Position numbers and translations under genes: made by a program
From: Clostridia bacterium
Lineage (GTDB): Bacteria > Bacillota > Clostridia > TANB77 > CAG-465
DNA: 64,000 bases
Direction of reading: 5' to 3'
Assembly: GCA_045652705.1 (NCBI GenBank)
Contig: JAZRUV010000029.1
Location: 15,389-79,388, forward strand
Notes under the pieces: model-generated
The model's database searches: none
Told to the model about the DNA's origin: nothing
Seen by the model: the letters and a program-made list of their open reading frames with translations, nothing else
Part shown: positions 1 through 64,000 of the stretch, piece after piece
How positions within the stretch are numbered: position 1 is the first letter of the stretch
Layout of the letters: every line of letters starts with the position of its first letter

Positions 1-2040
1 GATGAAAATGTACAATATTTAAAAGGTGTTGGGCCTGCTAGGGCAAAACACTTTGAAAAACTAGGAATACTTACTATTTATGATTTGCTTACACATTTTC
101 CTAGAGAATATGAAGATAGAAATAATATTAAAAAAATAGAAGATTTTGTGGTTGGAGAAAATGTAGTATTTGTAGCAAGCATATGTACTAGGCCACAAAT
201 GATGAGAAAAGGTAGAGGGTTTAGTTTAACTAACTTTTATGTGACAGATGGAACGGGACAAGTACAGATAGCTATATTTAATCAATCATATAAAAACGAG
301 AAGTTAGAAATGGACAAAGAATTTGCTTTTTATGGCAAAGTAGAAGATAACAAAGGTCGTTTTGAAATAGTAAATCCTGTAATGATAGAAGTAGATAAAA
401 TAGATAAGATAAAAGGCCTTTATCCAATTTATCCTTTAACAGCTGGACTTAAAAATGGTAATCTTGCAAAGATAATATCTGAACTTTTAGATAAAAAATA
501 TGCATTACCAGAGGTGCTATCTACATCTCTTAGGCAAAAATATGGATTATGTGAGATAAATTATGCACTAGAACAAATACATAGACCATCAAGCCTAACT
601 GCAATAAGTGAAGCACGTAAAAGATTAATATTTGAAGAGCTATTTATGCTTCAGCTAGCACTTCTTGTTATGCGTAACCAAAACTTTTCAGAGAAGAAGG
701 GAATTTCATTTAAAGATACTTGTTATGACGAGTTTTTGGAAATACTTCCTTTTGAATTGACTTCGGCTCAAACAAGCGTGCTTGGTGAGATAATGAAAGA
801 TATGGCATCTACTAGGTCTATGAATAGACTTGTTCAAGGAGACGTTGGTAGTGGTAAAACTATAGTTGCGGCTATTGCAATGTATGTAGCTGTAAAAAAT
901 GGGTACCAAACAGCACTTATGGCTCCTACAACAATACTTGCTAAACAGCATTATGAAGAGCTAAAAAAATATTTTTCTAAATTTAATATGACAGTAGAAC
1001 TGCTAACAGGAAGTACAACAAAAAAGAACAAAGATATTATTTTAGAAAAACTAAAAGCTGGAGAAATAGATGTTTTAATTGGAACAAATGCTTTAGTAAC
1101 AGATAATGTAGAATTTAAAAATGCCGGCCTTATTATAACAGATGAGCAACACAGATTTGGTGTAAAACAAAGAATGAAATTAAATGCTAAAGGTGAAAAT
1201 ACTGATGTACTTGTTATGACAGCAACTCCAATTCCAAGAACACTAGCATTAATGGTATATTCAGATTTGGATATGAGTATTATTGATGAACTTCCTAAAG
1301 GAAGAATACCAATAAAAACATATGTTGTAAATGAGAAGTTAGAAGAAAGAGTAGATAATTTTATTCGTAAAGAGATAGACAAGGGAAGACAAGCATATAT
1401 AGTATGTCCTTTAATAGAAGAAAATGAAGAACTAGATTTAACAGATGCAACAAATCTTTATGAGAAATATAAGAATGAAATATTTCCAGAATATGAAGTT
1501 GGTTTCTTACATGGCAAAATGAAGAAAAAAGAAAAAGAAGAGGTAATGGAGAATTTTAAATCTGGTAAAACACAAATTATTGTATCTACAACTGTAATAG
1601 AAGTAGGAGTAAACGTCCCAAATGCAACCCTTATGATAATAGAAGATGCAGATAGATTTGGTCTTGCTACACTTCATCAGTTAAGAGGAAGAGTAGGAAG
1701 AAGTACATTTGAATCTTTCTGCGTACTTAAGACGAAAAACATGTCTCAGAAGTGTAGAGAACGTCTTGGTATAATGGTTAAATCTAATAATGGATTTGAA
1801 ATAGCAGAAAAAGATTTAGAGCTTCGTGGACCAGGAGACTTCTTTGGAATAAGACAACATGGCCTTCCGGAATTTAAGCTTGCAAATCTACTTACAGATG
1901 TAAAACTATTAAAGCTTTCTAATGATGCAGCAAAAGAGATAATAAATAACGACCCTGAATTTAAACTGGCTGAGAATAAAGTATTAAAACAAGAATTGTT
2001 TGGAAGATATAATGAACAATTATTAAATATTGGAACTTAA
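1..2040 (+). CDS. recG: ATP-dependent DNA helicase RecG, 5' end runs off the window (frame is open back to nt 1)
   Basis: Helicase motifs GDVGSGKT and DEQHRFG, C-terminal RecG wedge/helicase layout; 651+ aa ORF. Confidence 0.9.
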   Translation, partial: DENVQYLKGVGPARAKHFEKLGILTIYDLLTHFPREYEDRNNIKKIEDFVVGENVVFVASICTRPQMMRKGRGFSLTNFYVTDGTGQVQIAIFNQSYKNEKLEMDKEFAFYGKVEDNKGRFEIVNPVMIEVDKIDKIKGLYPIYPLTAGLKNGNLAKIISELLDKKYALPEVLSTSLRQKYGLCEINYALEQIHRPSSLTAISEARKRLIFEELFMLQLALLVMRNQNFSEKKGISFKDTCYDEFLEILPFELTSAQTSVLGEIMKDMASTRSMNRLVQGDVGSGKTIVAAIAMYVAVKNGYQTALMAPTTILAKQHYEELKKYFSKFNMTVELLTGSTTKKNKDIILEKLKAGEIDVLIGTNALVTDNVEFKNAGLIITDEQHRFGVKQRMKLNAKGENTDVLVMTATPIPRTLALMVYSDLDMSIIDELPKGRIPIKTYVVNEKLEERVDNFIRKEIDKGRQAYIVCPLIEENEELDLTDATNLYEKYKNEIFPEYEVGFLHGKMKKKEKEEVMENFKSGKTQIIVSTTVIEVGVNVPNATLMIIEDADRFGLATLHQLRGRVGRSTFESFCVLKTKNMSQKCRERLGIMVKSNNGFEIAEKDLELRGPGDFFGIRQHGLPEFKLANLLTDVKLLKLSNDAAKEIINNDPEFKLAENKVLKQELFGRYNEQLLNIGT

Positions 2041-2080
2041 AAATATGTCTGTGAGAAAATGTGTAATATTAAAAATTTTC

Positions 2081-2109
2081 TTGCAGACATGTTATAATTA
2101 TGATATAAT
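2081..2109 (+). promoter_or_regulatory. sigma-A promoter of the TA operon: -35 TTGCAG (2081-2086), 17-nt spacer, -10 TATAAT (2104-2109). An inverted repeat atgtctg(2045-2051)/cagacat(2084-2090) overlaps the -35
   Basis: Consensus hexamers and spacing read directly from the sequence; the IR is placed where an autoregulatory operator would sit. Confidence 0.5.
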
Positions 2110-2137
2110 TTGCCTATGTAAAATTGGAGGTGTTTTT

Positions 2138-2491
2138 ATGGCATTAATACGACCTTGTGCAGATTTGAGAAATAATTATAACGAAATTTCTAAAATTTGT
2201 CACGAAACAAAAGAAGCAATGTACATAACTAAAAATGGTGCAAATGATTTGGTTATATTAAGCAATGAAGCATATGATGAGTTAGTTAATAATAGAGAAA
2301 CAGATGATGAGAGAATAGATAGACTTGTAGCTGCGCATTTTGAAAAGCATTATGAAAGTTTTGAAGAATTTCAAAAAGAAATATTTGAAAAAATAGACCA
2401 AGCTTTTAGAGATATTGAACAAGGACATTATATACCAATGGAAAATGCTGTAGCAGAGCTGGAGGAAAAATATGGACTATCTGAAAGCTAA
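2138..2491 (+). CDS. Type II antitoxin, Phd/YefM family
   Basis: MALIRPCADLRNNYNEISKICHETKEAMYITKNGANDLVILSNEAYDEL is a typical Phd/YefM N-terminal domain; RBS ggagg lies 8 nt upstream; overlaps the downstream toxin by 20 nt. Confidence 0.75.
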   Translation: MALIRPCADLRNNYNEISKICHETKEAMYITKNGANDLVILSNEAYDELVNNRETDDERIDRLVAAHFEKHYESFEEFQKEIFEKIDQAFRDIEQGHYIPMENAVAELEEKYGLSES

Positions 2492-2789
2492 AAAATATGA
2501 GGTTATATGGCTTAATAGTTTCAAACAAGAATTAAGCCATATATATCATTATTTATCTATAAATTTAAACAATAGATTAATTGTTAAAAGACTTCACAAA
2601 AAAGTTTTAAATTCATTATTTTATTTGTCTTATAGTCCCAATATATATCAAAAAATAGAGCATTCAAATAATGTTAGAAAAATTACAATAGACAAATATG
2701 TTGTTATGTATACAGTAGATGAGAAGTTGCGAAAAGTATATATTTTACATATTTTTCATGGTAATCAAGATTATTTAAGTAAAATTTAA
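2472..2789 (+). CDS. Type II toxin, RelE/ParE family
   Basis: 105 aa; C-terminal KYVVMYTVDEKLRKVYILHIFHGNQDY matches the RelE/ParE fold signature; translationally coupled to the antitoxin. Confidence 0.75.
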   Translation: MDYLKAKKYEVIWLNSFKQELSHIYHYLSINLNNRLIVKRLHKKVLNSLFYLSYSPNIYQKIEHSNNVRKITIDKYVVMYTVDEKLRKVYILHIFHGNQDYLSKI

Positions 2790-2934
2790 TCAAATGTTTT
2801 AATCAAAATTATTATATATCAGTTAATTAATTTTAATCAAACAATCTAAATACATCATATATGTGTTAAATAGAAAACAATTGTAATAATATTTTCATCC
2901 TCTCATATTATTTATTAAGTAGGAGTGTGGTTTG

Positions 2935-3297
2935 ATGGAAAATATAAAACAATATACAAAATTTCTAATTTTGTCATATATAATTGCAATTGTTCTTCTT
3001 GGTTTAAGCTCTGTTATTTTTGCATATACTAACATAAACGATAGCTTAATAAATATATTTGTGTTTGTAATAATAGTAATTACAAATTTAATAGGGAGCA
3101 CATTAACAAGTAGAAAACTAAAAAGAAGAGGACTACTTGTGGGCTTAATATTTGGCGTAATTTATTTCCTAATTATATATTTACTTACGGCAATACTTTA
3201 TACGGGATTTTTTGTAAATAAAGCAGTAGGTCTGTATCTTTTAATGACAAGTGTAAGTGGAATTGTTGGTGGAGTTATCGGAGTAAATATTAGGTGA
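2935..3297 (+). CDS. Small polytopic membrane protein (hypothetical)
   Basis: 3-4 hydrophobic helices; RBS aggagtg 7 nt upstream of the ATG (the ORF track began at an upstream TTG). Confidence 0.5.
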   Translation: MENIKQYTKFLILSYIIAIVLLGLSSVIFAYTNINDSLINIFVFVIIVITNLIGSTLTSRKLKRRGLLVGLIFGVIYFLIIYLLTAILYTGFFVNKAVGLYLLMTSVSGIVGGVIGVNIR

Positions 3298-3304
3298 GAT
3301 AACA

Positions 3305-4366
3305 GTGGATATTAAGTATATAAAATTTAGAGACAAAAAAAGAACTAAAATACTTTTTGCAATATTAATTTTTCTTATAGTAATATATGTAGGATTACAG
3401 TATATTGAATCAAGCGAAGTTTTAGCAAATAAAGTTATATTTGAAAAAGATATTAAAGATTTAGAATTTGTTATAGGCGGTGAAGCTTGTGGAATAAAAC
3501 TTCTTGCTACAGGCGTTTTAGTAGTAGAAGTGGATAACAATAGTGTAGATTTAAATGTTTCGGATATAATACTTGAGGTAAACGGTATAGCTATAGATAG
3601 TAACGCAGAGCTTATAGAATATATAAATAAAGAAGATGTAAAAGGAAAAGAAATTACACTTACTGTACAAAGTAATAATAAAACAAAAAAGGTAAAAGTT
3701 ACGCCTAAATTAAATGATGAAAGCGGAAAATACGAATTGGGACTTTGGGTAAAAGATAGTAGTGCGGGAGTTGGAATGGTTACATTTTATGAATTAACAC
3801 ATAAATATTTTGCAGCCCTTGGACACGGAATAACAGAAACCAGTAAAAATATAGTACTTCCAATACAAAGTGGGGCAATAGTTAAGTCTAAAATTACTTC
3901 TATAAATAAGGGACTTCCTAAACAACCTGGAGATATTAGAGGAACAATATATAAAGATGTGTATGGACAGATTAGAAAAAATACAATAAATGGTATATAT
4001 GGTAGTTTGGAAAACACAGAAATATTGAATCAAAAGAATATAATAAAAGCAGCATATAAAAATGAAATAAAAACAGGTGAGGCTAAGCTTTATTGTACGT
4101 TAGAAGATAACGAAACTAAAGCGTATAACATTGAAATAAAAAATGTATTAGATACAGTAAGTTCAAACAAGAATATGATAATAGAAGTAACAGATAAATC
4201 TTTACTAGAAAAAACAGGTGGCATAGTTCAAGGAATGAGCGGTAGTCCAATAGTCCAAGATGGAAAATTAGTAGGAGCTGTAACACACGTATTTTTAAAT
4301 GACCCAACAAAAGGATATGCTGTATTTATAGAAAATATGATACAAGATATGATGACTATTGAATAA
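3305..4366 (+). CDS. spoIVB: Stage IV sporulation protein B (SpoIVB, S55 peptidase); GTG start
   Basis: N-terminal TM segment, PDZ region, and the C-terminal GIVQGMSGSPIVQDGKLVGAVTHVF serine-protease motif characteristic of SpoIVB. Confidence 0.85.
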   Translation: MDIKYIKFRDKKRTKILFAILIFLIVIYVGLQYIESSEVLANKVIFEKDIKDLEFVIGGEACGIKLLATGVLVVEVDNNSVDLNVSDIILEVNGIAIDSNAELIEYINKEDVKGKEITLTVQSNNKTKKVKVTPKLNDESGKYELGLWVKDSSAGVGMVTFYELTHKYFAALGHGITETSKNIVLPIQSGAIVKSKITSINKGLPKQPGDIRGTIYKDVYGQIRKNTINGIYGSLENTEILNQKNIIKAAYKNEIKTGEAKLYCTLEDNETKAYNIEIKNVLDTVSSNKNMIIEVTDKSLLEKTGGIVQGMSGSPIVQDGKLVGAVTHVFLNDPTKGYAVFIENMIQDMMTIE

Positions 4367-4459
4367 TAAATTATATATAAATAGAATTTTTGTTTTAAAA
4401 GCATAGGTTTTTTGCCTATGTTTTTAAGTTTTTATATATCAATGTTATACGGTGCTAAA

Positions 4460-4488
4460 TTGACATAATGTAAAACGCGTGGTATAAT
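4460..4488 (+). promoter_or_regulatory. Promoter of the Cys-rich gene pair: -35 TTGACA (4460-4465), 17 nt, extended -10 TGgTATAAT (4480-4488)
   Basis: Near-consensus sigma-A elements read directly from the sequence. Confidence 0.5.
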
Positions 4489-4538
4489 ATTCTTGCAAAT
4501 AAACAAAAACCAATTAGTAATTATTATAGGAGAATATT

Positions 4539-4865
4539 ATGGAAAACAACAATATTTATGACATTATTAAAGGTAACGGTTGTATTGAGGGTGGTACATA
4601 TGAAGCGTACGTTAAAGCCCGGGAAGTAATTTTAAACTGTTTCGATGGAGGGCATAAATTAATTATTTTAAGCAATGAAGTAAACGTCTCAGAGTTCATA
4701 GAAGCAGTAAAGGTTCTTATGACATTTGCAAGTAAGCATCCTGATGCAAGAGTAGAACTTTATGAATGCAATATGAGCTGCAAACATTTCAAAATGAAAC
4801 CGTGTCCGGGAGACTGTATGGTTTCAGATAAAGCGACCAAACGCTGCCCGTTTTATGAAGAGTAA
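4539..4865 (+). CDS. Small Cys-rich protein, paralog A (putative metal-binding; no family recognised)
   Basis: 108 aa; RBS aggagaa; five Cys in the C-terminal half (CNMSC, CPGDC, CPFY); GC and codon use (CCG/CGG/GCG) atypical for the surrounding genes. Confidence 0.6.
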   Translation: MENNNIYDIIKGNGCIEGGTYEAYVKAREVILNCFDGGHKLIILSNEVNVSEFIEAVKVLMTFASKHPDARVELYECNMSCKHFKMKPCPGDCMVSDKATKRCPFYEE

Positions 4866-4881
4866 TTTGAGGAGGAGTTTT

Positions 4882-5214
4882 ATGGAAAATATCAATCAGC
4901 TTATTAAAGAGAACGGTTGTATTCACGGCGGAAGCAAAGAGGCGGCAATTAAAGTACGTGCGGTTTTGAAAAACATCTCGAGGGCAAACGAAAACGTTTT
5001 ACTTTTAGGTAGAAGTGGCGTAGATGCTGAGGAGTTTTTAGAAGCTGTTCGCAAGCTGATTGCTTATGCAGAAATTGGTACAGATACAAAAGTAGAGCTT
5101 TGGTACTGCGAAACAGATTGCGTAAGAGCTCCGAATCCGAATTGCTTGTACAGACAACATACATTTAGTACAGGAACTAAAATTTGTCCTCATTATATCG
5201 AAGAAGACAAATAA
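4882..5214 (+). CDS. Small Cys-rich protein, paralog B
   Basis: About 111 aa from the ATG after RBS gaggagg; aligns with paralog A along its length (MEN-I--LIKENGCI-GG--EA-IK-RAVL ... VEL--CE-DC ... CP-Y-EE); intrinsic terminator follows at 5216-5252. Confidence 0.6.
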   Translation: MENINQLIKENGCIHGGSKEAAIKVRAVLKNISRANENVLLLGRSGVDAEEFLEAVRKLIAYAEIGTDTKVELWYCETDCVRAPNPNCLYRQHTFSTGTKICPHYIEEDK

Positions 5215-5215
5215 A

Positions 5216-5252
5216 AAAGAAAAAAGCACTTCAAATTTGAGGTGCTTTTTCT
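5216..5252 (+). terminator. Rho-independent terminator (aaaaagcacttcaaatttgaggtgcttttt)
   Basis: Stem gcacttcaaa/tttgaggtgc followed by a T-tract. Confidence 0.6.
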
Positions 5253-5323
5253 TACCTTTTTTATAAATTACTTGCATTTTATCCTCAAATTATATAAACT
5301 ATTTATATATAAAGAGGGATTTT

Positions 5324-5665
5324 ATGAAAAAAGAAGGAATGAGCTTAATAACACTAGTAATTACAGTTGTAGTCTTAATAATTATTACCGGTGTTACAAT
5401 TATAGGTATAGAGAATACAGGAATAATAGATAAGGCTGAAATGGTTGTAGAGGACATGAACTTAAAAAATTTGGAGCAACTAGCCAATATGTCTTATGCT
5501 AATATTTATTTGGAAAACCTATCTAAAGGCATAAGGAGAGAAATTACAGGTGAAGAGGTAAAAGAACGTATGCTAAAAGATGGGGTTAAAGAGGAAGCTT
5601 TAAGTAAATATGATATAATAGTAGAAAATGGGGATGTATTTGTTAAAGTCAAGGAGGAAGAATGA
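5324..5665 (+). CDS. Small secreted or anchored protein with a pilin-like N-terminus (G-MSLITLVITVVVLIII...NTGIIDKAEMVVED)
   Basis: 113 aa; short basic N-terminus, Gly, then a roughly 22-aa hydrophobic stretch; the N-terminal 45 aa are paralogous to those of the 47634-49040 protein. Confidence 0.5.
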   Translation: MKKEGMSLITLVITVVVLIIITGVTIIGIENTGIIDKAEMVVEDMNLKNLEQLANMSYANIYLENLSKGIRREITGEEVKERMLKDGVKEEALSKYDIIVENGDVFVKVKEEE

Positions 5666-6321
5666 AAGTAGCAATAATTGGAGCAATGGATAAAGAAATA
5701 GAAAGATATTTGGAATTATATAATCCAGAACTTGTAGATGATAAGAGAAAAATATATGTTAAAGATAATGTTGTTATTGCAGGAAGTGGAATTGGAAAAG
5801 TAAATTCTTCTATGATGACTCAACATTTAATAGATAAATATAATGTGGATGTAATAATTAGCTCAGGCTGTGCGGGAAGTTTAACAAATGATTTAAAAGT
5901 GCTTGATGTTATAATTCCATCATATGTTACTTATCATGATTTTTTACCGGAAAGAGTTATGAGATATAGTGTACCAGACGAAGGAAATATAACTGTAGAT
6001 GCAAGGTTAAGGGAACTATTTAAAGAGACCATAGAAGATATGGAAAATGTACATTATGTGGAGACTCCAATATGTAGTGGGGACTGTTATGTAACAGATA
6101 GTGGAACTGCTAAAAAGATAGTAGAAAGAACAGGTGCTACAGTAGTAGATATGGAAAGTGCATCTATTGCACACGTGAGCCGAAAAAACAATATACCATT
6201 TATAACAATAAGGACAATTTCAGATTTTGCTGATGGAAATGATAACATGGAAAAACAAGCAGCAGATGTATCATCAGAAATAATATATAAATGTGTAGAA
6301 AAAATATTAACAAACAGTTGA
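5662..6321 (+). CDS. mtnN: 5'-methylthioadenosine/S-adenosylhomocysteine nucleosidase
   Basis: MKVAIIGAMDKEI...GIGKVNSSMMTQHLIDKYNVDVIISSGCAGSL is the MtnN/Pfs signature. Confidence 0.85.
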   Translation: MKVAIIGAMDKEIERYLELYNPELVDDKRKIYVKDNVVIAGSGIGKVNSSMMTQHLIDKYNVDVIISSGCAGSLTNDLKVLDVIIPSYVTYHDFLPERVMRYSVPDEGNITVDARLRELFKETIEDMENVHYVETPICSGDCYVTDSGTAKKIVERTGATVVDMESASIAHVSRKNNIPFITIRTISDFADGNDNMEKQAADVSSEIIYKCVEKILTNS

Positions 6322-6399
6322 CAAACCACACATACGGTAGTATAATAAATGAGTAAAGTAAATTTGCTTTACTCATTTTATCTTTTAGAGGTGAACAAA

Positions 6400-6711
6400 G
6401 TGGAAGATAAGGAAAAGAAAATAGAACTTTATATGACATATAAAGAGATGTTAACATCAAATATGCAAGACGTATTTGAACAATATTATTTTTCAGATCT
6501 ATCCCTAAGAGAAATAGCAGCAAACAATGAGATTTCATTTCAAGCGGTAAGAGATACTTTAAAGAAAGTAGAGAAACAACTTACAGAATTAGAAACAAAA
6601 ATTGGTATGTTTGCTTTGAAAGAAAAGATTAATGAAATAAATGAATATGTATCTAGTCCAAATATGGAAATAGAAGAATTAATAAACAAAGTGAAAAAGT
6701 TAGGAGAATAA
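6400..6711 (+). CDS. ylxM: YlxM/UPF0122 putative DNA-binding protein; probable GTG start (the ORF track began at 6349)
   Basis: Conserved position immediately upstream of ffh; YYFSDLSLREIAANNEISFQAVRD helix-turn-helix region; RBS agaggtg. Confidence 0.7.
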   Translation: MEDKEKKIELYMTYKEMLTSNMQDVFEQYYFSDLSLREIAANNEISFQAVRDTLKKVEKQLTELETKIGMFALKEKINEINEYVSSPNMEIEELINKVKKLGE

Positions 6712-6714
6712 ACA

Positions 6715-8046
6715 ATGTTTGAAAGTTTATCAGATAAACTACAAAATATAGCAAGAAAATTAAGAGGGACAGCAAGAATTACTGAAAAAGACTTAAAAGA
6801 AATGTTAAGAGAGGTAAAACTTGCACTTCTTGAAGCAGACGTAAACTACATGGTTGTTAAGACATTCATTAAAGCTATTGAAGAAAAAGCTTTAGGTGAA
6901 GATGTAATGAAATCTTTAACACCAGGGCAACAAGTAGTTAAGATAGTAAAAGATGAGCTAACTAAAATGCTTGGTGGTACAGATTCAAAGATAAATATAT
7001 CTTCAAACCCACCAACAGTGATTATGCTTATAGGGCTTCAAGGTAGTGGAAAAACAACACTTGCTGGAAAACTTGCAAACTACTTAAGAAAGCAAGGAAG
7101 AAAACCACTTCTTGTTGCGTGTGATGTATATAGACCAGCAGCAATAACTCAACTTAAGACACTCGGTAATTCATTATCTATACCTGTATATAGTGAAGAA
7201 CAAAATAAAGATGTTGTAGATATAACAAAGAATGCATTTAAAGAAGCAAATTCTAAAATGTGCGATACTGTAATTATAGACACAGCAGGACGTATTCAAA
7301 TAGATGAAGTTCTAATGGATGAGTTAGTAAGACTTAAAGCGTTTGCAAAACCACACGAGATTATGCTTGTTGTAGATAGTATGACAGGTCAAGAAGCTGT
7401 AAATGTGGCAAGTGCTTTCAATGAAAAAGTTGGCATAGATAGTATCACACTTACAAAACTTGATTCAGACACACGTGGTGGTGCAGCACTTTCTGTAAAA
7501 CAAATTACAGGCAAACCAATAAAGTTTGCATCTGTAGGTGAAAAGCTAAGCGATTTAGAAGTGTTTCACCCAGATAGAGTTGCATCAAGAATTCTTGGAA
7601 TGGGAGATGTGTTATCTGTAATTGAACAAGCTGAAGAATTATATGAACAAGAGGAAGCTGAAGATTTAGAAAAAAGAATTAGAAAAAATGAATTTAGCTT
7701 AGAAGATTATAAAGCTCAAATAAAGAAAATACGCAAAATGGGAATGAATAAACTAATGGCTATGATGCCAGGTGTTCCTGCAGAACTTAAAAATGCTGAA
7801 ATTGATGAAAAACAGATAGATAAAATTGAGGCTATAATAAATTCAATGACCGCTAAAGAAAGAAGAGACACTGGTCTACTTAATGCATCTAGAAGAAAAA
7901 GAATAGCAACAGGTAGCGGGACAGAAGTTTCAGATGTAAACAAAGTAGTTAATCAATATGAACAAATGAGAAAAGTAATGAAGGATATGTTAAATGGGAA
8001 AAATCCACTAGCTGCTTTAAATATGAAGCGCAAGGGTTTTAGATAA
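6715..8046 (+). CDS. ffh: Signal recognition particle protein Ffh
   Basis: N, G (GLQGSGKTT, DTAGR, TKLD) and Met-rich M domains. Confidence 0.95.
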   Translation: MFESLSDKLQNIARKLRGTARITEKDLKEMLREVKLALLEADVNYMVVKTFIKAIEEKALGEDVMKSLTPGQQVVKIVKDELTKMLGGTDSKINISSNPPTVIMLIGLQGSGKTTLAGKLANYLRKQGRKPLLVACDVYRPAAITQLKTLGNSLSIPVYSEEQNKDVVDITKNAFKEANSKMCDTVIIDTAGRIQIDEVLMDELVRLKAFAKPHEIMLVVDSMTGQEAVNVASAFNEKVGIDSITLTKLDSDTRGGAALSVKQITGKPIKFASVGEKLSDLEVFHPDRVASRILGMGDVLSVIEQAEELYEQEEAEDLEKRIRKNEFSLEDYKAQIKKIRKMGMNKLMAMMPGVPAELKNAEIDEKQIDKIEAIINSMTAKERRDTGLLNASRRKRIATGSGTEVSDVNKVVNQYEQMRKVMKDMLNGKNPLAALNMKRKGFR

Positions 8047-8082
8047 AAAATAATTTATATAAATTTTAAGGAGGTGACTTTA

Positions 8083-8334
8083 ATGGTTAAAATAAGATTA
8101 AGAAGAGATGGTGCTAAAAAAGCTCCATATTACACAATGGTTGTTGCAGATTCTAGATATCCAATGGATGGTAGATTTATAGAAAAAGTTGGTACATACA
8201 ATCCTATGACTGAACCAAAACAAATAAATCTAGATGCTGAAAAAATAAAAGAATGGATAAGAAAAGGTGCAAAACCAACAGATACTGCAAAAGCATTAAT
8301 CGCACAAGCAGGAATCAATCTTAAGGAGGTCTAG
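8083..8334 (+). CDS. rpsP: 30S ribosomal protein S16
   Basis: [17 protein letters not shown]...; RBS aaggaggtg; ATG at 8083 (the track began at 8074). Confidence 0.9.
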
Positions 8335-8336
8335 TC

Positions 8337-8570
8337 ATGTATAAAGATTTAGTAGAGTATCTTATAAAATCATTAGTAGATAATACAGAAGCAGTTGCTA
8401 TAACTGAAGCTGAAGTTGAAGGTAGAACTGTTATAACAGTTAAAGTGGATTCAGCAGATATGGGCAGAGTTATTGGTAAAGATGGAAGAATTATAAAATC
8501 TATCAGAGAAATAGTTCGTGCATATAGTGCTAAAAATCACGCTAAAGTTTCTGTAGATATTGAAGAGTAG
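8337..8570 (+). CDS. KH-domain RNA-binding protein (YlqC family)
   Basis: VIGKDGRIIKSIREI is a KH motif; conserved position between rpsP and rimM. Confidence 0.85.
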   Translation: MYKDLVEYLIKSLVDNTEAVAITEAEVEGRTVITVKVDSADMGRVIGKDGRIIKSIREIVRAYSAKNHAKVSVDIEE

Positions 8571-8574
8571 GCAT

Positions 8575-9069
8575 ATGGCAGATTTAATAGAATTTGGTAA
8601 AATAGTAAATACACACGGCCTTAAAGGTGAAGTTAAAGTTTACTCATATACAGACAATGTAGACAATATACTTAAGCTAAAAAAAGTATATATATCTGGC
8701 ACAAAGTATGATATTCAGAGTATCAAACCTTTTAAGAATATGTTTATTATGAAATTAAAAGGCATAAATATAATTGAAGATACAAAACCACTTATAGACA
8801 AAATGTGTTTTAGAGAAATTGTTTCAGGCGAATCGAATGACGATGAAGGCTACTTTATAAAAGATTTAGTAGGACTTCAAGTTGTAGATGAAGAAAGCAA
8901 TGTTATCGGTACACTTAAAGAGGTGTTTAGCACTGGTGCAAATGATGTATATGAAGTAGTGTTAGAAGATGGTAAGTCTATCTATCTTCCAGCAATAAAG
9001 CAAGTAGTAAAAAAAATAGATATTGCATCTCACATAATGGTTGTAAAAATCATGGAGGGATTAATATAA
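8575..9069 (+). CDS. rimM: 16S rRNA processing protein RimM
   Basis: MADLIEFGKIVNTHGLKGEVKV N-terminus; PRC-barrel C-terminus. Confidence 0.85.
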   Translation: MADLIEFGKIVNTHGLKGEVKVYSYTDNVDNILKLKKVYISGTKYDIQSIKPFKNMFIMKLKGINIIEDTKPLIDKMCFREIVSGESNDDEGYFIKDLVGLQVVDEESNVIGTLKEVFSTGANDVYEVVLEDGKSIYLPAIKQVVKKIDIASHIMVVKIMEGLI

Positions 9070-9806
9070 TGAAGTTTACTATAATAACACTTTTCCCAAG
9101 TATCATAAATGAATATATTTCTACTAGTATAATTTCAAAAGCACAAGATAAAGGGCTTGTAGAAATAGAAGTAGTAGATTTAAGACGATTTGGAAAAGGA
9201 GCAAGACGAAATGTAGACGACACAGTTTACGGCGGTGGAGATGGTATGGTTATAACAGCACCTGTACTAGATGAGGCTTTAGCTTCAATAGAAGGTATAG
9301 AAGAAGCACATATCATATACTTAAGCCCAAAGGGAAAAGTTTTAAATCAAAAAGTATCAAATGAATTGCTAGAACATAATCATATTGTATTTATAGCAGG
9401 ACATTATGAAGGTATAGATGAAAGAATATTTTCATTATACAACATACACGAATTGTCTATAGGAGACTATGTATTAACTGGTGGAGAATTACCTGCACTT
9501 GTAGTATTAGATAGTATAACACGTTTAATACCAGGTGTTATTAAAGAGGGTTCAAGACAAAATGAAAGTTTTGAAGGACTTCTTTTAGAGGAACCGCAGT
9601 ATACAAAACCTGAAGAATATAAAGGATTAAAGGTGCCTGAAGTACTTTTATCCGGAAATCACGGAAAAGTTGATGAATATAGATATGAAGAAAAACTTTA
9701 CCAAACATTAAAGAAAAGACCGGACCTATTTAAAAGATACATAAATGAAAACAAATTAGACATAAACAAAATTAATGAAATCATAACCAAGAAGGAGGGA
9801 AACTAA
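9069..9806 (+). CDS. trmD: tRNA (guanine37-N1)-methyltransferase TrmD
   Basis: TAATG overlap with rimM; TLFP...[12 protein letters not shown]...GHYEGIDER motifs. Confidence 0.9.
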
Positions 9807-9807
9807 A

Positions 9808-10149
9808 ATGGATATAATTAAAGCTATAGAACAAGAACAAATAAACGAAAACGTTGCTAACTTTAAAATTGGTGACCAAGTTAAAGTTCACGTTAAAATT
9901 AAAGAAGGAAACAGAGAAAGAATCCAAGTATTTGAAGGATTTGTTATAAAACGTCAAAATGCTGGTTCTAACGAAACATTTACAGTAAGAAAAATATCTT
10001 ATGGTGTAGGTGTTGAAAGAACATTCCCAGTTCATTCTAAAACAATAGATAAAATCGAAGTTGTTAGAAGTTCTAAGGTAAGACGTGCTAAATTATACTA
10101 CCTAAGAGATAGAGTAGGTAAAGCAGCTAAACCAGCTGAAAAGAAATAA
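9808..10149 (+). CDS. rplS: 50S ribosomal protein L19
   Basis: [29 protein letters not shown]...[21 protein letters not shown]. Confidence 0.9.
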
Positions 10150-10261
10150 TTAGCAAATTTAAAAATATAATAAAATATTGGGGGAGCTAGAGAAATAATC
10201 TCAGGCTTCTTTTTTTGTCGAATTATGTCGACGAAAAGAAAGACTTTTTAGTAAAATTTTA

Positions 10262-10290
10262 TTGACAAACGGATGTTCTGTGAATACAAT
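10262..10290 (+). promoter_or_regulatory. sigma-A promoter: -35 TTGACA (10262-10267), 17 nt, -10 TACAAT (10285-10290)
   Basis: Consensus elements about 50 nt upstream of the Bro-N gene start. Confidence 0.5.
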
Positions 10291-10342
10291 ATAACAAATG
10301 TAAGTGTTGAAATAAACACTAATTATAGGAAGGGGTATTTAT

Positions 10343-11170
10343 ATGGAAAACAGTATTAAATTATTTGAAGACAAAAGAGTAAGAGCAGCGTGGAATGAAG
10401 ACGAGGAGAAATGGTATTTCTCTGTAATTGACATTGTTGGAGCATTAACAGATAGTGATTATCAACAAGCAAGAAATTACTGGAAATGGCTAAAAAACAA
10501 ATTAAATGAAGAGGGAAGTGAATTGGTTAGTAATACTAACCAGTTGAAAATGGAGGCTAGTGACGGAAAAATGAGATTAACAGATGTAGCAGATGTTGAA
10601 CAAATATTTAGACTTATACAGTCTATTCCTTCTAAGAAGGCAGAACCTTTTAAATTATGGCTAGCTAAAGTTGGAAAAGAAAGAATAGATGAAACTTATG
10701 ACCCTGAAATTGCTATAAATAGAGCCTTAGCAACTTATAGAAGAAAAGGTTATTCCGAATCATGGATTAACCAAAGATTAAAATCTATAGAAGTGCGCAA
10801 AGACTTTACAGATGAACTACAAAGAGTCGGAATTAACAAAAGTAAAGATTTTGCCATATTAACAAATACCTTAACACAAGTTTGGAGTGGACATACTGTA
10901 AAAGAATATAAAAATATAAAGGGACTAAAGAAAGAAAACTTAAGAGACAATATGACAAATACAGAACTAGTATTCAATATGCTCGCTGAAATTTCTTCTA
11001 CGGAAATATCAAAGTGCAAAGATAAACACGGATTTGAGGAAGCAGAGGATTCTGTTATTACAGGTGGTGGTATAGCTAAAAATGCAAGAGAACAATTAGA
11101 AAGAGTTACTGGAAAGAAAGTAATAACAGATGAAAAGCCTAAAAGAAAAGTAAAAGAATTAAGTGAATAG
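10343..11170 (+). CDS. Bro-N domain protein (phage antirepressor / DinD-like family paralog)
   Basis: N-terminal FEDKRVRAAWNEDEEKWYFSVIDIVGAL is Bro-N-like; C-terminal GGGIAKNAREQLERVTGKK resembles the DinD C-terminus; RBS aggaagggg. Confidence 0.6.
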   Translation: MENSIKLFEDKRVRAAWNEDEEKWYFSVIDIVGALTDSDYQQARNYWKWLKNKLNEEGSELVSNTNQLKMEASDGKMRLTDVADVEQIFRLIQSIPSKKAEPFKLWLAKVGKERIDETYDPEIAINRALATYRRKGYSESWINQRLKSIEVRKDFTDELQRVGINKSKDFAILTNTLTQVWSGHTVKEYKNIKGLKKENLRDNMTNTELVFNMLAEISSTEISKCKDKHGFEEAEDSVITGGGIAKNAREQLERVTGKKVITDEKPKRKVKELSE

Positions 11171-11222
11171 ACCATTTTGTTGACTTTAGCAAAATGGTTA
11201 AAGCTAGTGTATTACTAGTATA
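11171..11222 (+). pseudogene. Short out-of-frame remnant of a dinD-like gene (reads IDHFVDFSKMVKASVLLV*) directly after the stop of the Bro-N gene
   Basis: Encodes the DinD DHFV-x3-KMV motif; carries the accattttg/caaaatggt inverted repeat. Confidence 0.4.
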
Positions 11223-11236
11223 GAAGGGGTGGATTT

Positions 11237-12199
11237 ATGGAAGATGATAATATAATAGTTCAAAATGAAACATCAAGTAAAGATATTAAAAGCTTAATTT
11301 ATACAGTAAGAGGAAAGCAAGTGATGTTAGATAAGGATGTTGCAATGTTGTATGATTACCCTACTAAAAGAATAAATGAAACTGTAAGTAGAAACAAGCA
11401 AAGATTTCCTCAAAATTTTTGTTTCCAATTAACTACTGAAGAATATGAAGTTTTGCTAAACAAAAATTTAAATTCAAATAATGATAAAATACAAAAGATA
11501 GTAGTAAAGAATTCTTTAAGGTCGCAAATTGCGACCTTAAACGAAGAAACAAAAAGAGGTAAACATAGAAAATACTTGCCATACGTTTTTACAGAACAGG
11601 GTATAGCAATGCTATCTGGATTATTAAAAAATGATATAGCAATTCAAGTTAGCATAAATATAATGAATACATTTGTAGAAATGCGCAAGTTTTTAATGCT
11701 TAATGGACAAGTCTTTGAAAGACTAACTAGCATAGAATATAAATTATTAGACTATGATAAAAAGTTTGATAAGGTTTTTGACCAATTGCAACTTGAAGAA
11801 AATATTAAGCAAAGAATATTTTTCGACGGCCAAATTTATGATGCATATAGTCTTGTTCTAGATATTATAAAGAAAGCCAATAAAGAAATTTTAATTATAG
11901 ATAATTATATTGATGATAGTGTTTTAAAGATGCTTGCGAAAAAGAAAAACAATGTATTGGTAACTATTTTGACATCACTTAAAAGCAATATTCAAAACTT
12001 GGATGTTCAAAAATTCAATTTAGAGTATCCGGCTATAAAAATTTTAAAGACAAATAAATTTCATGATAGATTTATAGTAATTGACAGTAAAGAAATGTAC
12101 CACTTAGGAGCATCTATAAAAGATCTAGGTAAGAAATGCTTTGGAATTAATAAAATAGAAGATATAGAAATTATACAAAAGATTATCAGCATTAAATAA
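11237..12199 (+). CDS. ORF6N-domain protein (phage KilA-N/antirepressor-associated DNA-binding family)
   Basis: VRGKQVMLDKDVAMLYDYPTKRINETVSRNKQRFPQNFCFQLTTEEYE is an ORF6N signature; RBS gaagggg. Confidence 0.6.
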   Translation: MEDDNIIVQNETSSKDIKSLIYTVRGKQVMLDKDVAMLYDYPTKRINETVSRNKQRFPQNFCFQLTTEEYEVLLNKNLNSNNDKIQKIVVKNSLRSQIATLNEETKRGKHRKYLPYVFTEQGIAMLSGLLKNDIAIQVSINIMNTFVEMRKFLMLNGQVFERLTSIEYKLLDYDKKFDKVFDQLQLEENIKQRIFFDGQIYDAYSLVLDIIKKANKEILIIDNYIDDSVLKMLAKKKNNVLVTILTSLKSNIQNLDVQKFNLEYPAIKILKTNKFHDRFIVIDSKEMYHLGASIKDLGKKCFGINKIEDIEIIQKIISIK

Positions 12200-12255
12200 C
12201 TATAAAATCTTGACAGTTAACGGCTTGTGTTACGCGATAGTGACGTGTATAACAG

Positions 12256-12368
12256 GGGGTGGAATAGCAAAAAATATCAGAGAACAGTTAGAAAGAGTTA
12301 TTGGAAAGAAAGTAATAACTGAAGAAAAGCCAAAATGAAATGTAAAAGAGCTAAACAAGTAATTTTAT
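12256..12368 (+). pseudogene. Duplicated, 5'-truncated copy of the 3' end of the Bro-N gene (about 85% identical to 11065-11170) with a premature TGA
   Basis: Direct alignment to 11065-11185: GGIAKNIREQLERVIGKKVITEEKPK*NVKELNK*; followed again by the tagaccattttgtt junction. Confidence 0.55.
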
Positions 12369-12479
12369 AGACCATTTTGTTCAAATGGATAAAATGCTCA
12401 AAGGCTTGATAGAAGTGAAGCAGAGGGGAAGTAGTATAAACAATAAACATTAATTAACTTTCAAAAGGAGGAATATATA

Positions 12480-13298
12480 ATGAAAGTGTTAAAGGATGGA
12501 AAGTATAAAAATTTTGAAGATATAAAAAACATAAGGGAAGATGGAACTGAGTTTTGGTATGGTAGAGATTTAGCAAAAGTATTGCAATATGTAGAATGGA
12601 GAAATTTTGTTAAAGTAATTAATAAGGCGAAAAGCGCTTGTGAAAATAGTAGAAGAAATATATTAGACCATTTTGTTGAGGTCAACAAAATGGTCCGAAT
12701 AGGCAGTAATACTGAAAGAGAACTGTTAGACTATGGACTTTCTAGATATGCTTGTTATCTTATTGTGCAAAATGGAGACCCTAAGAAAGAAGTAATTGCC
12801 CTTGCACAAACATACTTTGCAATTCAAACCAGAAAACAAGAAATTAGTGAGAAAGAATACAGTTTGTTAACTGAAGATGAAAAAAGATTATATAATAGAA
12901 ATTTAACAAGAAAAGGTAACTATTCTCTTAATCAAACTGCTAAAAATGCAGGAGTTAAAAATTTTGATAAATTTCATAATGCTGGTTACAAAGGATTGTA
13001 TAATGGAGAAACTGCAGATGATATTGCTAAAAGAAAAGGCTTGAGATATAGAGAAGATATATTAGATAATATGGGAAGTGATGAGCTAATAGTAAATCTG
13101 TTTAGAATATCTCAAACAGAACAAAGTTTAAAAAGGGAGAATGTAAAAACTGAAAACAAAGCAAATAGTACTCATTATAACATTGGAAAGAACATTAGAG
13201 AAGTAATTGCTAAAAATGGTGGAACAATGCCTGAAGATTTGCCAACACCAAAAAAGAGTTTAAAAGAATTGGAAAAAGAGAGTAAATTAGTTAAATAA
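12480..13298 (+). CDS. dinD: DNA-damage-inducible protein D homolog (DinD family, Bro-N domain)
   Basis: FWYGRDLAKVLQYVEWRNFVKVINKAKSACE...DHFVEVNKMVRIGS...LSRYACYLIVQNGDPKK...AQTYFAIQTRKQE is collinear with E. coli DinD. Confidence 0.75.
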   Translation: MKVLKDGKYKNFEDIKNIREDGTEFWYGRDLAKVLQYVEWRNFVKVINKAKSACENSRRNILDHFVEVNKMVRIGSNTERELLDYGLSRYACYLIVQNGDPKKEVIALAQTYFAIQTRKQEISEKEYSLLTEDEKRLYNRNLTRKGNYSLNQTAKNAGVKNFDKFHNAGYKGLYNGETADDIAKRKGLRYREDILDNMGSDELIVNLFRISQTEQSLKRENVKTENKANSTHYNIGKNIREVIAKNGGTMPEDLPTPKKSLKELEKESKLVK

Positions 13299-13353
13299 AA
13301 ACGGATTTTGTTTTGACTGGTATCATTTTTAAAAGAAATAAAATATGAAAATC

Positions 13354-13382
13354 TTGACTTTTAGCGCTATATATACTATAAT
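13354..13382 (+). promoter_or_regulatory. Promoter of ncRNA unit 1: -35 TTGACT (13354-13359), 17 nt, -10 TATAAT (13377-13382)
   Basis: Consensus sigma-A elements; the same aaaatcttgac context is found at unit 2. Confidence 0.6.
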
Positions 13383-13388
13383 AATTAA

Positions 13389-13866
13389 CGTAAAAAGATT
13401 TTGTTGGTACTTATTATGTATCAAGTTGGTATTAGAGCTAAGATTGTGTGGCCACCCACATTTGAAACTACTATCGTCCAGACCGGATGTGAGGGCTCTT
13501 CGTGGGATACAGTGAACCTGGACAGGTTTATTTAGCCTCTACTGCGGGGGACCGTGCGTAGCTAGCTATGCTGATTCTATCGTGAGCAACCATGCATAGT
13601 AAGGCAGTTAGGCAATCTAGCTTTGATATAATTTTACTGAGATATCGGGCGCTTTAGCGATATCAAGGTAGTGATGGTAGATAACGTGGGAAGTTATCAT
13701 ACCAGCGGGGAAGACTTTGCAAAGCTGTACTATATGAAAATCATTTCCGGAAGTGGTTTTCACGAATAACGTATAGCTCCTCATGGCAATAGGAATTCCC
13801 AGTTCCTAGCCGATAGTCTATAAAGCAGGAAATGAGCACCACCAAAACCGAGTGGTGCCTTTTTCT
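13389..13866 (+). ncRNA. Large structured ncRNA, tandem unit 1 (about 480 nt; family not identified)
   Basis: Own promoter and intrinsic terminator (gcaccacc/ggtggtgc plus T-tract, 13836-13866). The GC-rich 5' domain 13447-13612 is enclosed by a long-range helix (13419-13446 with 13613-13628). The conserved 3' domain 13613-13830 is near-identical to unit 2. No ORF. Confidence 0.6.
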
Positions 13867-13917
13867 ATACAAAATACGCTAAAAGACTGTCAATGAAACA
13901 AGAAAAATTTTAAAATC

Positions 13918-13946
13918 TTGACATTTTACGGTTTGAGTTGTATAAT
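13918..13946 (+). promoter_or_regulatory. Promoter of ncRNA unit 2: -35 TTGACA (13918-13923), 17 nt, -10 TATAAT (13941-13946)
   Basis: Consensus elements read directly from the sequence. Confidence 0.6.
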
Positions 13947-13952
13947 AATTAA

Positions 13953-14483
13953 TGTAAAAATATTTTGCTGATACTAATTATGTATCAAGATAATTGTTAT
14001 TAGAGCTAAAGGTTGTGTGGCCCCTGAACGGAAGCGACTTGAACCGGAGTGCACGCTAGTTCAGACTGCAACAAGTAGGGATTAGTGATTCTTGCTGCAA
14101 GAATCTTTAGGCTTTTATTTCGTTAAGACGTTATAGAGTCTATAATGCCGCTGCTGCGTGGGAACGTACGTATCACGGTTTTGTGTCTAGCGAATGACAG
14201 TGTGTCTAGAGACAGGTCTGTGAGCAATCTAGCTTTGATATAACTTTACTGAGATATCGGACGCTTTAGCGATATCAAGGTAGTGATGGTAGATAACGTG
14301 GGAAGTTATCATAACCAGCGGGGAAGACTTTGCAAAGCTGTACTATATGAAAATCATTTCCGGAAGTGGTTTTCACGAATAACGTATAGCTCCTCGTGGC
14401 AATAGGAATTCCCAGTTCCTAGCCGATAGTCTATAAAGCAGAATTGAGCACCGCCGTCCGTAATCGAGCGGTGCCTTTTCTTA
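13953..14483 (+). ncRNA. Large structured ncRNA, tandem unit 2 (about 530 nt)
   Basis: Same architecture as unit 1: conserved 5' leader (tatgtatcaag...tagagctaaag), a unit-specific GC-rich insert of about 200 nt (14017-14224), a conserved 3' domain, and terminator gcaccgc...gcggtgc plus T-tract (14448-14483). Confidence 0.6.
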
Positions 14484-14509
14484 TTTAAAACACATATGCT
14501 GTTAAAGAC

Positions 14510-14538
14510 TTGACATAATTACATTGATAGTGTATAAT
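14510..14538 (+). promoter_or_regulatory. Promoter of ncRNA unit 3: -35 TTGACA (14510-14515), 17 nt, -10 TATAAT (14533-14538)
   Basis: Consensus elements read directly from the sequence. Confidence 0.6.
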
Positions 14539-14544
14539 GTATCT

Positions 14545-14913
14545 ACGCTTAAACATTAGTTGATACTAACTATGTATCAAATGTATGTTAAAGCTAAAGT
14601 TGTTAGACGTCGACCCCTGGCGGGCCAGCCGTGACTAACGGTTTCCGAGCGTCTCTTCCGTGGGCAACCGGGCGTAGATGTGAACTTGAATAAAGTTTAC
14701 ATACAACTTAGCTTTGATATAAACCTGGTTCGAAAGTTTGGCCAGATGAGTAAAACCAGTCGGGGGAGACGGCAAAGTTGTACTATGTTAAATTCTAGCT
14801 AGCGAGAATTTTTACGAATAACGTACAACCCCTCATGGAAGTTATAGCTGAATATTCGGCTCAATGTTCCAAATGTCTATAAAGCAGAAAAGGTTCCATC
14901 AGTAAGCTGATGG
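14545..14913 (+). ncRNA. Large structured ncRNA, tandem unit 3 (about 370 nt, diverged member)
   Basis: Keeps the family motifs (tatgtatcaa, aaagctaaag, agctttgatataa, ggcaaagttgtactatg, ttacgaataacgtaca, gtctataaagcag). Two helices are maintained by compensatory changes relative to units 1 and 2. Terminator ccatcag/ctgatgg plus T-tract ends near 14913. Confidence 0.55.
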
Positions 14914-14990
14914 GGCCGTTTTCTATTCATCAGAATGTTGAAAATTATCGTAAATTGTGTTAAACTATATATCACGTTAAGGAGAAAAAC

Positions 14991-16394
14991 ATGGTATTTA
15001 GTAGCGCAATTTTTTTGTTTGGTTTTTTACCACTTTTGTTAGGGTTGTATTTCCTTGCAAAAGATAAATTTAGAAATTATATATTACTAGCATTTAGCTT
15101 AATATTTTATGGTTTTGGTGGACCAAAACTTTTAGTAATGATGATTGCAGTAGTAATTATAGACTATATTGCGGCAATATTATTAGACAAATATACAAGT
15201 AATAAAATTAGAAAACTTGTAATTATACTTACAGTAGGTTTAAACATTGGAACGCTATTTTATTTTAAATATATGGGATTTACAGTAAGTGTTATAAACA
15301 GGCTTGCAAGTTTAAATATTCCAGTACCGGAAATAGTTTTGCCAATTGGAATATCTTTTTATACATTCCAAGCAATGAGCTATGTTATAGATGTGTATAG
15401 AAAAGAAGTTAAAGCACAGAAAAATCTGTTTAATGTACTACTTTATGTAAGTATGTTTCCACAACTTGTTGCAGGACCAATTGTTAGATATAAAACTGTA
15501 GCAGAAGAAATAGAAAAACGTAAAGTTACATTAGCTACATTTACTTTAGGTTTAGAAAGATTTATATTTGGACTTGCTAAAAAGTTAATTATAGCAAACA
15601 ATACGGGAAAGTTAGCTGATGTAATATTTGAAGCGGAGACCATAGCAACGCCGCTTGCTTGGCTTGGTGCCGTAGCTTATGCATTACAAATCTATTTTGA
15701 TTTTTCTGCATATTCAGACATGGCAATAGGTTTGGGAAGAATGTTTGGATTTAATTTTGAAGAAAACTTTAATTACCCATACATTTCCAAAACTGTTACA
15801 GAGTTTTGGAGAAGATGGCATATATCTTTATCTACGTGGTTTAGAGATTATGTGTATATTCCGCTTGGAGGAAATAGAAAAGGCATAAAACGTCAAATAC
15901 TTAATCTATTGATAGTATGGAGTCTAACAGGTATTTGGCATGGGGCAGCTGCAAACTTCCTTTTATGGGGATTATATTATTTTGCATTCCTAATGTTAGA
16001 AAAACTAGTACTAAAGAAATGGTTAGACAAGCTACCAAATTTTGTAGGACATATATATACATTATTTGTAGTTTTAATTGGCTGGGTGTTATTTAGAGCT
16101 GAAGGACTTACACAGTGTGGTCGTATGCTTAAAGCACTATTTGTGCCACAAATGACTACAGTTGCTATGCAACAACTAGGAATATATCTAGAAAGTTATG
16201 GAGTATATCTAGGACTTGGGATATTACTATCCATACCAGTATTCCCTAAAGTTAAAGATTGGATACAAACAAAATTTAAACAAAGCACAGTTGTAAATGT
16301 GGTGTATTATATGTTTGTTCTAGGAATATTTGCGTTAGGTATTATCTTCTTGTCGCAGGCTACGTATAATCCATTTATATACTTTAGGTTTTAG
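14991..16394 (+). CDS. MBOAT-family membrane-bound O-acyltransferase (AlgI/DltB-like)
   Basis: 467 aa, multi-TM; FRDYVYIPLGGNR...W..TGIWHGA conserved His region of MBOAT. Confidence 0.85.
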   Translation: MVFSSAIFLFGFLPLLLGLYFLAKDKFRNYILLAFSLIFYGFGGPKLLVMMIAVVIIDYIAAILLDKYTSNKIRKLVIILTVGLNIGTLFYFKYMGFTVSVINRLASLNIPVPEIVLPIGISFYTFQAMSYVIDVYRKEVKAQKNLFNVLLYVSMFPQLVAGPIVRYKTVAEEIEKRKVTLATFTLGLERFIFGLAKKLIIANNTGKLADVIFEAETIATPLAWLGAVAYALQIYFDFSAYSDMAIGLGRMFGFNFEENFNYPYISKTVTEFWRRWHISLSTWFRDYVYIPLGGNRKGIKRQILNLLIVWSLTGIWHGAAANFLLWGLYYFAFLMLEKLVLKKWLDKLPNFVGHIYTLFVVLIGWVLFRAEGLTQCGRMLKALFVPQMTTVAMQQLGIYLESYGVYLGLGILLSIPVFPKVKDWIQTKFKQSTVVNVVYYMFVLGIFALGIIFLSQATYNPFIYFRF

Positions 16395-16403
16395 GGGTGA
16401 GTT

Positions 16404-17576
16404 ATGAACAAAAAAGAAAGAATAATACAAATATGTTTTTGTACAGTATTTATGCTTGTTATATCTGTTATGGGAATACTTACTCTTATGAATAACAAAA
16501 CCACAAGCAAAAAAGAAGGTAGAAAGCTTACCACTTTTCCAAAAATAACATTATCTAGTTTGAAAAAAGATGATTTTTATACAGAATATACAAATGCCTT
16601 TGCAGACCAATTGGCATTTAGAGAAGAGTTAATAAAATATTATTATTTATTTAATCTTCAAAGGTACGTTGGGGATGTTATAAAAGGAGAAGATAACCAA
16701 CTATTTTTATCACCGTTAATTATAGAAAATGAGGAAAGTTATGTAAAAAAACTTACAAACGTAATTAAGAATGAAATGGCTGATGTAGCAAAAGATGTGA
16801 CAGATGCTAGTTCAAAATTTATTTTCATATCTATACCTAGAAAAGATGTATTAATGGATAAATATCTACCAGATACATATATAAAAGGAACAGAAGCATA
16901 TTTAGAGCATGTAAATATAGTAAAAGAAAATGTTTCTAGAAATATAGAAGTGTGGGATGCATATGAATTGCTTAAAGATAATGTGGAAAGCCCATTTTAT
17001 ACAACAGACCATCATATGAATATTAGTGGTGCATATAAAATATTTGAAGAGATTATACGAAAAATTAATAAAGATGGATATGACATTCATCTTGGAACTT
17101 TACAAGATGAGTTTGAAATTAAATCACAAGTTTTAAATGGTTCGTATAACAGAAAAATAGGCCAAAGTGTTGATGCTGGTGAAGAAGAGTTAAATCTAAT
17201 ATACAAAAACAGTAAACTAGAGTATATAAGAAAAGATAATGGAGAAGTAGTAAACATTCCAATATTCGGAACAGGAAATACATATGCGTCAGCCTATATG
17301 GGAGATGACTATGCAGAAACAGTAGTTACTACTAACAATGAAGGTGCGCCAAACATATTGTTTGTAGGTTCTTCATATACGAACATACTAGAATCATTAT
17401 CTGTATGTAAATTTAGAACAATGGTTTCAATAGATTATAGGCATAATGTGACAGGAAAAACAATTGCTGACTATGTAAAAGAATATGATATAGACTACAC
17501 AATATTTATTTGTGCACAACAAACAGATTCGTTATCTGTATCTTCAATAAAAGAGCATTTAGGCCTAAAAAAATAA
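16404..17576 (+). CDS. DHHW-family protein (AlgJ/PatB-like partner of MBOAT; putative polysaccharide or cell-wall O-acetylation)
   Basis: N-terminal signal anchor; FYTTDHHMNISGAYKIFEEI matches the DHHW motif; immediately downstream of the MBOAT gene. Confidence 0.7.
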   Translation: MNKKERIIQICFCTVFMLVISVMGILTLMNNKTTSKKEGRKLTTFPKITLSSLKKDDFYTEYTNAFADQLAFREELIKYYYLFNLQRYVGDVIKGEDNQLFLSPLIIENEESYVKKLTNVIKNEMADVAKDVTDASSKFIFISIPRKDVLMDKYLPDTYIKGTEAYLEHVNIVKENVSRNIEVWDAYELLKDNVESPFYTTDHHMNISGAYKIFEEIIRKINKDGYDIHLGTLQDEFEIKSQVLNGSYNRKIGQSVDAGEEELNLIYKNSKLEYIRKDNGEVVNIPIFGTGNTYASAYMGDDYAETVVTTNNEGAPNILFVGSSYTNILESLSVCKFRTMVSIDYRHNVTGKTIADYVKEYDIDYTIFICAQQTDSLSVSSIKEHLGLKK

Positions 17577-17582
17577 TATAAA

Positions 17583-17636
17583 ATAAAAACAACCATCATA
17601 ATACATTTTGTAAAACATACAATGTATTAGGGTGGT
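17583..17636 (+). terminator. Long hairpin terminator after the MBOAT-DHHW pair (aaccatcataatacatt...aatgtattagggtggttttt)
   Basis: 17-bp stem with 2 mismatches, then a T-tract; the 3' arm overlaps the RBS of the next gene. Confidence 0.5.
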
Positions 17637-17640
17637 TTTT

Positions 17641-18120
17641 ATGACGGTTAATGCACTAAAACTTGCAAATGGTAATCCATATGCTGTGGCATATTTAAAA
17701 GGAGATAAAGATAATCCAAAATTGAAAGGTACAGTGGAATTTTTTCCATGGGCTACAGGTACAATAATTAAATTAGAGATAGTAGGCCTGCCAACAGGTA
17801 ATTTAAATAATTTCTTTGGGTTTCATATTCACGCAAATGGAGTTTGTGATGAGAATAAAAAGTTTGAAACAGCAGGTAGCCATTATGATATGGGAATGAA
17901 TATGCATCCAAATCACACGGGAGATTTACCTATGATATATTCAAATAATGGATATGCTTTTATGCTTTATTATACAAACAGATTTAAACCAGATGATATT
18001 ATAGGAAAGAGCGTTATAATACATAGAATGACAGATGATATGGTAACTCAACCATCAGGGAACTCAGGTGCAAGAATTGCATGTGGCGTAGTTATAAAAA
18101 GAAGATGGATGTTTGCATAA
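17641..18120 (+). CDS. sodC: Cu/Zn superoxide dismutase family protein (SodC-like)
   Basis: GFHIHANGVCD...HYDMGMNMHPNHTGDLP...GNSGARIACGVV copper/zinc ligand motifs; probable start at the ATG at 17641 (MTVNALK). Confidence 0.75.
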   Translation: MTVNALKLANGNPYAVAYLKGDKDNPKLKGTVEFFPWATGTIIKLEIVGLPTGNLNNFFGFHIHANGVCDENKKFETAGSHYDMGMNMHPNHTGDLPMIYSNNGYAFMLYYTNRFKPDDIIGKSVIIHRMTDDMVTQPSGNSGARIACGVVIKRRWMFA

Positions 18121-18138
18121 GATAAATATACTTTAAGA

Positions 18139-18170
18139 TAGAGGAGTAAAATCCTCTATTTTTGTTGTAA
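18139..18170 (+). terminator. Intrinsic terminator (tagaggagtaaaatcctctattttt)
   Basis: Stem tagagga/tcctcta followed by a T-tract. Confidence 0.6.
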
Positions 18171-18240
18171 AAGAAGGACAAGCTATTTATTTTTCATATT
18201 TTTAGTAGTATAATAACTACATAATTGAAAGGGAAAAAAT

Positions 18241-18795
18241 ATGAGAATAATTGCAGGAAAATATAGGGGAAGAAAACTACAAGAATTCAATGTAGAAACA
18301 ACAAGGCCTACGCTAGATAGAATAAAAGAACCGCTATTTTCAATACTTATGCCGTATATGGAAGGGGCAAGAGTCTTAGACTTGTTTAGTGGTACGGGAA
18401 ATCTAGGAATAGAAGCCCTGTCTCGTGGTGCTAAATTTTGTTGGTTAAATGATATAAATAAAAGCGCATTAAAGGTTATAATTAGCAATGTTAGATTGAC
18501 AGGATGTGAAAACTGTGTTAAAATAACTGGGAAAGAATATGAAAAATGTTTAAAACAAATTCATAATGAGGGTGAGAAGTTTGACGTTATATTTTTAGAC
18601 CCGCCATATAATGCGAATTATGAATCAAAGGTTTTAAATTTAATAGTAGAATATGACATTTTGGATAAAGGTGGAATTATTGTACTTGAGAGTGACAAAA
18701 GAAAACCAATAACTGAAAATATACCAGGGCTAAACCTTAAAGATGAAAGAACATACGGAAGAGTAATTATTAGGTTTTATGAGTTGGAGGAATAG
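18241..18795 (+). CDS. rsmD: 16S rRNA (guanine966-N2)-methyltransferase RsmD
   Basis: MRIIAGKYRGRKL...RPTLDRIKE...LDLFSGTGNLGIEALSRGA...DPPY. Confidence 0.85.
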   Translation: MRIIAGKYRGRKLQEFNVETTRPTLDRIKEPLFSILMPYMEGARVLDLFSGTGNLGIEALSRGAKFCWLNDINKSALKVIISNVRLTGCENCVKITGKEYEKCLKQIHNEGEKFDVIFLDPPYNANYESKVLNLIVEYDILDKGGIIVLESDKRKPITENIPGLNLKDERTYGRVIIRFYELEE

Positions 18796-18797
18796 AT

Positions 18798-19235
18798 ATG
18801 GAAATATTTACACTATTAGAAAATTTAGAAGAAATAATAGAATCAGGTACAAAAGTGCCACTATCTACAAAAGTTATGGTAGATAAAGAAGAGTTAAATG
18901 AAATTTTAGAAGAAATTCGTTTAAAATTACCAGATGAATTAAAACAAGCAAAATGGGTTAAAGAAGAAAGACAAAGAATTATAATGGATGCTCAAAAAGA
19001 AGCAGACCAAATAGTTAAAGAAACTGAAACTAAAATAATTTCTTTGGTTGACGACCACGAAATAACAAGACAAGCTTTAGCACAAAAGGAAGAGATAATA
19101 GAATCTGCAGATAAAGTTGCTCGTGAGATTACTACAGGTACTCGTGAGTACGCTGATGCTTTACTTGAAAGATTAGAAGAAATATTAAAAGAAGCTTTAA
19201 ATGTTGTGCATGACAACAGAAAAGAACTTAAATAA
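18798..19235 (+). CDS. Hypothetical acidic coiled-coil protein (in the position usually occupied by coaD)
   Basis: 145 aa, E/K-rich helical protein; no recognisable catalytic motif. Confidence 0.4.
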   Translation: MEIFTLLENLEEIIESGTKVPLSTKVMVDKEELNEILEEIRLKLPDELKQAKWVKEERQRIIMDAQKEADQIVKETETKIISLVDDHEITRQALAQKEEIIESADKVAREITTGTREYADALLERLEEILKEALNVVHDNRKELK

Positions 19236-19244
19236 GGGAGTATG

Positions 19245-19302
19245 GCTGTAAGTAGGTATTAGTGTATATATTTGCTAATAATAACTTACGGCCTTTTTTA
19301 AA
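19245..19302 (+). terminator. Intrinsic terminator (ggctgtaagt...acttacggcc then a T-tract)
   Basis: 10-bp stem with a long loop, followed by ttttttaa. Confidence 0.45.
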
Positions 19303-19316
19303 AGAGGTTATATACA

Positions 19317-21734
19317 ATGGGAAGAAGAAAAGGAAGTAAAAATAAAAAAAGAAAAGGTACTACTAGAACTAGTAGTACACAAAACACATTTATGACAGAA
19401 TTTTTAGGGGGTCTAACAGTCGTTTTAGGGTTAGCCCTCATTGTCATATTTAAATTCGATAATATGGGAGTGTTATCTCAGGGGATAAATAGTGTATTTA
19501 CAGGTCTATTAGGTGAAATGAGAATGATTTTACCTGTGATTTGCTTTTATGTGGGAGGAGCAACTATTATATCTAGTAAAAAGATAAAAATACTACCAGA
19601 GCTATTAAAGGGATTTGTAGTTGTAATGTTAATATCTGCCTGTGTATTTGCTTTTGACTTTGCACGTTATGATTTATGGACAAATCCAGCAGAGTTTGTA
19701 GATAGCACATATAATGGCGCGCTTCGTGGTGAAAACATAGCAGGAATTTTAGGTGGAATAATAGCAAACGTTACATATCTTACAGGAGATATATTATCTA
19801 AAATTATACTTATAACGTTTACGCTATTCTTTACCCTGTATTTTATAAACTTGGGTTTAAGAGACTTCTTTGCAATTATATATAATATAATAATTGCAAT
19901 AGTAGAATTCTTTGCAAATATCTTTGTTACAGTGTTTAGCACTGATGAAGAGAAGATTAAAAAGCGTGAATTAAAAATAAAAGAACGTGAAAAAGCAAAA
20001 AGAGAAAAAGAAATTGAGAAAATACATAAAATCGATGAACAAAGAGCAAAAGCAGTAGAAAGAAAATATGAAAACATTAAAGATGATGACGGTCAACTTA
20101 GAGTAGACTTGAATTCTGAACAAGAAACGGCACAAAGAAAAGAGAAGCTAAAAGACCTTCAAGATGAATTCTTTAAAAAGCAAAAAGATGTTGAAGAAGA
20201 TAAAAACGTAAAACAAGTACTTCAACTAGACCACTCTCAGCACGAGGAAGATGATGCGGATTATAATTTCCCACCAATAAGCTTGCTTCAAGACCCAGCA
20301 CCACAAGGTAAGGTGGCAACACGTCGTCAACTTGATCAAATTGCAGATAAACTAGAAAAAACATTACTTAGCTTTGGAGTAGAAGCAAAAGTTACAAATA
20401 TTACACGTGGACCTACAGTTGTACGTTACGAGCTTACTCCAGCTGTTGGTGTTAAGGTAAGTAAAATAGTTAACCTTGCCGATGATATAGCACTTAACTT
20501 AGCTGCCAAGTCAATAAGAATAGAAGCTCCAATACCAGGTAAAGGAACAGTTGGTATTGAAGTGCCAAATGAGACTAAAGAGGCAGTGTACATCAAAGAT
20601 GTAATTTCATCAGATAAATTTAAAAAAGCTGAATCTAAACTTGCTTTTGCACTTGGTAAAGATACATCTGGTGATGTAACAATGGGAGATATTGCAAAAA
20701 TGCCTCACGTACTTGTTGCTGGTGCAACTGGTTCAGGTAAGAGTGTATGTATAAATGCAATACTTACTTCCATACTATATAAAGCGAAACCTAGTGAAGT
20801 AAAATTAATATTAATAGACCCTAAAATGGTTGAACTTTCAGGATATAACGGAATACCACATCTTTTAATACCAGTTGTAACTGACCCTAAAAAAGCAGCA
20901 GGTGCTCTTGACTGGGCAGTAAATGAAATGGAAGCAAGATATGCTAAATTTGCTGAAGCTGGTGTTAAAGAAATAAAAGGATATAATAAGTTAATGGAAC
21001 GTGATGCAAGTGGCAAACGTCTTCCACAGATTGTTATAGTAATAGATGAACTTGCAGACCTTATGATGGTTGCGGCAAATGATGTTGAAACAAGTATTTG
21101 TAGAATAGCACAAAAAGCAAGAGCTGCAGGAATGCATTTAGTTATTGCAACACAAAGACCATCTGTAGATGTAATTACTGGTGTAATTAAAGCAAATATA
21201 CCATCAAGAATTGCATTTACTGTATCTTCTCAAGTTGACTCAAGAACAATTCTTGACCAAGTAGGAGCAGAAACCCTTCTTGGAAAAGGAGACATGTTAT
21301 ACTTCCCAACAGGAGAAATGAAACCACAAAGAATGCAAGGTGCATTTGTTTCAGAATCTGAAGTTGAAAATATAGTAACATTTATAAAAGGAAGTTCAGA
21401 GGTAAAATATAACGAAGATATAATAGAACACATAGAAAAACAAGGAAAAGTAAACAAGGGTGTAGAAGACCCTGAAGCAGAAGATGATGACGCAGATGCA
21501 CTTTTAGATGCGGCCATTGAACTTGTAGTGGATATGGGTCAAGCCTCAGCATCAATGCTACAAAGAAGATTTAAAATAGGATATTCAAGAGCAGGAAGAA
21601 TAGTTGACCAAATGGAAGCTAGAGGTATAGTTTCTGGATATGAAGGTTCTAAGCCACGTCAAGTATTAATTTCTAAAGAAGAATGGGAAGAACTAAAAAT
21701 GGGACCTGCTATAAATACGAATGAGGGGGAATAG
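19317..21734 (+). CDS. ftsK: DNA translocase FtsK/SpoIIIE
   Basis: N-terminal 4-5 TM helices, K/E-rich linker, motor domain [15 protein letters not shown]...[12 protein letters not shown]-terminal gamma winged helix. Confidence 0.9.
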
Positions 21735-21737
21735 AAA

Positions 21738-22355
21738 ATGGGATTTTTTGATAGATTTAAGAAAAAGGAAGAACCAAAGGTTGAAGAGCAAAGAAAGCAA
21801 CCATTAACAATACAATATCGTGATGGCACAGTTGCTGAAGTTAATTTTAATGGACTTTGCGAGGTAGATGGCAAGACAGTTCATTCTGTAAGTGTAATGT
21901 ATACAGATAAAGATAATGGCTTCACAAGCAGAAGTTTATTACTTGAACCAATAATTGTAGCCGGAGATAATGGGATAGATGTAGATGCTACAGAGAGATA
22001 TTATAAATCTATGGCTGAAAGAGATGGTACACAAGAAGCTAGTGCAAGATATGGTGTACTTAAAGGTTTCTTTAAAAAAGAAGAAATTACTGAACAAAAA
22101 ATGGGAAGTAATTATATAGGTCGTGTTTCTAAAAAAGAGAGCGGAGAGTATTTTAGAGATTTTGACGAAAGTTTTAGAAATAGATGTATTGCTAGAACAA
22201 GAGCAGAAAATCAGGCACGAGAACAAGCTAGAGTTCAAAGAGAAGATGCGTTTATGGATAATTTAAGACAGCAAGTAGAAAGTAGACCAGTTAATATTAA
22301 AACATCTCACGCAGAACATTTGACCCCGGAAAAAAGTCCTTTTGAGGGGAGATAA
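21738..22355 (+). CDS. Hypothetical protein
   Basis: 205 aa ORF with RBS gagggggaa; no recognised domain. Confidence 0.4.
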   Translation: MGFFDRFKKKEEPKVEEQRKQPLTIQYRDGTVAEVNFNGLCEVDGKTVHSVSVMYTDKDNGFTSRSLLLEPIIVAGDNGIDVDATERYYKSMAERDGTQEASARYGVLKGFFKKEEITEQKMGSNYIGRVSKKESGEYFRDFDESFRNRCIARTRAENQAREQARVQREDAFMDNLRQQVESRPVNIKTSHAEHLTPEKSPFEGR

Positions 22356-22373
22356 AATATTAGGAGGAAACGA

Positions 22374-24020
22374 ATGAAAATAACATTTTTTGGAGCAGCA
22401 AGAGGTGTAACAGGTTCGTGTCATATGATAGAAGCCGCAGGTAAAAAGTTTTTAATAGACTGCGGCCTTTATCAAGGAACATTAACAGAACAAATATTAA
22501 ATTATGAACCATTTCCATTTGATGTAAATGAAATAGACTTTGTTATACTTTCACATGCACATATTGACCATAGCGGAAGAATACCAAAGTTATTTGTAAA
22601 TGGATATAATAAACCTGTTTATTCAACTCATGCAACAAGAGATTTGTGTACAGTAATGCTACCAGATAGTGGTCACATTCAAGAAAAAGAAATAGAGTGG
22701 GTAAACAGAAAAAGAATGAGAGCAGGTAAAAAACCAGAACCAGCAATGTATACAGCAAAGGATGGTTTAGATAGCTGCAATTTATTTGAACCTATAGAAT
22801 ATGGAAAGATTAAAGTTATAGATGAAAATATCTCATTCAAATTTATAGATGCAGGACACATGTTAGGTTCAGCTATAGTAGAAATTTGGATTAAAGAAGG
22901 AGAAAAAACAGAGAAAATAGTATTTTCTGGGGACCTTGGTAATGAAGAAAATCCAATAATACGTAGTCCGGAACAGGTAGAGGATGCAGATTATCTAGTG
23001 CTAGAATCTACATATGGGGATAGACTTCATGGTTCAATAGAAGACCAATCAAAAGAGTTTATTGAAATAATTTTAGAGACTATAAAACGTGGTGGTAATG
23101 TTGTAATACCGTCATTTGCTGTGGGTAGAACACAGGAAATACTATTTGAACTAAACCAATATGTATCTAAAAATCTAGATAATGGTAAGTATATAGAAGA
23201 ATTAGCGCATGTACCTGTTGTTGTAGATAGTCCTTTGGCAAGAAACGCAACAGAAATATTTGAAGATAATTTTGACTGTTATAACGAAGATGCGTTAAGT
23301 TATCTTTTAACAGGAGATAACCCTATAGGATTTAGAAATTTGAGATTTACAGCATCTGCAGATGAATCCAAAGCAATTAATGATGACCCTACACCAAAGA
23401 TTATAATATCTGCAAGTGGAATGTGTGAGGCTGGTAGAATAAAGCATCACTTAAAACATAACTTATGGAGACCAGAATCAACAATATTGTTTGTTGGTTA
23501 CCAAGCAGAAGGAACTTTAGGTAGAAGAATTTTATCTGGTGAAAAAACAGTAAAAATATTTGGTGAAGAAATTGGAGTACATGCTGAAATTAGGAAACTA
23601 AATGCTTTCTCAGGTCATGCAGACCAAAACGGATTATTGGATTTTGTTGACGGATTTACTAAAAAGCCAAAAAGAATATTTCTAGTACACGGTGAATACG
23701 AGGGACAACAAGTATTAGCTGAGGTTATTAAGAATAGATTTGGAATAGATACAGTAATACCAGAAAGGTCAGAGAAATATTACCTTGGCGATGAAAAGTT
23801 TGAAAAAGCAAGCTATAATCTTCGTGAAACAAATCTAAGATTAGATATATATGAAATGCTTACATATTTAAAACAAGATATGGAGCAATTATCTAAAGTT
23901 GTGAAATTTGATGTAAAACAAAATATTACTGAAGAAGAATTGTTTGAAATAAAAATAAGGCTGGAAGGATTAAGAGGCGAGATGAACAAAATAAAAAACA
24001 GAGAAAAGGTGGAAGGATAG
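22374..24020 (+). CDS. MBL-fold beta-CASP family ribonuclease (RNase J / CPSF-like)
   Basis: HAHIDHSGRIP (HxHxDH) metallo-beta-lactamase motif, beta-CASP region with ESTYGDR...H, C-terminal RNA-metabolising extension. Confidence 0.75.
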   Translation: MKITFFGAARGVTGSCHMIEAAGKKFLIDCGLYQGTLTEQILNYEPFPFDVNEIDFVILSHAHIDHSGRIPKLFVNGYNKPVYSTHATRDLCTVMLPDSGHIQEKEIEWVNRKRMRAGKKPEPAMYTAKDGLDSCNLFEPIEYGKIKVIDENISFKFIDAGHMLGSAIVEIWIKEGEKTEKIVFSGDLGNEENPIIRSPEQVEDADYLVLESTYGDRLHGSIEDQSKEFIEIILETIKRGGNVVIPSFAVGRTQEILFELNQYVSKNLDNGKYIEELAHVPVVVDSPLARNATEIFEDNFDCYNEDALSYLLTGDNPIGFRNLRFTASADESKAINDDPTPKIIISASGMCEAGRIKHHLKHNLWRPESTILFVGYQAEGTLGRRILSGEKTVKIFGEEIGVHAEIRKLNAFSGHADQNGLLDFVDGFTKKPKRIFLVHGEYEGQQVLAEVIKNRFGIDTVIPERSEKYYLGDEKFEKASYNLRETNLRLDIYEMLTYLKQDMEQLSKVVKFDVKQNITEEELFEIKIRLEGLRGEMNKIKNREKVEG

Positions 24021-25064
24021 ATGGTAGAATTACTAATATTAATTCTTCTTACTGGCGTTAATGCAATGCTTGCAATGGCTGAAGTTGCTTATCTTTCTGT
24101 AAATAAAAGTAAAGTAGCACTCCATGCAAAAAGAGGAGATAAAAAGGCGATAAGAGTGCAAAAAATATTAGATAACTCTAGTACAGTTCTTGCAACAATA
24201 CAAATAGGAATAACTTTTGCTGGCTTTTTTGCAAGTGCTTTTGCGGCAGATTCTTATGCGGATGCTATAGTAGCTAAGCTTATGTTTTTAGAAATAGACA
24301 TTGAAGTCTTAAGGTCAATTGTTGTAGTACTTATAACGGTAATACTCTCTTTCTTTAATTTAGTGTTAGGTGAGTTATTTCCTAAAAACATAGCAATTTA
24401 TCATCCGGAAAAAATAACGTATTTGATGGCAGGAGTTTTAAATATAATGTCTAAAATCTTCTATCCATTTGTATGGATACTTACAAAATCTACAAATCTA
24501 CTTTGTAAAATATTTAAGGTAAAAGCAGATTCAAAAGAAAAGATAACAGAGGAAGATATAAAGTTGCTTATACTTGAAGGTTACAAAGAAGGTACAATAG
24601 AAAAGGATGAGAAAAACTACATATATAACGTATTTTCTTTTAATGATAAAAAGATAAAAGAGATTATGATAAAAAAAGAAAATATTATAGCGTTAAATGT
24701 AGATAGTGATACAAAGAAGATATTAGATACTATAAAAAAGTCTAAACGTTCTAGAATACCAGTATATTTTGAAACAATAGACAATATTATAGGAATACTT
24801 AACATTAAAGATTTACTTGTATCTCACGCTAATAAAGAAACCATACAACTTAAGGATATATTAAGAGAACCTTTCTATGTATCTGAAAATGATATTATAG
24901 ATGATGTATTTAAATATATGCAGCATGAACAACAAGGTTTGCTTATAGTGCATGATGAACATCATAAAGTTGTAGGACTTGTTACAATGGAGGATATAGT
25001 AGAAGAAATTGTAGGCGAGATTTATGATGAGTATGAAGAAAATAGTGAGAATAAAAAAGAATAA
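24021..25064 (+). CDS. HlyC/CorC-family transporter (CNNM/DUF21 TM domain with a CBS pair)
   Basis: N-terminal DUF21 (LLILILLTGVNAMLAMAEVAYLSV), tandem CBS domains, C-terminal acidic tail. Confidence 0.8.
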   Translation: MVELLILILLTGVNAMLAMAEVAYLSVNKSKVALHAKRGDKKAIRVQKILDNSSTVLATIQIGITFAGFFASAFAADSYADAIVAKLMFLEIDIEVLRSIVVVLITVILSFFNLVLGELFPKNIAIYHPEKITYLMAGVLNIMSKIFYPFVWILTKSTNLLCKIFKVKADSKEKITEEDIKLLILEGYKEGTIEKDEKNYIYNVFSFNDKKIKEIMIKKENIIALNVDSDTKKILDTIKKSKRSRIPVYFETIDNIIGILNIKDLLVSHANKETIQLKDILREPFYVSENDIIDDVFKYMQHEQQGLLIVHDEHHKVVGLVTMEDIVEEIVGEIYDEYEENSENKKE

Positions 25065-25163
25065 ACTCATATGAAGATTTTGGGGAGACTCAAGTCTTCT
25101 GTTTTATTGTGGTTTAGAGCTATTTAATATATTAAAATAATATGAAAATTTTGCCATTTTGCA

Positions 25164-25192
25164 TTGAAAATATACGAATTGTGTTATATAAT
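25164..25192 (+). promoter_or_regulatory. sigma-A promoter: -35 TTGAAA (25164-25169), 17 nt, -10 TATAAT (25187-25192)
   Basis: Consensus elements; drives the leader that contains the small peptide ORF. Confidence 0.5.
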
Positions 25193-25252
25193 ACGCTTGT
25201 AGGGAACATCGGTTGTTGAGTGTCTGCCTCTATTCTATATAAGGAAGGAGGC

Positions 25253-25354
25253 ATGGTAGTAATGAATAAAAGAGTTTTCGTTTTGAAAGTTCTTCGATAC
25301 ATTGTTATCATATTATTCTTTCTTACCTCTTTGGTAATCGAGATTAAAAAATGA
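25253..25354 (+). CDS. Candidate 33-aa hydrophobic peptide (MVVMNKRVFVLKVLRYIVIILFFLTSLVIEIKK); possible type I toxin-like small membrane peptide
   Basis: Strong RBS aaggaaggagg 6 nt upstream; basic N-terminus, single TM, charged C-terminus; lies between the 9-nt complementary segments agggaacat (25201-25209) and atgttccct (25426-25434). Confidence 0.3.
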   Translation: MVVMNKRVFVLKVLRYIVIILFFLTSLVIEIKK

Positions 25355-25355
25355 C

Positions 25356-25384
25356 ACTCATTTTTGCATAAATGAGTGCGTTAC
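25356..25384 (-). terminator. Hairpin cactcattt/aaatgagtg followed on the minus strand by a T-tract; likely the terminator of the 25492-25857 gene, overlapping the 3' end of the small peptide ORF
   Basis: Perfect 9-bp stem; the reverse complement reads ...aaatgagtgtcattttttaatc. Confidence 0.45.
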
Positions 25385-25491
25385 CTTAAATTTATTCGGG
25401 TAGACATTCAATACGCGAAACTGAATGTTCCCTATATTTTATATATTCATAATAACATATATATGTGAATTTGTCAAACAAATTATATAAA

Positions 25492-25857
25492 TTAATCTTC
25501 GTTAGGAATAAAGTAATCAATTACACCATATATTAAAGCTGCTATAATACTACTTAATACGGAAATGTAATACCCTGATACTATAAACTGAGTCATATAT
25601 ATTATGACAGTTGCAGCTACAAATCCAACAATTCCACGGCCTGTTGGACTATCGTGAATGCCTGTTACGGTAGCTACTAAATAATCTAGTATTACTATAG
25701 TAAATGCTGCAAGAAGTAGTGTGGGAAATGACTCAAAATTAAAATTTGGTGCAAAGAGTGCTGTTGTTCCAAGGATTGCAATAGATGTTATATATCTAAT
25801 TATTAATTGTTTCATTCTAAGTAAATTTAATTCTTTTGTGTTTTCCATTAAAAACAT
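25492..25857 (-). CDS. Polytopic membrane protein (hypothetical)
   Basis: 121 aa, four hydrophobic helices; RBS ggagatg upstream on the minus strand. Confidence 0.5.
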   Translation of the reverse strand: MFLMENTKELNLLRMKQLIIRYITSIAILGTTALFAPNFNFESFPTLLLAAFTIVILDYLVATVTGIHDSPTGRGIVGFVAATVIIYMTQFIVSGYYISVLSSIIAALIYGVIDYFIPNED

Positions 25858-25924
25858 CTCCTTTTTTGTATTATTTGTATATTTGAATTAAATATGCAAA
25901 AAATAATTTTATGGAGGTAAAAAA

Positions 25925-26563
25925 ATGTTAGTAGTTTTTTTTAGAGCATTAATACTTTTTGCGGTGGTCTTTATAGTTATACGTTTAATGGGAAAGAGAG
26001 AACTTTCAAAAGTGCAACCTTTTGAACTAGCAATTATAGTTATGATTTCTGACCTTGCGTCAGCTCCTATGCAATCAAGAGATACTCAAATTTTTTCAGG
26101 AATAATACCGATTGTTGTACTACTTATTGTATATGGAATATTTACAATTTTGATACAATCAAGTAACAAAGTGGAGAATGCAATTTGTGGTAGTCCAAGT
26201 CTAGTTGTTTTTAAAGGTAAAATATTAGAAGAAGAGCTAAGGAAACAGCAACTTACTGTTGAAGAATTAATGGCGCAACTAAGAGAAAAAGATATATACA
26301 AAGTGCAAGATACTGCTTATGCTCTTCTTGAAACTAATGGAACATTAAATGCGGTAAAGATTAGCGATGCAGTAGGACAAATGCCTTTAAATGTAATAAG
26401 TGATGGCGAGTTTTTAGAGAATAATTTAAAAATATTAGAATTAAATAAAGCTGATGTTGAAAAGCAAATGAAAAAATATAACTTGAAGTTAAAGGAAATA
26501 TTGGTAGGAACTATAGACGAGAAAGGTAAATTTGTCTTCCAAAAGAAGGAGGAGAAAAAATGA
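25925..26563 (+). CDS. DUF421 (YetF-like) membrane protein
   Basis: N-terminal TM helices MLVVFFRALILFAVVFIVIRLMGKRELSKVQPFELAIIVMISDLAS are typical of DUF421, with a C-terminal soluble domain. Confidence 0.7.
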   Translation: MLVVFFRALILFAVVFIVIRLMGKRELSKVQPFELAIIVMISDLASAPMQSRDTQIFSGIIPIVVLLIVYGIFTILIQSSNKVENAICGSPSLVVFKGKILEEELRKQQLTVEELMAQLREKDIYKVQDTAYALLETNGTLNAVKISDAVGQMPLNVISDGEFLENNLKILELNKADVEKQMKKYNLKLKEILVGTIDEKGKFVFQKKEEKK

Positions 26564-26940
26564 AGCAATACATAATTATTGGTGTAGCACTGCTTATTAT
26601 TATCTTACTCAATTTTTGGCAGTCAAGTTACCTAAAAGAGACAAGTATGTATATACTTGCAGACATAAATGAAATAGATAATAGCGTAAAAAGGCTGGAT
26701 TTTGATGCGGCTTTAAGTGGTGCATATGAACTTGAAAAAACGTGGAAGAATGTACAACATATATGGGATATTTTTGGTGAACATAATGATGTAGAACGCG
26801 TAACAGAACATATTGATAGTATTAAAGTTTATACAAAATATGAAGATAAGGAAGAATTAGTAAATGAATATACTTTGCTTGAAGGATTAATTAATCATAT
26901 AATAGATGCAGAACAAGTCAATATTGGCAATATATTATAA
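26560..26940 (+). CDS. DUF4363-like small membrane-anchored protein (usual partner of DUF421)
   Basis: N-terminal TM then an alpha-helical domain; translationally coupled (ATGA overlap) to the DUF421 gene. Confidence 0.55.
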   Translation: MKQYIIIGVALLIIILLNFWQSSYLKETSMYILADINEIDNSVKRLDFDAALSGAYELEKTWKNVQHIWDIFGEHNDVERVTEHIDSIKVYTKYEDKEELVNEYTLLEGLINHIIDAEQVNIGNIL

Positions 26941-26941
26941 T

Positions 26942-26978
26942 AAAGTAATGTGAAATAAATAATTTACACATTACTTTA
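26942..26978. terminator. Bidirectional terminator (aaagtaatgtg...cacattacttt)
   Basis: 11-bp perfect stem between convergent genes, flanked by A and T runs. Confidence 0.55.
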
Positions 26979-26995
26979 TGCTAAATATATATTTA

Positions 26996-27856
26996 TTATT
27001 TTAAAAGTTCACTTTTTAAAAGTTCGTGAGTATCTTCTAAAACAGAAGTTAAAGGAAGACGACATGTACCTACATCAAAGCCTAAAATGTTTAGTGCATC
27101 TTTAACAGGCATAGGATTTACTTCTTTAAATAGTAACTTAATAAACTCAGCATATTTAAGTTGTAAATCTTTTGCATATTTTACATCACCACTTATATAT
27201 GCTTTACACATAGTGTGAACATCTTTTGGGAATACGTTAGACAAAACAGAGATTACACCAGTACCGCCCAAAGATAAAAGTGGAATTATAGTATCATCAT
27301 TTCCAGATATAACTGAAAAAGTAGCTGGCACTTTAGAGATAAGTTCCAATATTTGTGAAAAATTATTAGAAGCTTCTTTTATACCAGCAATATTTTCATG
27401 TTCTGCAAGTTTTGCAACTGTATCTGGTAATATATTAAGCCCTGTTCTTGATGGCACATTGTATATTATAATTGGAATAGTAACGCTATCCGCAATAGCC
27501 GTGTAATGTTCTATAAGCCCTTTTTGAGTAGTTTTATTGTAATAGGGTGTAACAATAAGTAATCCATCAGCACCGACTCTTTCGGCATATTTAGAAAGCT
27601 CAATAGAGTGCCTAGTATCATTTGAACCTGTTCCGGCAATTACCGGTACACGGCCATTAACAGTTTCGACAGTATATTTAATTACCTTTTTCTTTTCTTT
27701 ATCTGTTAAGCTAGAACTTTCGCCGGTAGTTCCGCATATTACAATTCCATCAATATCATTTGTAATTTGGAATTCAATAAGTTCACCTAGTTTTTCGTAA
27801 TTTACTTTTCCATTTTTAAATGGAGTAACAATGGCAGTATATGCTCCGCAAATCAT
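26996..27856 (-). CDS. dapA: 4-hydroxy-tetrahydrodipicolinate synthase
   Basis: AIVTPF...GIVICGTTGESSSLT...IAGTGSNDT...Y..P class I aldolase/DapA motifs. Confidence 0.85.
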   Translation of the reverse strand: MICGAYTAIVTPFKNGKVNYEKLGELIEFQITNDIDGIVICGTTGESSSLTDKEKKKVIKYTVETVNGRVPVIAGTGSNDTRHSIELSKYAERVGADGLLIVTPYYNKTTQKGLIEHYTAIADSVTIPIIIYNVPSRTGLNILPDTVAKLAEHENIAGIKEASNNFSQILELISKVPATFSVISGNDDTIIPLLSLGGTGVISVLSNVFPKDVHTMCKAYISGDVKYAKDLQLKYAEFIKLLFKEVNPMPVKDALNILGFDVGTCRLPLTSVLEDTHELLKSELLK

Positions 27857-27981
27857 AATTATCTACCTCCATACATATATATATTTTATGTAAAAAATAT
27901 TTTGTTGTTAATTTGTTGAATATTTTTTTACATATTACACACAATATGTTTGAACAAATAATTTTTTAAGGAGGTATGAAT

Positions 27982-28182
27982 ATGAAAGTATTAAATACAA
28001 TAGTGCTTGTGCTTATTATAATAGGTGCATTAAACTGGGGACTTATTGCGTTATTTAGCTTTGACCTAGTAGCATGGCTTTTCGGTAACATGACAATGCT
28101 TTCAAGAATAGTATATGGTTTAGTAGGTCTTGCAGGTCTTTGGGCTATAACTTTCTTTACAAGAATATCTGTTGACGAATAA
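27982..28182 (+). CDS. DUF378 small membrane protein
   Basis: MKVLNTIVLVLIIIGALNWGLIALFSFDLVAWLFG is the DUF378 two-helix signature; RBS aaggaggt. Confidence 0.65.
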   Translation: MKVLNTIVLVLIIIGALNWGLIALFSFDLVAWLFGNMTMLSRIVYGLVGLAGLWAITFFTRISVDE

Positions 28183-28188
28183 TGCAAA

Positions 28189-28217
28189 TTGACAAAGTTT
28201 ACATAAAATGGTATAAT
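28189..28217 (+). promoter_or_regulatory. sigma-A promoter: -35 TTGACA (28189-28194), 17 nt, extended -10 TGgTATAAT (28209-28217)
   Basis: Consensus elements read directly from the sequence. Confidence 0.5.
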
Positions 28218-28294
28218 ATACTTGGAGTTAATAAAAAGCTCCTAGATAACAATCTGGGAGCAATTTGCTTCCAGAATTTTTTGGAGGTAAAGAG

Positions 28295-28390
28295 ATGCTT
28301 AAAGCACAAAGAATTGCAGCATATATTGCATGTGGTATCACTAGTATCTTGGCAGTAGCGTGTATTGTTTATATTGCTTTTATTATGTAA
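28295..28390 (+). CDS. Candidate 31-aa membrane peptide (MLKAQRIAAYIACGITSILAVACIVYIAFIM)
   Basis: RBS ggaggtaaagag; single TM; flanked by its own promoter and the terminator at 28408-28437. Confidence 0.3.
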   Translation: MLKAQRIAAYIACGITSILAVACIVYIAFIM

Positions 28391-28407
28391 GTAAACGATA
28401 TACAAAT

Positions 28408-28437
28408 AAAAGCGAGTTCAATTTGAACTCGCTTTTA
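28408..28437. terminator. Bidirectional terminator (aaagcgagttcaatttgaactcgctttt)
   Basis: 11-bp stem agcgagttcaa/ttgaactcgct with A/T runs on both sides; located between convergent genes. Confidence 0.65.
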
Positions 28438-28451
28438 GCATATCTAAATTT

Positions 28452-29870
28452 CTATAACAAATCGCTAAGTTTTGTTATAGTACCAGCACCTATTGTAAGG
28501 ACAATATCGTTTGGTTTAACTATTTCGTGAATATGTTTTGCTATAGCATCTAATGTATGAAGATTTTGTGCAGTAACACCATTTTTTACAAGTGCCTCAG
28601 CTAGCATATCCGAAGATACAATACCTTGGTCTTTTTCTCTTGCTGCATATATATCTGCAAGAAGAACAATATCTGCATCATAAAATGCTTCTGCAAATTT
28701 ATCAAAAAGAGTAATTGTTCTTGTATATGTGTGCGGTTCAAATACTGCAATAATTCTACCAGGTGCTTTTTCTTTTGCAGTAGACAGAGTAGTCATTATC
28801 TCTGTTGGATGGTGAGCATAATCGTCATAAACATTTACATTTTCACCAATTGTTTTTTTGTATTCGAAACGTCTACTAGCACCAGTAAATTCTTCAAGTC
28901 CATCCTTTACAAGCAACATATCTAAATTATTTGCAAGAGCTACAGCTATTGTTGCAAGAGAGTTGGATACATTGTGAATACCAGGAGCATTAAGATTTAT
29001 GTGACAAATTAATCTCTCTTTGTTATAAACGTCAAATTCATAACATCTATTATCTGCAAGTTTAATATTTTTAGCATAAACATCCGAAGATACATTTTCC
29101 GTAGAGTATGTATAAACGCGAATATTTTTTGAATCAATTACATCTTTAGCTCTATTTAAAACATCAACCACATTTTCGTTTTCTATATTTACAACAAGAT
29201 TTCCACCTTGGTGTATAAGAGATATGAACTTAATGAATGAGTCTTTAATATCTTCTAAATCTTTGAAATAATCTAAATGGTCTTCTTCAATGTTTAATAT
29301 AACAGCAGTGTGTCCGGGGAAGTTTAAGAAGCTATCTACATATTCACAAGATTCTAATACGAAATATTTATTATCTCCGATACAGTAGTTTAAATTATTT
29401 AATTCTTTAAGTTTTGAACCCACAAGCACAGTTGGGTTAACATTTGCAGTTTTAAGAGCAGAAGCTACCATAGAAGTGGTTGTTGTTTTTCCGTGCATAC
29501 CAGCAATACAAATTGGTTTTTCATATATTTTAAGAAGTTTGCCTAAAAATGGCGCTCTTTCAAATGTAGGGATGCCAAGTTTTATTGCTTCTAAATATTC
29601 TTTGTCTGTTTCTTTATTTATAGCAGCTGTATATACTACAACATCAGCTGAATGTACAAGCTCAGGATTAGAACCAATAAATACAGGGATATTTTCGCTT
29701 TCAAGCATTTTAACCATATCTGATCCCATACTATCTGAACCAGTTACTTCAAATCCGGATTTTTTAAGCATAACGGCAATACCACTCATGCTTATTCCAC
29801 CAATACCTATCATATGTATTTTGGATATATTTTTAAATTCTTCAATATCTAATTTATTCAAAATTTTCAC
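28452..29870 (-). CDS. murC: UDP-N-acetylmuramate--L-alanine ligase
   Basis: HMIGIGGISMSGIA...GMHGKTTTTSM Mur ligase N-terminal and central domains. Confidence 0.9.
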   Translation of the reverse strand: MKILNKLDIEEFKNISKIHMIGIGGISMSGIAVMLKKSGFEVTGSDSMGSDMVKMLESENIPVFIGSNPELVHSADVVVYTAAINKETDKEYLEAIKLGIPTFERAPFLGKLLKIYEKPICIAGMHGKTTTTSMVASALKTANVNPTVLVGSKLKELNNLNYCIGDNKYFVLESCEYVDSFLNFPGHTAVILNIEEDHLDYFKDLEDIKDSFIKFISLIHQGGNLVVNIENENVVDVLNRAKDVIDSKNIRVYTYSTENVSSDVYAKNIKLADNRCYEFDVYNKERLICHINLNAPGIHNVSNSLATIAVALANNLDMLLVKDGLEEFTGASRRFEYKKTIGENVNVYDDYAHHPTEIMTTLSTAKEKAPGRIIAVFEPHTYTRTITLFDKFAEAFYDADIVLLADIYAAREKDQGIVSSDMLAEALVKNGVTAQNLHTLDAIAKHIHEIVKPNDIVLTIGAGTITKLSDLL

Positions 29871-29982
29871 CTCTAAACAACGTTATTATACTACACGATA
29901 AATTTACTTGCAATATTATATACACCATTTTGACATATTAGTTGAAAAAAGTGGATAACTGGTATATAATATACCCACGTAG

Positions 29983-31080
29983 GTGATATATATGTGGTTA
30001 GTAAATGTAGTAATAATAATTGCCTTTTTGTTCTTTGTACTAAAACTTGTTACAAGAGCAATAAAACAAAAAGAAATTTATTTATTTGTAATATTAGGTC
30101 TAGCAAATATATTTGAAGCAATATTTTTAGGCTTCATATTTACGGGAAAAGGACTTCCTAATATCTTACAAGTATTAGTGTTAGTATTTTCATATATAAT
30201 ACCAATGGGAGTTGTAATGTTAAATAGTGCGCATGTATCTATTAGACTTAAGATATTATATGCGATATCTTGTATAAGCTATTCACTAAAGAAATATGAA
30301 TTTGCGGCAGGACTTCTTTTAGGTGCTATTAAAAACGATAAAAAGAACGTTAACTTCTATTATCTAAGAGGAAAGGCTTTAGAAAAACTTGGAGATTTAG
30401 CTGGTGCTAGAGACATGCTTTTTAAAGTTATTGAACTAGATAGAGATAACAAAGAAGTATATTTAGAACTTGCACAGATACTAGATAGAGAAAATAAAAA
30501 AGATACGGCGTTAGTAATGCTTTCTCAAGTATTAAAAATAGATGAAGACTATGTAGAAGCAAAAGAAATGATGGGAATTATCTATTCTGAAATTGGCAGG
30601 TATAAAGAGGCTCTTAATATATATGAAGAACTAGCTGCAAGTGATTCTGGCACATATAACACATACTACAATTTAGCTATAATATATTGGCAAAACAACG
30701 AATTAGACAAAGCAATGAAAGCATATAACGTAGCAGTAGGAATGAATTCAAAACTATATGAAGCATATTATGCCTTAGGCAAACTATATTTCTTGAGAGA
30801 AAATTATGAACAAAGTATATATAACTTAAATAAGGCGCTAAAAGATGATGAGCTTAAAGGTGCAGTAGAATATACCTTAAGTCAAAACTATATAAAACAA
30901 GAAGAATTAGAAAAAGCAGTAGAACATTTAGAAAATGCTATAAAACAAGACAAATCATATCTTGAAAAAGCAAAAAGAAACGAACTGTTTGATGTGATTT
31001 CATTAGAACTAAGTAGGCTTGAAGATGAAAATAAAGAGTTAGAAACAATAACATATGATTTGAAAGAAAATTTAGAGTAA
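29983..31080 (+). CDS. Membrane-anchored tetratricopeptide-repeat protein
   Basis: Two N-terminal TM helices followed by repeated A-x-x-Y/L TPR-like helical hairpins. Confidence 0.6.
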   Translation: MIYMWLVNVVIIIAFLFFVLKLVTRAIKQKEIYLFVILGLANIFEAIFLGFIFTGKGLPNILQVLVLVFSYIIPMGVVMLNSAHVSIRLKILYAISCISYSLKKYEFAAGLLLGAIKNDKKNVNFYYLRGKALEKLGDLAGARDMLFKVIELDRDNKEVYLELAQILDRENKKDTALVMLSQVLKIDEDYVEAKEMMGIIYSEIGRYKEALNIYEELAASDSGTYNTYYNLAIIYWQNNELDKAMKAYNVAVGMNSKLYEAYYALGKLYFLRENYEQSIYNLNKALKDDELKGAVEYTLSQNYIKQEELEKAVEHLENAIKQDKSYLEKAKRNELFDVISLELSRLEDENKELETITYDLKENLE

Positions 31081-31083
31081 AAC

Positions 31084-31112
31084 TTTACAAATAAAAAATT
31101 GCGTGGTATAAT
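31084..31112 (+). promoter_or_regulatory. tRNA promoter: -35 TTTACA (31084-31089), 17 nt, extended -10 TGgTATAAT (31104-31112)
   Basis: Read directly from the sequence; 20 nt upstream of the tRNA 5' end. Confidence 0.5.
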
Positions 31113-31131
31113 AACCGTGCAATTTGAATTT

Positions 31132-31218
31132 GTCGGAATGGTGGAATTGGCAGACGCGTCAGACTCAAAATCTGATATGGGTAACCATGTGTGGGTTCAA
31201 GTCCCACTTCCGGCACCA
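31132..31218 (+). tRNA. tRNA-Leu (anticodon CAA), class II with long variable arm, CCA encoded
   Basis: Cloverleaf: acceptor gtcggaa/ttccggc, D-arm GGTGGAATTGGCAGAC, anticodon loop CTCAAAA, T-arm gtgggTTCAAGTcccac; close to Bacillus tRNA-Leu sequences. Confidence 0.9.
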
Positions 31219-31235
31219 AATTATAATAAAACTCG

Positions 31236-31264
31236 GACTACAGTAGTTCGAGTTTTATTATACA
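31236..31264 (+). terminator. Terminator after the tRNA (aaaactcggactacagtagttcgagtttta)
   Basis: Stem aactcgga/ttcgagtt followed by a T-tract. Confidence 0.6.
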
Positions 31265-31419
31265 CAAAAACTGTAACATAGGCATCGGTTGACTTATGTA
31301 AACAAATATGCTATAATGTTAACTGTAATACGTTTTTAATAATTTCAACGATTGGGGGATTTAATGAAGTTTTTTATTTTTTAATACAACACTATAACAA
31401 TATTAAGGAGAATGTAATT

Positions 31420-31761
31420 ATGTTAAAGAAACTTACAGCTTGGTTGGTCTGTTTTGGACTTAGCTATGTAGTGCAAAGCTTTGGATGGACAGGAAATGCT
31501 GAGGCGTTTATGTATATATACCTTGGATATACAACGCTTCTTATGGTGGGGGCTGCAATCATTTTTTGTTTGGCTCAAAGAGAGTCTTGGACAGTCAAGT
31601 TGGGGTCGGTAGCAATGGTTATTTTAACTTCGGCCGCTGGAATTTTATTTGCCATTGGCGTAACGTGGCTTGCAAGCAAATTGTTTAATGTGAATTTCTA
31701 TGTTGTATATCAGGTTATTACCTTTGTCATGTGCTTTGTTAAGTACAAAACTAAAAGGTGA
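31420..31761 (+). CDS. Hypothetical membrane protein
   Basis: 113 aa, 3-4 TM helices; RBS aaggagaatg. Confidence 0.4.
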   Translation: MLKKLTAWLVCFGLSYVVQSFGWTGNAEAFMYIYLGYTTLLMVGAAIIFCLAQRESWTVKLGSVAMVILTSAAGILFAIGVTWLASKLFNVNFYVVYQVITFVMCFVKYKTKR

Positions 31762-31949
31762 TAAAAATAAACGGGGAACAGTGGGGTTCTCCGGTTATTG
31801 CAATTTAGAGAATTTATGATATAATATATAATGATATAAATAAGAGATAAAACTTAACATACTAACTAGTGTTAAGAATTTAACTTCCAGCTTATTAGTT
31901 TAACTCATAAAAATTAATACATCAATAAAAGTAATATGGAGGAAATGTT

Positions 31950-32387
31950 ATGCAAGAACAAAACAAAAAACTATTTCGGTGGGTATTAGGTAGTGGTATA
32001 GTATGTATTGCGCTTAGTATACTAGGAATATTAATTGTAAAATTAATTTTTGGTGGTAATACACAACAGTATAATACGTATGTAACATGTATACTTGCAA
32101 TTATGATGTTTGTTTATCTGGCTATTGCTGGTGTCGCAATGACAAGGTATAATAAATACTTAAAAAATTATGAGATGGAAAAGTTAGAAAAAACAAAGAA
32201 AGAATTAACGAGTGAATATAAACCGGTATTTTTAAAATATTCGGACACTATTTCTCCGGAAATGTTTAAGTGCCGGGTGAAAGTTGATGAAAATGGAGAA
32301 ATAGTCTGTGAAATTAAACTTGACCACAAAGTTAAATTTGAAAGTTACAAGGAATTTTTAAGACATTTTGATTTGCCAGAAGAATAA
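31950..32387 (+). CDS. Hypothetical membrane-anchored protein
   Basis: 145 aa, two N-terminal TM helices; RBS atggaggaa. Confidence 0.4.
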   Translation: MQEQNKKLFRWVLGSGIVCIALSILGILIVKLIFGGNTQQYNTYVTCILAIMMFVYLAIAGVAMTRYNKYLKNYEMEKLEKTKKELTSEYKPVFLKYSDTISPEMFKCRVKVDENGEIVCEIKLDHKVKFESYKEFLRHFDLPEE

Positions 32388-32408
32388 AATTATTGAGGAG
32401 TGACAGCG

Positions 32409-32621
32409 ATGAAAAAATTACCTTTTAGGAAAAACATGTCTTTTTGGACTGTTTTAAAAAGCAATTTAAAATGTGCCTTTTGTAACTACAAGAATTGTCG
32501 GTTGAGGTATTATCCTGGCCGGAAAAGGTACTACATGTGTAACGGCACAAGATACGTTGACGAATGCAAGAAAGACATAGATAAGCGATTTGATAAAGCA
32601 TTTAAAAGAAAGTGGCCATAA
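32409..32621 (+). CDS. Small basic Cys-rich protein (possible zinc ribbon)
   Basis: CAFCNYKNC...YMCNGTRYVDEC; ATG after RBS gaggagtg. Confidence 0.35.
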   Translation: MKKLPFRKNMSFWTVLKSNLKCAFCNYKNCRLRYYPGRKRYYMCNGTRYVDECKKDIDKRFDKAFKRKWP

Positions 32622-32628
32622 GAATAAT

Positions 32629-32658
32629 AAAATGGAGTCTAACAAGGCTCCATTTTGC
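32629..32658 (+). terminator. Intrinsic terminator (aaaatggagtctaacaaggctccatttt)
   Basis: 9-bp stem followed by a T-tract. Confidence 0.55.
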
Positions 32659-32753
32659 TATAGATAATAAACTTAAAAGAAACAGCAAAATAAATATGCT
32701 AACTTTTATATAAAAAAGTATTTGCATATTTGTTTTTTTATGGTAATATATCC

Positions 32754-32778
32754 ATAGATATTAGAAAATAATATCTAT
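32754..32778 (+). promoter_or_regulatory. Perfect 10-5-10 palindrome ATAGATATTA-gaaaa-TAATATCTAT between the adh promoter (-35 TTGCAT 32722, extended -10 TGgTAATAT 32742-32750) and the RBS; candidate operator
   Basis: Read directly from the sequence; sits at the transcription start and leader of the Fe-ADH gene. Confidence 0.45.
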
Positions 32779-32793
32779 ATAGGAGGTATAAAT

Positions 32794-33948
32794 ATGTCAG
32801 AAAGATTTGTTTTAAATGAAACATCATATTTTGGAAGAGGTGCAAGAGCTGAACTTGCAAATGAAATTACCACAAGAGGATTTAAAAAAGTACTTGTTGT
32901 AACAGACAAGTCATTAGTAGCTTGTGGAGTTACAAAGAAAGTTACAGATGTACTAGATGAAGCTAATATAGAGTACACAGTATATTCAGAAGTAAAACCA
33001 AACCCAACAGTAAAAAATGTACAAGATGGAGTAGAAGTGTGCATTGCATTTGGTGCAGACGTTATTGTTGCAGTAGGTGGTGGCTCTGCAATGGATACTG
33101 CTAAAGGAATTAGCATAATAATGACAAACCCAGATAGAGCAGATGTTGTATCATTAAATGGATTATCTAACACTAAAAATAAAGGACTACCTATGATAGC
33201 TCTTCCTACAACTCATGGAACAGCAGCAGAGGTTACAATTAACTATGTAATAACAGATGAGGAAAGAAAAATAAAAATGGTATGTGTTGACCCACACGAT
33301 ATACCAGTTCTAGCAATAGTAGATTCTGAGTTAATGGAAACATTACCAAAAGCAACAGCAGCAGCTACTGGTTTAGATGCTTTAACACATGCTGTTGAAG
33401 GATATATCACAAAAGGTCATAACATAATGGCGGATATGTTCCATATGAAAGCTATTGAATTAATATTTGCAAACTTACCAAAAGCAGTAAATGAAAAAGA
33501 TGCTAAAGCAATTGAAAACATGGCACTTGCTCAATATATAGCTGGAATGGGATTTTCAAATGTTGGCCTTGGTATAGTACACTCAATGGCTCACCAATTA
33601 GGAGCTGTTTATGACACACCACATGGAATAGCTAACGCAATATTACTTCCAACTGTTATGAGATTTAACGGAGAAGTGTGCGCAGATAGATTTAAAGAAA
33701 TACTAGCTAATTTAGGCGTAGCTAATGCAAGTGACTTAACGGATAACGAAGCAGTTGAAATGTTCGTAGCAAAAATACAAGAATTATCTAAAGAAGTTGG
33801 TGTTACTCAAACTGTTAAAGATACAGGATGTAAGGAAGAAGATTTAGAAATGTTAGCAGAAAAAGCTATGGAAGATCCATGTAAACCAGGAAATCCAAGA
33901 GAAGTAACTAAAGAAGACTTTGTTAGATTATATAAAGAGGCTATGTAA
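32794..33948 (+). CDS. Iron-containing (group III) alcohol dehydrogenase, FucO/DhaT/BdhA-like
   Basis: GGGSAMDTAKG, the H-x3-H metal site (HSMAHQLG), 384 aa. Confidence 0.85.
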   Translation: MSERFVLNETSYFGRGARAELANEITTRGFKKVLVVTDKSLVACGVTKKVTDVLDEANIEYTVYSEVKPNPTVKNVQDGVEVCIAFGADVIVAVGGGSAMDTAKGISIIMTNPDRADVVSLNGLSNTKNKGLPMIALPTTHGTAAEVTINYVITDEERKIKMVCVDPHDIPVLAIVDSELMETLPKATAAATGLDALTHAVEGYITKGHNIMADMFHMKAIELIFANLPKAVNEKDAKAIENMALAQYIAGMGFSNVGLGIVHSMAHQLGAVYDTPHGIANAILLPTVMRFNGEVCADRFKEILANLGVANASDLTDNEAVEMFVAKIQELSKEVGVTQTVKDTGCKEEDLEMLAEKAMEDPCKPGNPREVTKEDFVRLYKEAM

Positions 33949-33969
33949 TAAATTATAAAAATGCTAATA

Positions 33970-34008
33970 AAAAGATTTCAAGACTTATTGTTTTGAAATC
34001 TTTTTATT
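33970..34008. terminator. Bidirectional terminator (aaaagatttcaa...ttgaaatcttttt)
   Basis: 11-bp stem between convergent adh and tspO. Confidence 0.55.
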
Positions 34009-34016
34009 GTATTTAT

Positions 34017-34472
34017 CTAATTATTAAGAATATATATAGCACTGTTTAAAACTAGAGCAAATGTAACCCAAATAGCATAAGGTATTTGTAAATAAGCAGC
34101 TGTTTTATTTAACTTTGCAAATTCATATATCATATAAATAATTAGGCAAAGTAATAGTACTAACCATAATGCAGAGAATAAGAACCAGTTAAGCCTAAAG
34201 AAAAATAGTGACCAGAGAGCATTAACACCTAGCTGCACAAAATACACTGTAAGAGCAGTTTTGTTATTTTCTTTTTTAGATATCATATATGAAGATATTC
34301 CCATTAGTATATATAAAATACTCCACACTATAGGAAACAAAAAGCCGGGTGGAGCAAAAGACGGAGTTTTAATTTTTTCGTAAATATCTGTACTTCCACC
34401 AAGGAGATTTCCAATAAACCCTACTACTAAAGGAATAAGAATAAATATTATTAACTTTTTATATTTTTTCAT
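34017..34472 (-). CDS. tspO: TspO/MBR tryptophan-rich sensory protein
   Basis: Five TM helices; FLFPIVWSILYILMGISSY and W-rich loops. Confidence 0.8.
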   Translation of the reverse strand: MKKYKKLIIFILIPLVVGFIGNLLGGSTDIYEKIKTPSFAPPGFLFPIVWSILYILMGISSYMISKKENNKTALTVYFVQLGVNALWSLFFFRLNWFLFSALWLVLLLCLIIYMIYEFAKLNKTAAYLQIPYAIWVTFALVLNSAIYILNN

Positions 34473-34571
34473 TTTATCACCTTAATATATTTTATGAAAG
34501 TTAAAATTAAATATACGTGTATATACGAATTAAAACGGTATAATTAAACAAACTTTGTACAAAATATTTGT

Positions 34572-35120
34572 ATGGAAAAGATAAGAAAAATGTTAAAAAA
34601 TATAATATTAATAACGGTTATAATAACAGCTTTAGTTATAGCATTATATATTTCATACAACTTAGAAAACATTGAAATATATGATGGTGTTTATGCTGCT
34701 ATAAAAGACCAGAGCTCAACAAGTACAAAGAAAAATACAGACCAAAGTTCAATAGATAATTCTGGAGATATGGTTGACCTTTTAGCAAGACTCATAAATG
34801 GTGAGGCAAGGGGCGAACCATATAAAGGACAAGTGGCGGTTGGTGCTGTTGTAATGAATAGAGTTAAAAGTTCAGAGTTTCCAGATACGATATCTGGGGT
34901 TATATACCAAAAAGGACAATTTTCGTGTGTTACTGATGGACAGTTTAATAAAGCTATAGATGAAGATTCGACTGTATATAAAGCAGCACAAGAAGCAATA
35001 AATGGTTCTGACCCTACCAACGGTTGTATTTTCTTTTATAATCCTAAAACAAGTAAAAGTAAATGGCTATATACAAGAACTACAGTTATAACTATTGGTA
35101 GTCACAGATTTGCAAAATAG
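34572..35120 (+). CDS. sleB: Spore cortex-lytic enzyme / cell wall hydrolase, SleB/CwlJ family
   Basis: LLARLINGEARGEPYKGQVAVGAVVMNRV...GVIYQKGQFS hydrolase_2 domain; upstream of ypeB. Confidence 0.8.
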   Translation: MEKIRKMLKNIILITVIITALVIALYISYNLENIEIYDGVYAAIKDQSSTSTKKNTDQSSIDNSGDMVDLLARLINGEARGEPYKGQVAVGAVVMNRVKSSEFPDTISGVIYQKGQFSCVTDGQFNKAIDEDSTVYKAAQEAINGSDPTNGCIFFYNPKTSKSKWLYTRTTVITIGSHRFAK

Positions 35121-35130
35121 AGGTGATAAT

Positions 35131-36528
35131 ATGCTCGCAAAATTAGAAAAGAAAATAACAGAATTTAAGAAGAGGCAAGACCCTAGATTTATAGGGGTAT
35201 TTATGTTTGGAATATTTGGATTTGTTACTCTTATAGCAATGAACTTTGCAAATGTATATGGAAGAGAAAAACAAAGTACTACAGATACATATAATAGAGC
35301 GATGTATGAGGTAATAACTAGTGTAAATAATGTGGATACATTGGTAGCAAAAGTAAGAATTACAATGTCCAATGAGTATAATATAGTTACTCTTTCTGAA
35401 ATTACAACAGAAGCTACAAAAGCCAAAGAAAACTTAGGACAGCTTCCTGTAAATCAAGGGGCAATGGGAAATGTTTCTAAGTTTTTTAGTCAGGTTATAG
35501 GGTACTCACAAGCCCTTACAAAAAAGTTAGCAAATAAAAATGAGTTAACAGATGAAGACCATAAAAACTTAAAGAAAATAAATGATGTGTCGAACAATTT
35601 AAATAGTACCCTTCAAGACATATATGTAGATTTAACTCAAGGTAGGCTTAAATGGGATGAAGTAGAACAAGTGGCAACATATAAATTAAATCAGGATAAA
35701 AATAAGTTGGAATTAAGTGGACTAGAAAAAGTTAAAGATGAGCTAGAAGATTATGAAGGATTAATTTATGATGGTGCATACTCAAGCCATATAGAATCAT
35801 CTAAGCCTAAGGCTTTAACAGATAAAGAGGTTACAGTAGCTGAAGCTAGTAAAAAGGTAAGACAGTGCGTAAAAAATGCAACAGATAGAGAAATAGAAGA
35901 AGTTATATATAATGGAGAGTCGAAGGGTAAATTAGATTTGTATAATTTTGAGGTTAAATTTAAAGATACAGATTATACAATAGACGTAGATGTAACAAAA
36001 CAAGATGGAATGTTAGTACTACTTATGTCAGATAGACCAGTTGAAGAAAAGATAATAGAAATAGAAACAGCAAAAGAAATAGGAGATAAGTATTTACAAA
36101 GTTTAGGATTAAGTAATTTTGAATCAACTTATTACCAAACGACACAAAATATGACTACAATAAATTATGCTGCTGTGCAAGATGGTGTACTTCTTTATCC
36201 AGATTTAATAAAGGTAAAAATTGCAATGGATACAGGTGAAGTATGCTCTGTTGAATGTACAGGATACATATTTAATCATACTCAAAGAAGCAATTTAATA
36301 CCGATGATATCAGAAAATCAAGCTAAGGCAAGTTTGAGTAAAGATATGAAACTTGAAAAGATAAGACTTGCAGTAATTCCAACCGATTCAAATAAAGAAG
36401 TGTTAACATATGAATTTAAGGGAACAATAGAGGATAATACGTTTTTAATATATATTAATGCTAGAACAGGTAAAGAGGAAAACATATTAATTCTTCTTAA
36501 AACAGAAGGTGGACTTCTTACTATTTAG
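35131..36528 (+). CDS. ypeB: Germination protein YpeB (PepSY domains)
   Basis: N-terminal anchor and two C-terminal PepSY-like repeats; operon partner of sleB; ATG after RBS agaggtga. Confidence 0.75.
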   Translation: MLAKLEKKITEFKKRQDPRFIGVFMFGIFGFVTLIAMNFANVYGREKQSTTDTYNRAMYEVITSVNNVDTLVAKVRITMSNEYNIVTLSEITTEATKAKENLGQLPVNQGAMGNVSKFFSQVIGYSQALTKKLANKNELTDEDHKNLKKINDVSNNLNSTLQDIYVDLTQGRLKWDEVEQVATYKLNQDKNKLELSGLEKVKDELEDYEGLIYDGAYSSHIESSKPKALTDKEVTVAEASKKVRQCVKNATDREIEEVIYNGESKGKLDLYNFEVKFKDTDYTIDVDVTKQDGMLVLLMSDRPVEEKIIEIETAKEIGDKYLQSLGLSNFESTYYQTTQNMTTINYAAVQDGVLLYPDLIKVKIAMDTGEVCSVECTGYIFNHTQRSNLIPMISENQAKASLSKDMKLEKIRLAVIPTDSNKEVLTYEFKGTIEDNTFLIYINARTGKEENILILLKTEGGLLTI

Positions 36529-36585
36529 AAAACTACTGTTGCAATTTTAAATTCTTTAGACTAAAATATATTTAGGTGATAAATT

Positions 36586-37761
36586 ATGTATGGAATTGCT
36601 TTAGAAGGTGGAGGAATGAAAGGTGCATATCACATAGGTGCTGTAAAAGCTATACGTGAATGCGGATATGATATAGGAGCATATGTTGGTACTTCTATAG
36701 GTTCATTTAATGCTGCTGTACTTGCACAAGGAGATTTTGAAAAATTGTATAAACAGTGGTATAATGGCTCATCGGCATTGGGTATAGATTTAAAAGAAAA
36801 AGAATTAAATAAATTATTTAGCAAAAAGCTAGATATAGATAGCGTTAAATATTGGGCTAAATTTGTTACAGATAGTTTTGCAAATAAAGGTATAGATTCT
36901 TCTAGATTAAAATCGTTATATGATTCATTTATAGACGAAGAAAAATTAAGGAGTTCTAGTATAGACTATGGTATGGTAACAGTGTCTTTAACAGATAGAA
37001 AACCAGTATATATGTTTAAAGAAGAAATCCCAGAAGGCCTTATATCTACTTATGTATTAGCAAGTTCATATCTACCAGTATTTAAACAAGATAAAATATT
37101 AAATGATGATAAGCTTTATCTAGATGGTGGCTTTTATGATAATTGCCCAATAATACTTCTTAAGAAAAAGGGGTATACGGATATAATTGAGGTAAGAACA
37201 AAAGCTTTAGGCGTAAGCAAAAGAGTAAACAGAAAAGGATTAAATATTATAACGATATCTCCTTCAAAAGAATTAGGCGGAATTGTTTTAAGCGACAATA
37301 AAATGGTAAGGAAAAATATCCAAATGGGATATTTTGATGCTATGCGTGTCCTTAAAGGATATATTGGAGATAAGTATTATGTTGTTCCTACAGAAAACGA
37401 TAAAGCATTTAGCATGTTATTAAATCTTACAGATGAACAGATATTAAAAATAATTGATGAAACCAAGATCACTGGTATAGACAATCTGGAACCTAAAAAG
37501 ATTTTGTTTGAAAAGGCGCTTCCGTTGATACAAACAAAATTAAAAAATATGGATACAAATACATACCAAAAATTAATTATTTCTATGATAGAGTATCTTA
37601 CTGATGAAGAATTAAAAATATATAAATTATATACTTTTGAAGAATTAATTACAGAGTTTAAAAAGAAAATACCAAAACTATTAAAAGAAGAGAAAAATAG
37701 TTTAATAAAAAATGGAGTAAATATTTTAATGCTAAAATTGTTAAAAGAACTCGAATTATAA
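36586..37761 (+). CDS. Patatin-like phospholipase
   Basis: GGGMKGAYHIGAV oxyanion/Gly-rich motif, G-T-S-I-G nucleophile elbow, DGG catalytic Asp. Confidence 0.8.
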   Translation: MYGIALEGGGMKGAYHIGAVKAIRECGYDIGAYVGTSIGSFNAAVLAQGDFEKLYKQWYNGSSALGIDLKEKELNKLFSKKLDIDSVKYWAKFVTDSFANKGIDSSRLKSLYDSFIDEEKLRSSSIDYGMVTVSLTDRKPVYMFKEEIPEGLISTYVLASSYLPVFKQDKILNDDKLYLDGGFYDNCPIILLKKKGYTDIIEVRTKALGVSKRVNRKGLNIITISPSKELGGIVLSDNKMVRKNIQMGYFDAMRVLKGYIGDKYYVVPTENDKAFSMLLNLTDEQILKIIDETKITGIDNLEPKKILFEKALPLIQTKLKNMDTNTYQKLIISMIEYLTDEELKIYKLYTFEELITEFKKKIPKLLKEEKNSLIKNGVNILMLKLLKELEL

Positions 37762-37857
37762 CAACTAATAGCAAAACGCTTTTAAATTAAATTTAGATAT
37801 AGTACAATAAGTTTATAAAAGTATTAAACTCAAAATAAACTTATTGGGGGATGTAAA

Positions 37858-38133
37858 ATGAAAAATGTTAATAGGTATGAAATGATACGGTATGCAACAT
37901 ACTTTGCCCAAAATCAGACAACGGTTAGAGGTGTTGCAAAACATTTTGGAGTATCTAAGACACACGTACATAATCAACTAGTTCTAATGACGGAAATTAA
38001 ATTCCGTCACGAAAGAAATCAGAAGCTTAGTAAAGCAGTAAGAGAATTATTGGATAAAAATAAACGTGAGCGGCATATTAGAGGTGGCAATGCAACAAAA
38101 TTAAAATATCTTAACAGGACGAAAAATAAATAG
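37858..38133 (+). CDS. spoIIID: Sporulation transcriptional regulator SpoIIID
   Basis: TVRGVAKHFGVSKTHVHNQ helix-turn-helix and C-terminal KRERHIRGGNATKLKY; 91 aa. Confidence 0.85.
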   Translation: MKNVNRYEMIRYATYFAQNQTTVRGVAKHFGVSKTHVHNQLVLMTEIKFRHERNQKLSKAVRELLDKNKRERHIRGGNATKLKYLNRTKNK

Positions 38134-38165
38134 TAGAAGACAAAATGTCTTCTACTATTTTATGT
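38133..38165 (+). terminator. Intrinsic terminator (agtagaagacaaaatgtcttctactatttt)
   Basis: 11-bp stem followed by a T-tract. Confidence 0.65.
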
Positions 38166-38273
38166 CTTGTTATGTGCTGGATATATTCAATATATTTACA
38201 TTTATAGCTTTGTATGATATAATAAATACTGCAAAAGAACAAAACGAAAATAAATTTATTGGAGGAACAAGAT

Positions 38274-38801
38274 ATGGATATACTTATCCCTAATGTTGAT
38301 GTACCATCTACAAAAGAAATCGGATTAGATACTTTGCCACTTGCATCTAGTTATGCTAAAGATGCTATTTTAAGCCAAAGGAAAAGAATAGATGAAATCA
38401 TTTTAGCAAATATGGATAAGAGTTATCCGGCTATCGAACTGTCCTTTGGACTTTTTGATGAAATTGAACGAGAAATGTTTGCAAATGGATGGTGTAAACA
38501 AGAGGGTGGTTGGTGGCATCCTATTGGGCTCATAGAACGGTATACAGAAGTTCAAATAAAGGATGAAGAAAACAAAGTAATATCGGCAGCAACTTTTTAT
38601 AATTCAACAATGAAACAGCAGCTTATAGAATTACATGCAGAAATTGATAAAGCACGAGAAAAAGGTTTAAGAAGTGTCGAGTTAAAATTCCCCCTTTATC
38701 AAGTAATTGTAGATAAACTAAAGGAACAAGGGTGGAATGTTTATGTTCATAATAATTTTTATAGCAGTGCAACACCATATACGTCGCTTAAAGCTAAATA
38801 A
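38274..38801 (+). CDS. Hypothetical protein (no recognised domain)
   Basis: About 176 aa from the ATG after RBS ggagg; contains WCKQEGGWWHP; terminator tgcagagagat/atctctctgca at 38812-38842. Confidence 0.4.
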   Translation: MDILIPNVDVPSTKEIGLDTLPLASSYAKDAILSQRKRIDEIILANMDKSYPAIELSFGLFDEIEREMFANGWCKQEGGWWHPIGLIERYTEVQIKDEENKVISAATFYNSTMKQQLIELHAEIDKAREKGLRSVELKFPLYQVIVDKLKEQGWNVYVHNNFYSSATPYTSLKAK

Positions 38802-38927
38802 TAGTAATTGTTTGCAGAGAGATTAAATATCTCTCTGCAATTTTCTTTATGTTTTTAAATGTATTTTAAGTTCGTTTTTCATTGACAAAAAGGTGCATAG
38901 AAGGTATACTTTTACCAAGGTGATTTT

Positions 38928-39671
38928 GTGACAAAATATGCAGTTGTAGATTTCAGGATGAGAAAAATTGAAAAAGAATATATAAAGTCGTTAGGCTATG
39001 AAATAATAGAAAATGGATTTAATTTAAACACGTATGATGAGATAGCATCACATGTGGATATATATTATTTAAAGGTAGGAGATATGGTGTTTTCAGCACC
39101 AGAGAAAAAAGGATTAGTACCTTTTACTACAGTATCGTGTACTACTCCTATAGGACGAGACTATCCAACAGATATTCCATATAACGTATGTGTAGTTGGA
39201 AATAATGCAGTGCATAATTTTAAATATACAGATAATATAGTTAAATTCTATTTAGAAAGGCACGGATATAATTTAATAGATGTTGAACAAGGGTATGCTA
39301 ATTGTAGCACTTGTGTATTAGATGACAATTCTTGCATTACATCAGATATGGGTATCGCAAAGGCTTTAATGGATGCTGGTGTAGATACACTTTATGCATA
39401 TGAACCAGATATTAAATTAAAGAAAAGACTTAGTGATATATTTAAAGATGAGTCTCGTATGAGTTTTGTGGATTCTAAAATGCAGGGCTTTATTGGAGGT
39501 GCGATGGCACGCCTAGGTGATACAGTTGTGTTATTTGGGGATGTACAAAATTTAGTTAATGGTACTAAAATACAGAGGTTTATAGAAAAGAAAGGGTTAA
39601 AATTCCATCATTTTGAAGGACTAGATGTAGTAGATTATGGTGGAGTATTAGAGGTTATAGTTAATGAGTAG
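38928..39671 (+). CDS. Hypothetical protein (possible amidinotransferase-like fold; GTG start)
   Basis: 247 aa ORF translationally coupled (overlap) to pcrA; no confident family assignment. Confidence 0.4.
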   Translation: MTKYAVVDFRMRKIEKEYIKSLGYEIIENGFNLNTYDEIASHVDIYYLKVGDMVFSAPEKKGLVPFTTVSCTTPIGRDYPTDIPYNVCVVGNNAVHNFKYTDNIVKFYLERHGYNLIDVEQGYANCSTCVLDDNSCITSDMGIAKALMDAGVDTLYAYEPDIKLKKRLSDIFKDESRMSFVDSKMQGFIGGAMARLGDTVVLFGDVQNLVNGTKIQRFIEKKGLKFHHFEGLDVVDYGGVLEVIVNE

Positions 39672-42021
39672 TTTATTAGATGGATTAAACAGCGTGCAAA
39701 GAGAAGCTGCGTCATATACAGATGGTCCACTTTTAATACTGGCAGGTGCAGGAAGTGGGAAAACAAGAGTATTAACATATAGAATAGCGTATCTTTTAGA
39801 ACAAGGTATATGCAGACCATGGGAAATTCTTGCTATTACTTTTACAAACAAAGCAGCAAAAGAAATGAAAGAAAGAGTAGAAGGACTAGTAGGAGAAAAT
39901 GCAAAGGATATATGGCTTGGAACATTCCATAGTATATGTGTAAGAATATTAAAAAGGGAAATAGAATGTTTAGGTTACACAAGAGACTTTAATATATTAG
40001 ACGAACTAGACAAACAAAAAGTATTAAAAGAAATAATGAAAAAAATGGACATAGATGAAAAAAACTATGGTGTAAGTTATATAGTAAGTGAAATAAGCAA
40101 GGCAAAAGATGTATTAAAAAGTCCAGAAACATATATTAAAGAAGCACAAGGAGATTATAGAAAAGAAACAATTGGTAAGGTGTATAGTGAATACCAAAGA
40201 ACTTTAAAAGCAAATAACTCACTAGACTTTGATGATATCTTATGCTTAACCGTTGAAGTATTTAAGAATAGTCCGGATAGACTTATGTATTACCAAAATA
40301 AGTTTAAACATATTCTAGTTGATGAGTATCAAGATACAAACCATGTTCAGTTTATATTAATTAGTATGCTTGCAAGTGCACACGGCAATATTTGTGTTGT
40401 AGGTGATGAATCGCAAAGTATATATGCATTCCGTGGAGCAGATATATCTAATATACTAGATTTTGAAAAGGAATACGACCAAGCGAAAATTATAAAGCTT
40501 GAACAAAATTATAGAAGTACAAAAACAATACTTAATGCGGCTAATGCTGTTATAAACAACAATACTTCTAAAATAGACAAGAATCTTTGGACAGAAAATG
40601 ATGAAGGTGAAAAAATTAAGTATTTTACTTCTAAAAACGAATACGAAGAAGTAGATTATATAGTAGATAAAATAGATGCAATGTGTAGAACTGGAAAGTA
40701 CACATATAAAGATTTTGCACTTCTTTATAGAACAAATGCGCAAAGCCGTGTTATAGAAGACGTATTTATGCGTGCAGGTACACCATACAAACTTATTGGT
40801 GGAACAAAGTTCTATTCAAGAAAAGAAATTAAAGATATGGTAGCTTACTTAAAATTAATAAATAACTTAAAAGATAACGTGTCTTTAACCAGAATAATAA
40901 ACGAACCTAAAAGAGGAATTGGGGACACTTCTGTATATAGAGTAAGGGATAGAGCAGAAGAGGTAGGCTTAAGTATATTTGAATATATTTCAGAACCTGC
41001 CAATATTGCAGAACTTAGATGTTCAAATGCCATGACAAACTTTGTAACTCTAATTTCGGATTTAAATGCTATGAAAGATAGCCTAACACCATCTGAACTT
41101 ATGAAAAAGGTGTTGGAGCTTACAGGTTATGAAGCAGAACTAATGAAGGATAAGACTGCTGAAAATGAATCTAGACTAGAAAATATTTATGAGTTTATTG
41201 GTGTTGCAAAAGAGTTTGAAGAGGAAGAAGTAGAAAATACTCTTTCAGATTTCTTAGATAGCATTGCTCTTGTTGCAGATGTAGATAACTTAGAAGAGGG
41301 AACAGAAGCAGTAACTTTAATGACTATGCACAATGCAAAAGGTCTAGAATATCCAGTTGTATTTATAGTAGGTTTAGAAGAAGGACTATTTCCGTCTAAA
41401 CGTTCGTTAGATGAAGACAAAGGCGTAGAAGAAGAAAGAAGACTTTGCTATGTTGCAATAACACGTGCAAAACAAGAATTATTCTTAACTAATGCACGTC
41501 AAAGAACGATGTATGGTATGACAACAACTACAATACCATCTCGTTTTACTGAAGAAATTCCAAATGAGTATTTAGATGAATCAGCAAGAGAGAATCTAGA
41601 ACTAGGCAGAAGAAAGCAAGAAAAATATACAGATAATGAATATGCTAAAGTTGAAAGTTGGTTGTCGAATACGTTAAATTCAATGGATAGAGATAGTGAT
41701 TATTCTTACTCTAGTTCATACAATTCTTCATATAGCAATTCATATAGTTCTTATGGAAGACGTGCTGGAGCAAGCGTGAGTAGTTCAGTCGGAATAGATG
41801 CATCAAGCTTCTTGAAGAATATGAATATTGGAAGTGTGACTAAGAATGAATCATCAACGGGCGTTAAAGCAGGGGATAAAGTAAAACACAAAAAGTTTGG
41901 CATAGGAATAGTGAAAAATATTAATTCCGATGACGATATGGTGGTTGCAGAAATAAACTTTGAAAAGTTTGGAATGAAACGATTAATTGTAACGGGAACA
42001 ACATTAGAAGTTGTTGGATAA
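39664..42021 (+). CDS. pcrA: ATP-dependent DNA helicase PcrA (UvrD family)
   Basis: AGAGSGKTRVLTYRIAYLL Walker A, DEYQDTN, and other UvrD helicase motifs; S/Y-rich low-complexity linker (about 41690-41800) before the C-terminal Tudor-like domain. Confidence 0.9.
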   Translation: MSSLLDGLNSVQREAASYTDGPLLILAGAGSGKTRVLTYRIAYLLEQGICRPWEILAITFTNKAAKEMKERVEGLVGENAKDIWLGTFHSICVRILKREIECLGYTRDFNILDELDKQKVLKEIMKKMDIDEKNYGVSYIVSEISKAKDVLKSPETYIKEAQGDYRKETIGKVYSEYQRTLKANNSLDFDDILCLTVEVFKNSPDRLMYYQNKFKHILVDEYQDTNHVQFILISMLASAHGNICVVGDESQSIYAFRGADISNILDFEKEYDQAKIIKLEQNYRSTKTILNAANAVINNNTSKIDKNLWTENDEGEKIKYFTSKNEYEEVDYIVDKIDAMCRTGKYTYKDFALLYRTNAQSRVIEDVFMRAGTPYKLIGGTKFYSRKEIKDMVAYLKLINNLKDNVSLTRIINEPKRGIGDTSVYRVRDRAEEVGLSIFEYISEPANIAELRCSNAMTNFVTLISDLNAMKDSLTPSELMKKVLELTGYEAELMKDKTAENESRLENIYEFIGVAKEFEEEEVENTLSDFLDSIALVADVDNLEEGTEAVTLMTMHNAKGLEYPVVFIVGLEEGLFPSKRSLDEDKGVEEERRLCYVAITRAKQELFLTNARQRTMYGMTTTTIPSRFTEEIPNEYLDESARENLELGRRKQEKYTDNEYAKVESWLSNTLNSMDRDSDYSYSSSYNSSYSNSYSSYGRRAGASVSSSVGIDASSFLKNMNIGSVTKNESSTGVKAGDKVKHKKFGIGIVKNINSDDDMVVAEINFEKFGMKRLIVTGTTLEVVG

Positions 42022-42057
42022 TGTAGTATAATTGGTTGATTAAGAGAGGTTATTTAA

Positions 42058-43092
42058 ATGAATGTTGTAGTATTATGTGGTGGAACAAGTACAGAAAGAG
42101 ACGTATCAATATCTTCTGGTACTTTAATATGTAAAGCTTTAGAAAGTAGAGGGTATAACACGGTACTTTTAGATGTATTTTTAGGCTTAGATAGTTTTTC
42201 TAAAGAAACAGTGTTTGGTTTGGGAGAACAAGGACTTAAGGTTAAAGCAGGAGTGACTGAAGGAGCACCAAACATATCTAAAATAAAAGAAATGAGACAA
42301 AATCCAGAAGTGTTTTTTGGACCTAATGTACTGGATATATGTAAAGCAGCAGATATTGTATATATAGCGTTACACGGAGAAAATGGAGAAAACGGAAAAG
42401 TACAAGCAACATTTGATTTATTAGGTATAAAATATACAGGTACTGGTTATGAAGGAAGCTTACTTGGAATGAGTAAAGATTTAACACGTAAAGTATTAAT
42501 TCCATGTGGTGTTAATATGGCAAAGGGAATTACACTATATAAAGAGGAGAGTTATGAAAGTGTAAAGAATAAATTGTTTGTACCTGCAGTAGTAAAACCA
42601 GCAAATGGTGGGTCTAGTATAGGTGTAGCAATTGTACATAATGAGAATGATTTAAAAGAAGCTATTGAGCTTGCCAAACAGTATGACGACACAGTAGTTA
42701 TAGAAGAGTATATAAAAGGTAGAGAATTTTCAATAGGTGTAATAGATGGTAAAGCTTTACCAATAATTGAAATAATACCAAAACAAGGTTTTTATGATTA
42801 CAAAAATAAATACCAAGCAGGTCTTACAGAAGAGGTTTGCCCAGCAAATCTAGATAGTGAAAACACATTAAAAATGCAACAATTGGCGGAAAAAGCGTAC
42901 AAAGCGTTAGGTCTTAATGTATATTCAAGAATAGATTTTATCTTGTCTAACACAAATGAACCATACTGTTTAGAAGCAAATACACTACCAGGTATGACAC
43001 CAACAAGCTTACTTCCACAGGAGGCGGCACAAGTTGGAATGTCATATGTAGATTTATGTGAAAGAATAATAGAGTTATCTTTAAATAAATAA
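42058..43092 (+). CDS. ddl: D-alanine--D-alanine ligase
   Basis: MNVVVLCGGTSTERDVSISSG and the ATP-grasp domain. Confidence 0.9.
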   Translation: MNVVVLCGGTSTERDVSISSGTLICKALESRGYNTVLLDVFLGLDSFSKETVFGLGEQGLKVKAGVTEGAPNISKIKEMRQNPEVFFGPNVLDICKAADIVYIALHGENGENGKVQATFDLLGIKYTGTGYEGSLLGMSKDLTRKVLIPCGVNMAKGITLYKEESYESVKNKLFVPAVVKPANGGSSIGVAIVHNENDLKEAIELAKQYDDTVVIEEYIKGREFSIGVIDGKALPIIEIIPKQGFYDYKNKYQAGLTEEVCPANLDSENTLKMQQLAEKAYKALGLNVYSRIDFILSNTNEPYCLEANTLPGMTPTSLLPQEAAQVGMSYVDLCERIIELSLNK

Positions 43093-43111
43093 TATAAGTT
43101 ATAAAATATAT

Positions 43112-44503
43112 ATGGAGGATACTATGGAAACTATAAAATTAATTGACGTTATAAAAGCAGTACAAGGAACAGTTATAAGTGGGGAAGTAGAGGAGAAACA
43201 AATACTATCTGTTGCAACAGATAGTAGAGAAAATATGCCACAAGGATTATTTATAGCCATAAAAGGTGAAAATACAGACGGCCACAAATATGTAGAAGGT
43301 GCAGCAAAAAATGGTGCTATAGCAATTTTAGTTAGTGAAGAATTAGAAGAGTATATAGATGGTATAGTATATATTAAAGTAGAAGACACAATAAAAGGCT
43401 TACAAGATTTAGCAACTTGGTATAGAAGCCAGTTTAATATACCCGTTGTAGCAATTACAGGAAGTGTAGGTAAAACTACAACTAAAGATATGGTATCTTC
43501 TGTGCTTAAAAGAAAATATAACGTATTAAAAACACAAGGCAATTTAAATAGTGAAATAGGTGCACCTATGACTGTGTTAGGGTTAAATAAATCTCACGAA
43601 ATAGCTGTTATAGAAATGGGAATGGATCATTTAAGACAAATAGCAAGTATAAGCAAAATAGTAAAACCAGATACTGCAGTTATAACAAATGTAGGAGTAG
43701 CGCATCTTGAGTATTTGAAAACAAGAGAAAACATTTTAAAAGCAAAATGTGAAGTATTTGAAAATATGGATGAAAATACAGGCCTTGCTATTTTAAATAA
43801 AGATAATGATATGTTAGCTACTGTAGATAACAATTTTAAAAAGATATGGTTTGGAAAAGATAAGGGTGCAGATATATATGTAGAAAACATTAGTGTGGAT
43901 TATACAGATGGAGCTACTAAAGCAGATTTGTATATAGAAAACACAAAGTACGATTTAGTAGTTCCAGGACTAAGTGAGCATTTAGTATACTCTGCAATGT
44001 CAGCTATAGCAGTAGGATTAAGATATGGTATGACTGTAGAAGAAACCTTGCAAGGTGTTTTAAGCTATACTCACACAAAAATGAGAATGGACATATATAA
44101 ACTACAAGACAATATTTTAGTTATAGATGATACATATAACGCAAATCCAGACTCTATGAAATCTTTAATAGACACAGTACAAAGAGGAAATAAAGAAAAT
44201 AAAATATTAATACTTGGAGATATGTTTGAACTTGGGGAAAATACCATAGAATTACATCAACAAGTATTAGAGTATGGTATAAATGCTGGTGCAACAAAAA
44301 TTATTGTTACTGGTGAAAATATGAAACAAGCAGTAAAAGGAATTCAAAATGGTGTAATAGTAGCATATGAAAATAAAGAGGATGTAATAAATTCTCTAGA
44401 CGAAATAATTGAAAAAGAAAGTATTGTTGCATTAAAAGCATCTAGAGGAATGAGATTTGAAAATATAACTGAAAAAATCCTTGAAAAATATAAAGCTTTG
44501 TGA
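43112..44503 (+). CDS. murF: UDP-N-acetylmuramoyl-tripeptide--D-alanyl-D-alanine ligase
   Basis: AITGSVGKTTTKDM Mur ligase P-loop; gene order ddl-murF. Confidence 0.9.
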   Translation: MEDTMETIKLIDVIKAVQGTVISGEVEEKQILSVATDSRENMPQGLFIAIKGENTDGHKYVEGAAKNGAIAILVSEELEEYIDGIVYIKVEDTIKGLQDLATWYRSQFNIPVVAITGSVGKTTTKDMVSSVLKRKYNVLKTQGNLNSEIGAPMTVLGLNKSHEIAVIEMGMDHLRQIASISKIVKPDTAVITNVGVAHLEYLKTRENILKAKCEVFENMDENTGLAILNKDNDMLATVDNNFKKIWFGKDKGADIYVENISVDYTDGATKADLYIENTKYDLVVPGLSEHLVYSAMSAIAVGLRYGMTVEETLQGVLSYTHTKMRMDIYKLQDNILVIDDTYNANPDSMKSLIDTVQRGNKENKILILGDMFELGENTIELHQQVLEYGINAGATKIIVTGENMKQAVKGIQNGVIVAYENKEDVINSLDEIIEKESIVALKASRGMRFENITEKILEKYKAL

Positions 44504-44535
44504 TATAAAAAAGGTAAATAGTGGAGGTAATATAT

Positions 44536-45033
44536 ATGGATTTTAAAGATAAAGTAAAAGATGTATGGGAAAAGGCAGGAGATGTTGCTGAAAAAACATA
44601 TAAGACGGTAGCAGATAAATCTAATAGACTAGTAGAAGAAGCAAAGCTTAAAATAAAAGTAAGTGATACAGAAGCAGAAATTACAGGTATGCTTCAAGAT
44701 ATTGGAATTAAAGTTTATGAAAAATACAAAAGTGGAGCAGCTCTTGAAAAAGAACTTGCTAAAGATTGCAAAGCTATAGAAAAGTTATATAAAGATATAG
44801 AAAAAATGGATATAAAATCTTTATACCTTAAAGATTTAAGAGTATGTGAAGCATGTGGTGAAACAATAGGAATAGAAAATAAATTCTGTCCAACTTGTGG
44901 GGCTAAACAAAAGAAAGTAAGAATACCTGAAGAAAAGAAAGAAGAAGTATTAACAGAGAAAGTATGCCCGGAATGTGCAACTGTTCACGGAACAGAAGTA
45001 AACTTCTGCACAAAATGCGGACACAAATTTTAA
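44536..45033 (+). CDS. Hypothetical protein with two C-terminal zinc-ribbon motifs
   Basis: CEACG...CPTCG and CPECA...CTKCG; coiled-coil N-terminal region. Confidence 0.5.
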   Translation: MDFKDKVKDVWEKAGDVAEKTYKTVADKSNRLVEEAKLKIKVSDTEAEITGMLQDIGIKVYEKYKSGAALEKELAKDCKAIEKLYKDIEKMDIKSLYLKDLRVCEACGETIGIENKFCPTCGAKQKKVRIPEEKKEEVLTEKVCPECATVHGTEVNFCTKCGHKF

Positions 45034-45045
45034 TAGGAGATATAC

Positions 45046-45936
45046 ATGATATTTTCAAAAATAAAAGAAGCATTTACAAATAAGTTCAATGAAATATTTA
45101 GGTCTAATGAAGAAATAGAAGATATTCTAGATGAGATAGAGGAGCTCCTAATATTATCTGATGTAGGAATGAAAACTACGTCAGATATTTGTGCTTCCTT
45201 AAGAAAAAGACTGAAGGCCGAGCAAGATACTTCAAAAGAAAATGTAATTAGACTCTTAAAACAAGAAATGGTAGAAATTTTAACTGTAGATGATAGCAAT
45301 GAGCAAGATGAAAATGAAAGTTACAAAGACAAACATGTAATACTAGTTGTTGGAGTAAATGGAGTTGGTAAGACAACATCAATTGCAAAACTTTCTAACA
45401 TATATAAAAAAGAGGGAAGTAAGGTGCTTCTAGCAGCTGGTGATACATTTAGGGCTGGTGCAAGAGAGCAGTTAGAACTTTGGGCTGAGGTTGCAGGTGT
45501 TGAATGTGTGTCAGGTAAGGATGGACAGGATCCATCATCAGTAATATTTGATGCATCTAAAAAGTTTGCAAGGGAAGATTACAATACTCTTATATGTGAT
45601 ACGGCTGGACGTTTGCATAATAAGAAAAACTTGATGGATGAGATAGAAAAAATAAAAAGAACTGTAGATAAAAACTTACCTAATATACATGTAGAAGTGT
45701 TAATGGTAATAGATGCTACAACTGGCCAAAATGCCGTAGAACAAGCTAAAGCTTTCTACGATAGAACAAGTGTAGACGGAATAATTCTAACGAAACTTGA
45801 TTCTAGTGCAAAAGGTGGAGTTGTATTTGGAATAATAAACGAATTAAATATACCAATAAAATATATTGGTATAGGGGAAAAGATAGATGATATAAAAGAA
45901 TTTAATGCCAAAGATTTTGTAGATTCTATAATATAA
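45046..45936 (+). CDS. ftsY: Signal recognition particle receptor FtsY
   Basis: VVGVNGVGKTTSIAKL, DTAGR, TKLD G-domain motifs. Confidence 0.9.
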   Translation: MIFSKIKEAFTNKFNEIFRSNEEIEDILDEIEELLILSDVGMKTTSDICASLRKRLKAEQDTSKENVIRLLKQEMVEILTVDDSNEQDENESYKDKHVILVVGVNGVGKTTSIAKLSNIYKKEGSKVLLAAGDTFRAGAREQLELWAEVAGVECVSGKDGQDPSSVIFDASKKFAREDYNTLICDTAGRLHNKKNLMDEIEKIKRTVDKNLPNIHVEVLMVIDATTGQNAVEQAKAFYDRTSVDGIILTKLDSSAKGGVVFGIINELNIPIKYIGIGEKIDDIKEFNAKDFVDSII

Positions 45937-45948
45937 GGAGGATAATTC

Positions 45949-46677
45949 ATGCGAATAATACTTATGAGGCACGGTTATTGTAAAGGGTTAAAAGAAGGTA
46001 TAATAAATGGTTGGAGAGATTTGCCTTTAACACCTAAAGGAAGACAAGAACCAATAATCGCTGCACAAAGCATAGTAAAACTTTTAGGACAAGTGAAAAT
46101 ACATAAAGCATATTCTTCATATATGTCTAGAACTTATGATACAGCCGCTATATTTAGTGAAGTGTTAAAGTTTAAAGGTAAGATTAAACAAGATTTAAGA
46201 CTTAATGAAAGACATTATGGAATGTTCCAAGGAATGAAAAAAGAAGATGCAAGAGCTTTTAAAGAGTTTAATTCGTTATCAGATAGTGATAAAAGACTAG
46301 ATAATAAACTTGTTCCTGAAAATAGTGTAAGACGTGCAGCTACATTAAATGAATATTCCGAAAAACTAAAAAAACCAGTTAAAAAAATAGAAAGTATTAT
46401 TCCATTTTCTGAATCTATATTAGATGTAGAAAAAAGAACGAGTGAGTTCATAGAGGAACAAATTTTAATCCCTGAAAATCAAAATAAAACAATTTTAATT
46501 GTAACTCATGCAAGTACAGCAAAACTTATGGTTAAGAAGTTTGAAAATTTAACATATAAGCAAACGTCAAAATTAAGATTCGCTACTTGTGCTATGAAAA
46601 CTTATGATATGAGATATAAGGATAATAACTATGAAATAGTAAGCGAATATAACATAAACAAAGAGTGGGAAGGTTAA
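45949..46677 (+). CDS. Histidine phosphatase family protein (phosphoglycerate-mutase-like)
   Basis: MRIILMRHG catalytic RHG motif at the N-terminus. Confidence 0.55.
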   Translation: MRIILMRHGYCKGLKEGIINGWRDLPLTPKGRQEPIIAAQSIVKLLGQVKIHKAYSSYMSRTYDTAAIFSEVLKFKGKIKQDLRLNERHYGMFQGMKKEDARAFKEFNSLSDSDKRLDNKLVPENSVRRAATLNEYSEKLKKPVKKIESIIPFSESILDVEKRTSEFIEEQILIPENQNKTILIVTHASTAKLMVKKFENLTYKQTSKLRFATCAMKTYDMRYKDNNYEIVSEYNINKEWEG

Positions 46678-47228
46678 TTGAAATGGGAAGTATTAGTGTA
46701 TTTACAGGTCCTATGAAATGTGGGAAAACAAAAAGAGCCATAGAAGTTGCTACAATACAAAAGATACGTGGTAAAGATATTAAAGTTTTCAAGCCAGAGA
46801 TAGATGATAGATTCTCTACTAACAAATTAGTTACAAGAGCGGGGCATGAGATAGACACATATAATATTTCTAAAATAGAGGATATAGAAAAGTATGATGC
46901 AGATGTATATGTAATAGATGAATTTCAGTTTTTAGATGGTGATTTAGATACAATTAATCGTCTTGCTAATAAGGATAAAAAAATATACATATCTGGGCTT
47001 AACTTAACATCAGACAGAAAACCATTTGGAAAAATGGGAGAAGTTATGTGTATGGCTGACAGAATAGAGCTTATGACATCAGTTTGTGAAGTTTGCAAAT
47101 GTGAAGAAGCTATATACACCTATTATAGTGGACAAAAACAAGGAGACATTTTAGTGGGTGAGACTGGTTATATGCCAGTTTGTAGGACATGCTACGAACA
47201 CCTTAATGCAAACAATAATATATTTTGA
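46665..47228 (+). CDS. tdk: Thymidine kinase
   Basis: FTGPMKCGKT P-loop, VIDEFQF, C-terminal Zn ribbon CEVC...CRTC. Confidence 0.85.
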   Translation: MGRLIEMGSISVFTGPMKCGKTKRAIEVATIQKIRGKDIKVFKPEIDDRFSTNKLVTRAGHEIDTYNISKIEDIEKYDADVYVIDEFQFLDGDLDTINRLANKDKKIYISGLNLTSDRKPFGKMGEVMCMADRIELMTSVCEVCKCEEAIYTYYSGQKQGDILVGETGYMPVCRTCYEHLNANNNIF

Positions 47229-47231
47229 TAT

Positions 47232-47260
47232 AAAGCTAGGAAATGCCTAGCTTTATTTTT
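47232..47260. terminator. Bidirectional terminator (aaagctaggaaatgcctagcttt)
   Basis: 9-bp stem between convergent tdk and the RHH gene, flanked by A/T runs. Confidence 0.6.
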
Positions 47261-47457
47261 TCTTCTTCTAAACAATTTTTATCTCGTTCATCTAAATTGT
47301 CTAGAGCAAATTCAATTAGGGTAGTAACTACTTTGTTAAATGACAAGTTTTTTATATTCGCTAGAGTTTGTACTTCGTCTACTAAATCTTCAGGTAGCCT
47401 TAAAGTTTTGCTAATTCCACTGTGGTTTTCAGGTATTTTTAATTTATTCATTTTCAT
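47236..47457 (-). CDS. Ribbon-helix-helix (CopG/Arc-like) small DNA-binding protein
   Basis: About 73 aa from the ATG preceded by RBS aggagg (the track began at an upstream GTG); KTLRLPEDLVDEVQTLANIKNLSFNKVVTTLIEF beta-alpha-alpha pattern. Confidence 0.45.
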   Translation of the reverse strand: MKMNKLKIPENHSGISKTLRLPEDLVDEVQTLANIKNLSFNKVVTTLIEFALDNLDERDKNCLEEEKIKLGIS

Positions 47458-47633
47458 ACTCCTCCTAGCACTTATTTTATAATATAAAACAAAATAAATA
47501 TGCACCCAAAAACAATGTCAAAAATGCTTGCAAAAACAAAAAATATATTGTAATATATTTTTGTAATAAGTTAAAGTAAGGGCATAAATACTTTAACAAG
47601 GTAGCAAAATAATTGTATTAGGAGGAAAAACAG

Positions 47634-49040
47634 ATGATAAAACAACAAAAAAACAAACAAGGTGTATCGCTAATAGTACTAGTAATAACAATAATAGTAA
47701 TGATAATATTAGCAGGAACAATTATTCTATCTTTAAATAATAGTGGAATAATAGAAAAGGCCAAAAACGCAGTAGATGAAACGAACTTAAAAGAAGTTCA
47801 AACACTTGCGTCATTAAAGTGGGCAGAAGCATTTGTGGATGGGAATATAACACAAGAGCAATTAGAAGAGGAAGTATTAAAAAGATTAAATGATGAAAAT
47901 GTAGACTTAACACCATATGAAATAACAGTAACAGAAGATGGTGTAAAGGTGGCGTTAAGAGCGCCTATTCCCGAAATATGGAAAGCAAATGTAATAGCTA
48001 TAGTAGACACAGTACCAATACCAAAAGGATTTGTAGCATCATCAGTAGCAGGAGAGAACACAAAAAATGGTGGCCTTGTAATATATGAAGGAACAACACC
48101 AGTTACAGCTGCAAATGTAGAAGATGCAAAAAGAACAAGAAATCAATATGTATGGGTGCCAGTAGAAGATTTTAGCAAGTTTGTAAGACAAGATTTTTAT
48201 AATTTAAATACTATATCTAACACATTAGGAACAGGTAATTGGGAAGTAGTATTGGATACTACAACAAATATGCCACTTGCAACACAAGACGAAAATTATG
48301 TGACAAGTACAACATTAGCAGAAGTACAAGCAATGTATGAAAGTGTAAAGGAATATAAAGGCTTTTATATAGCACGTTATGAAGCAGGAATAGATACACA
48401 AGGAACAAGCGAGACTACTTTAGTAAAAGGTTCAAATGTATATTCGATGATGGGAAAAATACCATATGAAATACCATGGACAAAAAATGATAAGATGAAT
48501 GAAGATACAGGTGGAGCAGTAGAGGTGGCAAGGAGTATGTATCCTGTAACAAATACTAATTATGGAGTAGTATCAACATTAACATATGGGGTGCAGTGGG
48601 ATAGAACGTTAGCATGGTGGCTAGAAGTTGGTGCTAAAGATGGAAAAGGCAATGTTATAACAAGTGTAACAGATAGTGCAAGTTATGGTAATTACGATGA
48701 TCACGTAATAGCAGCAGGAGATTTAAATGACGGTGCAAAATATGGTGTTTATGATTATAATGAAGGTACAATTGAGTTTCAAACAGCAACAGCAAGTTCA
48801 ACAAAAGCATCAGGAACTTGGTGGGCGTTAACAACAGGAGCATTAAAAGCGGCAAGCGTAAACAATATTTATGATATGGCAGGAAATATGATGGAATGGA
48901 CAATGGAAGGCAGCGGTGTTTATGAGCGTATAGCTCGCGGTGGCCATTTCGAAGGTTATGGCGATGGAGACGATGTATCATCTCGTACCAGTGTCTACGG
49001 CTCTTCTGGGTTCCGTTCAGCACTTTACATAAAGAAGTAA
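47634..49040 (+). CDS. Secreted or anchored protein with a pilin-like N-terminus and a C-terminal FGE/SUMF1-like (formylglycine-generating enzyme family) domain
   Basis: N-terminus KQGVSLIVLVITIIVMIILAGTIILSLNNSGIIEKAKNAVDE is paralogous to the 5324 protein; C-terminus ARGGHFEGYGDGDDVSSRTSVYGSSGFRSALYI fits the RGG-S/H-W/F...GFR motif of FGE-sulfatase domains. Confidence 0.5.
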   Translation: MIKQQKNKQGVSLIVLVITIIVMIILAGTIILSLNNSGIIEKAKNAVDETNLKEVQTLASLKWAEAFVDGNITQEQLEEEVLKRLNDENVDLTPYEITVTEDGVKVALRAPIPEIWKANVIAIVDTVPIPKGFVASSVAGENTKNGGLVIYEGTTPVTAANVEDAKRTRNQYVWVPVEDFSKFVRQDFYNLNTISNTLGTGNWEVVLDTTTNMPLATQDENYVTSTTLAEVQAMYESVKEYKGFYIARYEAGIDTQGTSETTLVKGSNVYSMMGKIPYEIPWTKNDKMNEDTGGAVEVARSMYPVTNTNYGVVSTLTYGVQWDRTLAWWLEVGAKDGKGNVITSVTDSASYGNYDDHVIAAGDLNDGAKYGVYDYNEGTIEFQTATASSTKASGTWWALTTGALKAASVNNIYDMAGNMMEWTMEGSGVYERIARGGHFEGYGDGDDVSSRTSVYGSSGFRSALYIKK

Positions 49041-49108
49041 AATGTACATGACTTAGTTGCCACCGACACAGTAAATATAGAATGTGTAGCAAAAATAAAT
49101 TTAATATC

Positions 49109-49142
49109 AAATACAACCTAACGTAGGCTTTAGTTTACGTTA
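49109..49142. terminator. Bidirectional terminator (aacctaacgtaggctttagtttacgttaggttt)
   Basis: 11-bp stem between convergent genes. Confidence 0.6.
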
Positions 49143-49148
49143 GGTTTA

Positions 49149-49730
49149 TTACATTATTTTCATTTCAATTATATCTAATACTTTATCTAAATTAAGCTTG
49201 TTTTCAGTAGAGAAAGGAATCATCTCATGTGCTGAAAATAAAGCCTTTTCTATATCTTTTTTAGCTTGTTCTATTTTAGCATTTGAAAGCTTATCTGCCT
49301 TGTTTAAAATCACTGTAAAATCTTTTTCATGAGCTTCTAGCCAATCATACATATTTCTATCATCTGTAGATGGTAAATGTCTAATATCTATTAGTGAAAA
49401 TATATGCTTAATGTTTTTATTAGTTTCTAAAAAGTAATTTGTAAGTTTATTTATACTTTGTTTTTCTTTTTCAGACATAGTAGAGTAACCATAACCAGGT
49501 AGATCTACTAAATAGAACTTATTATCTACCAAAAAGAAATTTAAGCATTTTGTTTTACCAGGAGTTTGTCCAACTTTAGCAGTTCTTTTGTTATTTGTAA
49601 GCGTGTTTATAAAAGAGGATTTGCCAACGTTAGATTTGCCTACCATAGCAATAATAGGCAAATCATCATTTATTAAATCTTGTTTGTTATATACAGATTT
49701 TACAAATACTACATTTTTTAAATAGTTCAT
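49149..49730 (-). CDS. engB: Ribosome biogenesis GTP-binding protein YihA/EngB (YsxC)
   Basis: IAMVGKSNVGKSSFIN G1 motif, DLPGYGY G3 motif. Confidence 0.85.
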   Translation of the reverse strand: MNYLKNVVFVKSVYNKQDLINDDLPIIAMVGKSNVGKSSFINTLTNNKRTAKVGQTPGKTKCLNFFLVDNKFYLVDLPGYGYSTMSEKEKQSINKLTNYFLETNKNIKHIFSLIDIRHLPSTDDRNMYDWLEAHEKDFTVILNKADKLSNAKIEQAKKDIEKALFSAHEMIPFSTENKLNLDKVLDIIEMKIM

Positions 49731-49739
49731 ATAAATTTA

Positions 49740-51029
49740 TTACTCCTTAACAGGTGTTATTTTTTCCATTCCGCCCATATATGGTCTAAGTGCTTGTGGA
49801 ATAGATATTGTTTTGTCTTCGTTATAATTATTTTCTATAAATGCTATAAGTCCACGTGGTGTAGCAAGAACAGTATTGTTTAATGTGTGTAAGAAATAAT
49901 TTCCGTTTTCTCCTCTTGCGCGAATTCCAAGTCTTCTTGCTTGGGCGTCACCTAAAGTAGAGCAAGAACCAACTTCAAAATATTTCTTCTGTCTTGGAGA
50001 CCAAGCTTCAATATCACAAGATTTAACTTTAAGGTCTGCTAAATCACCACTACAACACTCAAGAGTTCTTACAGGTATGTCTAAACTTCTAAAGAATTCT
50101 ACAGTATAGCTCCACATCTTGTTATACCAGTCCATAGATTCTTCAGGAGTACAAAGTACAACCATTTCTTGCTTTTCAAATTGGTGTACTCTGTAAATTC
50201 CTCTTTCTTCAATACCGTGAGCACCAACTTCTTTTCTAAAGCAAGGTGAGTAAGAAGTAAGAGAGATAGGAAGTTTTTTCTCATCTACAGTTTGTCCTTT
50301 AAATTTACCTATCATAGAGTGTTCAGAAGTACCGATTAGGTATAAATCTTCACCTTCAATTTTATACATCATAGCACCCATTTCTTCGAAGCTCATAACG
50401 CCATTTACAACGTCAGATTTTATCATAAAAGGAGGGATGCAGTAGTTAAATCCTTTAGAAATCATAAAGTCTCTAGCATATGCAAGCATTGCGGAGTGAA
50501 GTCTTGCTATATCTCCCATAAGGTAATAAAAACCATTACCGCTAGTTCTACCGGCACTTTCTTTATCTAAACCATCAAACATACCTAAAATATCTGCGTG
50601 ATATGGTATTTCATAATTTGGAACTACAGGTTCACCAAATTTTTCTACTTCAACATTTTCTGAATCGTCAATACCAACGGGAACAGAATCATCTATAATG
50701 TTTGGTATAACCATCATTTTTTCTTTTAATTCTTGAGACGATTCAGCTTCCATTTTTTCTATATTTACAAGTTCTTCGTTTATTTGAATAACTTCAGCTT
50801 TCATGGCATTTGCTTCGTCTATTTTTTTATCTTTCATAAGCATTCCAATAGACTGACTTATAGAATTTCTTTTAGTTCTTAATTCATCACCTTGTTGTTT
50901 TAAGGAACGTACTTTTTTATCTAGTTCAATAACTTCATCAACTAAAGGCAATTTCTTATCTTGAAATTTCTTTTTAATATTTTCTTTAACAACGTCTGGG
51001 TTCTCACGAATAAATTTAATGTCTAACAT
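49740..51029 (-). CDS. serS: Seryl-tRNA synthetase
   Basis: N-terminal coiled-coil arm; class II motifs (FRKE, GxGxGxxR) in the C-terminal region. Confidence 0.9.
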   Translation of the reverse strand: MLDIKFIRENPDVVKENIKKKFQDKKLPLVDEVIELDKKVRSLKQQGDELRTKRNSISQSIGMLMKDKKIDEANAMKAEVIQINEELVNIEKMEAESSQELKEKMMVIPNIIDDSVPVGIDDSENVEVEKFGEPVVPNYEIPYHADILGMFDGLDKESAGRTSGNGFYYLMGDIARLHSAMLAYARDFMISKGFNYCIPPFMIKSDVVNGVMSFEEMGAMMYKIEGEDLYLIGTSEHSMIGKFKGQTVDEKKLPISLTSYSPCFRKEVGAHGIEERGIYRVHQFEKQEMVVLCTPEESMDWYNKMWSYTVEFFRSLDIPVRTLECCSGDLADLKVKSCDIEAWSPRQKKYFEVGSCSTLGDAQARRLGIRARGENGNYFLHTLNNTVLATPRGLIAFIENNYNEDKTISIPQALRPYMGGMEKITPVKE

Positions 51030-51055
51030 ATTAATTCCTCCTAAAATATGTATCT

Positions 51056-51084
51056 ATTATATTACACAATTAAAGGTTTTGCAA
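51056..51084 (-). promoter_or_regulatory. serS promoter on the minus strand: -35 TTGCAA (51079-51084), 17 nt, -10 TATAAT (51056-51061)
   Basis: Read from the reverse complement; a short leader (about 25 nt) with no room for a T-box. Confidence 0.45.
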
Positions 51085-51156
51085 TAATTTACATAATTTT
51101 TAATAAAAATATACAAAGCAAAAGCCAAGCGTATTATAACGTTTGGCCTTTACTTG

Positions 51157-51720
51157 TTAGACCCACTTATCTATACCGTATGTTTTGGTAACAGGGTCCT
51201 TTGTCATATCTAATCTTATAGGAGAAAAGGTATTAGTTACAAATATTACAAATAACAGGGCTAGTGCACATGCACCAACTATAGTAGAGTTTTTTGTTTC
51301 TGCTTTGAAATCTTCGTTATATATTCCAAGATACAAAATAAAGTAAGAGCTCATAACACCTACTATATAAATAATAATGTTGTATATCATATTATCTGTA
51401 GCAAATATAGCATCACCTAAATAATATAATGTTGTTACAACAAACATTCCAACTATATTACCAAAAAGGGTAACGAGTAGCAAGTTAGAAAATTTTCGCT
51501 TTGTGTAAAAATAAAATGCGATACCAAATGCTGTAAATGGAATAAGTATTAGCTTTAAATGTTCCCAAACGCTTTCGTTTACAGGAGCAAATATTCCAAC
51601 GATTGTATTATGCCCGGAAAGGTCATATACAAAATGAAGAAATACACCAAATAGTATAGAAACTATACAAGCTATTATTATAATTTTTTTATATGTTACC
51701 AAATTATCCAAAAAAATCAC
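51157..51720 (-). CDS. Hypothetical polytopic membrane protein
   Basis: 187 aa, about 5 TM helices; followed by a hairpin terminator at 51124-51150 on the minus strand. Confidence 0.45.
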   Translation of the reverse strand: MIFLDNLVTYKKIIIIACIVSILFGVFLHFVYDLSGHNTIVGIFAPVNESVWEHLKLILIPFTAFGIAFYFYTKRKFSNLLLVTLFGNIVGMFVVTTLYYLGDAIFATDNMIYNIIIYIVGVMSSYFILYLGIYNEDFKAETKNSTIVGACALALLFVIFVTNTFSPIRLDMTKDPVTKTYGIDKWV

Positions 51721-51765
51721 CTAATACAATTATGTGCAATAGGTGTTTTTTTAATACATATTTTA

Positions 51766-52071
51766 TTACAAATTCAAATAATTAGAAAAAATGATAAGCA
51801 AGTCGTTTGCTATTATATAATATATGGAAAGTATATTAACTAAAATACACAAAGGAATTCCTACTGTGAAGCTTAAATGCTTCGTCTTATGCCTAAATTT
51901 GTACATGCCTATATATACACCAATAGCACCTAAAATAAGAGAGAGTATAAATATTGCTTTTTCACTTATTCTATATTTTCCGTTTTTTGCTTTGTGTTTA
52001 TCTAGTTTCATAACCAAAAAACCAATGATATTTATTAATATAACATAAGCCAAAAAATATAAATATATCAT
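51766..52071 (-). CDS. DUF1294 membrane protein
   Basis: KAKNGKYRISEKAIFILSLILGAIGVYIGMYKFRHKT is the DUF1294 signature. Confidence 0.6.
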   Translation of the reverse strand: MIYLYFLAYVILINIIGFLVMKLDKHKAKNGKYRISEKAIFILSLILGAIGVYIGMYKFRHKTKHLSFTVGIPLCILVNILSIYYIIANDLLIIFSNYLNL

Positions 52072-52208
52072 GTTATCACCACAACAATTATATAATATAA
52101 AAATAATAATGCAATAGCAGATTAAATTTGTATTATTTCTTTATTTTTAAAGGGGTATTTGGGTTGAAAAAATAATATATTTGTGATAGTATAATCGCGA
52201 GGGAAAGT

Positions 52209-52772
52209 ATGAAACGAAAGTTAAAAAAACAAATTACTGGAATTGTAACAAGTCTAGTTGTTATAACTATAGCTTTGTTATTAGATAAATTAGAAGTTAT
52301 AGATATTAAGGAATATATAAATAGTAATGAAAGCTTACAAACCGAAACGCAGAGAAAGCAACAAGTTAATGATAGTTCTTTGTATGAGGTCGTAAGAGTG
52401 GTAGATGGTGATACATTTGTTATAAACTACAATGGTAAAAATGAAAAAGTAAGACTTATAGGAGTAGATACACCTGAAAGTGTTCATCCAAACGCGGAAA
52501 AAAACACCGAATTTGGGAATCAAGTTTCAAATTTTTCTAAAAAAATGTTAACGGGAAAACAAGTTCAAATTGAACTCGATGTTGAACAGCGAGATAAATA
52601 TGGGAGATTATTAGTCTATGCATATATAGATGGGCAAATGTATAATAAAATTTTATTAGAAAAAGGATATGCAAAGATTGCAACATATCCGCCAAATGTA
52701 AAACATGTTGAAGAATTTACTGCATTGCAAAAACAAGCAAGAGAGAATAAGGTTGGATTATGGGCATACTAG
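52209..52772 (+). CDS. Thermonuclease (micrococcal/SNase family), secreted or anchored
   Basis: VVRVVDGDTF...VRLIGVDTPES...KYGRLLAYAY...EKGYA catalytic motifs; N-terminal signal anchor. Confidence 0.8.
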   Translation: MKRKLKKQITGIVTSLVVITIALLLDKLEVIDIKEYINSNESLQTETQRKQQVNDSSLYEVVRVVDGDTFVINYNGKNEKVRLIGVDTPESVHPNAEKNTEFGNQVSNFSKKMLTGKQVQIELDVEQRDKYGRLLVYAYIDGQMYNKILLEKGYAKIATYPPNVKHVEEFTALQKQARENKVGLWAY

Positions 52773-52782
52773 GAGGTAAAAA

Positions 52783-53589
52783 ATGCGAAAGAGGATAGGA
52801 ATAATATTATTATGTACTTTAATAATAACGCTAGTTATAGGGCTGATAGTTTTTGTGTCTCAAGATGAACAGCCAGTTAATAACAATGTAGATATAAATA
52901 GTGATGAGGAGCAAGGAAGTACAAACAATGCTCCATCAAAAATAGAAGCGAATGAAAAAGAAGTGTCTAAAAAAAAGAAACAAGAATTATTTAATTTTAT
53001 ACCTAAAGTTTATACAGAAGGAATTGCTCCTTTTGATAGCGTATTTATGTTAGATTCAGTAATGAGTAAAATTGTGGTTACAAATGAAGAAATGGATTTT
53101 AGTGTAACTAATGTAGATAAAATGGTAAAGAAAATATTTGGGGAGGATGCGGTTATAAATACAGAGGAGGTATCAGAACCAAATGTAGCACAATCTTTAT
53201 TTTATTATTCAAAAGAGGCACAGTCGTATGCTGTAATACCTGTGGGATATGAAGGAATATTTGAGCATCAAATATTTAAGAATGCTACTGAAACAGATGA
53301 AGCTTATTATGTGTATACCTACACTTTAATTGGAGGGTACTCATATGATGAAGATTCAATAACTCAAGATGAGTTTGGTGATGTGAGCTATGAAACAGCT
53401 AAAGTTCAGGTGATTGTGGGAGATAAAGATGGTAATGATTTAATTCATATTTTCGACAACTATACACATATGAATGATGATGATACATGGATAAAGTTAT
53501 ATGGCAATATAATGCCGGTATTTAGATATACATTAACAAAAAAAGATGGTGGATACTATTTGACGGAAGTAGAACAAATAAATTATTAA
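52783..53589 (+). CDS. Hypothetical membrane-anchored protein
   Basis: N-terminal TM helix, acidic C-terminal domain; coupled to the nuclease gene (RBS aggaggt). Confidence 0.4.
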   Translation: MRKRIGIILLCTLIITLVIGLIVFVSQDEQPVNNNVDINSDEEQGSTNNAPSKIEANEKEVSKKKKQELFNFIPKVYTEGIAPFDSVFMLDSVMSKIVVTNEEMDFSVTNVDKMVKKIFGEDAVINTEEVSEPNVAQSLFYYSKEAQSYAVIPVGYEGIFEHQIFKNATETDEAYYVYTYTLIGGYSYDEDSITQDEFGDVSYETAKVQVIVGDKDGNDLIHIFDNYTHMNDDDTWIKLYGNIMPVFRYTLTKKDGGYYLTEVEQINY

Positions 53590-53609
53590 AAGGTTTTGGG
53601 GGTAAACAA

Positions 53610-53738
53610 ATGAGAAAGGTTATTATAGGATTATTTATAATTTTTATGCTTGGTTTCCTATTATTAGAAATAATTACAGTTGTAGATTTGGTGAATGACA
53701 AACAACCACCGACAGTATGGATTGGAGACGAACATTAA
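53610..53738 (+). CDS. Candidate 42-aa membrane peptide
   Basis: RBS ttggggg; single TM; terminator aaggagc/gctcctt plus T-tract at 53739-53765. Confidence 0.25.
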   Translation: MRKVIIGLFIIFMLGFLLLEIITVVDLVNDKQPPTVWIGDEH

Positions 53739-53867
53739 TAAGGAGCTAAAAGGCTCCTTTTGTCGCCATTTGTCGTATGTTACAAAAATATTAAATTTGA
53801 GTTATAAAGTCTCTAAAACTATTGCAAAATATATAGTAGTGGTATAGAATATACACATATCATATAG

Positions 53868-54887
<1,020 letters not shown>

Positions 54888-54921
54888 TTAAAATCTACGT
54901 TAAATTAAAATAGGGGTGTTT

Positions 54922-55677
54922 ATGGCGAGCGAACTAAGAGGACAAATGGAAGAGCAATTGGGCTTATTAGAAACAAAAGTAGAAAGAGCATATGATGTTA
55001 GTGAAAATAAAGAAAAAGATATAATTGCTAAAAAGCTACAAGAAATGTCTATAAATATTAAACAAGTTTTAGCAACGAATATTATAGGAAAAGAGTATGA
55101 TACTTTTACAAAAATAATAGATATAATAAATGACGAGCTAGAGGCTGTTATAATACATATAATAGCTAGCGCGAGAAAACAAGAAAAGCAAGAGGCTATG
55201 TACAAGGTTAGCCATTTATATTCAAAAAATATAGAAGAAATTATAAATGGTCGAGAAGAAATAAAAACTATGTGTGTAGCGCAAATTAGAAGTTGTGTTA
55301 TTCCTATAGACAATGCTTTTAATGAAATTGTAAAAGTGTATATGGAAAATTTGCAAGACTTTAAAGACAATATTTCACAGCAAGTATTAAATAAAGTAGT
55401 ATATGAAATACATAGATGTGCAAATGAGGTTCAAGAAACTCATTCAGTTCAAACATATAGTATAGAAAATCAAATAACTACCAATATAGATAAAATGGTA
55501 AATGCTTTGCAAGCGCTAAAAGAAAAAAATGTTACAGAAACTAAACACATAAGGATAAAAGGTGGGGTAACAAATTCTCAAAATGCTAATGTGTCTTTAA
55601 GTGATATATTAGCCTCTAAAGTAGAAGTAGAATATGATATACCTAAAAGAGATAATATACAAGGTTTATTTGATTAA
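54922..55677 (+). CDS. Hypothetical coiled-coil protein inserted between gap and pgk
   Basis: About 251 aa from the ATG after RBS taggggtg; helical, no recognised domain. Confidence 0.45.
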   Translation: MASELRGQMEEQLGLLETKVERAYDVSENKEKDIIAKKLQEMSINIKQVLATNIIGKEYDTFTKIIDIINDELEAVIIHIIASARKQEKQEAMYKVSHLYSKNIEEIINGREEIKTMCVAQIRSCVIPIDNAFNEIVKVYMENLQDFKDNISQQVLNKVVYEIHRCANEVQETHSVQTYSIENQITTNIDKMVNALQALKEKNVTETKHIRIKGGVTNSQNANVSLSDILASKVEVEYDIPKRDNIQGLFD

Positions 55678-55686
55678 GGAGTTTAT

Positions 55687-56865
55687 ATGAATAAGAAAAG
55701 TATACAAGATATAAATGTAGAAAATAAAAAAGTTTTAGTTAGATGCGACTTTAATGTTCCGCTAGATATGGAAACTAAAACAACTATCACTAATGATAAA
55801 AGGATTAGAGAATCTTTAAAAACAATTAACTACCTTATAGAAAACAATGCAAAAGTAATTCTTTGTTCGCACATTGGTAAGACTAAAGAAAAACTAAGTC
55901 TTAAACCGGTAGCGGGAAGACTTTCTGAACTTTTGAGAAAAGATGTACCTTTACTAGAAGAGGTTATAGGAGAAAGTGTTAAGACTGTTATAGATAATAT
56001 GAACCCGGGAGATGTAGTATTATTAGATAATGTAAGAAAATTTGATGAGGAAGAAGCAAATGATGAAATGTTTGCACGTGAACTTGCATCACTTGCAGAA
56101 ATATATGTAAATGATGCATTTGGAACTGCGCATAGAGCACACGCGTCTACCGAAGGTGTTGCGAAATACTTACCAGCTGTTTGTGGTTTCTTAATTGAAA
56201 AAGAATTAAAAGCATTAGGCGATGCAATAGATAATCCTAAAAGACCACTTGTAGCAATAATAGGTGGAGCAAAAGTTTCAAGTAAAATAGCAGTACTTTT
56301 AAATTTAATGGAAAAAGTAGATACTATCTTAATAGGTGGAGCTATGGCATATACTTTTGTAAAAGCTGAGGGCGGTAATGTAGGTAGTTCACTAGTAGAA
56401 GAGGATAAACTAGATACTGCACTTGAAATAATAGCAAAAGCGAAAGAAAAAGGTGTGAAACTAGTACTTCCAAAAGATAGTATAGTAGCAAAAGAATTTA
56501 AAGAGGACGCTGAAGGCAAAGTAGTAGATTCTTGTGATATACCAGAAGGATATCAAGGACTAGATATTGGTCCTGAAGCTATAAAAGAATATACAGAAAT
56601 TATATCAGTAGCTGGTACTGTTGTTTGGAATGGACCAGTTGGTGTGTTTGAATTTGCAAAATTTGCAGTTGGTACAAATTCAGTAGCAAAGGCTATGGCA
56701 GAAAGTGATGCCATAACTGTAATAGGTGGTGGAGATAGTGCATCAGCAGTTGCAAAAGCAGGTCTTGAAGATAAAATGACACATGTGTCAACTGGTGGTG
56801 GAGCATCACTAGAATTTATGGAAGGAAAAGAACTTCCTGGAATTGTAGCATTAAATGATAAATAA
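55687..56865 (+). CDS. pgk: Phosphoglycerate kinase
   Basis: [18 protein letters not shown] and GGGDS motifs. Confidence 0.9.
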
Positions 56866-56883
56866 AAAACAAGGGGAATATTT

Positions 56884-57348
56884 ATGTTAAAAAACAAACC
56901 TATATATATATTTGCTGCGATACTTATAGCAATAGTAACTATTGCTATAAGTGTCGTTGTGTCTGTATATAATGAAAACAAACCAATTGTACCTAATCAA
57001 GATATAGAGGTTGTTTCTTCAAACGATATGTTAAAAGTAAAAAGTGCATATGAAACACAAGGTAAGAAACAAGAATTTTTGGAGTTGTGTTCAAAAATAG
57101 AATTGGGTGTTGCAAACAAACTATTAGATGGAACTGTTACTAATGATATCGAGTTAAAAGCTGCTATAGAAAAAATAAATAAAGTGCTTTTAACAGATGA
57201 TTGGTCATATATAGGACTTGAGGCTTCTAGTTACTGGATGGGGAAATGGGAATTAAATGATAATGGAGCTGTAACATTTACATTTAGAGATACTAATTTA
57301 AAACCAAATTGGGCAGTGGACGTTGATGTAAAACAATATATAAAATAG
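56884..57348 (+). CDS. Hypothetical membrane-anchored protein inserted between pgk and tpiA
   Basis: 154 aa, N-terminal TM then soluble domain; RBS aaggggaat. Confidence 0.45.
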   Translation: MLKNKPIYIFAAILIAIVTIAISVVVSVYNENKPIVPNQDIEVVSSNDMLKVKSAYETQGKKQEFLELCSKIELGVANKLLDGTVTNDIELKAAIEKINKVLLTDDWSYIGLEASSYWMGKWELNDNGAVTFTFRDTNLKPNWAVDVDVKQYIK

Positions 57349-57360
57349 GAGAGTTAAAGT

Positions 57361-58113
57361 ATGAGAAAGAAAATTGTTATTGGAAATTGGAAAATGAATA
57401 TGACACGTCAGGAGGCTAAAAGTCTTCTTACTATAGTAAAAGAGAGTGTAAAGGATAACATAGTAGATGTTGCTTTTGCAGTACCTTTTACAGATATAGA
57501 AACGGCTGCGGGTATACTTGAAGATACAGACATTATGGTAGGTGCACAAAATGTACATACCGAACCTAGAGGTGCATATACTGGTGAAATAAGTGTAGAA
57601 ATGCTAAAGGATTTAGGTGTAGAGTGCTGTGTGGTAGGACATAGTGAAAGAAGAAAATATTTTTCAGAGACAGACGAAATAGTAAATAAAAAAGCTAAAG
57701 CGCTTATTGAAGCAAATATTATACCTGTAATATGTGTAGGCGAAACACTAGAAGAAAGAGAACAAGGAATACATTTAGATTTGATACGTACTCAAGTTAA
57801 GAAAGCAATGGCCGACATTGAATCTACACGTGTAGAAGAAGTAGTAATTGCTTATGAACCACTATGGGCAATAGGAACAGGAGTTACTGCAACAAGTGAA
57901 CAAGCTGAAGAAGTATGTTCGTTTATAAGATACATAGTAGCTGAAGTATATGGTGTAAGCATTTCTGAAAATATTAGAATACTTTATGGTGGAAGTGTAA
58001 ACGCATCTAATGCAAAAGAATTATTTGATATGGAAAATATAGATGGAGCACTAGTTGGTGGTGCAAGTTTGAAACCAACATTTATAGAAATAATAAATGC
58101 TGCAAAAGAATAG
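57361..58113 (+). CDS. tpiA: Triosephosphate isomerase
   Basis: GNWKMN, VGHSERR, AYEPLWAIGTG motifs. Confidence 0.9.
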   Translation: MRKKIVIGNWKMNMTRQEAKSLLTIVKESVKDNIVDVAFAVPFTDIETAAGILEDTDIMVGAQNVHTEPRGAYTGEISVEMLKDLGVECCVVGHSERRKYFSETDEIVNKKAKALIEANIIPVICVGETLEEREQGIHLDLIRTQVKKAMADIESTRVEEVVIAYEPLWAIGTGVTATSEQAEEVCSFIRYIVAEVYGVSISENIRILYGGSVNASNAKELFDMENIDGALVGGASLKPTFIEIINAAKE

Positions 58114-58121
58114 GAGATTAT

Positions 58122-61006
<2,885 letters not shown>

Positions 61007-61019
61007 TTAAGGACAATAA

Positions 61020-61064
61020 AAACAAACTGACGTAAGTATATGCTTATGTCAGTTTGTTTTTTGT
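61020..61064 (+). terminator. Strong intrinsic terminator (aaacaaactgacgtaag...cttatgtcagtttgtttttt)
   Basis: 17-bp stem followed by a T-tract; ends the glycolytic operon. Confidence 0.75.
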
Positions 61065-61080
61065 GTATTAGTTGAAAATT

Positions 61081-61110
61081 ATGTAAATATGTGATATAAT
61101 ATTGCCAGTT
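61081..61110 (+). promoter_or_regulatory. Promoter of the GC-enriched cassette: -35 TTGAAA, 17 nt, -10 TATAAT (about 61076-61104)
   Basis: ttgaaa-attatgtaaatatgtga-tataat read directly from the sequence. Confidence 0.45.
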
Positions 61111-61152
61111 TATAACTGAATTTCAAAAATAATTTTTTTAGGAGGCTAGATT

Positions 61153-62046
61153 ATGAATACGAAAAAAGTCCCGATGCATGCATTTATTGTAAATTTTTTA
61201 AAAGTTGTAAATCGGACAGAGGAACACATTTGTGTACTTTTGAATGCTATTGCTCCAGTAGAAAGAGCGGCGGATGTTATTCTTTGTGAAAGCTTAGATA
61301 GTAAGCTAGAAAGTTTGCTAGAGCCAATACTCACTTATCCTGAACACTTCCATTTAAGTCTTGATGCTGAAAATATAAAGCTTAAAAATCCTGAAACACT
61401 AGATGAACTTGTAGAGCACTGGCCGGTAGATACTACTGTTACAGAAGCCATTAGGGATGAGCTAAAAAAGTACGAGTCCCCTATGATGTATGGAGGAGTG
61501 GCTTTAGACTATGCGGCAGAAAACGAGAGATATATTAGTGGTAGCACAAAATATATTGATTGGTTGTGGGATAGGCTAGAGCAAAATTATAGACCTAATA
61601 CTCGTTTCTTAAATGATAGTTGTAGGAGAACAGTAGGCGATTTAGCAAACATTGTTCGTATTTCAAGTTTACATACGCTCCTTAGTAGATACTATAGTAA
61701 GAATTGTATGGACTATTGTGGGGATGATAGAGAAAGTGCAACATATATTTTCCATTATTCTAGAAACGGCAAACAACGTTATTTTAAAGTCGCGAGAGAA
61801 GTGGTAAAGGATGTAAGAGGAAACATTATAAGTTATTCTGTAAAGGAACACAAACCAGTAAAAAATGCCCCATATTTTCCAGATGTTGTTTTGTGTGTAC
61901 CTAGCGAGTTGTTGGAGGAGAGAGTGATAGTTTTTAATAAGTTAAATGAACTATTTAAAAAGGCAAGAGATATTTCTTTAAGTTATGATGCAATTCAATA
62001 TGATTTAGGCATAATTTACGGTAAAATTGAAGATCCCAGAGATTAA
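61153..62046 (+). CDS. Hypothetical protein (297 aa), cassette gene 1, GC-enriched foreign composition
   Basis: RBS taggaggct; GC about 10 points above its neighbours, with CGG/GCG/CCG codons; no recognised domain. Confidence 0.5.
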   Translation: MNTKKVPMHAFIVNFLKVVNRTEEHICVLLNAIAPVERAADVILCESLDSKLESLLEPILTYPEHFHLSLDAENIKLKNPETLDELVEHWPVDTTVTEAIRDELKKYESPMMYGGVALDYAAENERYISGSTKYIDWLWDRLEQNYRPNTRFLNDSCRRTVGDLANIVRISSLHTLLSRYYSKNCMDYCGDDRESATYIFHYSRNGKQRYFKVAREVVKDVRGNIISYSVKEHKPVKNAPYFPDVVLCVPSELLEERVIVFNKLNELFKKARDISLSYDAIQYDLGIIYGKIEDPRD

Positions 62047-62061
62047 AAGGAGGAAAGATAT

Positions 62062-62613
62062 ATGGCAGAAAAAACATTTTGGGAGCGATTTAATGAAAGC
62101 TTGGAAAACCAAAAACGGTTAGTTGAAAGTACTGACTACTTTGACTGGCTGTATGAATTCACGAAAAAATATCCGAAGTTTACAGATACAGATTGGCTGT
62201 ATGATAGAGAGAGCATATCTGAAAGTGATTATAGTCAGGTAGAACTTCTTACAGATTTCTTTACAGCTGTTGACCAGTATCATAGAAGAAATCGCATGGG
62301 AGCAAATTCCGAGGGCTATGCAGCTTGGTATAACATTAAATACAAGGATGCATATTTTGCGATTGGTGTTCGTGTAGGACAAGGCGCCCAAAACTTTGTG
62401 ACAAGGTATAAACGGTATCAAGAGATGATTCCTGACCCCTTCATCGAGTTTGAGGCCATCTTGGAAAACAAAGAGAATCCTGGGCTTGCCGAAAAGAATA
62501 AAGCACTTCTGAGGTTGCAAATCGCAGCGAATGATCTTCGGACTTTGGGAGTACCTAGAGAAATTATAGAAAATACAATTAAGCAAGTTTTTGATAAAAA
62601 AGAAAATCCCTAG
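62062..62613 (+). CDS. Hypothetical protein (183 aa), cassette gene 2
   Basis: RBS aaggaggaa; same composition as gene 1; 16-nt intergenic spacing suggests co-transcription. Confidence 0.5.
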   Translation: MAEKTFWERFNESLENQKRLVESTDYFDWLYEFTKKYPKFTDTDWLYDRESISESDYSQVELLTDFFTAVDQYHRRNRMGANSEGYAAWYNIKYKDAYFAIGVRVGQGAQNFVTRYKRYQEMIPDPFIEFEAILENKENPGLAEKNKALLRLQIAANDLRTLGVPREIIENTIKQVFDKKENP

Positions 62614-62637
62614 TACATAAATAATTTAATCAAAATA

Positions 62638-62681
62638 ACGCTAAAACTGCGGTAGCAAATGCTATCGCAGTTTTAATGTTA
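62638..62681. terminator. Bidirectional terminator (aaaactgcggtagcaaatgctatcgcagtttt)
   Basis: 15-bp stem between the cassette and the convergent abrB-like gene. Confidence 0.7.
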
Positions 62682-62918
62682 TTTTGAAAGTTCTTTTTTG
62701 CAAGATTCACAAACAACTTTGTCTTTGAAATAACTAACGTTTGTAGAATCACCACAGAAGATACAGCATGGTTCATATTTTCTAAGTATAACACTGTCTC
62801 CTTCAACATAAATTTCCATTGGATCTTTTATTTGTATGTTTAAAGTTTTTCTAAGTTCCATAGGAAGAACAATTCTACCTAGTTCATCTATTTTTCTAAC
62901 TATTCCTGTTGATTTCAT
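62679..62918 (-). CDS. abrB: AbrB/SpoVT-family transition-state regulator with a C-terminal CxxC...CxxC extension
   Basis: MKSTGIVRKIDELGRIVLPMELRKTLNIQIKDPMEIYVEGDSVILRKY is collinear with the AbrB N-domain; the tail PCCIFCG...CESCKK is not found in B. subtilis AbrB. Confidence 0.75.
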   Translation of the reverse strand: MKSTGIVRKIDELGRIVLPMELRKTLNIQIKDPMEIYVEGDSVILRKYEPCCIFCGDSTNVSYFKDKVVCESCKKELSK

Positions 62919-63014
62919 ATTCTTTCCACCTCAAAAAAATAATAACACAAATTCATTCAAAATACAAGTATTACTTTGGATGAATGTAATAATTTGTAAA
63001 AAACAGTCGTTTTA

Positions 63015-63500
63015 TTAATGATGATAAGTTTCATTATTTAATATTTTAAAGTTTCTAAATATTTGTTCTAAAAGAAACATACGAATCATTTGGTGAGGGA
63101 AGGTAAGACGTGAGAATGAAATAGTTTCATTTCCTTTAGTTCTTACACTATCTGTTAGTCCCAAACTTCCACCAATAACAAAGTTTATAGTAGAGTTTCC
63201 CATAGTCATTACTTTATCTATCTTTTCGCTCAACTGTACAGATGTATATTCTTTGCCTTTTTCGTCTAATACAAAAGTATATGAATTAGGTGTGTTAAGC
63301 TTAGCAAGTATTGCATTTGCTTCTTTTTCTTTTACTATATTACAGTTACTTTCGTTTAAAGTAGAGGGAAGCCTTTCGTCTTTTAATTGTATAATTTCCA
63401 ATCTACAATATTTTGAAAGCCTTTTTACGTATTCGGATTGCATATCTTTAAGATAGCTTTCTTTTAAATCTCCAACACATATTATTTTAATATTTATCAT
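63015..63500 (-). CDS. rlmH: 23S rRNA (pseudouridine1915-N3)-methyltransferase RlmH
   Basis: SPOUT fold; IICVGDLKE...YVKRL...IGGSLG...LTFPHQM. Confidence 0.85.
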   Translation of the reverse strand: MINIKIICVGDLKESYLKDMQSEYVKRLSKYCRLEIIQLKDERLPSTLNESNCNIVKEKEANAILAKLNTPNSYTFVLDEKGKEYTSVQLSEKIDKVMTMGNSTINFVIGGSLGLTDSVRTKGNETISFSRLTFPHQMIRMFLLEQIFRNFKILNNETYHH

Positions 63501-64000
63501 AAGACATACTCCTCAAAAGATAAATCCCTAGTAGCACAGTTAATGTTAAAGTCATTTAAGTCAAACCCGTTTTCGGTTAGTGTAGTATTTACACTAAATA
63601 GAGCCTGCTCAGGTTCGTTATTGTTTTCGCTAATGTGTCCAAGTACAAAATCGCGTTTGCCACATTTAGCCAAATCTAGTATTAGATTTGCTGTATCATC
63701 GTTAGATAAGTGACCAATGTCACTTTGTATTCTACACTTAAGTGGATAAGTATAATTTCCATACATGAGTAGATTTCTATCATAGTTAGATTCAATTACA
63801 CAAAGGTTAGAATCTAATAAATGTTCATATACATTATCGCTAACATAACCTAAATCTGTTGCAATTGTAAGAGTGCTGTCTTCGTTTTGCAAAGTATATC
63901 CTACAGGGTCAGAGGCATCGTGCGACATTTTAAATGGGGTAACAGTTATATCTTGGACGTTGAAGCTTGTCTCAGGCGTAACTACATTAATATTAGGGGT
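63497..64000 (-). CDS. MBL-fold metallo-hydrolase (YycJ/WalJ-like), N-terminus beyond the window edge
   Basis: The open frame continues upstream of the listed Met (…TPFKMSHDASDPVGY…), typical of YycJ-type beta-lactamase-fold hydrolases; overlaps the rlmH start. Confidence 0.55.
   Translation of the reverse strand, partial: TPNINVVTPETSFNVQDITVTPFKMSHDASDPVGYTLQNEDSTLTIATDLGYVSDNVYEHLLDSNLCVIESNYDRNLLMYGNYTYPLKCRIQSDIGHLSNDDTANLILDLAKCGKRDFVLGHISENNNEPEQALFSVNTTLTENGFDLNDFNINCATRDLSFEEYVL

What the first reader, a model, noticed from the sequence alone, without database searches (positions are those of the whole stretch)
4440..5260. Tandem paralogous Cys-rich small proteins with foreign nucleotide composition and their own promoter and terminator
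The two genes (108 and about 111 aa) align end to end. They share an N-terminal ENGCI-GG segment and a C-terminal Cys cluster (C-x3-C, C-x3/4-C, CP-Y). GC content and codon choice (CCG, CGG, GCG, CGC) are conspicuously different from the flanking spoIVB and mtnN genes. I recognise no family, so they may be metal-binding regulators or a small two-component module acquired horizontally.
Basis: seen in the sequence. Interest (0 to 1): 0.55.

Follow-up and report, generated by a model that had tools for sequence, protein, structure and literature searches.

The report
Duplicated small four-cysteine protein, unknown family
Two adjacent genes encode related small acidic proteins with four never-changing cysteines; they belong to an undescribed, mobile-element-associated family of gut and rumen Clostridia that is real and conserved but has no known function.

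Summary
ORF-A (4539-4865, 108 aa) and ORF-B (4882-5214, 110 aa) are true paralogs (36% identity, E=3e-20). They form a two-gene operon with a perfect sigma-A promoter (TTGACA-17-TGgTATAAT) and its own terminator. Both are under purifying selection (dN/dS about 0.1 and 0.3). Codon use is atypical: GC3 is 0.34/0.32 against 0.20±0.05 for the window, ATA is almost absent, and CCG is over-used.

No Pfam, NCBIfam, PHROG, PADLOC, PDB-sequence or Foldseek match exists. An exhaustive search of 1.84 billion representatives finds only 58 relatives. All are about 110 aa, acidic, and come from low-GC gut/rumen Clostridia. They share an N-terminal GG(T/S)KEA helical domain and four invariant cysteines (C-x3-C-x7-C-x13-CP).

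The elevated GC, ATA/AGA avoidance and strong own promoter are family-wide, not special to this genome. In a human-gut clade the gene sits at the end of a serine-recombinase/Mob_Pre/Bro-N mobilizable element. In the window's clade it occupies a variable slot between spoIVB and mtnN, with allele swapping, a B-only variant and an A/B hybrid.

Elsewhere the gene is single-copy, so the pair is a lineage-specific duplication, not an obligate two-part module. Best reading: horizontally circulating cytoplasmic Cys4 metal-binding (Zn or Fe-S) proteins acting through protein contacts. The mechanism is inferred, not shown.

The parts
4394..4428 (+). Terminator-like hairpin ending the upstream spoIVB unit; it isolates the A-B operon on the 5' side
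   Evidence: 15-pair stem followed by a T run
4460..4488 (+). Sigma-A (sigma-70 type) promoter: TTGACA, 17-nt spacer, TGgTATAAT (12/12 consensus plus extended -10)
   Evidence: The same promoter is conserved in L005, L001, L014 and L016. Family-wide enrichment of TGnTATAAT promoters: mean score 11.3 against 9.9 in controls.
4489..4538 (+). About 50-nt AT-rich 5' UTR with RBS AGGAG at 4528-4532. The motif CCAATTAGTAATTATTATAGGAG is conserved in relatives.
   Evidence: no Rfam match
4539..4865 (+). ORF-A, 108 aa, pI 5.6. N-terminal three-helix domain with GGTYEA motif. C-terminal Cys domain with invariant C77, C81, C89, C103 (codons 4767-4769, 4779-4781, 4803-4805, 4845-4847) plus C93.
   Evidence: dN/dS 0.06-0.16 against orthologs
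4870..4875 (+). RBS AGGAGG of ORF-B, 6 nt before ATG 4882. The 16-nt A-B spacer implies a bicistronic transcript.
   Evidence: sequence read directly
4882..5214 (+). ORF-B, 110 aa, pI 5.9. GGSKEA motif. Invariant C76, C80, C88, C102 (codons 5107-5109, 5119-5121, 5143-5145, 5185-5187). It evolves faster than A and is a mosaic allele.
   Evidence: dN/dS 0.15-0.45; mosaic identity profile
5221..5260 (+). Intrinsic terminator (13-pair stem AAAAAGCACTTCA/TGAGGTGCTTTTT plus T-rich tail) ending the operon
   Evidence: conserved in L005 and L055

Best explanation
ORF-A and ORF-B are a lineage-specific tandem duplication of one gene. That gene belongs to an undescribed family restricted to low-GC gut and rumen Clostridia. 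Family members are about 110 aa, acidic and cytoplasmic.

Shown: each protein has an N-terminal three-helix domain (motif GG-[TS]-K-E-A) and a C-terminal loop-rich domain built on four invariant cysteines (C-x3-C-x7-C-x13-C-P). The pair is transcribed as a bicistron from a consensus sigma-A promoter with an extended -10 and ends at its own terminator. This predicts strong constitutive expression.

Shown: the gene behaves as a self-contained, horizontally circulating cassette.
- It keeps its own promoter and a codon usage less AT-extreme than every host examined.
- In a human-gut clade it is the terminal gene of a serine-recombinase/Mob_Pre/Bro-N mobilizable element.
- In the window's clade it occupies a variable slot between spoIVB and mtnN where alleles are swapped by recombination.

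Inferred: the four cysteines hold one metal centre, either structural Zn(II) or an Fe-S cluster. The protein acts stoichiometrically by binding another protein, as a modulator of a host or mobile-element process, not as an enzyme or a direct DNA binder. A and B may work as homo- or heterodimers through the helical domain.
For: Real genes and paralogs: E=3e-20. dN/dS is 0.06-0.16 for A and 0.15-0.45 for B across five or six orthologous loci.

Family definition: 58 representatives among 1.84 billion proteins, all 210 aa or shorter with no added domains. C76/C80/C88/C102 are invariant over 47 sequences at 29% mean column identity.

Structure: the AF2 model of A with a 47-sequence alignment has pLDDT 81 and pTM 0.68, with helices 6-12, 20-35 and 50-66 and an ordered but irregular C-terminal part.

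Cytoplasmic and acidic: median pI 5.2. No hydrophobic N-terminal signal-like or membrane-spanning segment is visible in the sequences, by inspection only; no predictor was run.

Expression signals.

Duplication is lineage-specific: the A and B clades are sisters in an NJ tree. The gene is single-copy in L006-L011 and L018-L054.

Mobility:
- The homology block between L018 and L022 starts about 245 nt upstream of the family gene and runs through Bro-N to the serine recombinase, at two different chromosomal sites. Mob_Pre is confirmed.
- In L033 only the gene itself is shared with L018.
- Mosaic pattern: window B is 97-100% identical to L005 where A is 85%. Against L014 this reverses, with A at 92-97% and B at 50-68%.
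- The slot between spoIVB and mtnN holds A-B, A-X-B, B only, or an A/B hybrid in different relatives.

Family-wide codon signature: GC3 is above the neighbours in 34 of 35 loci. ATA/Ile is 0.22 against 0.55, and AGA/Arg 0.44 against 0.73.

Dimer hint: natural fusions P0033 and P0073 carry two N-domains and one Cys domain.
Against: - No metal, partner or phenotype has been observed. Zn and Fe-S cannot be told apart from sequence.
- The Cys spacing matches no known metal-site motif.
- No hit in phage, IMG/VR or plasmid collections, so the mobile-element link rests on integrated elements in metagenome contigs.
- In many loci (L006, L009, L033, L039, L047) the neighbours are ordinary housekeeping genes.
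- The GC/codon signature could reflect selection on the mRNA, not gene flow.
- No conserved neighbour points to a pathway.
Confidence: 0.5

Rival explanations
1. Redox or iron-sulfur sensor or carrier. The four cysteines ligate a [4Fe-4S] or [2Fe-2S] cluster. The protein then acts either as a small acidic electron carrier, or as a cluster-dependent regulator that binds the transcription machinery. The latter would be a clostridial functional analogue of actinobacterial WhiB-like proteins.
For: - Small, acidic, strongly expressed, four invariant Cys, with the last followed by a near-invariant Pro as in ferredoxin motifs.
- The hosts appear to be gut and rumen Clostridia, which are generally strict anaerobes (inference from habitat).
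- Like Wbl proteins, the family is confined to one bacterial class and occurs on both chromosomes and mobile elements.
Against: - No Fer4, Whib, rubredoxin or other Fe-S Pfam hit in any of 47 members.
- The spacing C-x3-C-x7-C-x13-C fits no known cluster motif.
- No structural neighbour in the PDB.
- Strain-level allele swapping and element-end location are unusual for core electron carriers.
Confidence: 0.2
2. Secreted two-peptide bacteriocin-like pair. The N-terminal 17-19 residues ending in GG would be a double-glycine leader. The four cysteines would form two disulfides in an exported protein of about 90 aa.
For: - Tandem paralogous small genes with their own promoter and terminator.
- A conserved GG at residues 16-19.
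- Strain-variable alleles, as expected of conflict genes.
Against: - The leader consensus is not met: positions -7 and -15 are not hydrophobic, there is no E-L at -8/-7, and the residues after GG (TKEA) are the most conserved part.
- AF2 packs residues 6-35 into the folded domain with pLDDT 86-90.
- The proteins are acidic, not cationic.
- No C39-peptidase ABC transporter or immunity gene appears beside the gene in any of about 20 distinct contexts.
- The gene is single-copy in most lineages.
Confidence: 0.05
3. Ordinary vertically inherited core genes. Their higher GC3 would simply reflect very high expression (translational selection), not foreign origin.
For: - Perfect promoter.
- C-ending two-fold codons are raised to 0.42, as in rplS (0.50) and glycolytic genes (about 0.3).
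- Conserved synteny in related MAGs.
Against: - Highly expressed genes of the window do not avoid ATA (0.55-0.76) and do not use G-ending four-fold codons (0-0.06). A and B do both, with ATA at 0.12/0 and G4 at 0.21/0.12. They share this with the window's other atypical ORFs.
- Mosaic alleles and presence/absence variants.
- Residence in a mobilizable element in another clade.
Confidence: 0.12
4. RiPP precursor peptides: a leader domain plus a Cys-rich core modified by radical-SAM/SPASM maturases, as in ranthipeptides and sactipeptides.
For: - Conserved N-domain followed by a more variable Cys-rich C-terminus.
- Radical-SAM/SPASM genes lie 3-5 kb away in two loci, L016 and L045.
Against: - No Nif11, NHLP or SCIFF match.
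- No maturase near the gene in the window or in most contexts.
- The C-domain is predicted ordered and its Cys positions are strictly fixed.
Confidence: 0.03

Closest known systems
WhiB-like (Wbl) proteins of Actinobacteria and their phages (Pfam PF02467)
   Same: - About 80-120 aa with four invariant cysteines.
- Restricted to one bacterial class.
- Found on chromosomes and on mobile elements.
- Often present as multiple paralogs.
These points come from general knowledge of the family.
   Different: - No sequence or fold similarity.
- The Cys cluster is C-terminal with spacing C-x3-C-x7-C-x13-C, not C-xn-C-x2-C-x5-C.
- No G[VI]WGG turn and no basic tail.
- The hosts are Clostridia.
Moron-type or cargo genes of prophages and integrative/mobilizable elements
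   Same: - A single gene flanked by its own promoter and terminator.
- Composition differs from the surrounding DNA.
- Sits at the edge of an element.
- Presence or absence varies between strains.
   Different: - Not found in any phage, IMG/VR or plasmid record searched.
- In the window's clade no recombinase or relaxase accompanies it.
Small Cys4 metalloproteins: rubredoxin, zinc-ribbon proteins, and CsfB/Gin-type Zn-binding anti-sigma factors of Firmicutes
   Same: Small, soluble, with four conserved Cys. Regulation by protein binding is plausible. This is general knowledge; no homology was detected.
   Different: - Those use paired CxxC knuckles; this family has none.
- This family has an extra 65-residue helical domain.
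- No Pfam or PDB match.
Acidic anti-restriction or anti-defence proteins in leading regions of transferable elements (for example ArdA)
   Same: - Small and acidic.
- Strong promoter.
- Near the relaxase/recombinase end of a mobilizable element, next to Abi_2, PemK and ParE-type genes.
   Different: No homology to any such protein. The Cys4 centre is not a feature of ArdA-type DNA mimics. The function is untested. PADLOC gives nothing.

Membership tests
New family defined here (GG-[TS]-K-E-A / Cys4 small proteins of Clostridia) | About 100-128 aa; N-terminal GG(T/S)KEA motif; EF-x-x-A-V-x-x-L helix; invariant D and four Cys (C-x3/4-C-x7/9-C-x13+-C-P) | tested here: met
   Both ORFs score 1e-34 to 2e-35 against the family HMM. 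Invariant columns are listed. A has GGTYEA and B has GGSKEA.
WhiB-like (PF02467) | Pfam Whib match; C-xn-C-x2-C-x5-C cluster; G[VI]WGG turn | tested here: not met
   No Whib hit in A, B or 47 relatives at E<=1. The motifs are absent from the alignment.
4Fe-4S ferredoxins / rubredoxins / zinc ribbons | CxxCxxCxxxCP or paired CxxC knuckles; matching Pfam or PDB hit | tested here: not met
   No such Pfam hit. No PDB sequence hit with full-length or C-domain profiles. No Foldseek hit. Only the terminal C-P is shared.
Metal-binding protein (generic) | Bound Zn or Fe-S demonstrated, or Cys side chains converging in a reliable structure | not testable with these tools
   Only inferred from four invariant Cys.
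Double-glycine-leader (class II) bacteriocins | LS-xx-EL-xx-I-x-GG leader; adjacent C39-peptidase ABC exporter and immunity gene; small cationic mature peptide | tested here: not met
   The leader positions do not fit. No exporter or immunity genes appear among the Pfam-annotated neighbours. pI is 5.6 and 5.9.
RiPP precursors (Nif11/NHLP leaders, SCIFF) | Leader-family HMM match; adjacent radical-SAM/SPASM or other maturase | tested here: not met
   No Pfam or NCBIfam match. A maturase lies within 5 kb in only 2 contexts and in none in the window.
Horizontally mobile cassette (moron-like cargo) | Own promoter and terminator; composition unlike the host; found inside a mobile element or at non-homologous sites; strain-variable | tested here: met
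   Promoter and terminator. Composition. Mobile element and different sites. Variants.
   One family gene per locus in L006-L013 and L018-L054. L012 has B only. L055 has an A/B hybrid.
Known anti-phage defence systems (PADLOC) / phage protein families (PHROGs) | HMM match | tested here: not met
   (only isolated hits with E>=0.003, none recurring)

The most novel reading that the evidence does not exclude
The family is a new class of mobile-element-borne, strongly expressed Cys4 (possibly Fe-S) effector. After transfer it would bind a host protein, for example a component of the transcription machinery or a defence system. This would make it a clostridial counterpart of WhiB-like or anti-defence proteins. 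The fast-evolving, recombining B copy would track variable host targets while A keeps the ancestral role.
Probability: 0.12. Interest if true: 0.65.

Novelty: new variant of a known kind. Interest (0 to 1): 0.38.

Why it matters
This work defines a compact protein family that current databases do not describe. It has no Pfam, NCBIfam or PDB relative and no structural neighbour, and every source calls it 'hypothetical protein'. The family recurs in human-gut and ruminant Clostridia. It carries a clear signature: four invariant cysteines, a strong promoter of its own, and non-host codon usage in every host.

If the proteins prove to be metal-dependent modulators carried by mobilizable elements, they would add a new small effector type to the little-known mobile-element biology of uncultured gut Clostridia. 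As it stands, this is a well-delimited unknown and not a surprising mechanism.

Tried and rejected
Database searches that found no family:
- Pfam, NCBIfam, PHROGs and PADLOC on A and B, and on 20-47 relatives. Only scattered non-recurring hits with E>0.0008.
- PDB sequence searches with a single sequence, the full-length profile and a C-domain profile. Nothing.
- Rfam on 4000-5800. Only sub-threshold noise around the terminator.
- Full-text search for the motif GGTKEAC. 0 papers.

Structure:
- The first AF2 run (B, 16 sequences) was too poor to use, at pLDDT 57.
- The second (A, 47 sequences) reached pLDDT 81. Foldseek against PDB and BFVD gave no match at E<=0.001.

Mobile-element collections:
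- tblastn against the phage and plasmid collections, and two IMG/VR scans. No relatives.

Technical failures:
- A genome-contig scan with the diverse alignment failed for lack of a conserved stretch. The narrower alignment found one locus.
- An exact look-up of P0001 returned no contig.

Ideas rejected:
- A conserved functional partner. Neighbour clustering found none across clades.
- A third copy in the window. None.
- Positive selection. dN/dS stayed below 0.5 in both domains.
- Bacteriocin, RiPP, toxin-antitoxin and high-expression-only explanations, for the reasons given under the rival explanations.

Full report
WHAT IS THERE

Between spoIVB (3305-4366; Peptidase_S55 + PDZ) and a pilin-like small ORF plus an MtnN-type nucleosidase (5324-6321) lies a compact transcription unit.
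- The spoIVB unit ends at a hairpin at 4394-4428.
- A sigma-70-type promoter follows that matches consensus at all 12 positions, with a 17-nt spacer and a TG extended -10 (4460-4488).
- After a UTR of about 50 nt and an AGGAG ribosome-binding site comes ORF-A (4539-4865, 108 aa).
- Sixteen bases later, after AGGAGG, comes ORF-B (ATG 4882 to 5214, 110 aa). The longer 119-aa reading from 4855 overlaps A and lacks an RBS.
- A 13-pair hairpin with a T tail closes the unit (5221-5250).
- No Rfam family matches the region.

ARE THE GENES REAL AND RELATED?

A and B align end to end at 36% identity, E=3e-20. Orthologous pairs exist in other Clostridia MAG contigs at the same position (L005, L014/15; L001-4 and L016/17 with an extra small ORF between them).

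Nei-Gojobori estimates give dN/dS of 0.06-0.16 for A and 0.15-0.45 for B, in both the N- and C-terminal halves. Both are therefore protein-coding genes under purifying selection, and B is the faster copy.

COMPOSITION

The window has 31% GC. Its 66 long ORFs have a mean GC3 of 0.198 (sd 0.051). A and B have 0.339 and 0.324. Their synonymous-codon log-likelihood under the window's own usage lies 2.0 and 2.6 sd below the mean.

The departure is not what high expression gives in this genome. The genes for rplS, GAPDH and enolase raise only the C-ending two-fold codons. They keep ATA as the main Ile codon (0.55-0.76) and use almost no G-ending four-fold codons. A and B almost never use ATA (1 of 17 Ile codons) and use CCG and GCG. 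The window's other codon-atypical ORFs do the same (31420-31761, 61153-62613).

THE FAMILY

Pfam, NCBIfam, PHROGs, PADLOC and PDB sequence searches find nothing. A word-indexed search of 5.8 billion proteins found 15 relatives of B. An exhaustive HMMER profile search of 1.84 billion cluster representatives found only 58 at E<=0.001, all 210 aa or shorter. A second profile search added about 30 more close variants. Every source name is 'hypothetical protein'.

An alignment of 47 full-length members (29% mean column identity) shows four invariant cysteines, which in B are C76, C80, C88 and C102. It also shows a near-invariant G17, A21, L59, D68 and P103. The consensus is GGTKEAC ... EFxxAVxxLxAFA ... 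DxxPxxWxCDxDCx7CPGEx9-13CPxYxxEDK. Members are acidic, with a median pI of 5.2 (A 5.6, B 5.9). By inspection of the sequences they show no signal-like or membrane-spanning segment.

With a 47-sequence alignment, AlphaFold2 models A at pLDDT 81 and pTM 0.68. The model has three helices (6-12, 20-35, 50-66) and an ordered but irregular Cys-rich C-terminal part. Foldseek finds no neighbour in the PDB or BFVD at E<=0.001. Profile searches of the PDB with the whole protein or the C-domain alone are also empty.

DISTRIBUTION AND CONTEXT

All contigs carrying the family are low-GC (22-39%). They come from human-gut, ruminant and similar metagenomes, or from 'Clostridia bacterium' MAGs.

Outside the window's clade there is one copy per locus. 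An NJ tree places the A and B clades as sisters. The tandem pair is therefore a duplication within this lineage.

No neighbour is conserved across clades. Three kinds of context were seen.
- A Ruminococcus-like group has sortase, the family gene, a 139-aa membrane protein and FtsW.
- Some loci are purely housekeeping (L033, L039).
- In a common human-gut clade the gene lies next to Bro-N, small ORFs, a Mob_Pre relaxase and a serine recombinase, with Abi_2 or other variable genes on the other side.

Comparing two insertions of that element (L018 against L022) is informative. Homology begins about 245 nt upstream of the family gene and runs through the recombinase, while the outer flanks differ. 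The gene is therefore the terminal cargo of a mobilizable element. In L033 only the gene itself is shared with L018. No relative was found in the phage, IMG/VR or plasmid collections.

FAMILY-WIDE TRAITS

- In 34 of 35 distinct loci the family gene has higher GC3 than its neighbours (mean z +2.6).
- Pooled over 41 genes, ATA/Ile is 0.22 against 0.55 in 340 neighbouring genes. AGA/Arg is 0.44 against 0.73, and G-ending four-fold codons are twice as frequent.
- A TGnTATAAT promoter 50-65 nt upstream is the rule. The mean promoter score is 11.3 against 9.9 for other upstream regions, and half of family loci score >=11.5 against 12% of controls.

A VARIABLE SLOT IN THE WINDOW'S CLADE

The spoIVB-mtnN interval holds different gene sets in close relatives:
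- A-B in the window, L005 and L014;
- NUDIX-HTH-LemA-A-X-B in L001;
- HTH-LemA-B only in L012;
- LemA-A-X-B followed by different downstream genes in L016;
- a single hybrid gene with an A-type N-domain and a B-type C-domain in L055, with the promoter, UTR and terminator intact.

The identity profile is mosaic. The window's B is 97-100% identical to L005 over 4968-5207 (pS 0.04), where A is about 85% (pS 0.43-0.57). Against L014 the pattern reverses, with A at 92-97% and B at 50-68%. The flanks stay near 90% in both comparisons. B exists in at least two C-domain allele types that do not follow the flanks. This indicates recombinational allele exchange.

INTERPRETATION

Shown:
- a real, conserved, lineage-specific tandem duplication of a novel small Cys4 protein;
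- transcription signals of its own that predict strong sigma-A-dependent expression;
- non-host codon usage that is family-wide;
- residence on a mobilizable element in one clade, and recombinational turnover in this one.

Inferred:
- The four invariant cysteines form one metal site. The terminal C-P recalls ferredoxin motifs, but the spacing fits no known Zn or Fe-S motif, so the two cannot be distinguished here.
- The acidic charge, the small size and the absence of enzymatic or DNA-binding signatures favour action by binding another protein.
- Natural fusions with two N-domains and one Cys domain (P0033, P0073) hint that the helical domains pair, so A and B may form homo- or heterodimers.

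The persistent codon signature in hosts of 22-39% GC fits continuing gene flow from a mobile pool. Selection against ATA and AGA codons cannot be excluded.

RIVALS

- An Fe-S redox sensor or carrier is compatible with everything seen, but it has no positive evidence.
- A double-glycine bacteriocin pair fails on the leader consensus, the charge, the predicted fold of the N-terminus and the absence of an exporter.
- RiPP precursors fail on the absence of leader families and maturases.
- 'Just highly expressed core genes' fails on the codon pattern and the mosaicism.

VERDICT

A recent acquisition and an obligate two-gene module do not.

The finding is a cleanly delimited, undescribed small-protein family of modest interest. 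Its function remains open, and simple biochemistry could test it.

Noticed in passing
window 31132-31761: tRNA-Leu(CAA) at 31132-31218 is followed by the most codon-atypical ORF of the window (31420-31761). That ORF is a 113-aa hydrophobic protein with GC3 0.395 and ATA/Ile 0.14, and it has no Pfam match. It may be a small islet inserted next to the tRNA.
   Followed up: partly
window 61153-62613: Two adjacent ORFs (297 and 183 aa) have atypical codon usage (GC3 0.26/0.36, ATA/Ile 0.25/0.20) and no Pfam match. This is another candidate foreign segment.
   Followed up: partly
window 2135-2789: A Phd/YefM antitoxin and ParE toxin pair lies between recG and the DUF3792/spoIVB genes. It is conserved at this position in the related MAG contigs.
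   Followed up: partly
window 5324-5665: A 113-aa ORF with a prepilin-like hydrophobic N-terminus (MKKEGMSLITLVITVVVL...) overlaps the start of mtnN by 4 nt. It has no Pfam match but is conserved next to mtnN in all relatives (51-100% identity).
   Followed up: partly
window 10343-11170: A Bro-N domain protein lies directly after the ffh-rpsP-rimM-trmD-rplS block, as in L001. Bro-N proteins are also the immediate neighbours of the family gene in the human-gut mobilizable element.
   Followed up: no
window 4968-5300 vs L005 8090-8420: The 3' half of ORF-B, the terminator and the downstream spacer are 97-100% identical to L005, while surrounding genes are 85-92% identical. This is probably a recent recombination tract, but an RNA-level constraint was not excluded.
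   Followed up: partly
L055 121-429: A single hybrid gene (A-type N-domain fused to B-type Cys domain, lacking the first helix) occupies the same slot upstream of the pilin-like ORF and mtnN. Its promoter and terminator are intact. This looks like an unequal crossover between the tandem paralogs.
   Followed up: yes
L001 7668-7967; L016 1762-2049: An extra 95-99-aa GC-rich ORF (GC 0.40) sits between A and B in two relatives. It has no Pfam match and no similarity to the family.
   Followed up: partly
L018 6754-11499 / L022 7757-13569: An integrative mobilizable element of uncultured human-gut Clostridia is found at two different chromosomal sites. It carries the family gene, Bro-N, about 100-aa ORFs, a serine recombinase and, in some copies, a Mob_Pre relaxase. 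Abi_2 or other variable genes lie at its edge.
   Followed up: partly
P0033 (210 aa), P0073 (182 aa): Natural fusion proteins carry two N-terminal helical domains but only one Cys domain. This suggests that the helical domains pair.
   Followed up: no

What the first reader, a model, noticed from the sequence alone, without database searches (positions are those of the whole stretch)
13340..14915. Tandem array of three large structured ncRNA genes with variable GC-rich 5' domains and a conserved 3' domain
Three consecutive ORF-free units of about 480, 530 and 370 nt sit between dinD and the MBOAT gene. Each has its own near-consensus sigma-A promoter (TTGAC[AT]-17-TATAAT) and its own intrinsic terminator. 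All share a 5' leader (ttatgtatcaag...tagagctaaag), a long-range closing helix, a conserved 3' domain (agctttgatata...ggcaaagctgtactat...ttacgaataacgta...gtctataaagcag) and a terminator. The enclosed 5' inserts (13447-13612, 14017-14224, 14610-14706) are unit-specific and far more GC-rich than this AT-rich genome. Units 1 and 2 are near-identical in the 3' domain, while unit 3 is diverged. This modular architecture (variable half plus conserved half, prophage-like neighbourhood with Bro-N/ORF6N/DinD genes, a tRNA-free tandem array) resembles the large ornate RNAs GOLLD and ROOL, but I cannot assign it to a known family from memory, so it may be undescribed.
Basis: partly seen in the sequence, partly recalled or inferred. 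Interest (0 to 1): 0.9.

Follow-up and report, generated by a model that had tools for sequence, protein, structure and literature searches.

The report
Tandem array of novel structured RNAs
Three adjacent genes each make a large (about 380-530 nt), intricately folded non-coding RNA from a family that matches nothing in the RNA-family database; related gut Clostridia preserve its helices through compensatory mutations, so it is a real candidate new class of large bacterial RNA whose function is still unknown.

Summary
Window 13354-14928 (+) carries three ORF-free units. Each has a perfect or near-perfect TTGACA-17-TATAAT promoter and its own intrinsic terminator, and each folds much better than shuffled sequence (z -4 to -5).

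No Rfam 15 family matches, even at E<=10. That includes GOLLD, ROOL, OLE, raiA and HEARO. Phage, plasmid and viral collections gave nothing.

I recovered 21 distinct units from related uncultured 'Clostridia bacterium' contigs. They always lie between rplS and an MBOAT gene, with 1-3 units per genome, and nearly all have the same consensus promoter.

Covariation is strong. Of 43 predicted pairs, 94.8% of cells are paired, against 38-47% for slid controls. 24 pairs show compensatory changes, a level reached by 0 of 500 shuffles.

The architecture is a 5' hairpin, then a long closing helix around a GC-rich multi-helix 5' domain, then a 3' core with invariant junction strands, then a terminator.

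The RNA is not the MBOAT leader. MBOAT keeps its own promoter in genomes that lack the RNA.

My best reading is a new family of stand-alone, trans-acting structured RNAs. Palindromic apical loops hint at self-association. Function is not shown, and the known distribution is narrow.

The parts
13354..13382 (+). Unit 1 promoter, TTGACT-17-TATAAT
   Evidence: 11/12 match; the same promoter type lies upstream of nearly all 21 homologous units
13389..13866 (+). Unit 1 predicted transcript (478 nt). Its 3' domain is a-type; its 5' domain is unique.
   Evidence: fold z -4.0; the 5' domain is <=56% identical to any other unit, while the 3' domain is 93-94% identical to a-type units
13404..13424 (+). 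Unit 1 P1 hairpin (UUGGUAC/GUAUCAA). The loop and stem junction carries the invariant UAUGU.
   Evidence: helix 1: 99% paired; GCAC/GUGC in L002b is a compensatory variant
13430..13446 (+). Unit 1 closing helix P2, 5' strand (UAUUAGAGCUAAGAUUG)
   Evidence: 12 pairs, 96.8% paired, 4 with compensatory change
13447..13612 (+). Unit 1 GC-rich multi-helix 5' domain, including a GGGA-capped hairpin (CUACUGCGGGGGACCGUGCGUAG)
13613..13629 (+). Unit 1 closing helix P2, 3' strand (CAAUCUAGCUUUGAUAU)
13632..13701 (+). Unit 1 Pb (optional hairpin) and Pc arm. The Pc apical loop UGGGAA is at 13687-13692.
   Evidence: arm folds; UGGGAA is complementary to the Pg loop UUCCCA at 13796-13801; weak support
13702..13828 (+). 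Unit 1 3' core. It holds helices Pd, Pe, Pf (apical loop CCGG at 13747-13750) and Pg, joined by invariant strands: CCAG, AGAC..GCAAAG, ACGAAUAACGU, GUCUAUAAAGC.
   Evidence: (28 pairs, 90.8% paired, 21 with compensatory change)
13835..13866 (+). Unit 1 intrinsic terminator
13918..13946 (+). Unit 2 promoter, TTGACA-17-TATAAT
   Evidence: 12/12
13953..14482 (+). Unit 2 predicted transcript (530 nt, a-type). P1 13969-13987; P2 13999-14015 with 14225-14241; 5' domain 14016-14224; core 14315-14441; terminator 14446-14482.
   Evidence: the 5' domain is 95% identical to L017a
14510..14538 (+). Unit 3 promoter, TTGACA-17-TATAAT
   Evidence: 12/12
14545..14928 (+). Unit 3 predicted transcript (about 384 nt, c-type). 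P1 14560-14580; P2 14583-14604 with 14703-14720; 5' domain 14605-14702; terminator 14892-14928.
   Evidence: 94% identical to the L003 unit although the MBOAT genes are 81.5% identical
14725..14759 (+). Unit 3 Pc arm (CUGGUU/AACCAG) with the palindromic apical sequence UGGCCA at 14739-14744
14756..14887 (+). Unit 3 3' core. The Pf loop AGCUAGCG is at 14797-14804 and contains the palindrome GCUAGC.
14938..14966 (+). Boundary feature, not part of the RNA: a separate extended -10 promoter of the MBOAT operon (TTGAAA-17-TGnTAAACT)
   Evidence: conserved in L001/L002/L003/L036/L019 and in L035, which lacks the RNA

Best explanation
The array encodes three paralogues of a previously uncatalogued family of stand-alone, large, highly structured non-coding RNAs.

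**Shown.**
- Each unit has its own consensus sigma-A-type promoter and its own intrinsic terminator, which predicts a discrete RNA of 380-530 nt.
- The RNA folds into a 5' hairpin (P1), then a 12-18 bp closing helix (P2) that encloses a GC-rich multi-helix 5' domain. The periphery of that domain differs between paralogues.
- A conserved 3' core follows. It has an optional Pb, a Pc arm, and helices Pd, Pe, Pf and Pg, tied together by invariant single-stranded junctions.
- The helices are kept by compensatory substitutions, and the units evolve more slowly than the neighbouring protein genes.

**Inferred.**
- The RNA acts in trans as a folded particle. The invariant junction strands would form a tertiary core that binds a partner (protein, ligand or another copy of the RNA). 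The exchangeable 5' domain would give each paralogue its specificity.
- In 19 of 21 units the apical loop of Pf is a palindrome, either GCUAGC in an 8-11 nt loop or CCGG. The Pc loop of c/d-type units is UGGCCA. I therefore favour self-association through kissing loops as part of the mechanism, as in OLE, ROOL and GOLLD assemblies.

It is not a leader of the downstream MBOAT operon, and it is unlikely to act mainly by antisense pairing.
For: **Promoters and terminators.**

**Folding.** z-scores are -4 to -5.

**Homologues.** 21 distinct units sit in the same synteny, from GTDB genomes and from ENA/JGI assemblies.

**Covariation on sequence-only MAFFT alignments.**
- Whole length: 94.8% of cells paired, against 86.7% shuffled and 38-47% slid. 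24 of 43 pairs show compensatory change, reached by 0/500 shuffles.
- Core: 90.8% paired, against 75.8% shuffled and 39-48% slid. 21 of 28 pairs are compensatory.
- The Pc helix changes from UGGUU/AACCA to UGGCGC/GCGCCA to UGACAC/GUGUCA.
- Hairpins in the 5' domain also covary: AGCC/GGCU, AGUC/GACU, GACCC/GGGUC.

**Purifying selection.** Units are 85-94% identical between genomes whose MBOAT genes are 82% identical and whose AlgX genes are 73% identical.

**Non-coding.** No conserved ORF.

**Not a leader.** The MBOAT promoter lies between unit 3 and the gene, and it is also present where the RNA is absent. Terminator stems differ in sequence between units while the adjacent core is invariant, so no conserved antiterminator pairing is possible.

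**Palindromic loops over covarying stems.**
Against: - There are no expression data.
- The 21 units come from one narrow clade and fall into about 5 paralogue types, so the sequences are not independent. Shuffle controls therefore overstate significance; the slid controls are the fairer comparison.
- No partner gene is conserved next to the array.
- Copy number varies from 1 to 3, and one copy (L019 4219-4690) has a decayed 3' core, so single copies are dispensable.
- The palindromic-loop argument was made after seeing the data. A 6-nt palindrome in an 8-11 nt loop has a chance probability of roughly 5-9%. A CCGG tetraloop is sterically poor for kissing. The two b-type units have no palindrome.
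- Pc-Pg loop complementarity is weak statistically (per-sequence shuffle p about 0.13).
Confidence: 0.55

Rival explanations
1. The units are base-pairing small-RNA-type regulators. The invariant single strand GUCUAUAAAGC, just upstream of the terminator, or ACGAAUAACGU, would be a seed that pairs with mRNAs. The tandem paralogues would add dosage or target breadth, as in LhrC or Qrr arrays.
For: - The genes are stand-alone, each with a promoter and terminator.
- An invariant unpaired block lies next to the terminator.
- The copies are multiple and tandem.
Against: - A size of 380-530 nt, with more than 40 conserved and covarying pairs in two domains, is far more structure than a seed-bearing sRNA needs.
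- No complementary site lies near a start codon in the 64-kb window. The only minus-strand near-match to the seed is inside an ORF at 40720-40732.
- The MBOAT 5' UTR has no conserved complementarity (sequence read).
Confidence: 0.12
2. The family is a very diverged, domesticated lineage of a phage-associated ornate RNA (ROOL- or GOLLD-like) and works as those do, whatever that turns out to be. RNA-only nanocages are the current structural finding.
For: - The units are large and ornate, with a variable 5' region and a conserved 3' region like GOLLD (paper 10.1101/2024.12.08.627333).
- The source samples appear, from record names only, to be gut or rumen, which is where ROOL was found (PMC5737381).
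- Bro-N/ORF6N genes lie next to the array in 6 genome types.
- Some apical loops are palindromic.
Against: - The Rfam ROOL and GOLLD models give no hit at E<=10 on the window units or on four divergent loci.
- No tRNA lies in or beside the array.
- There is no homologue in 50,697 phage records, in IMG/VR pattern scans, or in plasmids.
- The locus is chromosomal, between rplS and rsmD. L036 and L038 have the RNA without any phage-like gene.
Confidence: 0.12
3. Unit 3, and by read-through units 1 and 2, is a cis-regulatory leader (riboswitch or attenuator) of the MBOAT-AlgX cell-envelope acylation operon.
For: - A unit always lies directly upstream of MBOAT in the clade that has the RNA.
- The unit ends in a terminator 60-70 nt before the gene.
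Against: - A separate, conserved extended -10 promoter lies between the terminator and MBOAT. It is retained in L035, where MBOAT has no RNA upstream.
- MBOAT orthologues at <=78% identity sit elsewhere without the RNA.
- Units 1 and 2 are followed by another promoter, not by a gene.
- Terminator sequences vary while the adjacent core is invariant, so there is no conserved antiterminator.
Confidence: 0.04
4. The RNA is a trans-acting ribozyme, or the RNA subunit of an enzyme. The invariant junction nucleotides would form an active site.
For: - About 50 invariant positions are concentrated in junction strands of a complex fold.
- Large, complex bacterial RNAs are enriched for catalytic roles (argument in PMC5737381).
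Against: - There is no resemblance to any ribozyme family in Rfam.
- The distribution is narrow, copy number varies, and one copy is decayed. That argues against a core enzymatic role.
- No substrate can be proposed.
Confidence: 0.05
5. The units are non-functional repeats in decay, for example remnants of a mobile element.
For: - They lie in a variable hotspot.
- One unit is decayed.
- Copy number varies.
Against: - Consensus promoters and terminators are kept in nearly all units.
- Compensatory changes occur in 24 of 43 pairs.
- The units are more conserved than the flanking coding genes.
Confidence: 0.03

Closest known systems
GOLLD RNA (Rfam RF01998)
   Same: - Large, ornate, stand-alone bacterial ncRNA of unknown function.
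[quoted passage not shown]
   Different: - No covariance-model match, even at E<=10.
- About 380-530 nt instead of more than 800 nt.
- No tRNA inside or beside the units.
- Not in a phage or prophage.
- Arranged as a tandem array of paralogues, each with its own promoter.
ROOL RNA (Rfam RF03087)
   Same: - Large (ROOL averages 581 nt) and complex-folded.
- ROOL was first seen in rumen metagenomes (PMC5737381). The present family also comes from animal-gut assemblies; this is inferred from record names only.
- ROOL is reported to be highly abundant. Here, consensus promoters suggest high expression, which is an inference.
   Different: - No covariance-model match.
- ROOL is present in three phyla; this family is seen in one narrow clade.
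- ROOL is often near tRNAs and in prophages; this family is chromosomal and tRNA-free.
- ROOL has few highly conserved nucleotides. This family has about 50 invariant positions, though the sample is shallow.
OLE and raiA motif RNAs
   Same: - Large structured ncRNAs of Firmicutes, transcribed as their own units.
- They act as folded RNAs or RNPs rather than by antisense pairing.
- OLE forms a dimer through loop contacts.
   Different: - No covariance-model match.
- No oap-type partner genes were seen among the neighbours scanned with Pfam.
- Much narrower distribution.
Tandem multicopy sRNA genes (for example Listeria LhrC1-4, Vibrio Qrr1-5; from my own knowledge)
   Same: Head-to-tail paralogous RNA genes, each with its own promoter and terminator.
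   Different: - Those RNAs are about 100 nt and act through short seeds.
- These are 4-5 times larger, with two conserved, covarying structural domains.

Membership tests
ROOL (RF03087) | Match to the Rfam covariance model at the gathering score | tested here: not met
   No hit at gathering score, and none at E<=10 on 13250-15000 or on L002/L019/L036/L038
ROOL (RF03087) | Frequent location near tRNA genes and/or in prophages | tested here: not met
   No tRNA in 13300-14950. The only tRNA in the window is at 31132. There are no phage homologues.
ROOL (RF03087) | [quoted passage not shown] | tested here: inconclusive
   I resolved nested helices only: P1, P2, Pb-Pg and the 5'-domain hairpins. 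The pseudoknot search was limited to Pc-Pg loop pairing and gave weak support.
GOLLD (RF01998) | Match to the Rfam covariance model | tested here: not met
GOLLD (RF01998) | Conserved 3' region plus less conserved 5' region | tested here: met
   Unit 1 against unit 2: 3' domains 93% identical, 5' domains 50% identical; see also alignment A2. This is a resemblance of layout only.
GOLLD (RF01998) | Length commonly over 800 nt, with tRNAs adjacent or nested | tested here: not met
   Units are 376-530 nt; no tRNA
OLE (RF01071), raiA (RF03072), HEARO/omega RNA (RF02033) | Match to the Rfam covariance model. For HEARO, also an adjacent IscB/HNH gene. | tested here: not met
   No hits. The neighbours are RimM, TrmD, L19, Bro-N, ORF6N, MBOAT, AlgX, SodC and RsmD.
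Riboswitch / cis-regulatory leader | The downstream gene lacks its own promoter and depends on read-through of the element's terminator, with a conserved alternative (antiterminator) pairing | tested here: not met
   A separate conserved MBOAT promoter exists and is present without the RNA in L035. Terminator stems vary next to an invariant core.
Stand-alone structured ncRNA gene (generic) | Own promoter and terminator, no ORF, helices supported by covariation, conservation above neighbouring sequence | tested here: met
Self-assembling RNA (OLE/ROOL/GOLLD-type quaternary structure) | Homo-oligomer formation through intermolecular loop contacts | not testable with these tools
   Only indirect evidence: palindromic apical loops GCUAGC or CCGG in 19/21 units, and UGGCCA in c/d types

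The most novel reading that the evidence does not exclude
This is a new class of ornate bacterial RNA that self-assembles through palindromic kissing loops (GCUAGC, UGGCCA). It is encoded as an array of paralogous 'subunit' genes that share one 3' core but carry exchangeable 5' domains. A cell would then build homo- or hetero-oligomeric RNA particles of defined composition. That would be an RNA-only analogue of a multi-subunit protein assembly, and it would be the first such RNA found in a chromosomal, non-phage, tRNA-free setting.
Probability: 0.15. Interest if true: 0.9.

Novelty: new variant of a known kind. Interest (0 to 1): 0.72.

Why it matters
Very few bacterial RNA classes above about 400 nt lack a known function. 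OLE, GOLLD and ROOL are the main ones, and each has turned out to have unexpected structural biology.

This family adds a candidate with several useful properties:
- Covariation support is strong.
- Its size (380-530 nt) is compact enough for chemical probing and cryo-EM.
- It offers a natural set of paralogues that share a core but differ in one domain. That is a ready-made experiment on which parts matter.

The family is absent from Rfam 15, so annotation pipelines leave these 1.6 kb blank.

The limits are a narrow known distribution (one clade of uncultured gut Clostridia) and the absence of any functional or expression data.

Tried and rejected
**Rfam.**
- The whole window at gathering score gave only a tRNA.
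- The region at E<=10 gave only a chance CRISPR-DR14 hit at E=4.6.
- Four divergent loci at E<=10 gave nothing overlapping the units.

**Similarity searches.**
- blastn of units 1 and 3 and of L036 against phages, and of unit 1 against plasmids, found no real match.
- Three IMG/VR pattern scans returned either nothing or chance hits. By nhmmer and the covariance model, L006-L013 are not homologues.
- The JGI metagenome pattern scan gave three hits. The two I read, L015 and L016, lie in coding-looking sequence, and none of the three is a homologue by nhmmer or the model.
- In the GTDB pattern scan, 3 of 5 hits were real. L004 and L005 were chance.

**Context searches.**
- Sister clades (L19 88-94% identical) have no RNA downstream of rplS.
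- More distant MBOAT orthologues (<=78% identity) sit elsewhere without the RNA.

**Other checks.**
- No tRNA or tmRNA lies in the array.
- There is no conserved small ORF.
- MBOAT-leader hypothesis: rejected.
- CsrA-sponge idea (GGA loops): the GGA motifs are not conserved between unit types (read).
- Similarity to SRP, 6S, RNase P or tmRNA: none by Rfam.
- Pc-loop to Pg-loop kissing pair: present in a-type units, L019, L002a and L036, but not statistically convincing and absent from c/d types.
- The exact-sequence look-up of the window's MBOAT protein found no contig.
Full report
**1. Observation**

The region 13340-14915 was read directly. It holds three head-to-tail units on the + strand.

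- **Promoters.** The consensus scan finds TTGACT-17-TATAAT at 13354-13382, and perfect TTGACA-17-TATAAT sites at 13918-13946 and 14510-14538. These are the three best sites in the 2.3 kb scanned.
- **Terminators.** Each unit ends in a GC-rich hairpin followed by a U-tract.
- **Size and folding.** From predicted start to terminator the units are 478, 530 and about 384 nt. They fold with z-scores of -4.0, -4.5 and -4.9 against dinucleotide shuffles.
- **Shared blocks.** ACGAATAACGTA and GTCTATAAAGCAG each occur once per unit and nowhere else in 64 kb as exact matches.
- **Composition.** GC rises to 0.36-0.44 in the array, from 0.27-0.31 in the flanks.
- **Coding potential.** No ORF is conserved. 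The only recurrent 'ORF' is a TTG-started reading of the P1 hairpin, with no ribosome-binding site and lengths of 19-69 aa.

**2. Known families**

cmscan against all 4227 Rfam 15 families returns only a tRNA at 31132 for the whole window. For 13250-15000 at E<=10 it returns only a chance CRISPR-repeat hit at E=4.6. Four loci with divergent homologues gave no hit overlapping the units.

GOLLD, ROOL, OLE, raiA, HEARO, SRP, 6S, RNase P, tmRNA, the group I and II introns and all riboswitch models are therefore negative. ARAGORN finds no tRNA in the array.

**3. Homologues and distribution**

- A degenerate pattern scan of 185,579 species genomes hit three 'Clostridia bacterium' MAGs (L001-L003) plus two chance sites.
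- Looking up contigs that encode the window's exact L19 protein, and contigs that encode MBOAT homologues of 80-82% identity, gave twelve further loci that carry the RNA (L017-L019, L021-L026, L036-L038) and one contig that ends before the array (L020).
- nhmmer and a covariance model built here (R1) find 30 units in these loci, of which 21 are distinct, and nothing else in 403 kb of fetched DNA.
- Every unit lies between rplS and the MBOAT gene, with 1-3 units per genome. Nearly every unit has TTGAC[AT]-17-TATAAT upstream.
- Sister clades with L19 88-94% identical have no RNA there. MBOAT orthologues at <=78% identity sit at other loci without it.
- Phage, plasmid, IMG/VR and JGI metagenome searches found no member.

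As far as these tools see, the family belongs to one narrow clade. Record names (XIEF21, TONG22, and JGI samples that recur) suggest animal-gut or rumen sources. That is my inference from the names, not a tested fact. The pattern scans were strict, so divergent members elsewhere cannot be excluded.

**4. Structure and covariation**

On the MAFFT alignment of the 21 full-length units (A2), RNAalifold predicts:
- P1, a 5' hairpin;
- a 12-pair closing helix, P2 (UAUUAGAGCU / AGCUUUGAUAUA);
- Pd (GGGGR / YCCUC);
- Pe (GCUGUAC / GUAUAGC);
- Pg;
- the terminator.

Counting pairs on that sequence-only alignment gives 94.8% of cells paired, against 86.7% after shuffling and 38-47% when the partners are slid. 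24 of 43 pairs have changes on both sides, a level reached by 0 of 500 shuffles.

On a separate alignment of the core (A3), with Pf added, 90.8% of cells are paired, against 75.8% shuffled and 39-48% slid. 21 of 28 pairs are compensatory.

Two further sets of helices covary:
- The Pc arm closes in every unit with different sequences: UGGUA/UACCA, CUGGUU/AACCAG, UGGCGC/GCGCCA, UGACAC/GUGUCA, UGGUAAAA/UUUUACCA.
- The 5' domains are also folded and covary: AGCC/GGCU, AGUC/GACU, GACCC/GGGUC, CCGU/ACGG against AGUU/AACU. They share a conserved hairpin element, CUNCNGYGGGNAACNGNGCGUAG.

The sequences are related and fall into about five paralogue types. The shuffle control therefore overstates significance, and the slid control is the fairer one. 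It is still decisive.

**5. Selection and modular evolution**

Between the window and L003, L017 and L021, the orthologous c-type units are 88-94% identical. The a-type units are 85-93% identical across L017, L018, L021 and L025. In the same genome pairs MBOAT is about 82% identical, AlgX 73% and rplS 96-99%.

- The 5' domains of units 2 and 3 have 95-98% identical orthologues elsewhere.
- Unit 1 has a 3' domain 93-94% identical to a-type units, but a 5' domain at most 56% identical to anything sampled.

The two domains therefore evolve as separable modules, by swap or by gene conversion. One unit (L019 4219-4690) keeps its promoter, P1, 5' domain and P2 but has a degenerate 3' core. Individual copies can decay.

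**6. Context**

Pfam on the neighbouring genes gives this order: RimM, TrmD, L19, Bro-N, ORF6N, Bro-N, [array], MBOAT, AlgX/DHHW-like, Cu/Zn SOD, RsmD.

- The Bro-N/ORF6N genes are variable. They are absent in L036, L038, L002 and L003, and are replaced by other cargo in relatives.
- The interval rplS-rsmD is thus a chromosomal variable hotspot, not a recognisable prophage.
- Between unit 3 and MBOAT lies a conserved extended -10 promoter (14938-14966). The same promoter precedes MBOAT in L035, which has no RNA.
- Terminator stems differ between units while the adjacent core is invariant, which leaves no room for a conserved antiterminator.

The RNA is therefore not the MBOAT leader.

**7. How it probably works**

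*Shown:* these are independent transcription units under purifying selection for a two-domain fold, and the invariant nucleotides are concentrated in junction strands (CCAG, AGAC..GCAAAG, ACGAAUAACGU, GUCUAUAAAGC, UUGAUAUAA, UAUGU).

*Inferred:* the RNAs act in trans as folded particles, and consensus promoters suggest high abundance.

One lead concerns the apical loops. In 12 units of four lineages the Pf apical loop carries the palindrome GCUAGC, inside an 8-11 nt loop that is purine-flanked in most of them (c/d types, L002b and L019, but not L036). That layout is like the HIV-1 dimerisation loop (a comparison from my own knowledge). In 7 units the loop is CCGG. Meanwhile 10 of 12 pairs in the Pf stem show compensatory changes.

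The Pc loop of c/d-type units is UGGCCA. In a-type units the Pc loop UGGGAA complements the Pg loop UUCCCA (weak statistically).

Self-complementary loops over variable stems are what kissing-loop oligomers look like. OLE, ROOL and GOLLD are now known to be homo-oligomers (paper 10.1101/2024.12.08.627333). I therefore favour a folded, possibly self-associating particle with a paralogue-specific 5' arm (confidence 0.55 for the trans-acting structured-particle reading, about 0.15-0.2 for self-assembly as such).

The rivals are a seed-pairing sRNA (0.12), a diverged phage-type ornate RNA (0.12), a ribozyme (0.05), a cis leader (0.04) and decaying repeats (0.03).

**8. Comparison, novelty, limits**

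In layout the family is closest to GOLLD (conserved 3' region, variable 5' region). In size and habitat it is closest to ROOL. It fails the membership tests for both: no model match, no tRNA or prophage association, and a different size.

It differs from all known large ornate RNAs in being arranged as a tandem array of separately promoted paralogues at a chromosomal hotspot.

I rate it a new RNA family within the known phenomenon of large ornate bacterial ncRNAs. I chose 'new variant of a known kind' rather than 'categorically new' because function is unknown and a very remote relationship to ROOL or GOLLD cannot be excluded by sequence methods.

The limits are no expression data, a shallow and narrow phylogenetic sample, pseudoknots left unresolved, and strict pattern-based genome scans.

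Noticed in passing
L003 4231-4960: Downstream of rplS, in place of the Bro-N/ORF6N genes, lies a 161-aa ORF with a MazF/PemK-like motif (GSEQNKIRPVLVI). It is followed by a TTGACA promoter and three CATTGTAATCC repeats (4772, 4802, 4874), each with a hairpin. This may be a toxin with a repeated small-RNA partner.
   Followed up: partly
window 10150-18240, and loci L017-L055 downstream of rplS: The interval between rplS and rsmD is a variable hotspot. Depending on the genome it carries Bro-N, ORF6N, PDDEXK_2, LRR_5, unknown 318-478 aa proteins, SodC, MBOAT-AlgX and the RNA array.
   Followed up: partly
L019 4219-4690: A second RNA unit has a TTGAAA-17-TATAAT promoter, P1, a 5' domain and the closing helix, but its 3' core is degenerate after CAGCGGGAUAAG. 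It is a decaying or remodelled copy.
   Followed up: partly
window 13447-13612: The 5' domain of unit 1 has no close relative (at most 56% identity) among the 20 other units, although its 3' domain is 93-94% identical to a-type units. This points to domain swapping or gene conversion between paralogues.
   Followed up: yes
window 14938-14966: A conserved extended -10 promoter of the MBOAT operon (TTGAAA-17-TGnTAAACT) is retained in relatives whose MBOAT gene sits at a different locus (L035).
   Followed up: yes
L002 6074-6487: A 137-aa ORF of unknown function, with its own promoter-like site, is inserted between two RNA units.
   Followed up: no
window 31132-31215: An 84-nt tRNA with a long variable arm (anticodon CAA as read from the alignment) is the only Rfam family detected in the 64-kb window.
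   Followed up: no
L017b/L021b Pf loop against the a-type 5' domain: The non-palindromic b-type Pf loop contains AGCGGU, which is complementary to GCCGCU in the a-type 5' domain of the same arrays. I saw this by eye only. It could be chance, or a contact between paralogues.
   Followed up: no

What the first reader, a model, noticed from the sequence alone, without database searches (positions are those of the whole stretch)
13724..14829. Compensatory base changes support conserved helices in the ncRNA family
In units 1 and 2 the segment GCTGTAC (13724-13730) pairs with GTATAGC (13771-13777) around the hairpin gaaaatcatttccggaagtggttttc. In unit 3 the homologous strands are GTTGTAC (14777-14783) and GTACAAC (14823-14829). 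Position 2 of the outer helix changes from C-G to T-A and position 4 from G.U to G-C, so pairing is kept. The internal hairpin is replaced by a different sequence with the same fold (aaattct-agctagcg-agaattt). The closing helix is likewise kept: in unit 1 the strands tatcaa...agagctaagattg pair with caatctagctttgata, and in unit 3 tatcaa...aaagctaag pair with cttagctttgata, which differ in sequence. Covariation within one genome is direct evidence for selection on RNA structure.
Basis: seen in the sequence. Interest (0 to 1): 0.7.

Follow-up and report, generated by a model that had tools for sequence, protein, structure and literature searches.

The report
Tandem genes for uncatalogued structured RNA
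Three neighbouring genes in an uncultured ruminant-gut Clostridia bacterium encode related, elaborately folded RNAs of about 380-530 bases that match no catalogued RNA family.

Summary
The quoted strands sit at the quoted coordinates and pair as described. Window 13340-14935 holds three independent transcription units, each with a consensus sigma-70 promoter and an intrinsic terminator, and GC of 40-55% against a 25-30% background.

I collected 21 distinct homologous units from syntenic loci in ruminant-gut Clostridia. The inner hairpin (P2) and the distal closing helix also covary.

One detail is revised. The tatcaa/ttgata pairing is better explained by a covarying 5' hairpin plus a different register of the closing helix.

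The fold is:
- a 5' hairpin with an invariant 7-nt loop;
- a roughly 20-bp clamp around a swappable GC-rich insert;
- a 3' core with two crossing helices (candidate pseudoknot).

Frequent G.U pairs fix the RNA strand as +. Nothing matched in Rfam 15 (4227 families), phage, plasmid or viral collections, or the literature.

It is best read as a new family of trans-acting structured RNAs built from a conserved scaffold and a variable module. Function is inferred only.

The parts
13354..13382 (+). Unit 1 promoter (TTGACT-17-TATAAT)
   Evidence: Consensus scan, 11/12 matches. A promoter-like site was found at the same position in every other complete unit.
13389..13866 (+). Unit 1 RNA, about 478 nt. 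Ends are inferred from the promoter and terminator.
   Evidence: MFE -157.7 kcal/mol, z = -4.0, 0 of 100 shuffles as stable. GC 0.42-0.53 against about 0.27 in the flanks.
13404..13424 (+). Unit 1 5' hairpin: UUGGUAC, loop UUAUUAU, GUAUCAA
   Evidence: Helix 93.9% paired, 4 of 7 pairs with two-sided changes. Loop consensus UNAYUAU.
13429..13446 (+). Unit 1 closing helix, 5' strand (GUAUUAGAGCU + AAGAUUG)
   Evidence: It is the best duplex with the Z block in all 21 units. The distal part covaries.
13447..13612 (+). Unit 1 variable GC-rich insert. Contains GNRA-capped hairpins and GCUAGC at 13561-13566.
   Evidence: It does not align with the unit 2 or unit 3 inserts, although the flanks are 98-99% identical.
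13613..13629 (+). Unit 1 closing helix, 3' strand (CAAUCU + AGCUUUGAUAU). Includes the near-invariant Z block GCUUUGAUAUAA.
13703..13831 (+). Unit 1 conserved 3' core. Helix a: 13707-13711 with 13778-13782. Helix b: 13712-13715 with 13816-13819. P3: 13785-13811. Tail: AUAAAGCAG.
   Evidence: CM R1 hit of 130.1 bits. Pair counts.
13724..13777 (+).
13834..13866 (+). Unit 1 intrinsic terminator
   Evidence: stem 13840-13857 followed by a U run.
13918..13946 (+). Unit 2 promoter (TTGACA-17-TATAAT, 12/12)
13953..14480 (+). Unit 2 RNA, about 528 nt. Core at 14316-14444. P1 at 14337-14343 with 14384-14390. Terminator at about 14446-14480.
   Evidence: CM R1 hit of 128.6 bits..
14510..14538 (+). Unit 3 promoter (TTGACA-17-TATAAT, 12/12)
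14545..14925 (+). Unit 3 RNA, about 381 nt
   Evidence: MFE -122.4 kcal/mol, z = -4.8, 0 of 100 shuffles as stable. RNAalifold consensus with 6 relatives.
14560..14580 (+). Unit 3 5' hairpin: UUGAUAC, loop UAACUAU, GUAUCAA
14584..14603 (+). Unit 3 closing helix, 5' strand (UAUGUUAAAGCU, bulged A, AAGUUGU). Pairs with 14693-14711.
14693..14711 (+). Unit 3 closing helix, 3' strand (ACAACUU + AGCUUUGAUAUA)
14758..14890 (+). Unit 3 conserved 3' core
   Evidence: CM R1 hit of 121.2 bits.
14777..14829 (+). Unit 3 P1 (14777-14783 with 14823-14829), enclosing P2 (14790-14811, loop AGCUAGCG)
14892..14925 (+). Unit 3 intrinsic terminator (11-bp stem plus U run)

Best explanation
Window 13340-14935 holds three paralogous genes for a previously uncatalogued family of structured non-coding RNAs of about 380-530 nt.

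Shown:
- Each gene has its own consensus sigma-70 promoter and its own intrinsic terminator.
- The + strand RNA folds into a 5' hairpin with an invariant 7-nt loop (UNAYUAU).
- A roughly 20-bp closing helix ends in the near-invariant block GCUUUGAUAUAA. It clamps a GC-rich insert of about 90-210 nt that differs between paralogs.
- A conserved 3' core follows. Helix a (GGGGN/NCCUC) and helix b (AGAC/GUCU) cross each other (candidate pseudoknot).

Inferred:
- The RNAs act in trans as stable folded scaffolds.
- The conserved core binds a common partner. This could be a protein or another copy of the RNA, for example through the conserved palindromic GCUAGC loop of P2.
- The swappable insert gives each paralog its own specificity.

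The genes sit in a strain-variable hot spot between rplS and an MBOAT/AlgX operon. They are lineage-specific additions to that site.
For: Transcription units:
- Three promoter and terminator pairs.
- GC rises to 0.40-0.55 from 0.25-0.30.
- Promoters and terminators are conserved in all units of 12 loci.
- The RNAs fold better than shuffles, z = -4.0 and -4.8.

Structure:
- 3' core, alignment A4: 93.9% of cells paired against 33-51% for slid partners, and 19 of 26 pairs with two-sided changes.
- MAFFT-only alignment A2: 94.6% paired against 33-49%.
- Helix a: position 9/78 reads GC 10, AU 7, UA 2, GU 1.
- 5' hairpin and closing helix: 90.3% paired against 34-44%.
- RNAalifold predicts the same helices without my input.

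Strand:
- G.U pairs dominate several columns: 18 of 21 at a2, 19 of 21 at closing-helix columns 53/105, and 10 of 21 at 51/107.
- These would be A.C mismatches on the other strand, and the minus strand folds no better than shuffles.

Modular insert:
- Units 1 and 2 are 98-99% identical in both flanks but have unalignable inserts.
- Inserts, cores and terminators are reassorted between genomes.

Trans-acting rather than cis-acting:
- A separate promoter-like site (TTGAAA-17-TAAACT with an extended TG) lies between the last terminator and the MBOAT gene.
- The sister clade has rplS and MBOAT directly adjacent, with no unit between them.
- That clade keeps a reduced homolog elsewhere, in the AlgX-SodC gap.

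Not a known family:
- No Rfam 15 hit for any unit type, even at E <= 5 to 10.
- No phage, plasmid or IMG/VR match.
- No hit in the literature.
Against: - There are no expression data. Transcript ends are inferred from consensus motifs only.
- Homologs come from a narrow clade, and many units are close relatives or recombinants. Cell counts therefore overstate the number of independent events.
- A4 was fitted to my structure.
- Helix b, and hence the pseudoknot, is almost invariant. It rests on a single compensatory case (AGGC/GCCU in L034) that needs a 1-nt realignment.
- P1 has uncompensated mismatches in L016a and L019a.
- No partner protein was identified, and no gene co-occurs strictly with the RNA.
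- The scaffold-plus-module mechanism is inference from anatomy alone.
Confidence: 0.6

Rival explanations
1. The units are classical base-pairing regulatory sRNAs present as multicopy paralogs. Exposed conserved loops or the variable insert act as seeds against mRNAs.
For: - They are independent promoter and terminator units arranged as tandem paralogs.
- The reduced sister-clade homolog carries an unstructured C/U-rich insert with the anti-Shine-Dalgarno-like sequences CACCUCCUUUCU and UCUCCUCC.
- The tail before the terminator is A-rich and conserved.
Against: - At 380-530 nt, with a pseudoknotted core and many invariant unpaired bases, the RNAs are far more elaborate than known sRNAs.
- The inserts of the window units are themselves highly structured.
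- No extended complementarity to the rest of the 64-kb window was found.
Confidence: 0.15
2. The RNA self-assembles into an RNA-only homo- or hetero-oligomer, as ROOL, GOLLD and OLE do. Loop-loop contacts such as the GCUAGC palindrome in P2 would hold the copies together.
For: - A 6-nt palindrome in an 8-nt loop is conserved in all non-A, non-B units, including the divergent L007b, L017a, L031 and L034, while the stem below it covaries.
- The inserts carry GNRA tetraloop hairpins.
- ROOL, GOLLD and OLE form homo-oligomers (PMC12286853).
Against: - Type A and type B units lack the palindromic loop. Their P2 is a plain long hairpin.
- The sister-clade homolog has no P2 at all.
Confidence: 0.12
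3. The last unit, or the whole array, is a cis-acting leader of the downstream MBOAT/AlgX operon. It would be a riboswitch-like or T-box-like attenuator whose terminator controls read-through.
For: In this clade a unit with a strong terminator always lies directly upstream of the MBOAT gene, on the same strand.
Against: - Each unit has its own consensus promoter.
- A further promoter-like site lies between the last terminator and the MBOAT gene.
- Terminator types are swapped between unit types without matching changes in the core.
- Sister clades have MBOAT with no unit.
- The reduced homolog lies downstream of AlgX, not upstream of MBOAT.
- No T-box or riboswitch model matches.
Confidence: 0.05
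4. The RNA is a component of a mobile or defence element, for example a guide, an antitoxin or a decoy. It would work with the variable neighbouring genes (Bro-N and ORF6N DinD-like proteins, PemK/MazF-like toxin).
For: - The slot between rplS and the units holds strain-variable accessory genes.
- Type A units occur only where Bro-N or ORF6N genes are present.
- Some inserts copy rRNA segments.
Against: - Units occur without any such gene (L031, L007, L034).
- There is no integrase, reverse transcriptase, Cas, IscB or TnpB gene nearby.
- There are no phage, plasmid or IMG/VR homologs.
Confidence: 0.08

Closest known systems
ROOL and GOLLD RNAs (large ornate bacterial ncRNAs; Rfam; PMC5737381, PMC12286853)
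   Same: - Several hundred nucleotides long, GC-rich relative to an AT-rich genome, with many covarying helices and a stand-alone gene.
- Function unknown.
- ROOL was also first seen in rumen metagenomes.
- Palindromic or loop-loop elements are compatible with oligomerisation.
   Different: - There is no covariance-model match even at E <= 10.
- The RNA is not in prophages or next to tRNA clusters. The nearest tRNA is 16 kb away.
- The units are arranged as 1-3 tandem paralogs with a swappable insert.
- The taxonomic range is much narrower.
OLE and raiA motif RNAs
   Same: Large, highly structured, independently expressed RNAs of anaerobic Firmicutes whose biochemical role is unresolved.
   Different: - No Rfam match.
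- No oapA-like or raiA gene association.
- OLE and raiA are single-copy and broadly distributed. This family is multicopy and restricted to one clade.
Multicopy sRNA families encoded in tandem (for example LhrC1-5 of Listeria, Qrr1-5 of Vibrio; from my own knowledge)
   Same: Tandem paralogous genes, each with its own promoter and terminator.
   Different: Those RNAs are about 100 nt long, simple in structure, and act through short C/U-rich seeds. Here the RNA is 4-5 times longer, with a pseudoknotted conserved core.
rRNA processing stems, or scaffolded insert RNAs clamped by a long helix formed from flanking sequence
   Same: A roughly 20-bp helix formed by sequences flanking a structured insert could be an RNase III substrate.
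   Different: No rRNA or tRNA model matches the insert, and processing was not tested.

Membership tests
ROOL (Rfam) | Match to the family covariance model at or near its gathering score | tested here: not met
   No hit at gathering score or at E <= 10 for any unit type.
ROOL / GOLLD | Prophage context, frequently next to tRNA genes | tested here: not met
   The context is a chromosomal ffh-rpsP-rimM-trmD-rplS operon. The only tRNA is at 31132. No phage or IMG/VR homologs were found.
OLE / raiA / other Rfam large ncRNAs | Covariance-model match | tested here: not met
T-box leader or riboswitch (cis-regulatory leader) | Lies in the 5' UTR of the regulated gene, with a terminator that has a conserved alternative pairing to the sensor. 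Matches a model. | tested here: not met
   The units have their own promoters, and an extra promoter-like site lies before the MBOAT gene. Terminators are interchangeable between unit types. The MBOAT gene occurs without the RNA. No model matches.
Group II intron (including circularly permuted forms, PMC8637638) | Domain V hairpin with the catalytic triad, and D1-D4 models | tested here: not met
   No Rfam intron model hit. The 5' hairpin is a 7-bp stem with a 7-nt AU loop, not a D5-like hairpin.
Type III toxin-antitoxin RNA antitoxin | Short (about 30-45 nt) tandem repeats next to a ToxN/AbiQ-like toxin gene | tested here: not met
   The units are 380-530 nt long and have their own promoters. 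No toxin gene is adjacent in the window.
Structured ncRNA gene (generic) | Promoter and terminator, strand-specific covariation, no conserved ORF | tested here: met
   Only short, non-conserved ORFs overlap the units.
Structured ncRNA gene (generic) | Detectable stable transcript | not testable with these tools

The most novel reading that the evidence does not exclude
The family is a 'display scaffold'. A conserved pseudoknotted core and clamp helix present interchangeable inserts, and some of those inserts copy ribosomal RNA.

- Type B inserts carry the exact 16-nt 23S segment AGUAGCGGCGAGCGAA (E. coli nt 241-256).
- The sister-clade homolog carries CACCUCCUUUCU, the 3' anti-Shine-Dalgarno end of Firmicute 16S rRNA (identified from memory, not tested).

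The RNAs would then act as decoys or sponges for ribosome-directed factors. Examples are MazF/PemK-like RNases, one of which is encoded next to the RNA gene in L008, rRNA-modifying enzymes, ribosomal proteins, or Shine-Dalgarno sequences.
Probability: 0.1. Interest if true: 0.85.

Novelty: new member of a known kind. Interest (0 to 1): 0.6.

Why it matters
Large bacterial RNAs with complex conserved folds are rare. Those characterised so far have turned out to be ribozymes, RNP scaffolds, RNA guides (HEARO) or self-assembling cages (ROOL, GOLLD).

This family adds a new, well-supported example with an unusual design. It has tandem paralogs, a clamp helix holding a swappable domain, a candidate pseudoknot core, and inserts that in some members copy rRNA.

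It gives a defined target for structure probing, cryo-EM and partner identification.

Its narrow host range, in uncultured ruminant-gut Clostridia, limits its immediate reach.

Tried and rejected
Searches that found nothing:
- Rfam at gathering score on the whole window, and at E <= 5-10 on all unit types. Only the tRNA-Leu and chance hits came back.
- blastn 'distant' against phages and plasmids: no match.
- IMG/VR pattern scans. The three hits of the last scan were unrelated, for example a CRESS-like Rep contig. None matched the CM.
- Literature search for the invariant blocks and for rumen ncRNA surveys: nothing relevant.

Searches with limited yield:
- Genome contigs pattern scan: 13 hits, of which only L003, L007 and L008 are true homologs.
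- Metagenome pattern scan: the one hit was a chance match inside a Ser/Thr kinase gene.
- Both patterns demanded exact conserved blocks, so divergent relatives were missed. The L045 homolog, found only by the CM, shows this.

Ideas tested and dropped:
- Association with MBOAT. Homologs with <= 78% identity sit in other contexts without the RNA.
- General rRNA mimicry by the inserts. Against E. coli rRNA, only the 16-mer of type B inserts exceeds the shuffle background: 7 real hits against 4-10 in shuffles.
- Target complementarity elsewhere in the window. Only chance-level matches were found.

Ideas considered and rejected by inspection:
- Protein-coding small ORFs.
- tRNA or tmRNA.
- Retron, omega-RNA or bridge RNA, because no partner genes are present.
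- DNA-level repeats, because the G.U pairs are strand-specific.
Full report
**1. The observation**

Reading window 13000-15600 confirms every string and coordinate in the finding.
- Unit 1 has GCTGTAC at 13724-13730 and GTATAGC at 13771-13777. Unit 2 has the same strands at 14337-14343 and 14384-14390.
- Unit 3 has GTTGTAC at 14777-14783 and GTACAAC at 14823-14829.
- Each strand pair forms seven base pairs. Position 2 goes from C-G to U-A, and position 4 from G.U to G-C.
- The enclosed hairpin differs in sequence between the units: 13736-13761 against 14790-14811.

- Unit 1: z = -4.3, with 0 of 200 shuffles as stable.
- Unit 3: z = -2.0, with 8 of 200.
- The opposite strand is no better than shuffles (z = -0.9 and -1.3).

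There is one slip. Unit 3 reads aaagctaaag, so the closing helix there has a bulged A.

Units 1 and 2 are 98-100% identical across this region. The window therefore offers only two independent sequences and three substitutions in the helix. That is suggestive, with a chance probability of about 0.03 by my crude count, but not decisive.

**2. What is in the window**

The region 13340-14935 is three tandem, independent transcription units.
- Each has a consensus sigma-70 promoter (TTGACT or TTGACA, 17 nt, TATAAT; 11-12 of 12 matches) and a stem plus U-run terminator.
- GC rises to 0.40-0.55 from a 0.25-0.30 background.
- The predicted RNAs are about 478, 528 and 381 nt.
- Units 1 and 3 were folded whole. 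Both fold much better than shuffles: z = -4.0 and -4.8, with 0 of 100 shuffles as stable.
- Only short, non-conserved ORFs overlap the units.

The gene context is chromosomal.
- Upstream are ffh, rimM, trmD and rplS, then three Bro-N or ORF6N (DinD-like) genes at 10343-13298.
- Downstream are an MBOAT acyltransferase, an AlgX-like protein, Cu/Zn SOD, RsmD-like and FtsK genes.

**3. Homologs**

Several searches found nothing.
- Rfam 15 gives no match for any unit, at gathering score or at E <= 10.
- blastn against phages and plasmids finds nothing, and neither do pattern scans of IMG/VR.

An exact-pattern scan of 185,579 species genomes returned 13 stretches. Three are real homologs, all 'Clostridia bacterium' MAGs (L003, L007, L008). 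The metagenome pattern scan gave only a chance hit in a kinase gene.

Looking up contigs that encode the identical RplS, and contigs that encode MBOAT homologs, was more productive.
- It gave syntenic loci from ruminant gastrointestinal metagenomes.
- Each locus holds 1-3 units between rplS (plus strain-variable accessory genes) and MBOAT.
- In all there are 21 distinct units.

MBOAT homologs at <= 78% identity sit in other contexts and lack the RNA.

A sister clade (TrmD 76% identical) has rplS and MBOAT directly adjacent, which is an empty site. The covariance model nevertheless finds a reduced homolog in its AlgX-SodC gap (29.7 bits, E about 1e-4 to 1e-6). That homolog has the same promoter, 5' hairpin, clamp helix, core (without P2), tail and terminator.

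The family is therefore lineage-restricted, can move between sites, and is somewhat wider than the exact-pattern scans suggested.

**4. Structure and covariation**

I built a covariance model (R1) from a MAFFT alignment of the 3' core (A2) and realigned all 21 cores to it (A4).

On A4:
- 93.9% of 537 cells pair, against 33-51% when the 3' partners are slid by 1-3 columns.
- 19 of 26 pairs have two-sided changes.
- 0 of 500 shuffles reach any observed measure.

For example, position 4 reads AU 8, GC 5, GU 4, UA 3.

Because A4 was fitted to the structure, I repeated the count on the MAFFT-only alignment.
- Overall 94.6% of cells pair, against 33-49% for slid partners.
- P1 is 89% paired, with 5 of 7 pairs covarying.

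RNAalifold independently predicts helix a, P1, P2 and P3.

New elements found:
- Helix a (GGGGN with NCCUC, 5 bp) covaries clearly. Its last pair reads GC 10, AU 7, UA 2, GU 1.
- Helix b (AGAC with GUCU) crosses helix a, which would make a pseudoknot.
- Helix b is nearly invariant. It is supported by only one compensatory case (AGGC/GCCU in L034, after a 1-nt shift), so the pseudoknot is a candidate, not a result.

For the 5' half I aligned the 5' segment spliced to the Z block (A5).
- The 5' hairpin is 93.9% paired with 4 of 7 pairs covarying, and its 7-nt loop UNAYUAU is conserved.
- The closing helix UAUGUUAAAGCU/AGCUUUGAUAUA plus its distal extension is about 90% paired, with 9 pairs covarying.
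- RNAduplex finds this same duplex as the optimum in all 21 units.
It fails where the hairpin covaries, in L007b and L034. I therefore prefer the hairpin model.

Many columns are dominated by G.U pairs. This fixes the functional strand as + and rules out a DNA-level palindrome.

**5. Anatomy and modularity**

The order of elements is: 5' hairpin, clamp helix enclosing a variable insert, type-specific hairpins, conserved core, tail GUCUAUAAAGCAG, terminator.

- Units 1 and 2 share 98-99% identical flanks but have unalignable inserts.
- Across genomes, inserts, cores and terminators are reassorted.
- The inserts are GC-rich and structured, with GNRA-capped hairpins.
- In loci outside the window, 'type B' inserts contain a 16-nt exact copy of E. 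coli 23S rRNA nt 241-256. This is the only rRNA similarity above the shuffle background.
- The sister-clade homolog has an unstructured C/U-rich insert containing CACCUCCUUUCU. From my own knowledge this matches the 3' end of Firmicute 16S rRNA.
- The P2 loop carries the palindrome GCUAGC in all units other than types A and B, while its stem covaries.

**6. Mechanism**

Shown: these are independently transcribed units, and the + strand is under selection to fold into a complex, partly pseudoknotted structure.

Inferred: the RNAs act in trans. The conserved core would be a common binding or assembly platform, and the clamped insert a paralog-specific module. I put about 0.9 on 'real structured RNA gene family' and about 0.3-0.4 on this particular mode of action. 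The stated confidence of 0.6 is a blend of the two.

Rivals:
- **Classical base-pairing sRNA.** Possible, especially for the sister-clade form.
- **RNA-only oligomer like ROOL or GOLLD.** The GCUAGC loop fits, but it is missing from types A and B and from the sister homolog.
- **Cis-leader of MBOAT.** Disfavoured by the units' own promoters, the interchangeable terminators and the presence of MBOAT without the RNA.
- **Component of a mobile or defence module with the Bro-N, ORF6N or PemK genes.** Units occur without these genes.

**7. Comparison with known families and novelty**

The closest known things are the large 'ornate' bacterial RNAs: ROOL, GOLLD, OLE and raiA. They resemble this family in size, complexity and unknown function. 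Membership in each fails the covariance-model test, and the context test where one applies.

The family appears undescribed. There is no Rfam family, and there was no hit in 8 million full texts for its invariant blocks. I file it as a new family within the known kind 'large structured bacterial ncRNA'. I do not call it categorically new, because its function is unknown.

**8. Verdict**

The feature is a real and apparently new RNA family of moderate to high interest, limited by its narrow host range and the lack of functional evidence.

Noticed in passing
window 10343-13298: Three tandem paralogous genes for Bro-N (275 aa), ORF6N (320 aa) and Bro-N (272 aa) proteins with DinD-like C-termini lie between rplS and the RNA array. 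Their number and type differ in every related locus (0-3 genes), so the slot is a strain-variable hot spot. Type A RNA units occur only where such genes are present.
   Followed up: partly
L045 11813-12198 (also L046 11130-11515): The sister clade has rplS and MBOAT directly adjacent (empty site). It carries a reduced homolog of the RNA in the AlgX-SodC gap. P1 closes a 5-nt loop, so there is no P2. The insert is unstructured and C/U-rich, and contains CACCUCCUUUCU (anti-Shine-Dalgarno-like) and UCUCCUCC.
   Followed up: partly
L015 14052-14067, L019 6883-6898; one mismatch in L007 about 5626-5641 and L034 about 180-195: The variable inserts of 'type B' units contain AGUAGCGGCGAGCGAA. This is identical to E. 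coli 23S rRNA nt 241-256, a bulged-G/S-turn hairpin. It is the only rRNA similarity above the shuffle background.
   Followed up: partly
L008 4231-4990: A PemK/MazF-like toxin gene (Pfam E = 4e-16) with no obvious antitoxin gene lies between rplS and the RNA gene. It is followed by a promoter-like site and three copies of CATTGTAATCC, each with a hairpin. This could be a separate small repeat RNA.
   Followed up: partly
window 14797-14804 (unit 3 P2 loop) and 13561-13566 (unit 1 insert); same loop in L003, L007b, L008, L017a, L031, L034, L040: The 6-nt palindrome GCUAGC sits in an 8-nt loop and is conserved while the stem beneath it covaries. A copy also lies in the unit 1 insert. It may be a kissing-loop element.
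   Followed up: partly
window 13834-13866 and 14892-14925; L015 14760-14800: There are two terminator types (GAGCACCACC...GGUGCC and GGUUCCAUCAG...CUGAUGGGGCC). They are exchanged between unit types in different genomes, which indicates recombination among the tandem units.
   Followed up: no
window 14938-14966: A promoter-like site (TTGAAA-17-TAAACT with an extended TG) lies between the last RNA terminator and the MBOAT start codon. It is conserved in related loci and implies that MBOAT is transcribed independently of the RNA units.
   Followed up: partly
window 5750-5776: A 27-nt stretch inside a PNP_UDP_1 gene is 89% identical to the closing-helix 5' strand of unit 3 (E = 0.019). This is probably chance in AT-rich sequence.
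   Followed up: no
L015 20072-20342: A bAvd (DGR accessory variability determinant) gene lies about 5 kb downstream of the array in one related locus. I did not examine it for a diversity-generating retroelement.
   Followed up: no
L017 4253-4714: This divergent unit has a normal 5' hairpin, clamp helix and insert. Its 3' core is largely replaced: it keeps only CAGCGGGAUAAGUC and a different hairpin (CM 18.7 bits). It may be a degenerating or alternative-core variant.
   Followed up: no

Follow-up and report, generated by a model that had tools for sequence, protein, structure and literature searches.

The two-gene abortive-infection systems of lactococci (such as AbiG, AbiT and AbiL) are mostly plasmid-borne, with a G+C content below that of the host and two proteins that are not paralogs. 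The pherotype and bacteriocin-immunity loci of streptococci are chromosomal allelic cassettes under balancing selection. Defence systems normally spread by horizontal transfer, and families of immunity and defence proteins usually show a patchy distribution over many phyla, on mobile elements. The polyimmunity loci that accompany polymorphic toxin systems, as orphan immunity genes also do, have been described as tandem paralogs that share one orientation in a toxin-free operon, whose content varies between close strains and whose alpha+beta proteins possess conserved aromatic residues (Zhang, Aravind et al. 2012, PMC3482391). Here we describe two genes, ORF A and ORF B, in a 64-kb window (the whole stretch of DNA that was analysed) from a Clostridia bacterium. 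The coding cassette that they form is a divergence island behind a constant expression platform.

The slot between eno and the abrB-like gene

The left edge of the slot is the intrinsic terminator of eno on the forward strand (61018-61061), a 20-bp stem followed by a T run (dG -28.5 kcal/mol, z -8.3), and this hairpin is kept in orthologous loci. The right edge is a bidirectional intrinsic terminator with a 15-bp stem (62642-62675; dG -25.8 on the forward and -22.0 on the reverse strand, z -7.8 and -6.6), which is common to B and a convergent abrB-like gene. ORF A (61153-62046, 297 aa) and ORF B (62062-62613, 183 aa) are co-oriented on the forward strand and separated by 15 nt, with one promoter and one terminator, and no third ORF was found within their transcription unit. 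The RBS of B, AAGGAGG (62047-62053), read from the sequence, is located inside the spacer, which implies co-transcription of A and B. An earlier note on this DNA had described a strong eno terminator, a fresh promoter behind it, two co-oriented ORFs of 297 and 183 aa, a shared bidirectional terminator and a convergent abrB-like gene, and all of these were recovered; the spacer measures 15 rather than 16 nt. A 155-aa ORF on the reverse strand inside B (62119-62586), in the codon-aligned frame, was not accepted as a gene: it is open only because B avoids TTA, CTA and TCA codons, and since this frame holds 3-10 stops in orthologs, the ORF is a by-product.

The abrB-like gene (62679-62918, reverse strand) is a conserved neighbour outside the cassette. 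Its 79-aa product, with an AbrB/SpoVT domain and a C-terminal CxxC...CxxC, matched Pfam MazE_antitoxin (PF04014; E 5.7e-12, 45.8 bits, cut-off 24.7) and the NCBIfam AbrB domain (TIGR01439; E 3.8e-8, 32.9 bits, cut-off 28.3), and is predicted to carry an N-terminal swapped-hairpin AbrB/MazE DNA-binding domain. This protein is 70-97% identical between loci, whereas A and B fall to 20-40%.

The promoter (61072-61100, forward strand) is of the sigma-A type, TTGAAA-17-TATAAT with an extended -10 (TGTGATATAAT). It shows 11 of 12 consensus matches plus the TG extension and is the sole site exceeding 9/12 within 59.5-64 kb. The 5'UTR that follows (61101-61152, forward strand) contains the RBS AGGAGG (61140-61145) as well as a conserved tract rich in A and T. 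Promoter and 5'UTR were kept in all 11 aligned loci, the promoter being nearly invariant, and the 5'UTR stretch AAAAAATAATT-TTTTAGGAGG was kept in every one of them. The promoter is unchanged whether eno, X477, X470 or CptN lies upstream and whether A or B lies downstream. Searches for a regulatory RNA in the 5'UTR revealed no Rfam match and no significant fold (z -0.9). A and B are predicted to be transcribed from this near-consensus, lineage-invariant vegetative promoter and its 5'UTR.

Comparison of the eno downstream region across the relatives recovered (13 distinct loci) revealed genes of the A/B family in this slot in each of them, even where the flanking proteins are only 76-80% identical. 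The earlier note had regarded the cassette as inserted after eno, and this view is contradicted by the shared slot; the position is conserved in related genomes, although a housekeeping function was not found. The contents of the slot vary. Gene orders A-B, B-A (L014) and B alone (L010, in which A is missing) were observed, and B, found in every locus, is the most constant member. Three loci (L001, L014 and L021) have an extra gene, X477, X470 or X485, and in some relatives a gene for a CptIN type III toxin or for a membrane protein is found in the slot as well. The CptIN gene of L016 (NCBIfam NF047359, E 4e-48, 163 bits, cut-off 90) lies directly upstream of the A/B promoter and is preceded by a 47-nt repeat in 2.2 copies; an assignment of this gene to ToxN/AbiQ found no support in Pfam or PADLOC and was replaced by the related CptIN family. 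A neighbouring slot in relatives contains a split ToxN, present as fragments, and an AAA_14/DUF4143 ATPase. Adjoining A and B themselves, no toxin gene was found at any of the 13 loci. The slot of the window contains no mobility genes or recombinase, and an IS110 transposase was observed between gpmI and eno in L016 only.

Two proteins with a shared domain

The protein encoded by A is soluble, with a pI of ~5.5, and consists of an N-terminal domain of ~120 aa found only in A and a B-like domain (residues 121-284; 61513-62004, forward strand). The B protein is acidic (pI ~5), with 15% aromatic residues, and represents the shared domain as a stand-alone copy. The AF2 model of A had a pLDDT of 83.6 and a pTM of 0.77, and that of B a pLDDT of 71.6. 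The shared domain is predicted to be alpha+beta, with helices, a three-stranded antiparallel beta-meander and again helices. In hhalign, residues 121-284 of A aligned with residues 13-171 of B over 153 columns (probability 95%, E 3.9e-8); in addition, the HMMs of the two families matched each other reciprocally, and the A profile matched a B protein in a library of 1.84 billion proteins (E 1e-6). These profile comparisons indicate that B is a paralog of the C-terminal domain of A over ~155 residues. Neither the 64-kb window nor the flanking DNA of any locus was found to contain further paralogs.

The searches agreed with the earlier note that neither protein belongs to a known family: A and B matched no family in Pfam, NCBIfam, PADLOC or PHROGs. 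In PADLOC-DB v2, there was no match for A or B at E <= 1 and none for divergent relatives at E <= 0.1; thus, A/B are not a known defence system. No Imm/SUKH family matched members of the A/B family, nor did any of the toxin and antitoxin families in Pfam, NCBIfam and PADLOC. Weak Pfam matches (HCNGP, VipE, TACO1 and others) differed from member to member, and a match to phrog_29408 (E 0.004) was obtained for only 1 of 19 family members and is considered spurious. Sequence profiles of the PDB gave nothing below E 0.19. The Foldseek and PADLOC checks that the note had proposed thus returned no fold or defence-model match: the best Foldseek E values against the PDB were 0.16 (A) and 0.08 (B), with query-normalised TM-scores <=0.25, and the structures concerned have generic PAS, roadblock and longin alpha/beta folds that we did not take as relatives; against BFVD the best E was only 0.02. 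A and B are soluble, mildly acidic paralogs whose common alpha+beta domain has not been described before.

The family is also rare: a library of 1.84 billion representative proteins gave 19 matches for the superfamily, one of 5.8 billion proteins gave 20 and 32 clusters, and 1 of 185,579 species genomes possesses it. Looking for a mobile origin, we searched 50,697 phage records and 72,556 plasmids by tblastn and scanned IMG/VR, and none of them yielded a relative. A scan of JGI metagenomes recovered only high-GC bacterial glutaminyl-tRNA synthetases with the short motif YFDWLYEF, which reflects chance and not homology. As judged from these databases, the A/B family is confined to one uncultured gut Clostridia lineage.

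Across the A family (16-79% identity), Y180 alone is invariant, the near-invariant residues are hydrophobic or aromatic, and no conserved catalytic-type, polar or nucleotide-binding residues were found. In the B family, D56 and N77 are invariant, and K95, Q107, R115 and K145 are nearly so; these few conserved polar residues of B could form a ligand or active site. Since A has no catalytic-type residues, B has few polar ones and mainly an aromatic core has been kept, A and B are most likely binding proteins rather than enzymes.

Divergence of the alleles and base composition

The dN/dS ratios were 0.10-0.16 for A and 0.08-0.16 for B, indicating that both are real genes under purifying selection, and no gene-wide positive selection was seen in either. 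In 150-nt bins, identity to the window fell from ~90% to 62-78% (L005) or ~45% (L012), and this drop was bounded exactly by the promoter and abrB. Between the window and L005, dS was 0.19-0.61 in the flanks, 2.47 in A and 0.93 in B, and between the window and L001 it was 0.38-1.39 in the flanks and 0.81 in A, values that lie near saturation and come from few genomes. Overall, the alleles of A and B are 20-85% identical, compared with 77-95% for the flanks, and two genomes at equal flank distance differ widely in A, with 20% identity in one and 67-75% in the other. L005, whose flanks are the closest, possesses the more distant A allele, which argues for allele replacement and not fast drift. 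Old and strongly diverged alleles of A and B have apparently been exchanged between relatives by homologous recombination in the conserved flanks. Pairwise identities in A did not correlate with those in B (Spearman rho 0.135, p 0.43, 36 pairs); for example, L009 shows 67% in A and 38% in B, and L012 shows 20% and 50%. The A and B alleles appear, moreover, to have been exchanged independently of each other.

This independence bears on the hypothesis that A is the toxin and B the antidote in a pair of the type II toxin-antitoxin or the cognate toxin-immunity kind. The two genes are small, adjoining and co-transcribed, and B is always there while A is sometimes missing, as would be expected for an orphan antidote. 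However, the partners of such a pair are expected to be unrelated, whereas A 121-284 and B 13-171 are homologous. In addition, neither polar nor catalytic residues are conserved in A, toxin and antitoxin families gave no match in the three libraries, the gene order is inverted in L014, and the uncorrelated divergences of A and B indicate that cognate co-evolution has not been maintained. We consider this hypothesis very unlikely.

Another explanation is that A/B serve a fast-evolving, lineage-specific cellular function with no role in conflict, for example as a structural, regulatory or stress-related pair or as an accessory to the glycolytic operon or AbrB, and that the shuffling of alleles is incidental at a weakly constrained locus. 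The single fixed chromosomal position in all relatives, beside core genes and behind a strong vegetative promoter, is in line with this explanation, as are purifying selection on both genes and their absence from phages, plasmids and viral contigs. Two further lineage-specific ORFans are present in the same operon region, so such genes are common here. However, A and B do not follow the divergence of the flanks, in contrast to the lineage-specific ORFan u154, an internal control that does so with no excess dS. The loss of A and the inverted order would be unusual for a needed cellular complex, the alleles of A and B are tied neither to each other nor to the background of the genome, and a purely cellular role fits poorly with the contrast in A at equal flank distance. 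A cellular function of this kind is a serious possibility, although we doubt it.

The composition of the cassette is unusual at third codon positions. GC3 was 0.263 in A and 0.355 in B, compared with 0.180 +/- 0.024 for the 36 ORFs of at least 200 aa in the window, and CGG, GCG and CCG codons numbered 24 (A) and 33 (B) per 1000, compared with 8 +/- 6. The claim of the earlier note that the cassette is richer in G+C than the glycolytic genes thus holds for third positions and for these codons but not for the total GC of A, because A (0.349) is not richer overall than eno (0.360) and gpmI (0.348); the total GC of B is 0.386. These outliers in GC3 and rare GC-rich codons might be taken to indicate a recently acquired foreign island from a donor of higher G+C. 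This scenario is already largely refuted and hardly credible: the slot is the same in all relatives down to the most divergent flanks, every allele at each locus shows raised GC3, however diverged it is (A 0.25-0.36, B 0.27-0.36, flanks 0.12-0.25), no homolog outside the lineage was found as a possible donor, and no mobility genes lie in the slot of the window. In bacteria, recombination has been linked to GC3 (PMC4450053). The persistent high GC3 of A and B appears best explained as a by-product of frequent recombination, through GC-biased gene conversion, rather than by foreign origin.

Possible function and comparison with known systems

Swapped alleles beside nearly unchanged neighbours, as reconstructed here, form a pattern typical of genes in conflict with phages or rival bacteria. 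The predicted strong expression of A/B, their intactness under purifying selection, their many ancient alleles and the defence-type cargo of the slot, which amounts to one CptIN case in the slot and a split ToxN in the neighbouring slot, make a protective role the most likely one. We suggest, with a probability of roughly one in three, that A and B are non-enzymatic, immunity- or defence-like binding proteins that stay diverse through the exchange of alleles. Each paralog would bind and neutralise, or sense, a variable foreign protein, acting either like orphan or poly-immunity loci against the toxins of competing strains or in phage-directed exclusion, and frequency-dependent selection would maintain the diversity of alleles. 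Weighing against a protective role, no cognate toxin, phage target or secretion system was identified for A/B, and their limitation to one lineage and one slot is unlike the usual immunity and defence families. The earlier suggestion of an accessory or conflict module is upheld in so far as A/B belong to no known family, have hypervariable recombining alleles and variable content, and share their slot with CptIN; its variant of a toxin/immunity pair is unlikely, because A and B are paralogs whose alleles assort independently, B occurs without A, and A has no catalytic-type residues.

A narrower variant is that A/B are a new two-gene anti-phage system of the abortive-infection type, in which one of the two proteins would act as the sensor of a phage protein, and its paralog, or the N-terminal domain of A, as the effector of the response. 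The constitutively promoted, cytoplasmic two-gene layout with no homologs recalls the lactococcal two-gene Abi systems, and the hypervariable alleles, CptIN in the slot, and the ToxN fragments and AAA_14/DUF4143 ATPase in the neighbouring slot are compatible with such a role. Nevertheless, PADLOC gave no match, A has no conserved catalytic or nucleotide-binding effector motif, L010 keeps B alone, and the alleles of A and B need not match. The patchy distribution over distant taxa and mobile elements that characterises known anti-phage systems was also not found for A/B, a family of one Clostridia lineage and one slot. We therefore regard this variant as unlikely.

Returning to protection in the broader sense, we propose with some reserve a more specific form, which may well be wrong: the A/B domain would be a new fold family and a strain-level determinant of protective specificity, representing either a novel class of orphan immunity proteins or a novel phage-exclusion module, organised as an invariant expression platform (promoter and 5'UTR) behind which species of an uncultured gut Clostridia lineage exchange ancient alleles and combinations of paralogs as swappable cassettes. 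If a protective role is correct, A/B add a new family, and possibly a new fold, to the bacterial immunity and defence proteins, one that is invisible to all current annotation libraries in a lineage known from metagenomes only. If it is wrong, the locus is a clean natural case, from an AT-rich genome, of allele exchange and of drifting composition at a recombination hotspot. The locus also presents a homology-free signature by which such genes can be recognised, namely constant flanks and promoter, a sharp island of excess dS, uncoupled alleles of neighbouring genes and persistently high GC3. The family is narrowly distributed and has no cultured host, which limits the practical weight of the locus.

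Among known systems, CptIN shares the eno-to-abrB slot in L016 but is unrelated in sequence, is a protein-RNA system and is absent from the window. Like A/B, systems such as AbiG, AbiT and AbiL consist of two neighbouring genes for cytoplasmic proteins in which no domain is recognisable, behind a constitutive promoter, and their base composition deviates from that of the host genome; the A and B proteins are, however, paralogous and have no mobile context. Homogeneous polyimmunity loci (PMC3482391) differ from A/B in several respects, because A/B match no Imm/SUKH family and lack a known toxin, whereas members of those loci come from families linked somewhere to a toxin domain that they neutralise, and because A/B comprise 1-2 genes per locus in one lineage instead of many phyla, occupy a fixed slot with their own invariant promoter beside a glycolytic operon, and have no adjacent recombinase, which is frequent but not obligatory in those loci (an IS110 lies nearby in one A/B locus). 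On the other hand, A/B are like these loci in being tandem paralogs in one orientation, probably on one transcript, in a toxin-free operon, and gene number and type likewise vary between close relatives. In both cases, the products are small alpha+beta proteins of the cytoplasm in which conservation falls mostly on aromatic or hydrophobic positions. Across the 64-kb window and the DNA flanking the related loci, one such locus was found.

The pherotype and bacteriocin-immunity loci of streptococci differ in gene content, as A/B are two soluble paralogs in place of genes for a peptide pheromone, kinase, bacteriocin or transporter. In the arrangement of their diversity, however, the two are alike: conserved flanks enclose a sharply bounded island of divergence, and old alleles cross species boundaries through mosaic homologous recombination.

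Anatomy and base composition of the transcription unit

The gene pair studied here, ORF A and ORF B, occupies the slot between the terminator of eno and a convergent abrB-like gene. The eno gene (59678-61006) lies directly 5' of the slot and ends in a strong intrinsic terminator (61018-61061; 20-bp stem, dG -28.5 kcal/mol, z -8.3 against shuffles), which is followed by a nearly perfect sigma-A-type promoter, TTGAAA-17-TATAAT, at 61072-61100 (11/12, with an extended -10 TG). All other promoter candidates between 59.5 and 64 kb reached only 9/12. An A/T-rich leader containing AGGAGG precedes A (61153-62046, 297 aa), and a 15-nt spacer containing AAGGAGG separates A from B (62062-62613, 183 aa). 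A terminator active on both strands (62642-62675; 15-bp stem, dG -25.8 and -22.0) is common to B and the convergent AbrB/SpoVT-domain gene (62679-62918, 79 aa). The promoter, the two ORFs and the terminators had been described in an earlier note and were recovered here; its 16-nt spacer is corrected to 15 nt. An antisense ORF of 155 aa (62119-62586, minus strand) spans most of B in a codon-aligned frame. This frame is open only because B avoids TTA, CTA and TCA codons, and it has 3-10 interruptions in orthologs; it was therefore rejected as a gene.

The G+C enrichment claimed for the pair was found at synonymous sites in both genes, whereas the total G+C of A (0.349) is not distinctive beside that of eno (0.360) and gpmI (0.348), the highest value being that of B (0.386). 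A had a GC3 of 0.263 and B one of 0.355, versus 0.180 +/- 0.024 for the 36 ORFs of the window that reach 200 aa, and CGG, GCG and CCG codons reached 24 and 33 per 1000 in A and B versus 8 +/- 6 in the window ORFs. Of the 13 Leu codons in B, just one is TTA, and B contains CTG and CGG codons, both unused by its neighbours. Because every allele of every related locus shows the excess (A 0.25-0.36, B 0.27-0.36; flanking genes 0.12-0.25), raised GC3 is a lasting property of the locus and not the waning trace of a recent import. GC-biased gene conversion at a recombination hotspot, a process that raises GC3 (PMC4450053), would have this effect across all alleles and is a plausible, undemonstrated link.

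A lineage-restricted family of paralogs at one position

Homologs of A and B were confined to a few metagenome contigs and MAGs labelled 'Clostridia bacterium'. Among 5.8 billion proteins, there were 20 clusters of A and 23 of B (32 by profile); a HMMER search in which all sequences were read gave 19 matches to A among 1.84 billion representative proteins, and A was present in 1 of 185,579 species-representative genomes. The family is restricted to one uncultured lineage, in which it holds the identical position in 13 of 13 distinct loci recovered. Gene order is conserved: gap, an unknown gene, pgk, an unknown 154-aa gene, tpi, gpmI, eno and the slot, after which the abrB-like gene, rlmH, an MBL-fold gene and an EPSP-synthase-family gene lie on the opposite strand. 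The pair had been thought to be inserted after eno; the conservation of slot and family at the same place in all 13 loci contradicts this. A recent foreign island is an extremely improbable origin, as the synteny runs across the lineage and a donor outside it is absent.

The remaining window is ordinary chromosome (recG, SpoIVB, ffh, trmD, ftsK, RNase J, murC, ddl, murF, ftsY, serS and others). The glycolytic operon also contains two lineage-specific ORFs that match no family: a 253-aa ORF between gap and pgk (54916-55677, plus strand), which is absent from the related locus L005, and a 154-aa ORF between pgk and tpi (56884-57348, plus strand), which has an N-terminal hydrophobic segment and keeps its position in all relatives covering the region. 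A Phd/YefM-type antitoxin domain protein (2135-2491, plus strand; E 1.3e-7) lies directly 3' of recG. Among housekeeping genes, at a position between trmD (upstream) and an MBOAT-like gene (downstream), three tandem genes (10343-13298, plus strand) encode, respectively, a Bro-N (E 4.7e-9), an ORF6N (E 8e-30) and another Bro-N domain (E 1.5e-10). Because such domains are typical of antirepressor-like proteins of phages and mobile elements, this region looks like another accessory islet.

In a profile-profile comparison, residues 121-284 of A aligned with 13-171 of B (probability 95%, E 3.9e-8, 153 columns). Independently, the A profile also matched a B protein in a library of 1.84 billion proteins (E 1e-6, A 127-289 versus B 16-170), and the HMM of each family matched every member of the other. 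These matches identify A and B as paralogs. Both contain a helix motif sT(K/E)Y(I/F)DWL(W/Y) and a helix motif Y-x-x-x-N (Y180/N184 in A, Y73/N77 in B); the first beta strand of each is marked by an aromatic residue. The AlphaFold2 models, confident for A (pLDDT 83.6, pTM 0.77) and moderate for B (pLDDT 71.6, pTM 0.52), share a predicted domain in which helices precede and follow a three-stranded antiparallel meander, and A has its own predicted N-terminal domain of ~120 residues. No known fold was matched in the structure libraries searched, and the protein family is undescribed so far. Glutaminyl-tRNA synthetases from bacteria of high G+C (SDYFDWLYEFAEKLIEAG), encoded on the JGI metagenome contigs L018-L020, contain a near-exact copy of the B motif YFDWLYEF, which misled a pattern scan; these proteins were rejected as relatives, the match being short and due to chance.

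Both proteins are soluble, with no transmembrane segment, a median pI of ~5 and 11-15% aromatic residues. Across the A family (16-79% identity), Y180 is the sole invariant residue, and the near-invariant residues are M, F, W, Y and A. The conserved core of B is mostly aromatic, with the polar residues D56, N77, K95, Q107, R115 and K145, and its variability is greatest in the C-terminal helices. Because of this pattern of conservation, we infer that A and B would be binders rather than enzymes. Phage-defence systems are usually distributed widely and patchily, whereas this family is not, and A and B carry no effector signature; a new two-gene system of that kind is unlikely.

Allele exchange and variable contents on a constant platform

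In every comparison where it was computable, dN/dS was 0.08-0.16 for A and B, which indicates that purifying selection has maintained both genes and, together with their conserved length, excludes non-coding or decaying DNA. Protein identity to the window set A and B clearly apart from their neighbours: for eno, gpmI, tpi, A and B it was 97, 96, 93, 64 and 84% in L005, 97, 90, 84, 79 and 72% in L001, 91, 89, 76, 67 and 38% in L009, and 92, 87, 82, 20 and 50% in L012. A 150-nt identity scan bounded this divergence island from directly 3' of the promoter to abrB. Synonymous divergence tells allele replacement from plain fast evolution. Between the window and L005, dS was 0.19-0.61 in the flanks, 2.47 in A and 0.93 in B; for L001, it was 0.38-1.39 in the flanks and 0.81 in A. 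Thus L005, the nearest relative by its flanks, carries a more distant A allele than L001. Synonymous differences in B were saturated against L010 (pS 0.83), where flank dS was 0.28-0.97. The 154-aa ORFan of the operon, an internal control, diverges in step with the flanks. Identities of A and B were uncorrelated across 36 locus pairs (Spearman 0.135, p 0.43); therefore, the two genes were exchanged independently, with breakpoints between them. Homologous recombination within the conserved promoter and abrB flanks would account for this exchange.

The promoter, (G/C)TTGAAA(A/T)TTA...TGTGATATAAT, and the leader, AAAAAATAATT-TTTTAGGAGG, were nearly invariant in 11 of 11 aligned loci, whether the upstream gene was eno or encoded a CptN toxin or a membrane-anchored protein of 470-485 aa, and whether the downstream gene was A, as in most loci, or B, as in L010 and L014. 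The slot holds A-B in the majority of loci and B-A in L014 and L015; in L010 only B is present, and the clean 162-nt spacer that separates it from eno retains no trace of A. An extra 470-485-aa gene lies 5' of the pair in L001, L014 and L021. This 468-485-aa family changes place in the lineage: in the window it lies 13 kb upstream (47634-49040, plus strand), and in the three relatives it occupies the interval from eno to the A/B promoter (L001 6282-7715, L014 32-1444, L021 1928-3385). The N-terminus of its product bears a pilin-like hydrophobic segment (KQGVSLIVLVITIIVMIILAG), and the similarity of the C-terminus to the FGE-sulfatase domain is sub-threshold (E 8.7e-4, under the Pfam cut-off). 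In L016, a complete type III toxin-antitoxin module (7286-8256) is located 3' of eno and ahead of the A/B promoter. Its toxin belongs to the CptIN family (NCBIfam NF047359; E 4e-48, 163 bits, cut-off 90), and the toxin gene follows a promoter of its own, a 47-nt x 2.2 tandem repeat (7355-7458) and a terminator. An IS110 transposase sits between gpmI and eno on that contig. Contents also vary at a second slot a few genes beyond the first, past a 70-aa gene that is itself downstream of the EPSP-synthase-family gene. There, L021 has a ToxN_toxin gene that is split and probably a pseudogene (8551-9079), L001 has an AAA_14/DUF4143 ATPase (13828-15087), and other loci have small unknown ORFs. We hold this descriptive account of the locus as a whole with high confidence.

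The earlier note had listed a toxin/immunity pair among several compatible readings. A classic toxin-antitoxin or cognate toxin-immunity pair is very improbable, given that A and B are paralogous and assort independently, that a B-only locus exists and that A has no catalytic residues. A lineage-specific cellular function with no role in conflict would fit the fixed position and the absence of the family from mobile elements, but A can be lost, gene order inverted and alleles uncoupled, and the pair contrasts with the control ORFan; this explanation is somewhat doubtful.

Possible function and comparison with known loci

Strong constitutive expression, the retention of many old alleles and the co-location of defence-type cargo are consistent with a protective role, in which each paralog would neutralise or sense a variable foreign protein. 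We give this protective-binder function a probability of about 35%; that A and B represent a novel family of immunity or exclusion proteins organised as swappable cassettes is rather doubtful.

A recombining hypervariable cassette of tandem paralogs within conserved flanks is a locus type already known; what is unusual here is the invariant promoter platform, the fixed slot behind a glycolytic operon and the restriction to one lineage. The closest described logic is that of homogeneous polyimmunity loci (PMC3482391), and the A/B locus resembles them in its tandem paralogs of one orientation, its toxin-free operon, its content that differs between close strains, and its alpha+beta proteins with conserved aromatic residues.
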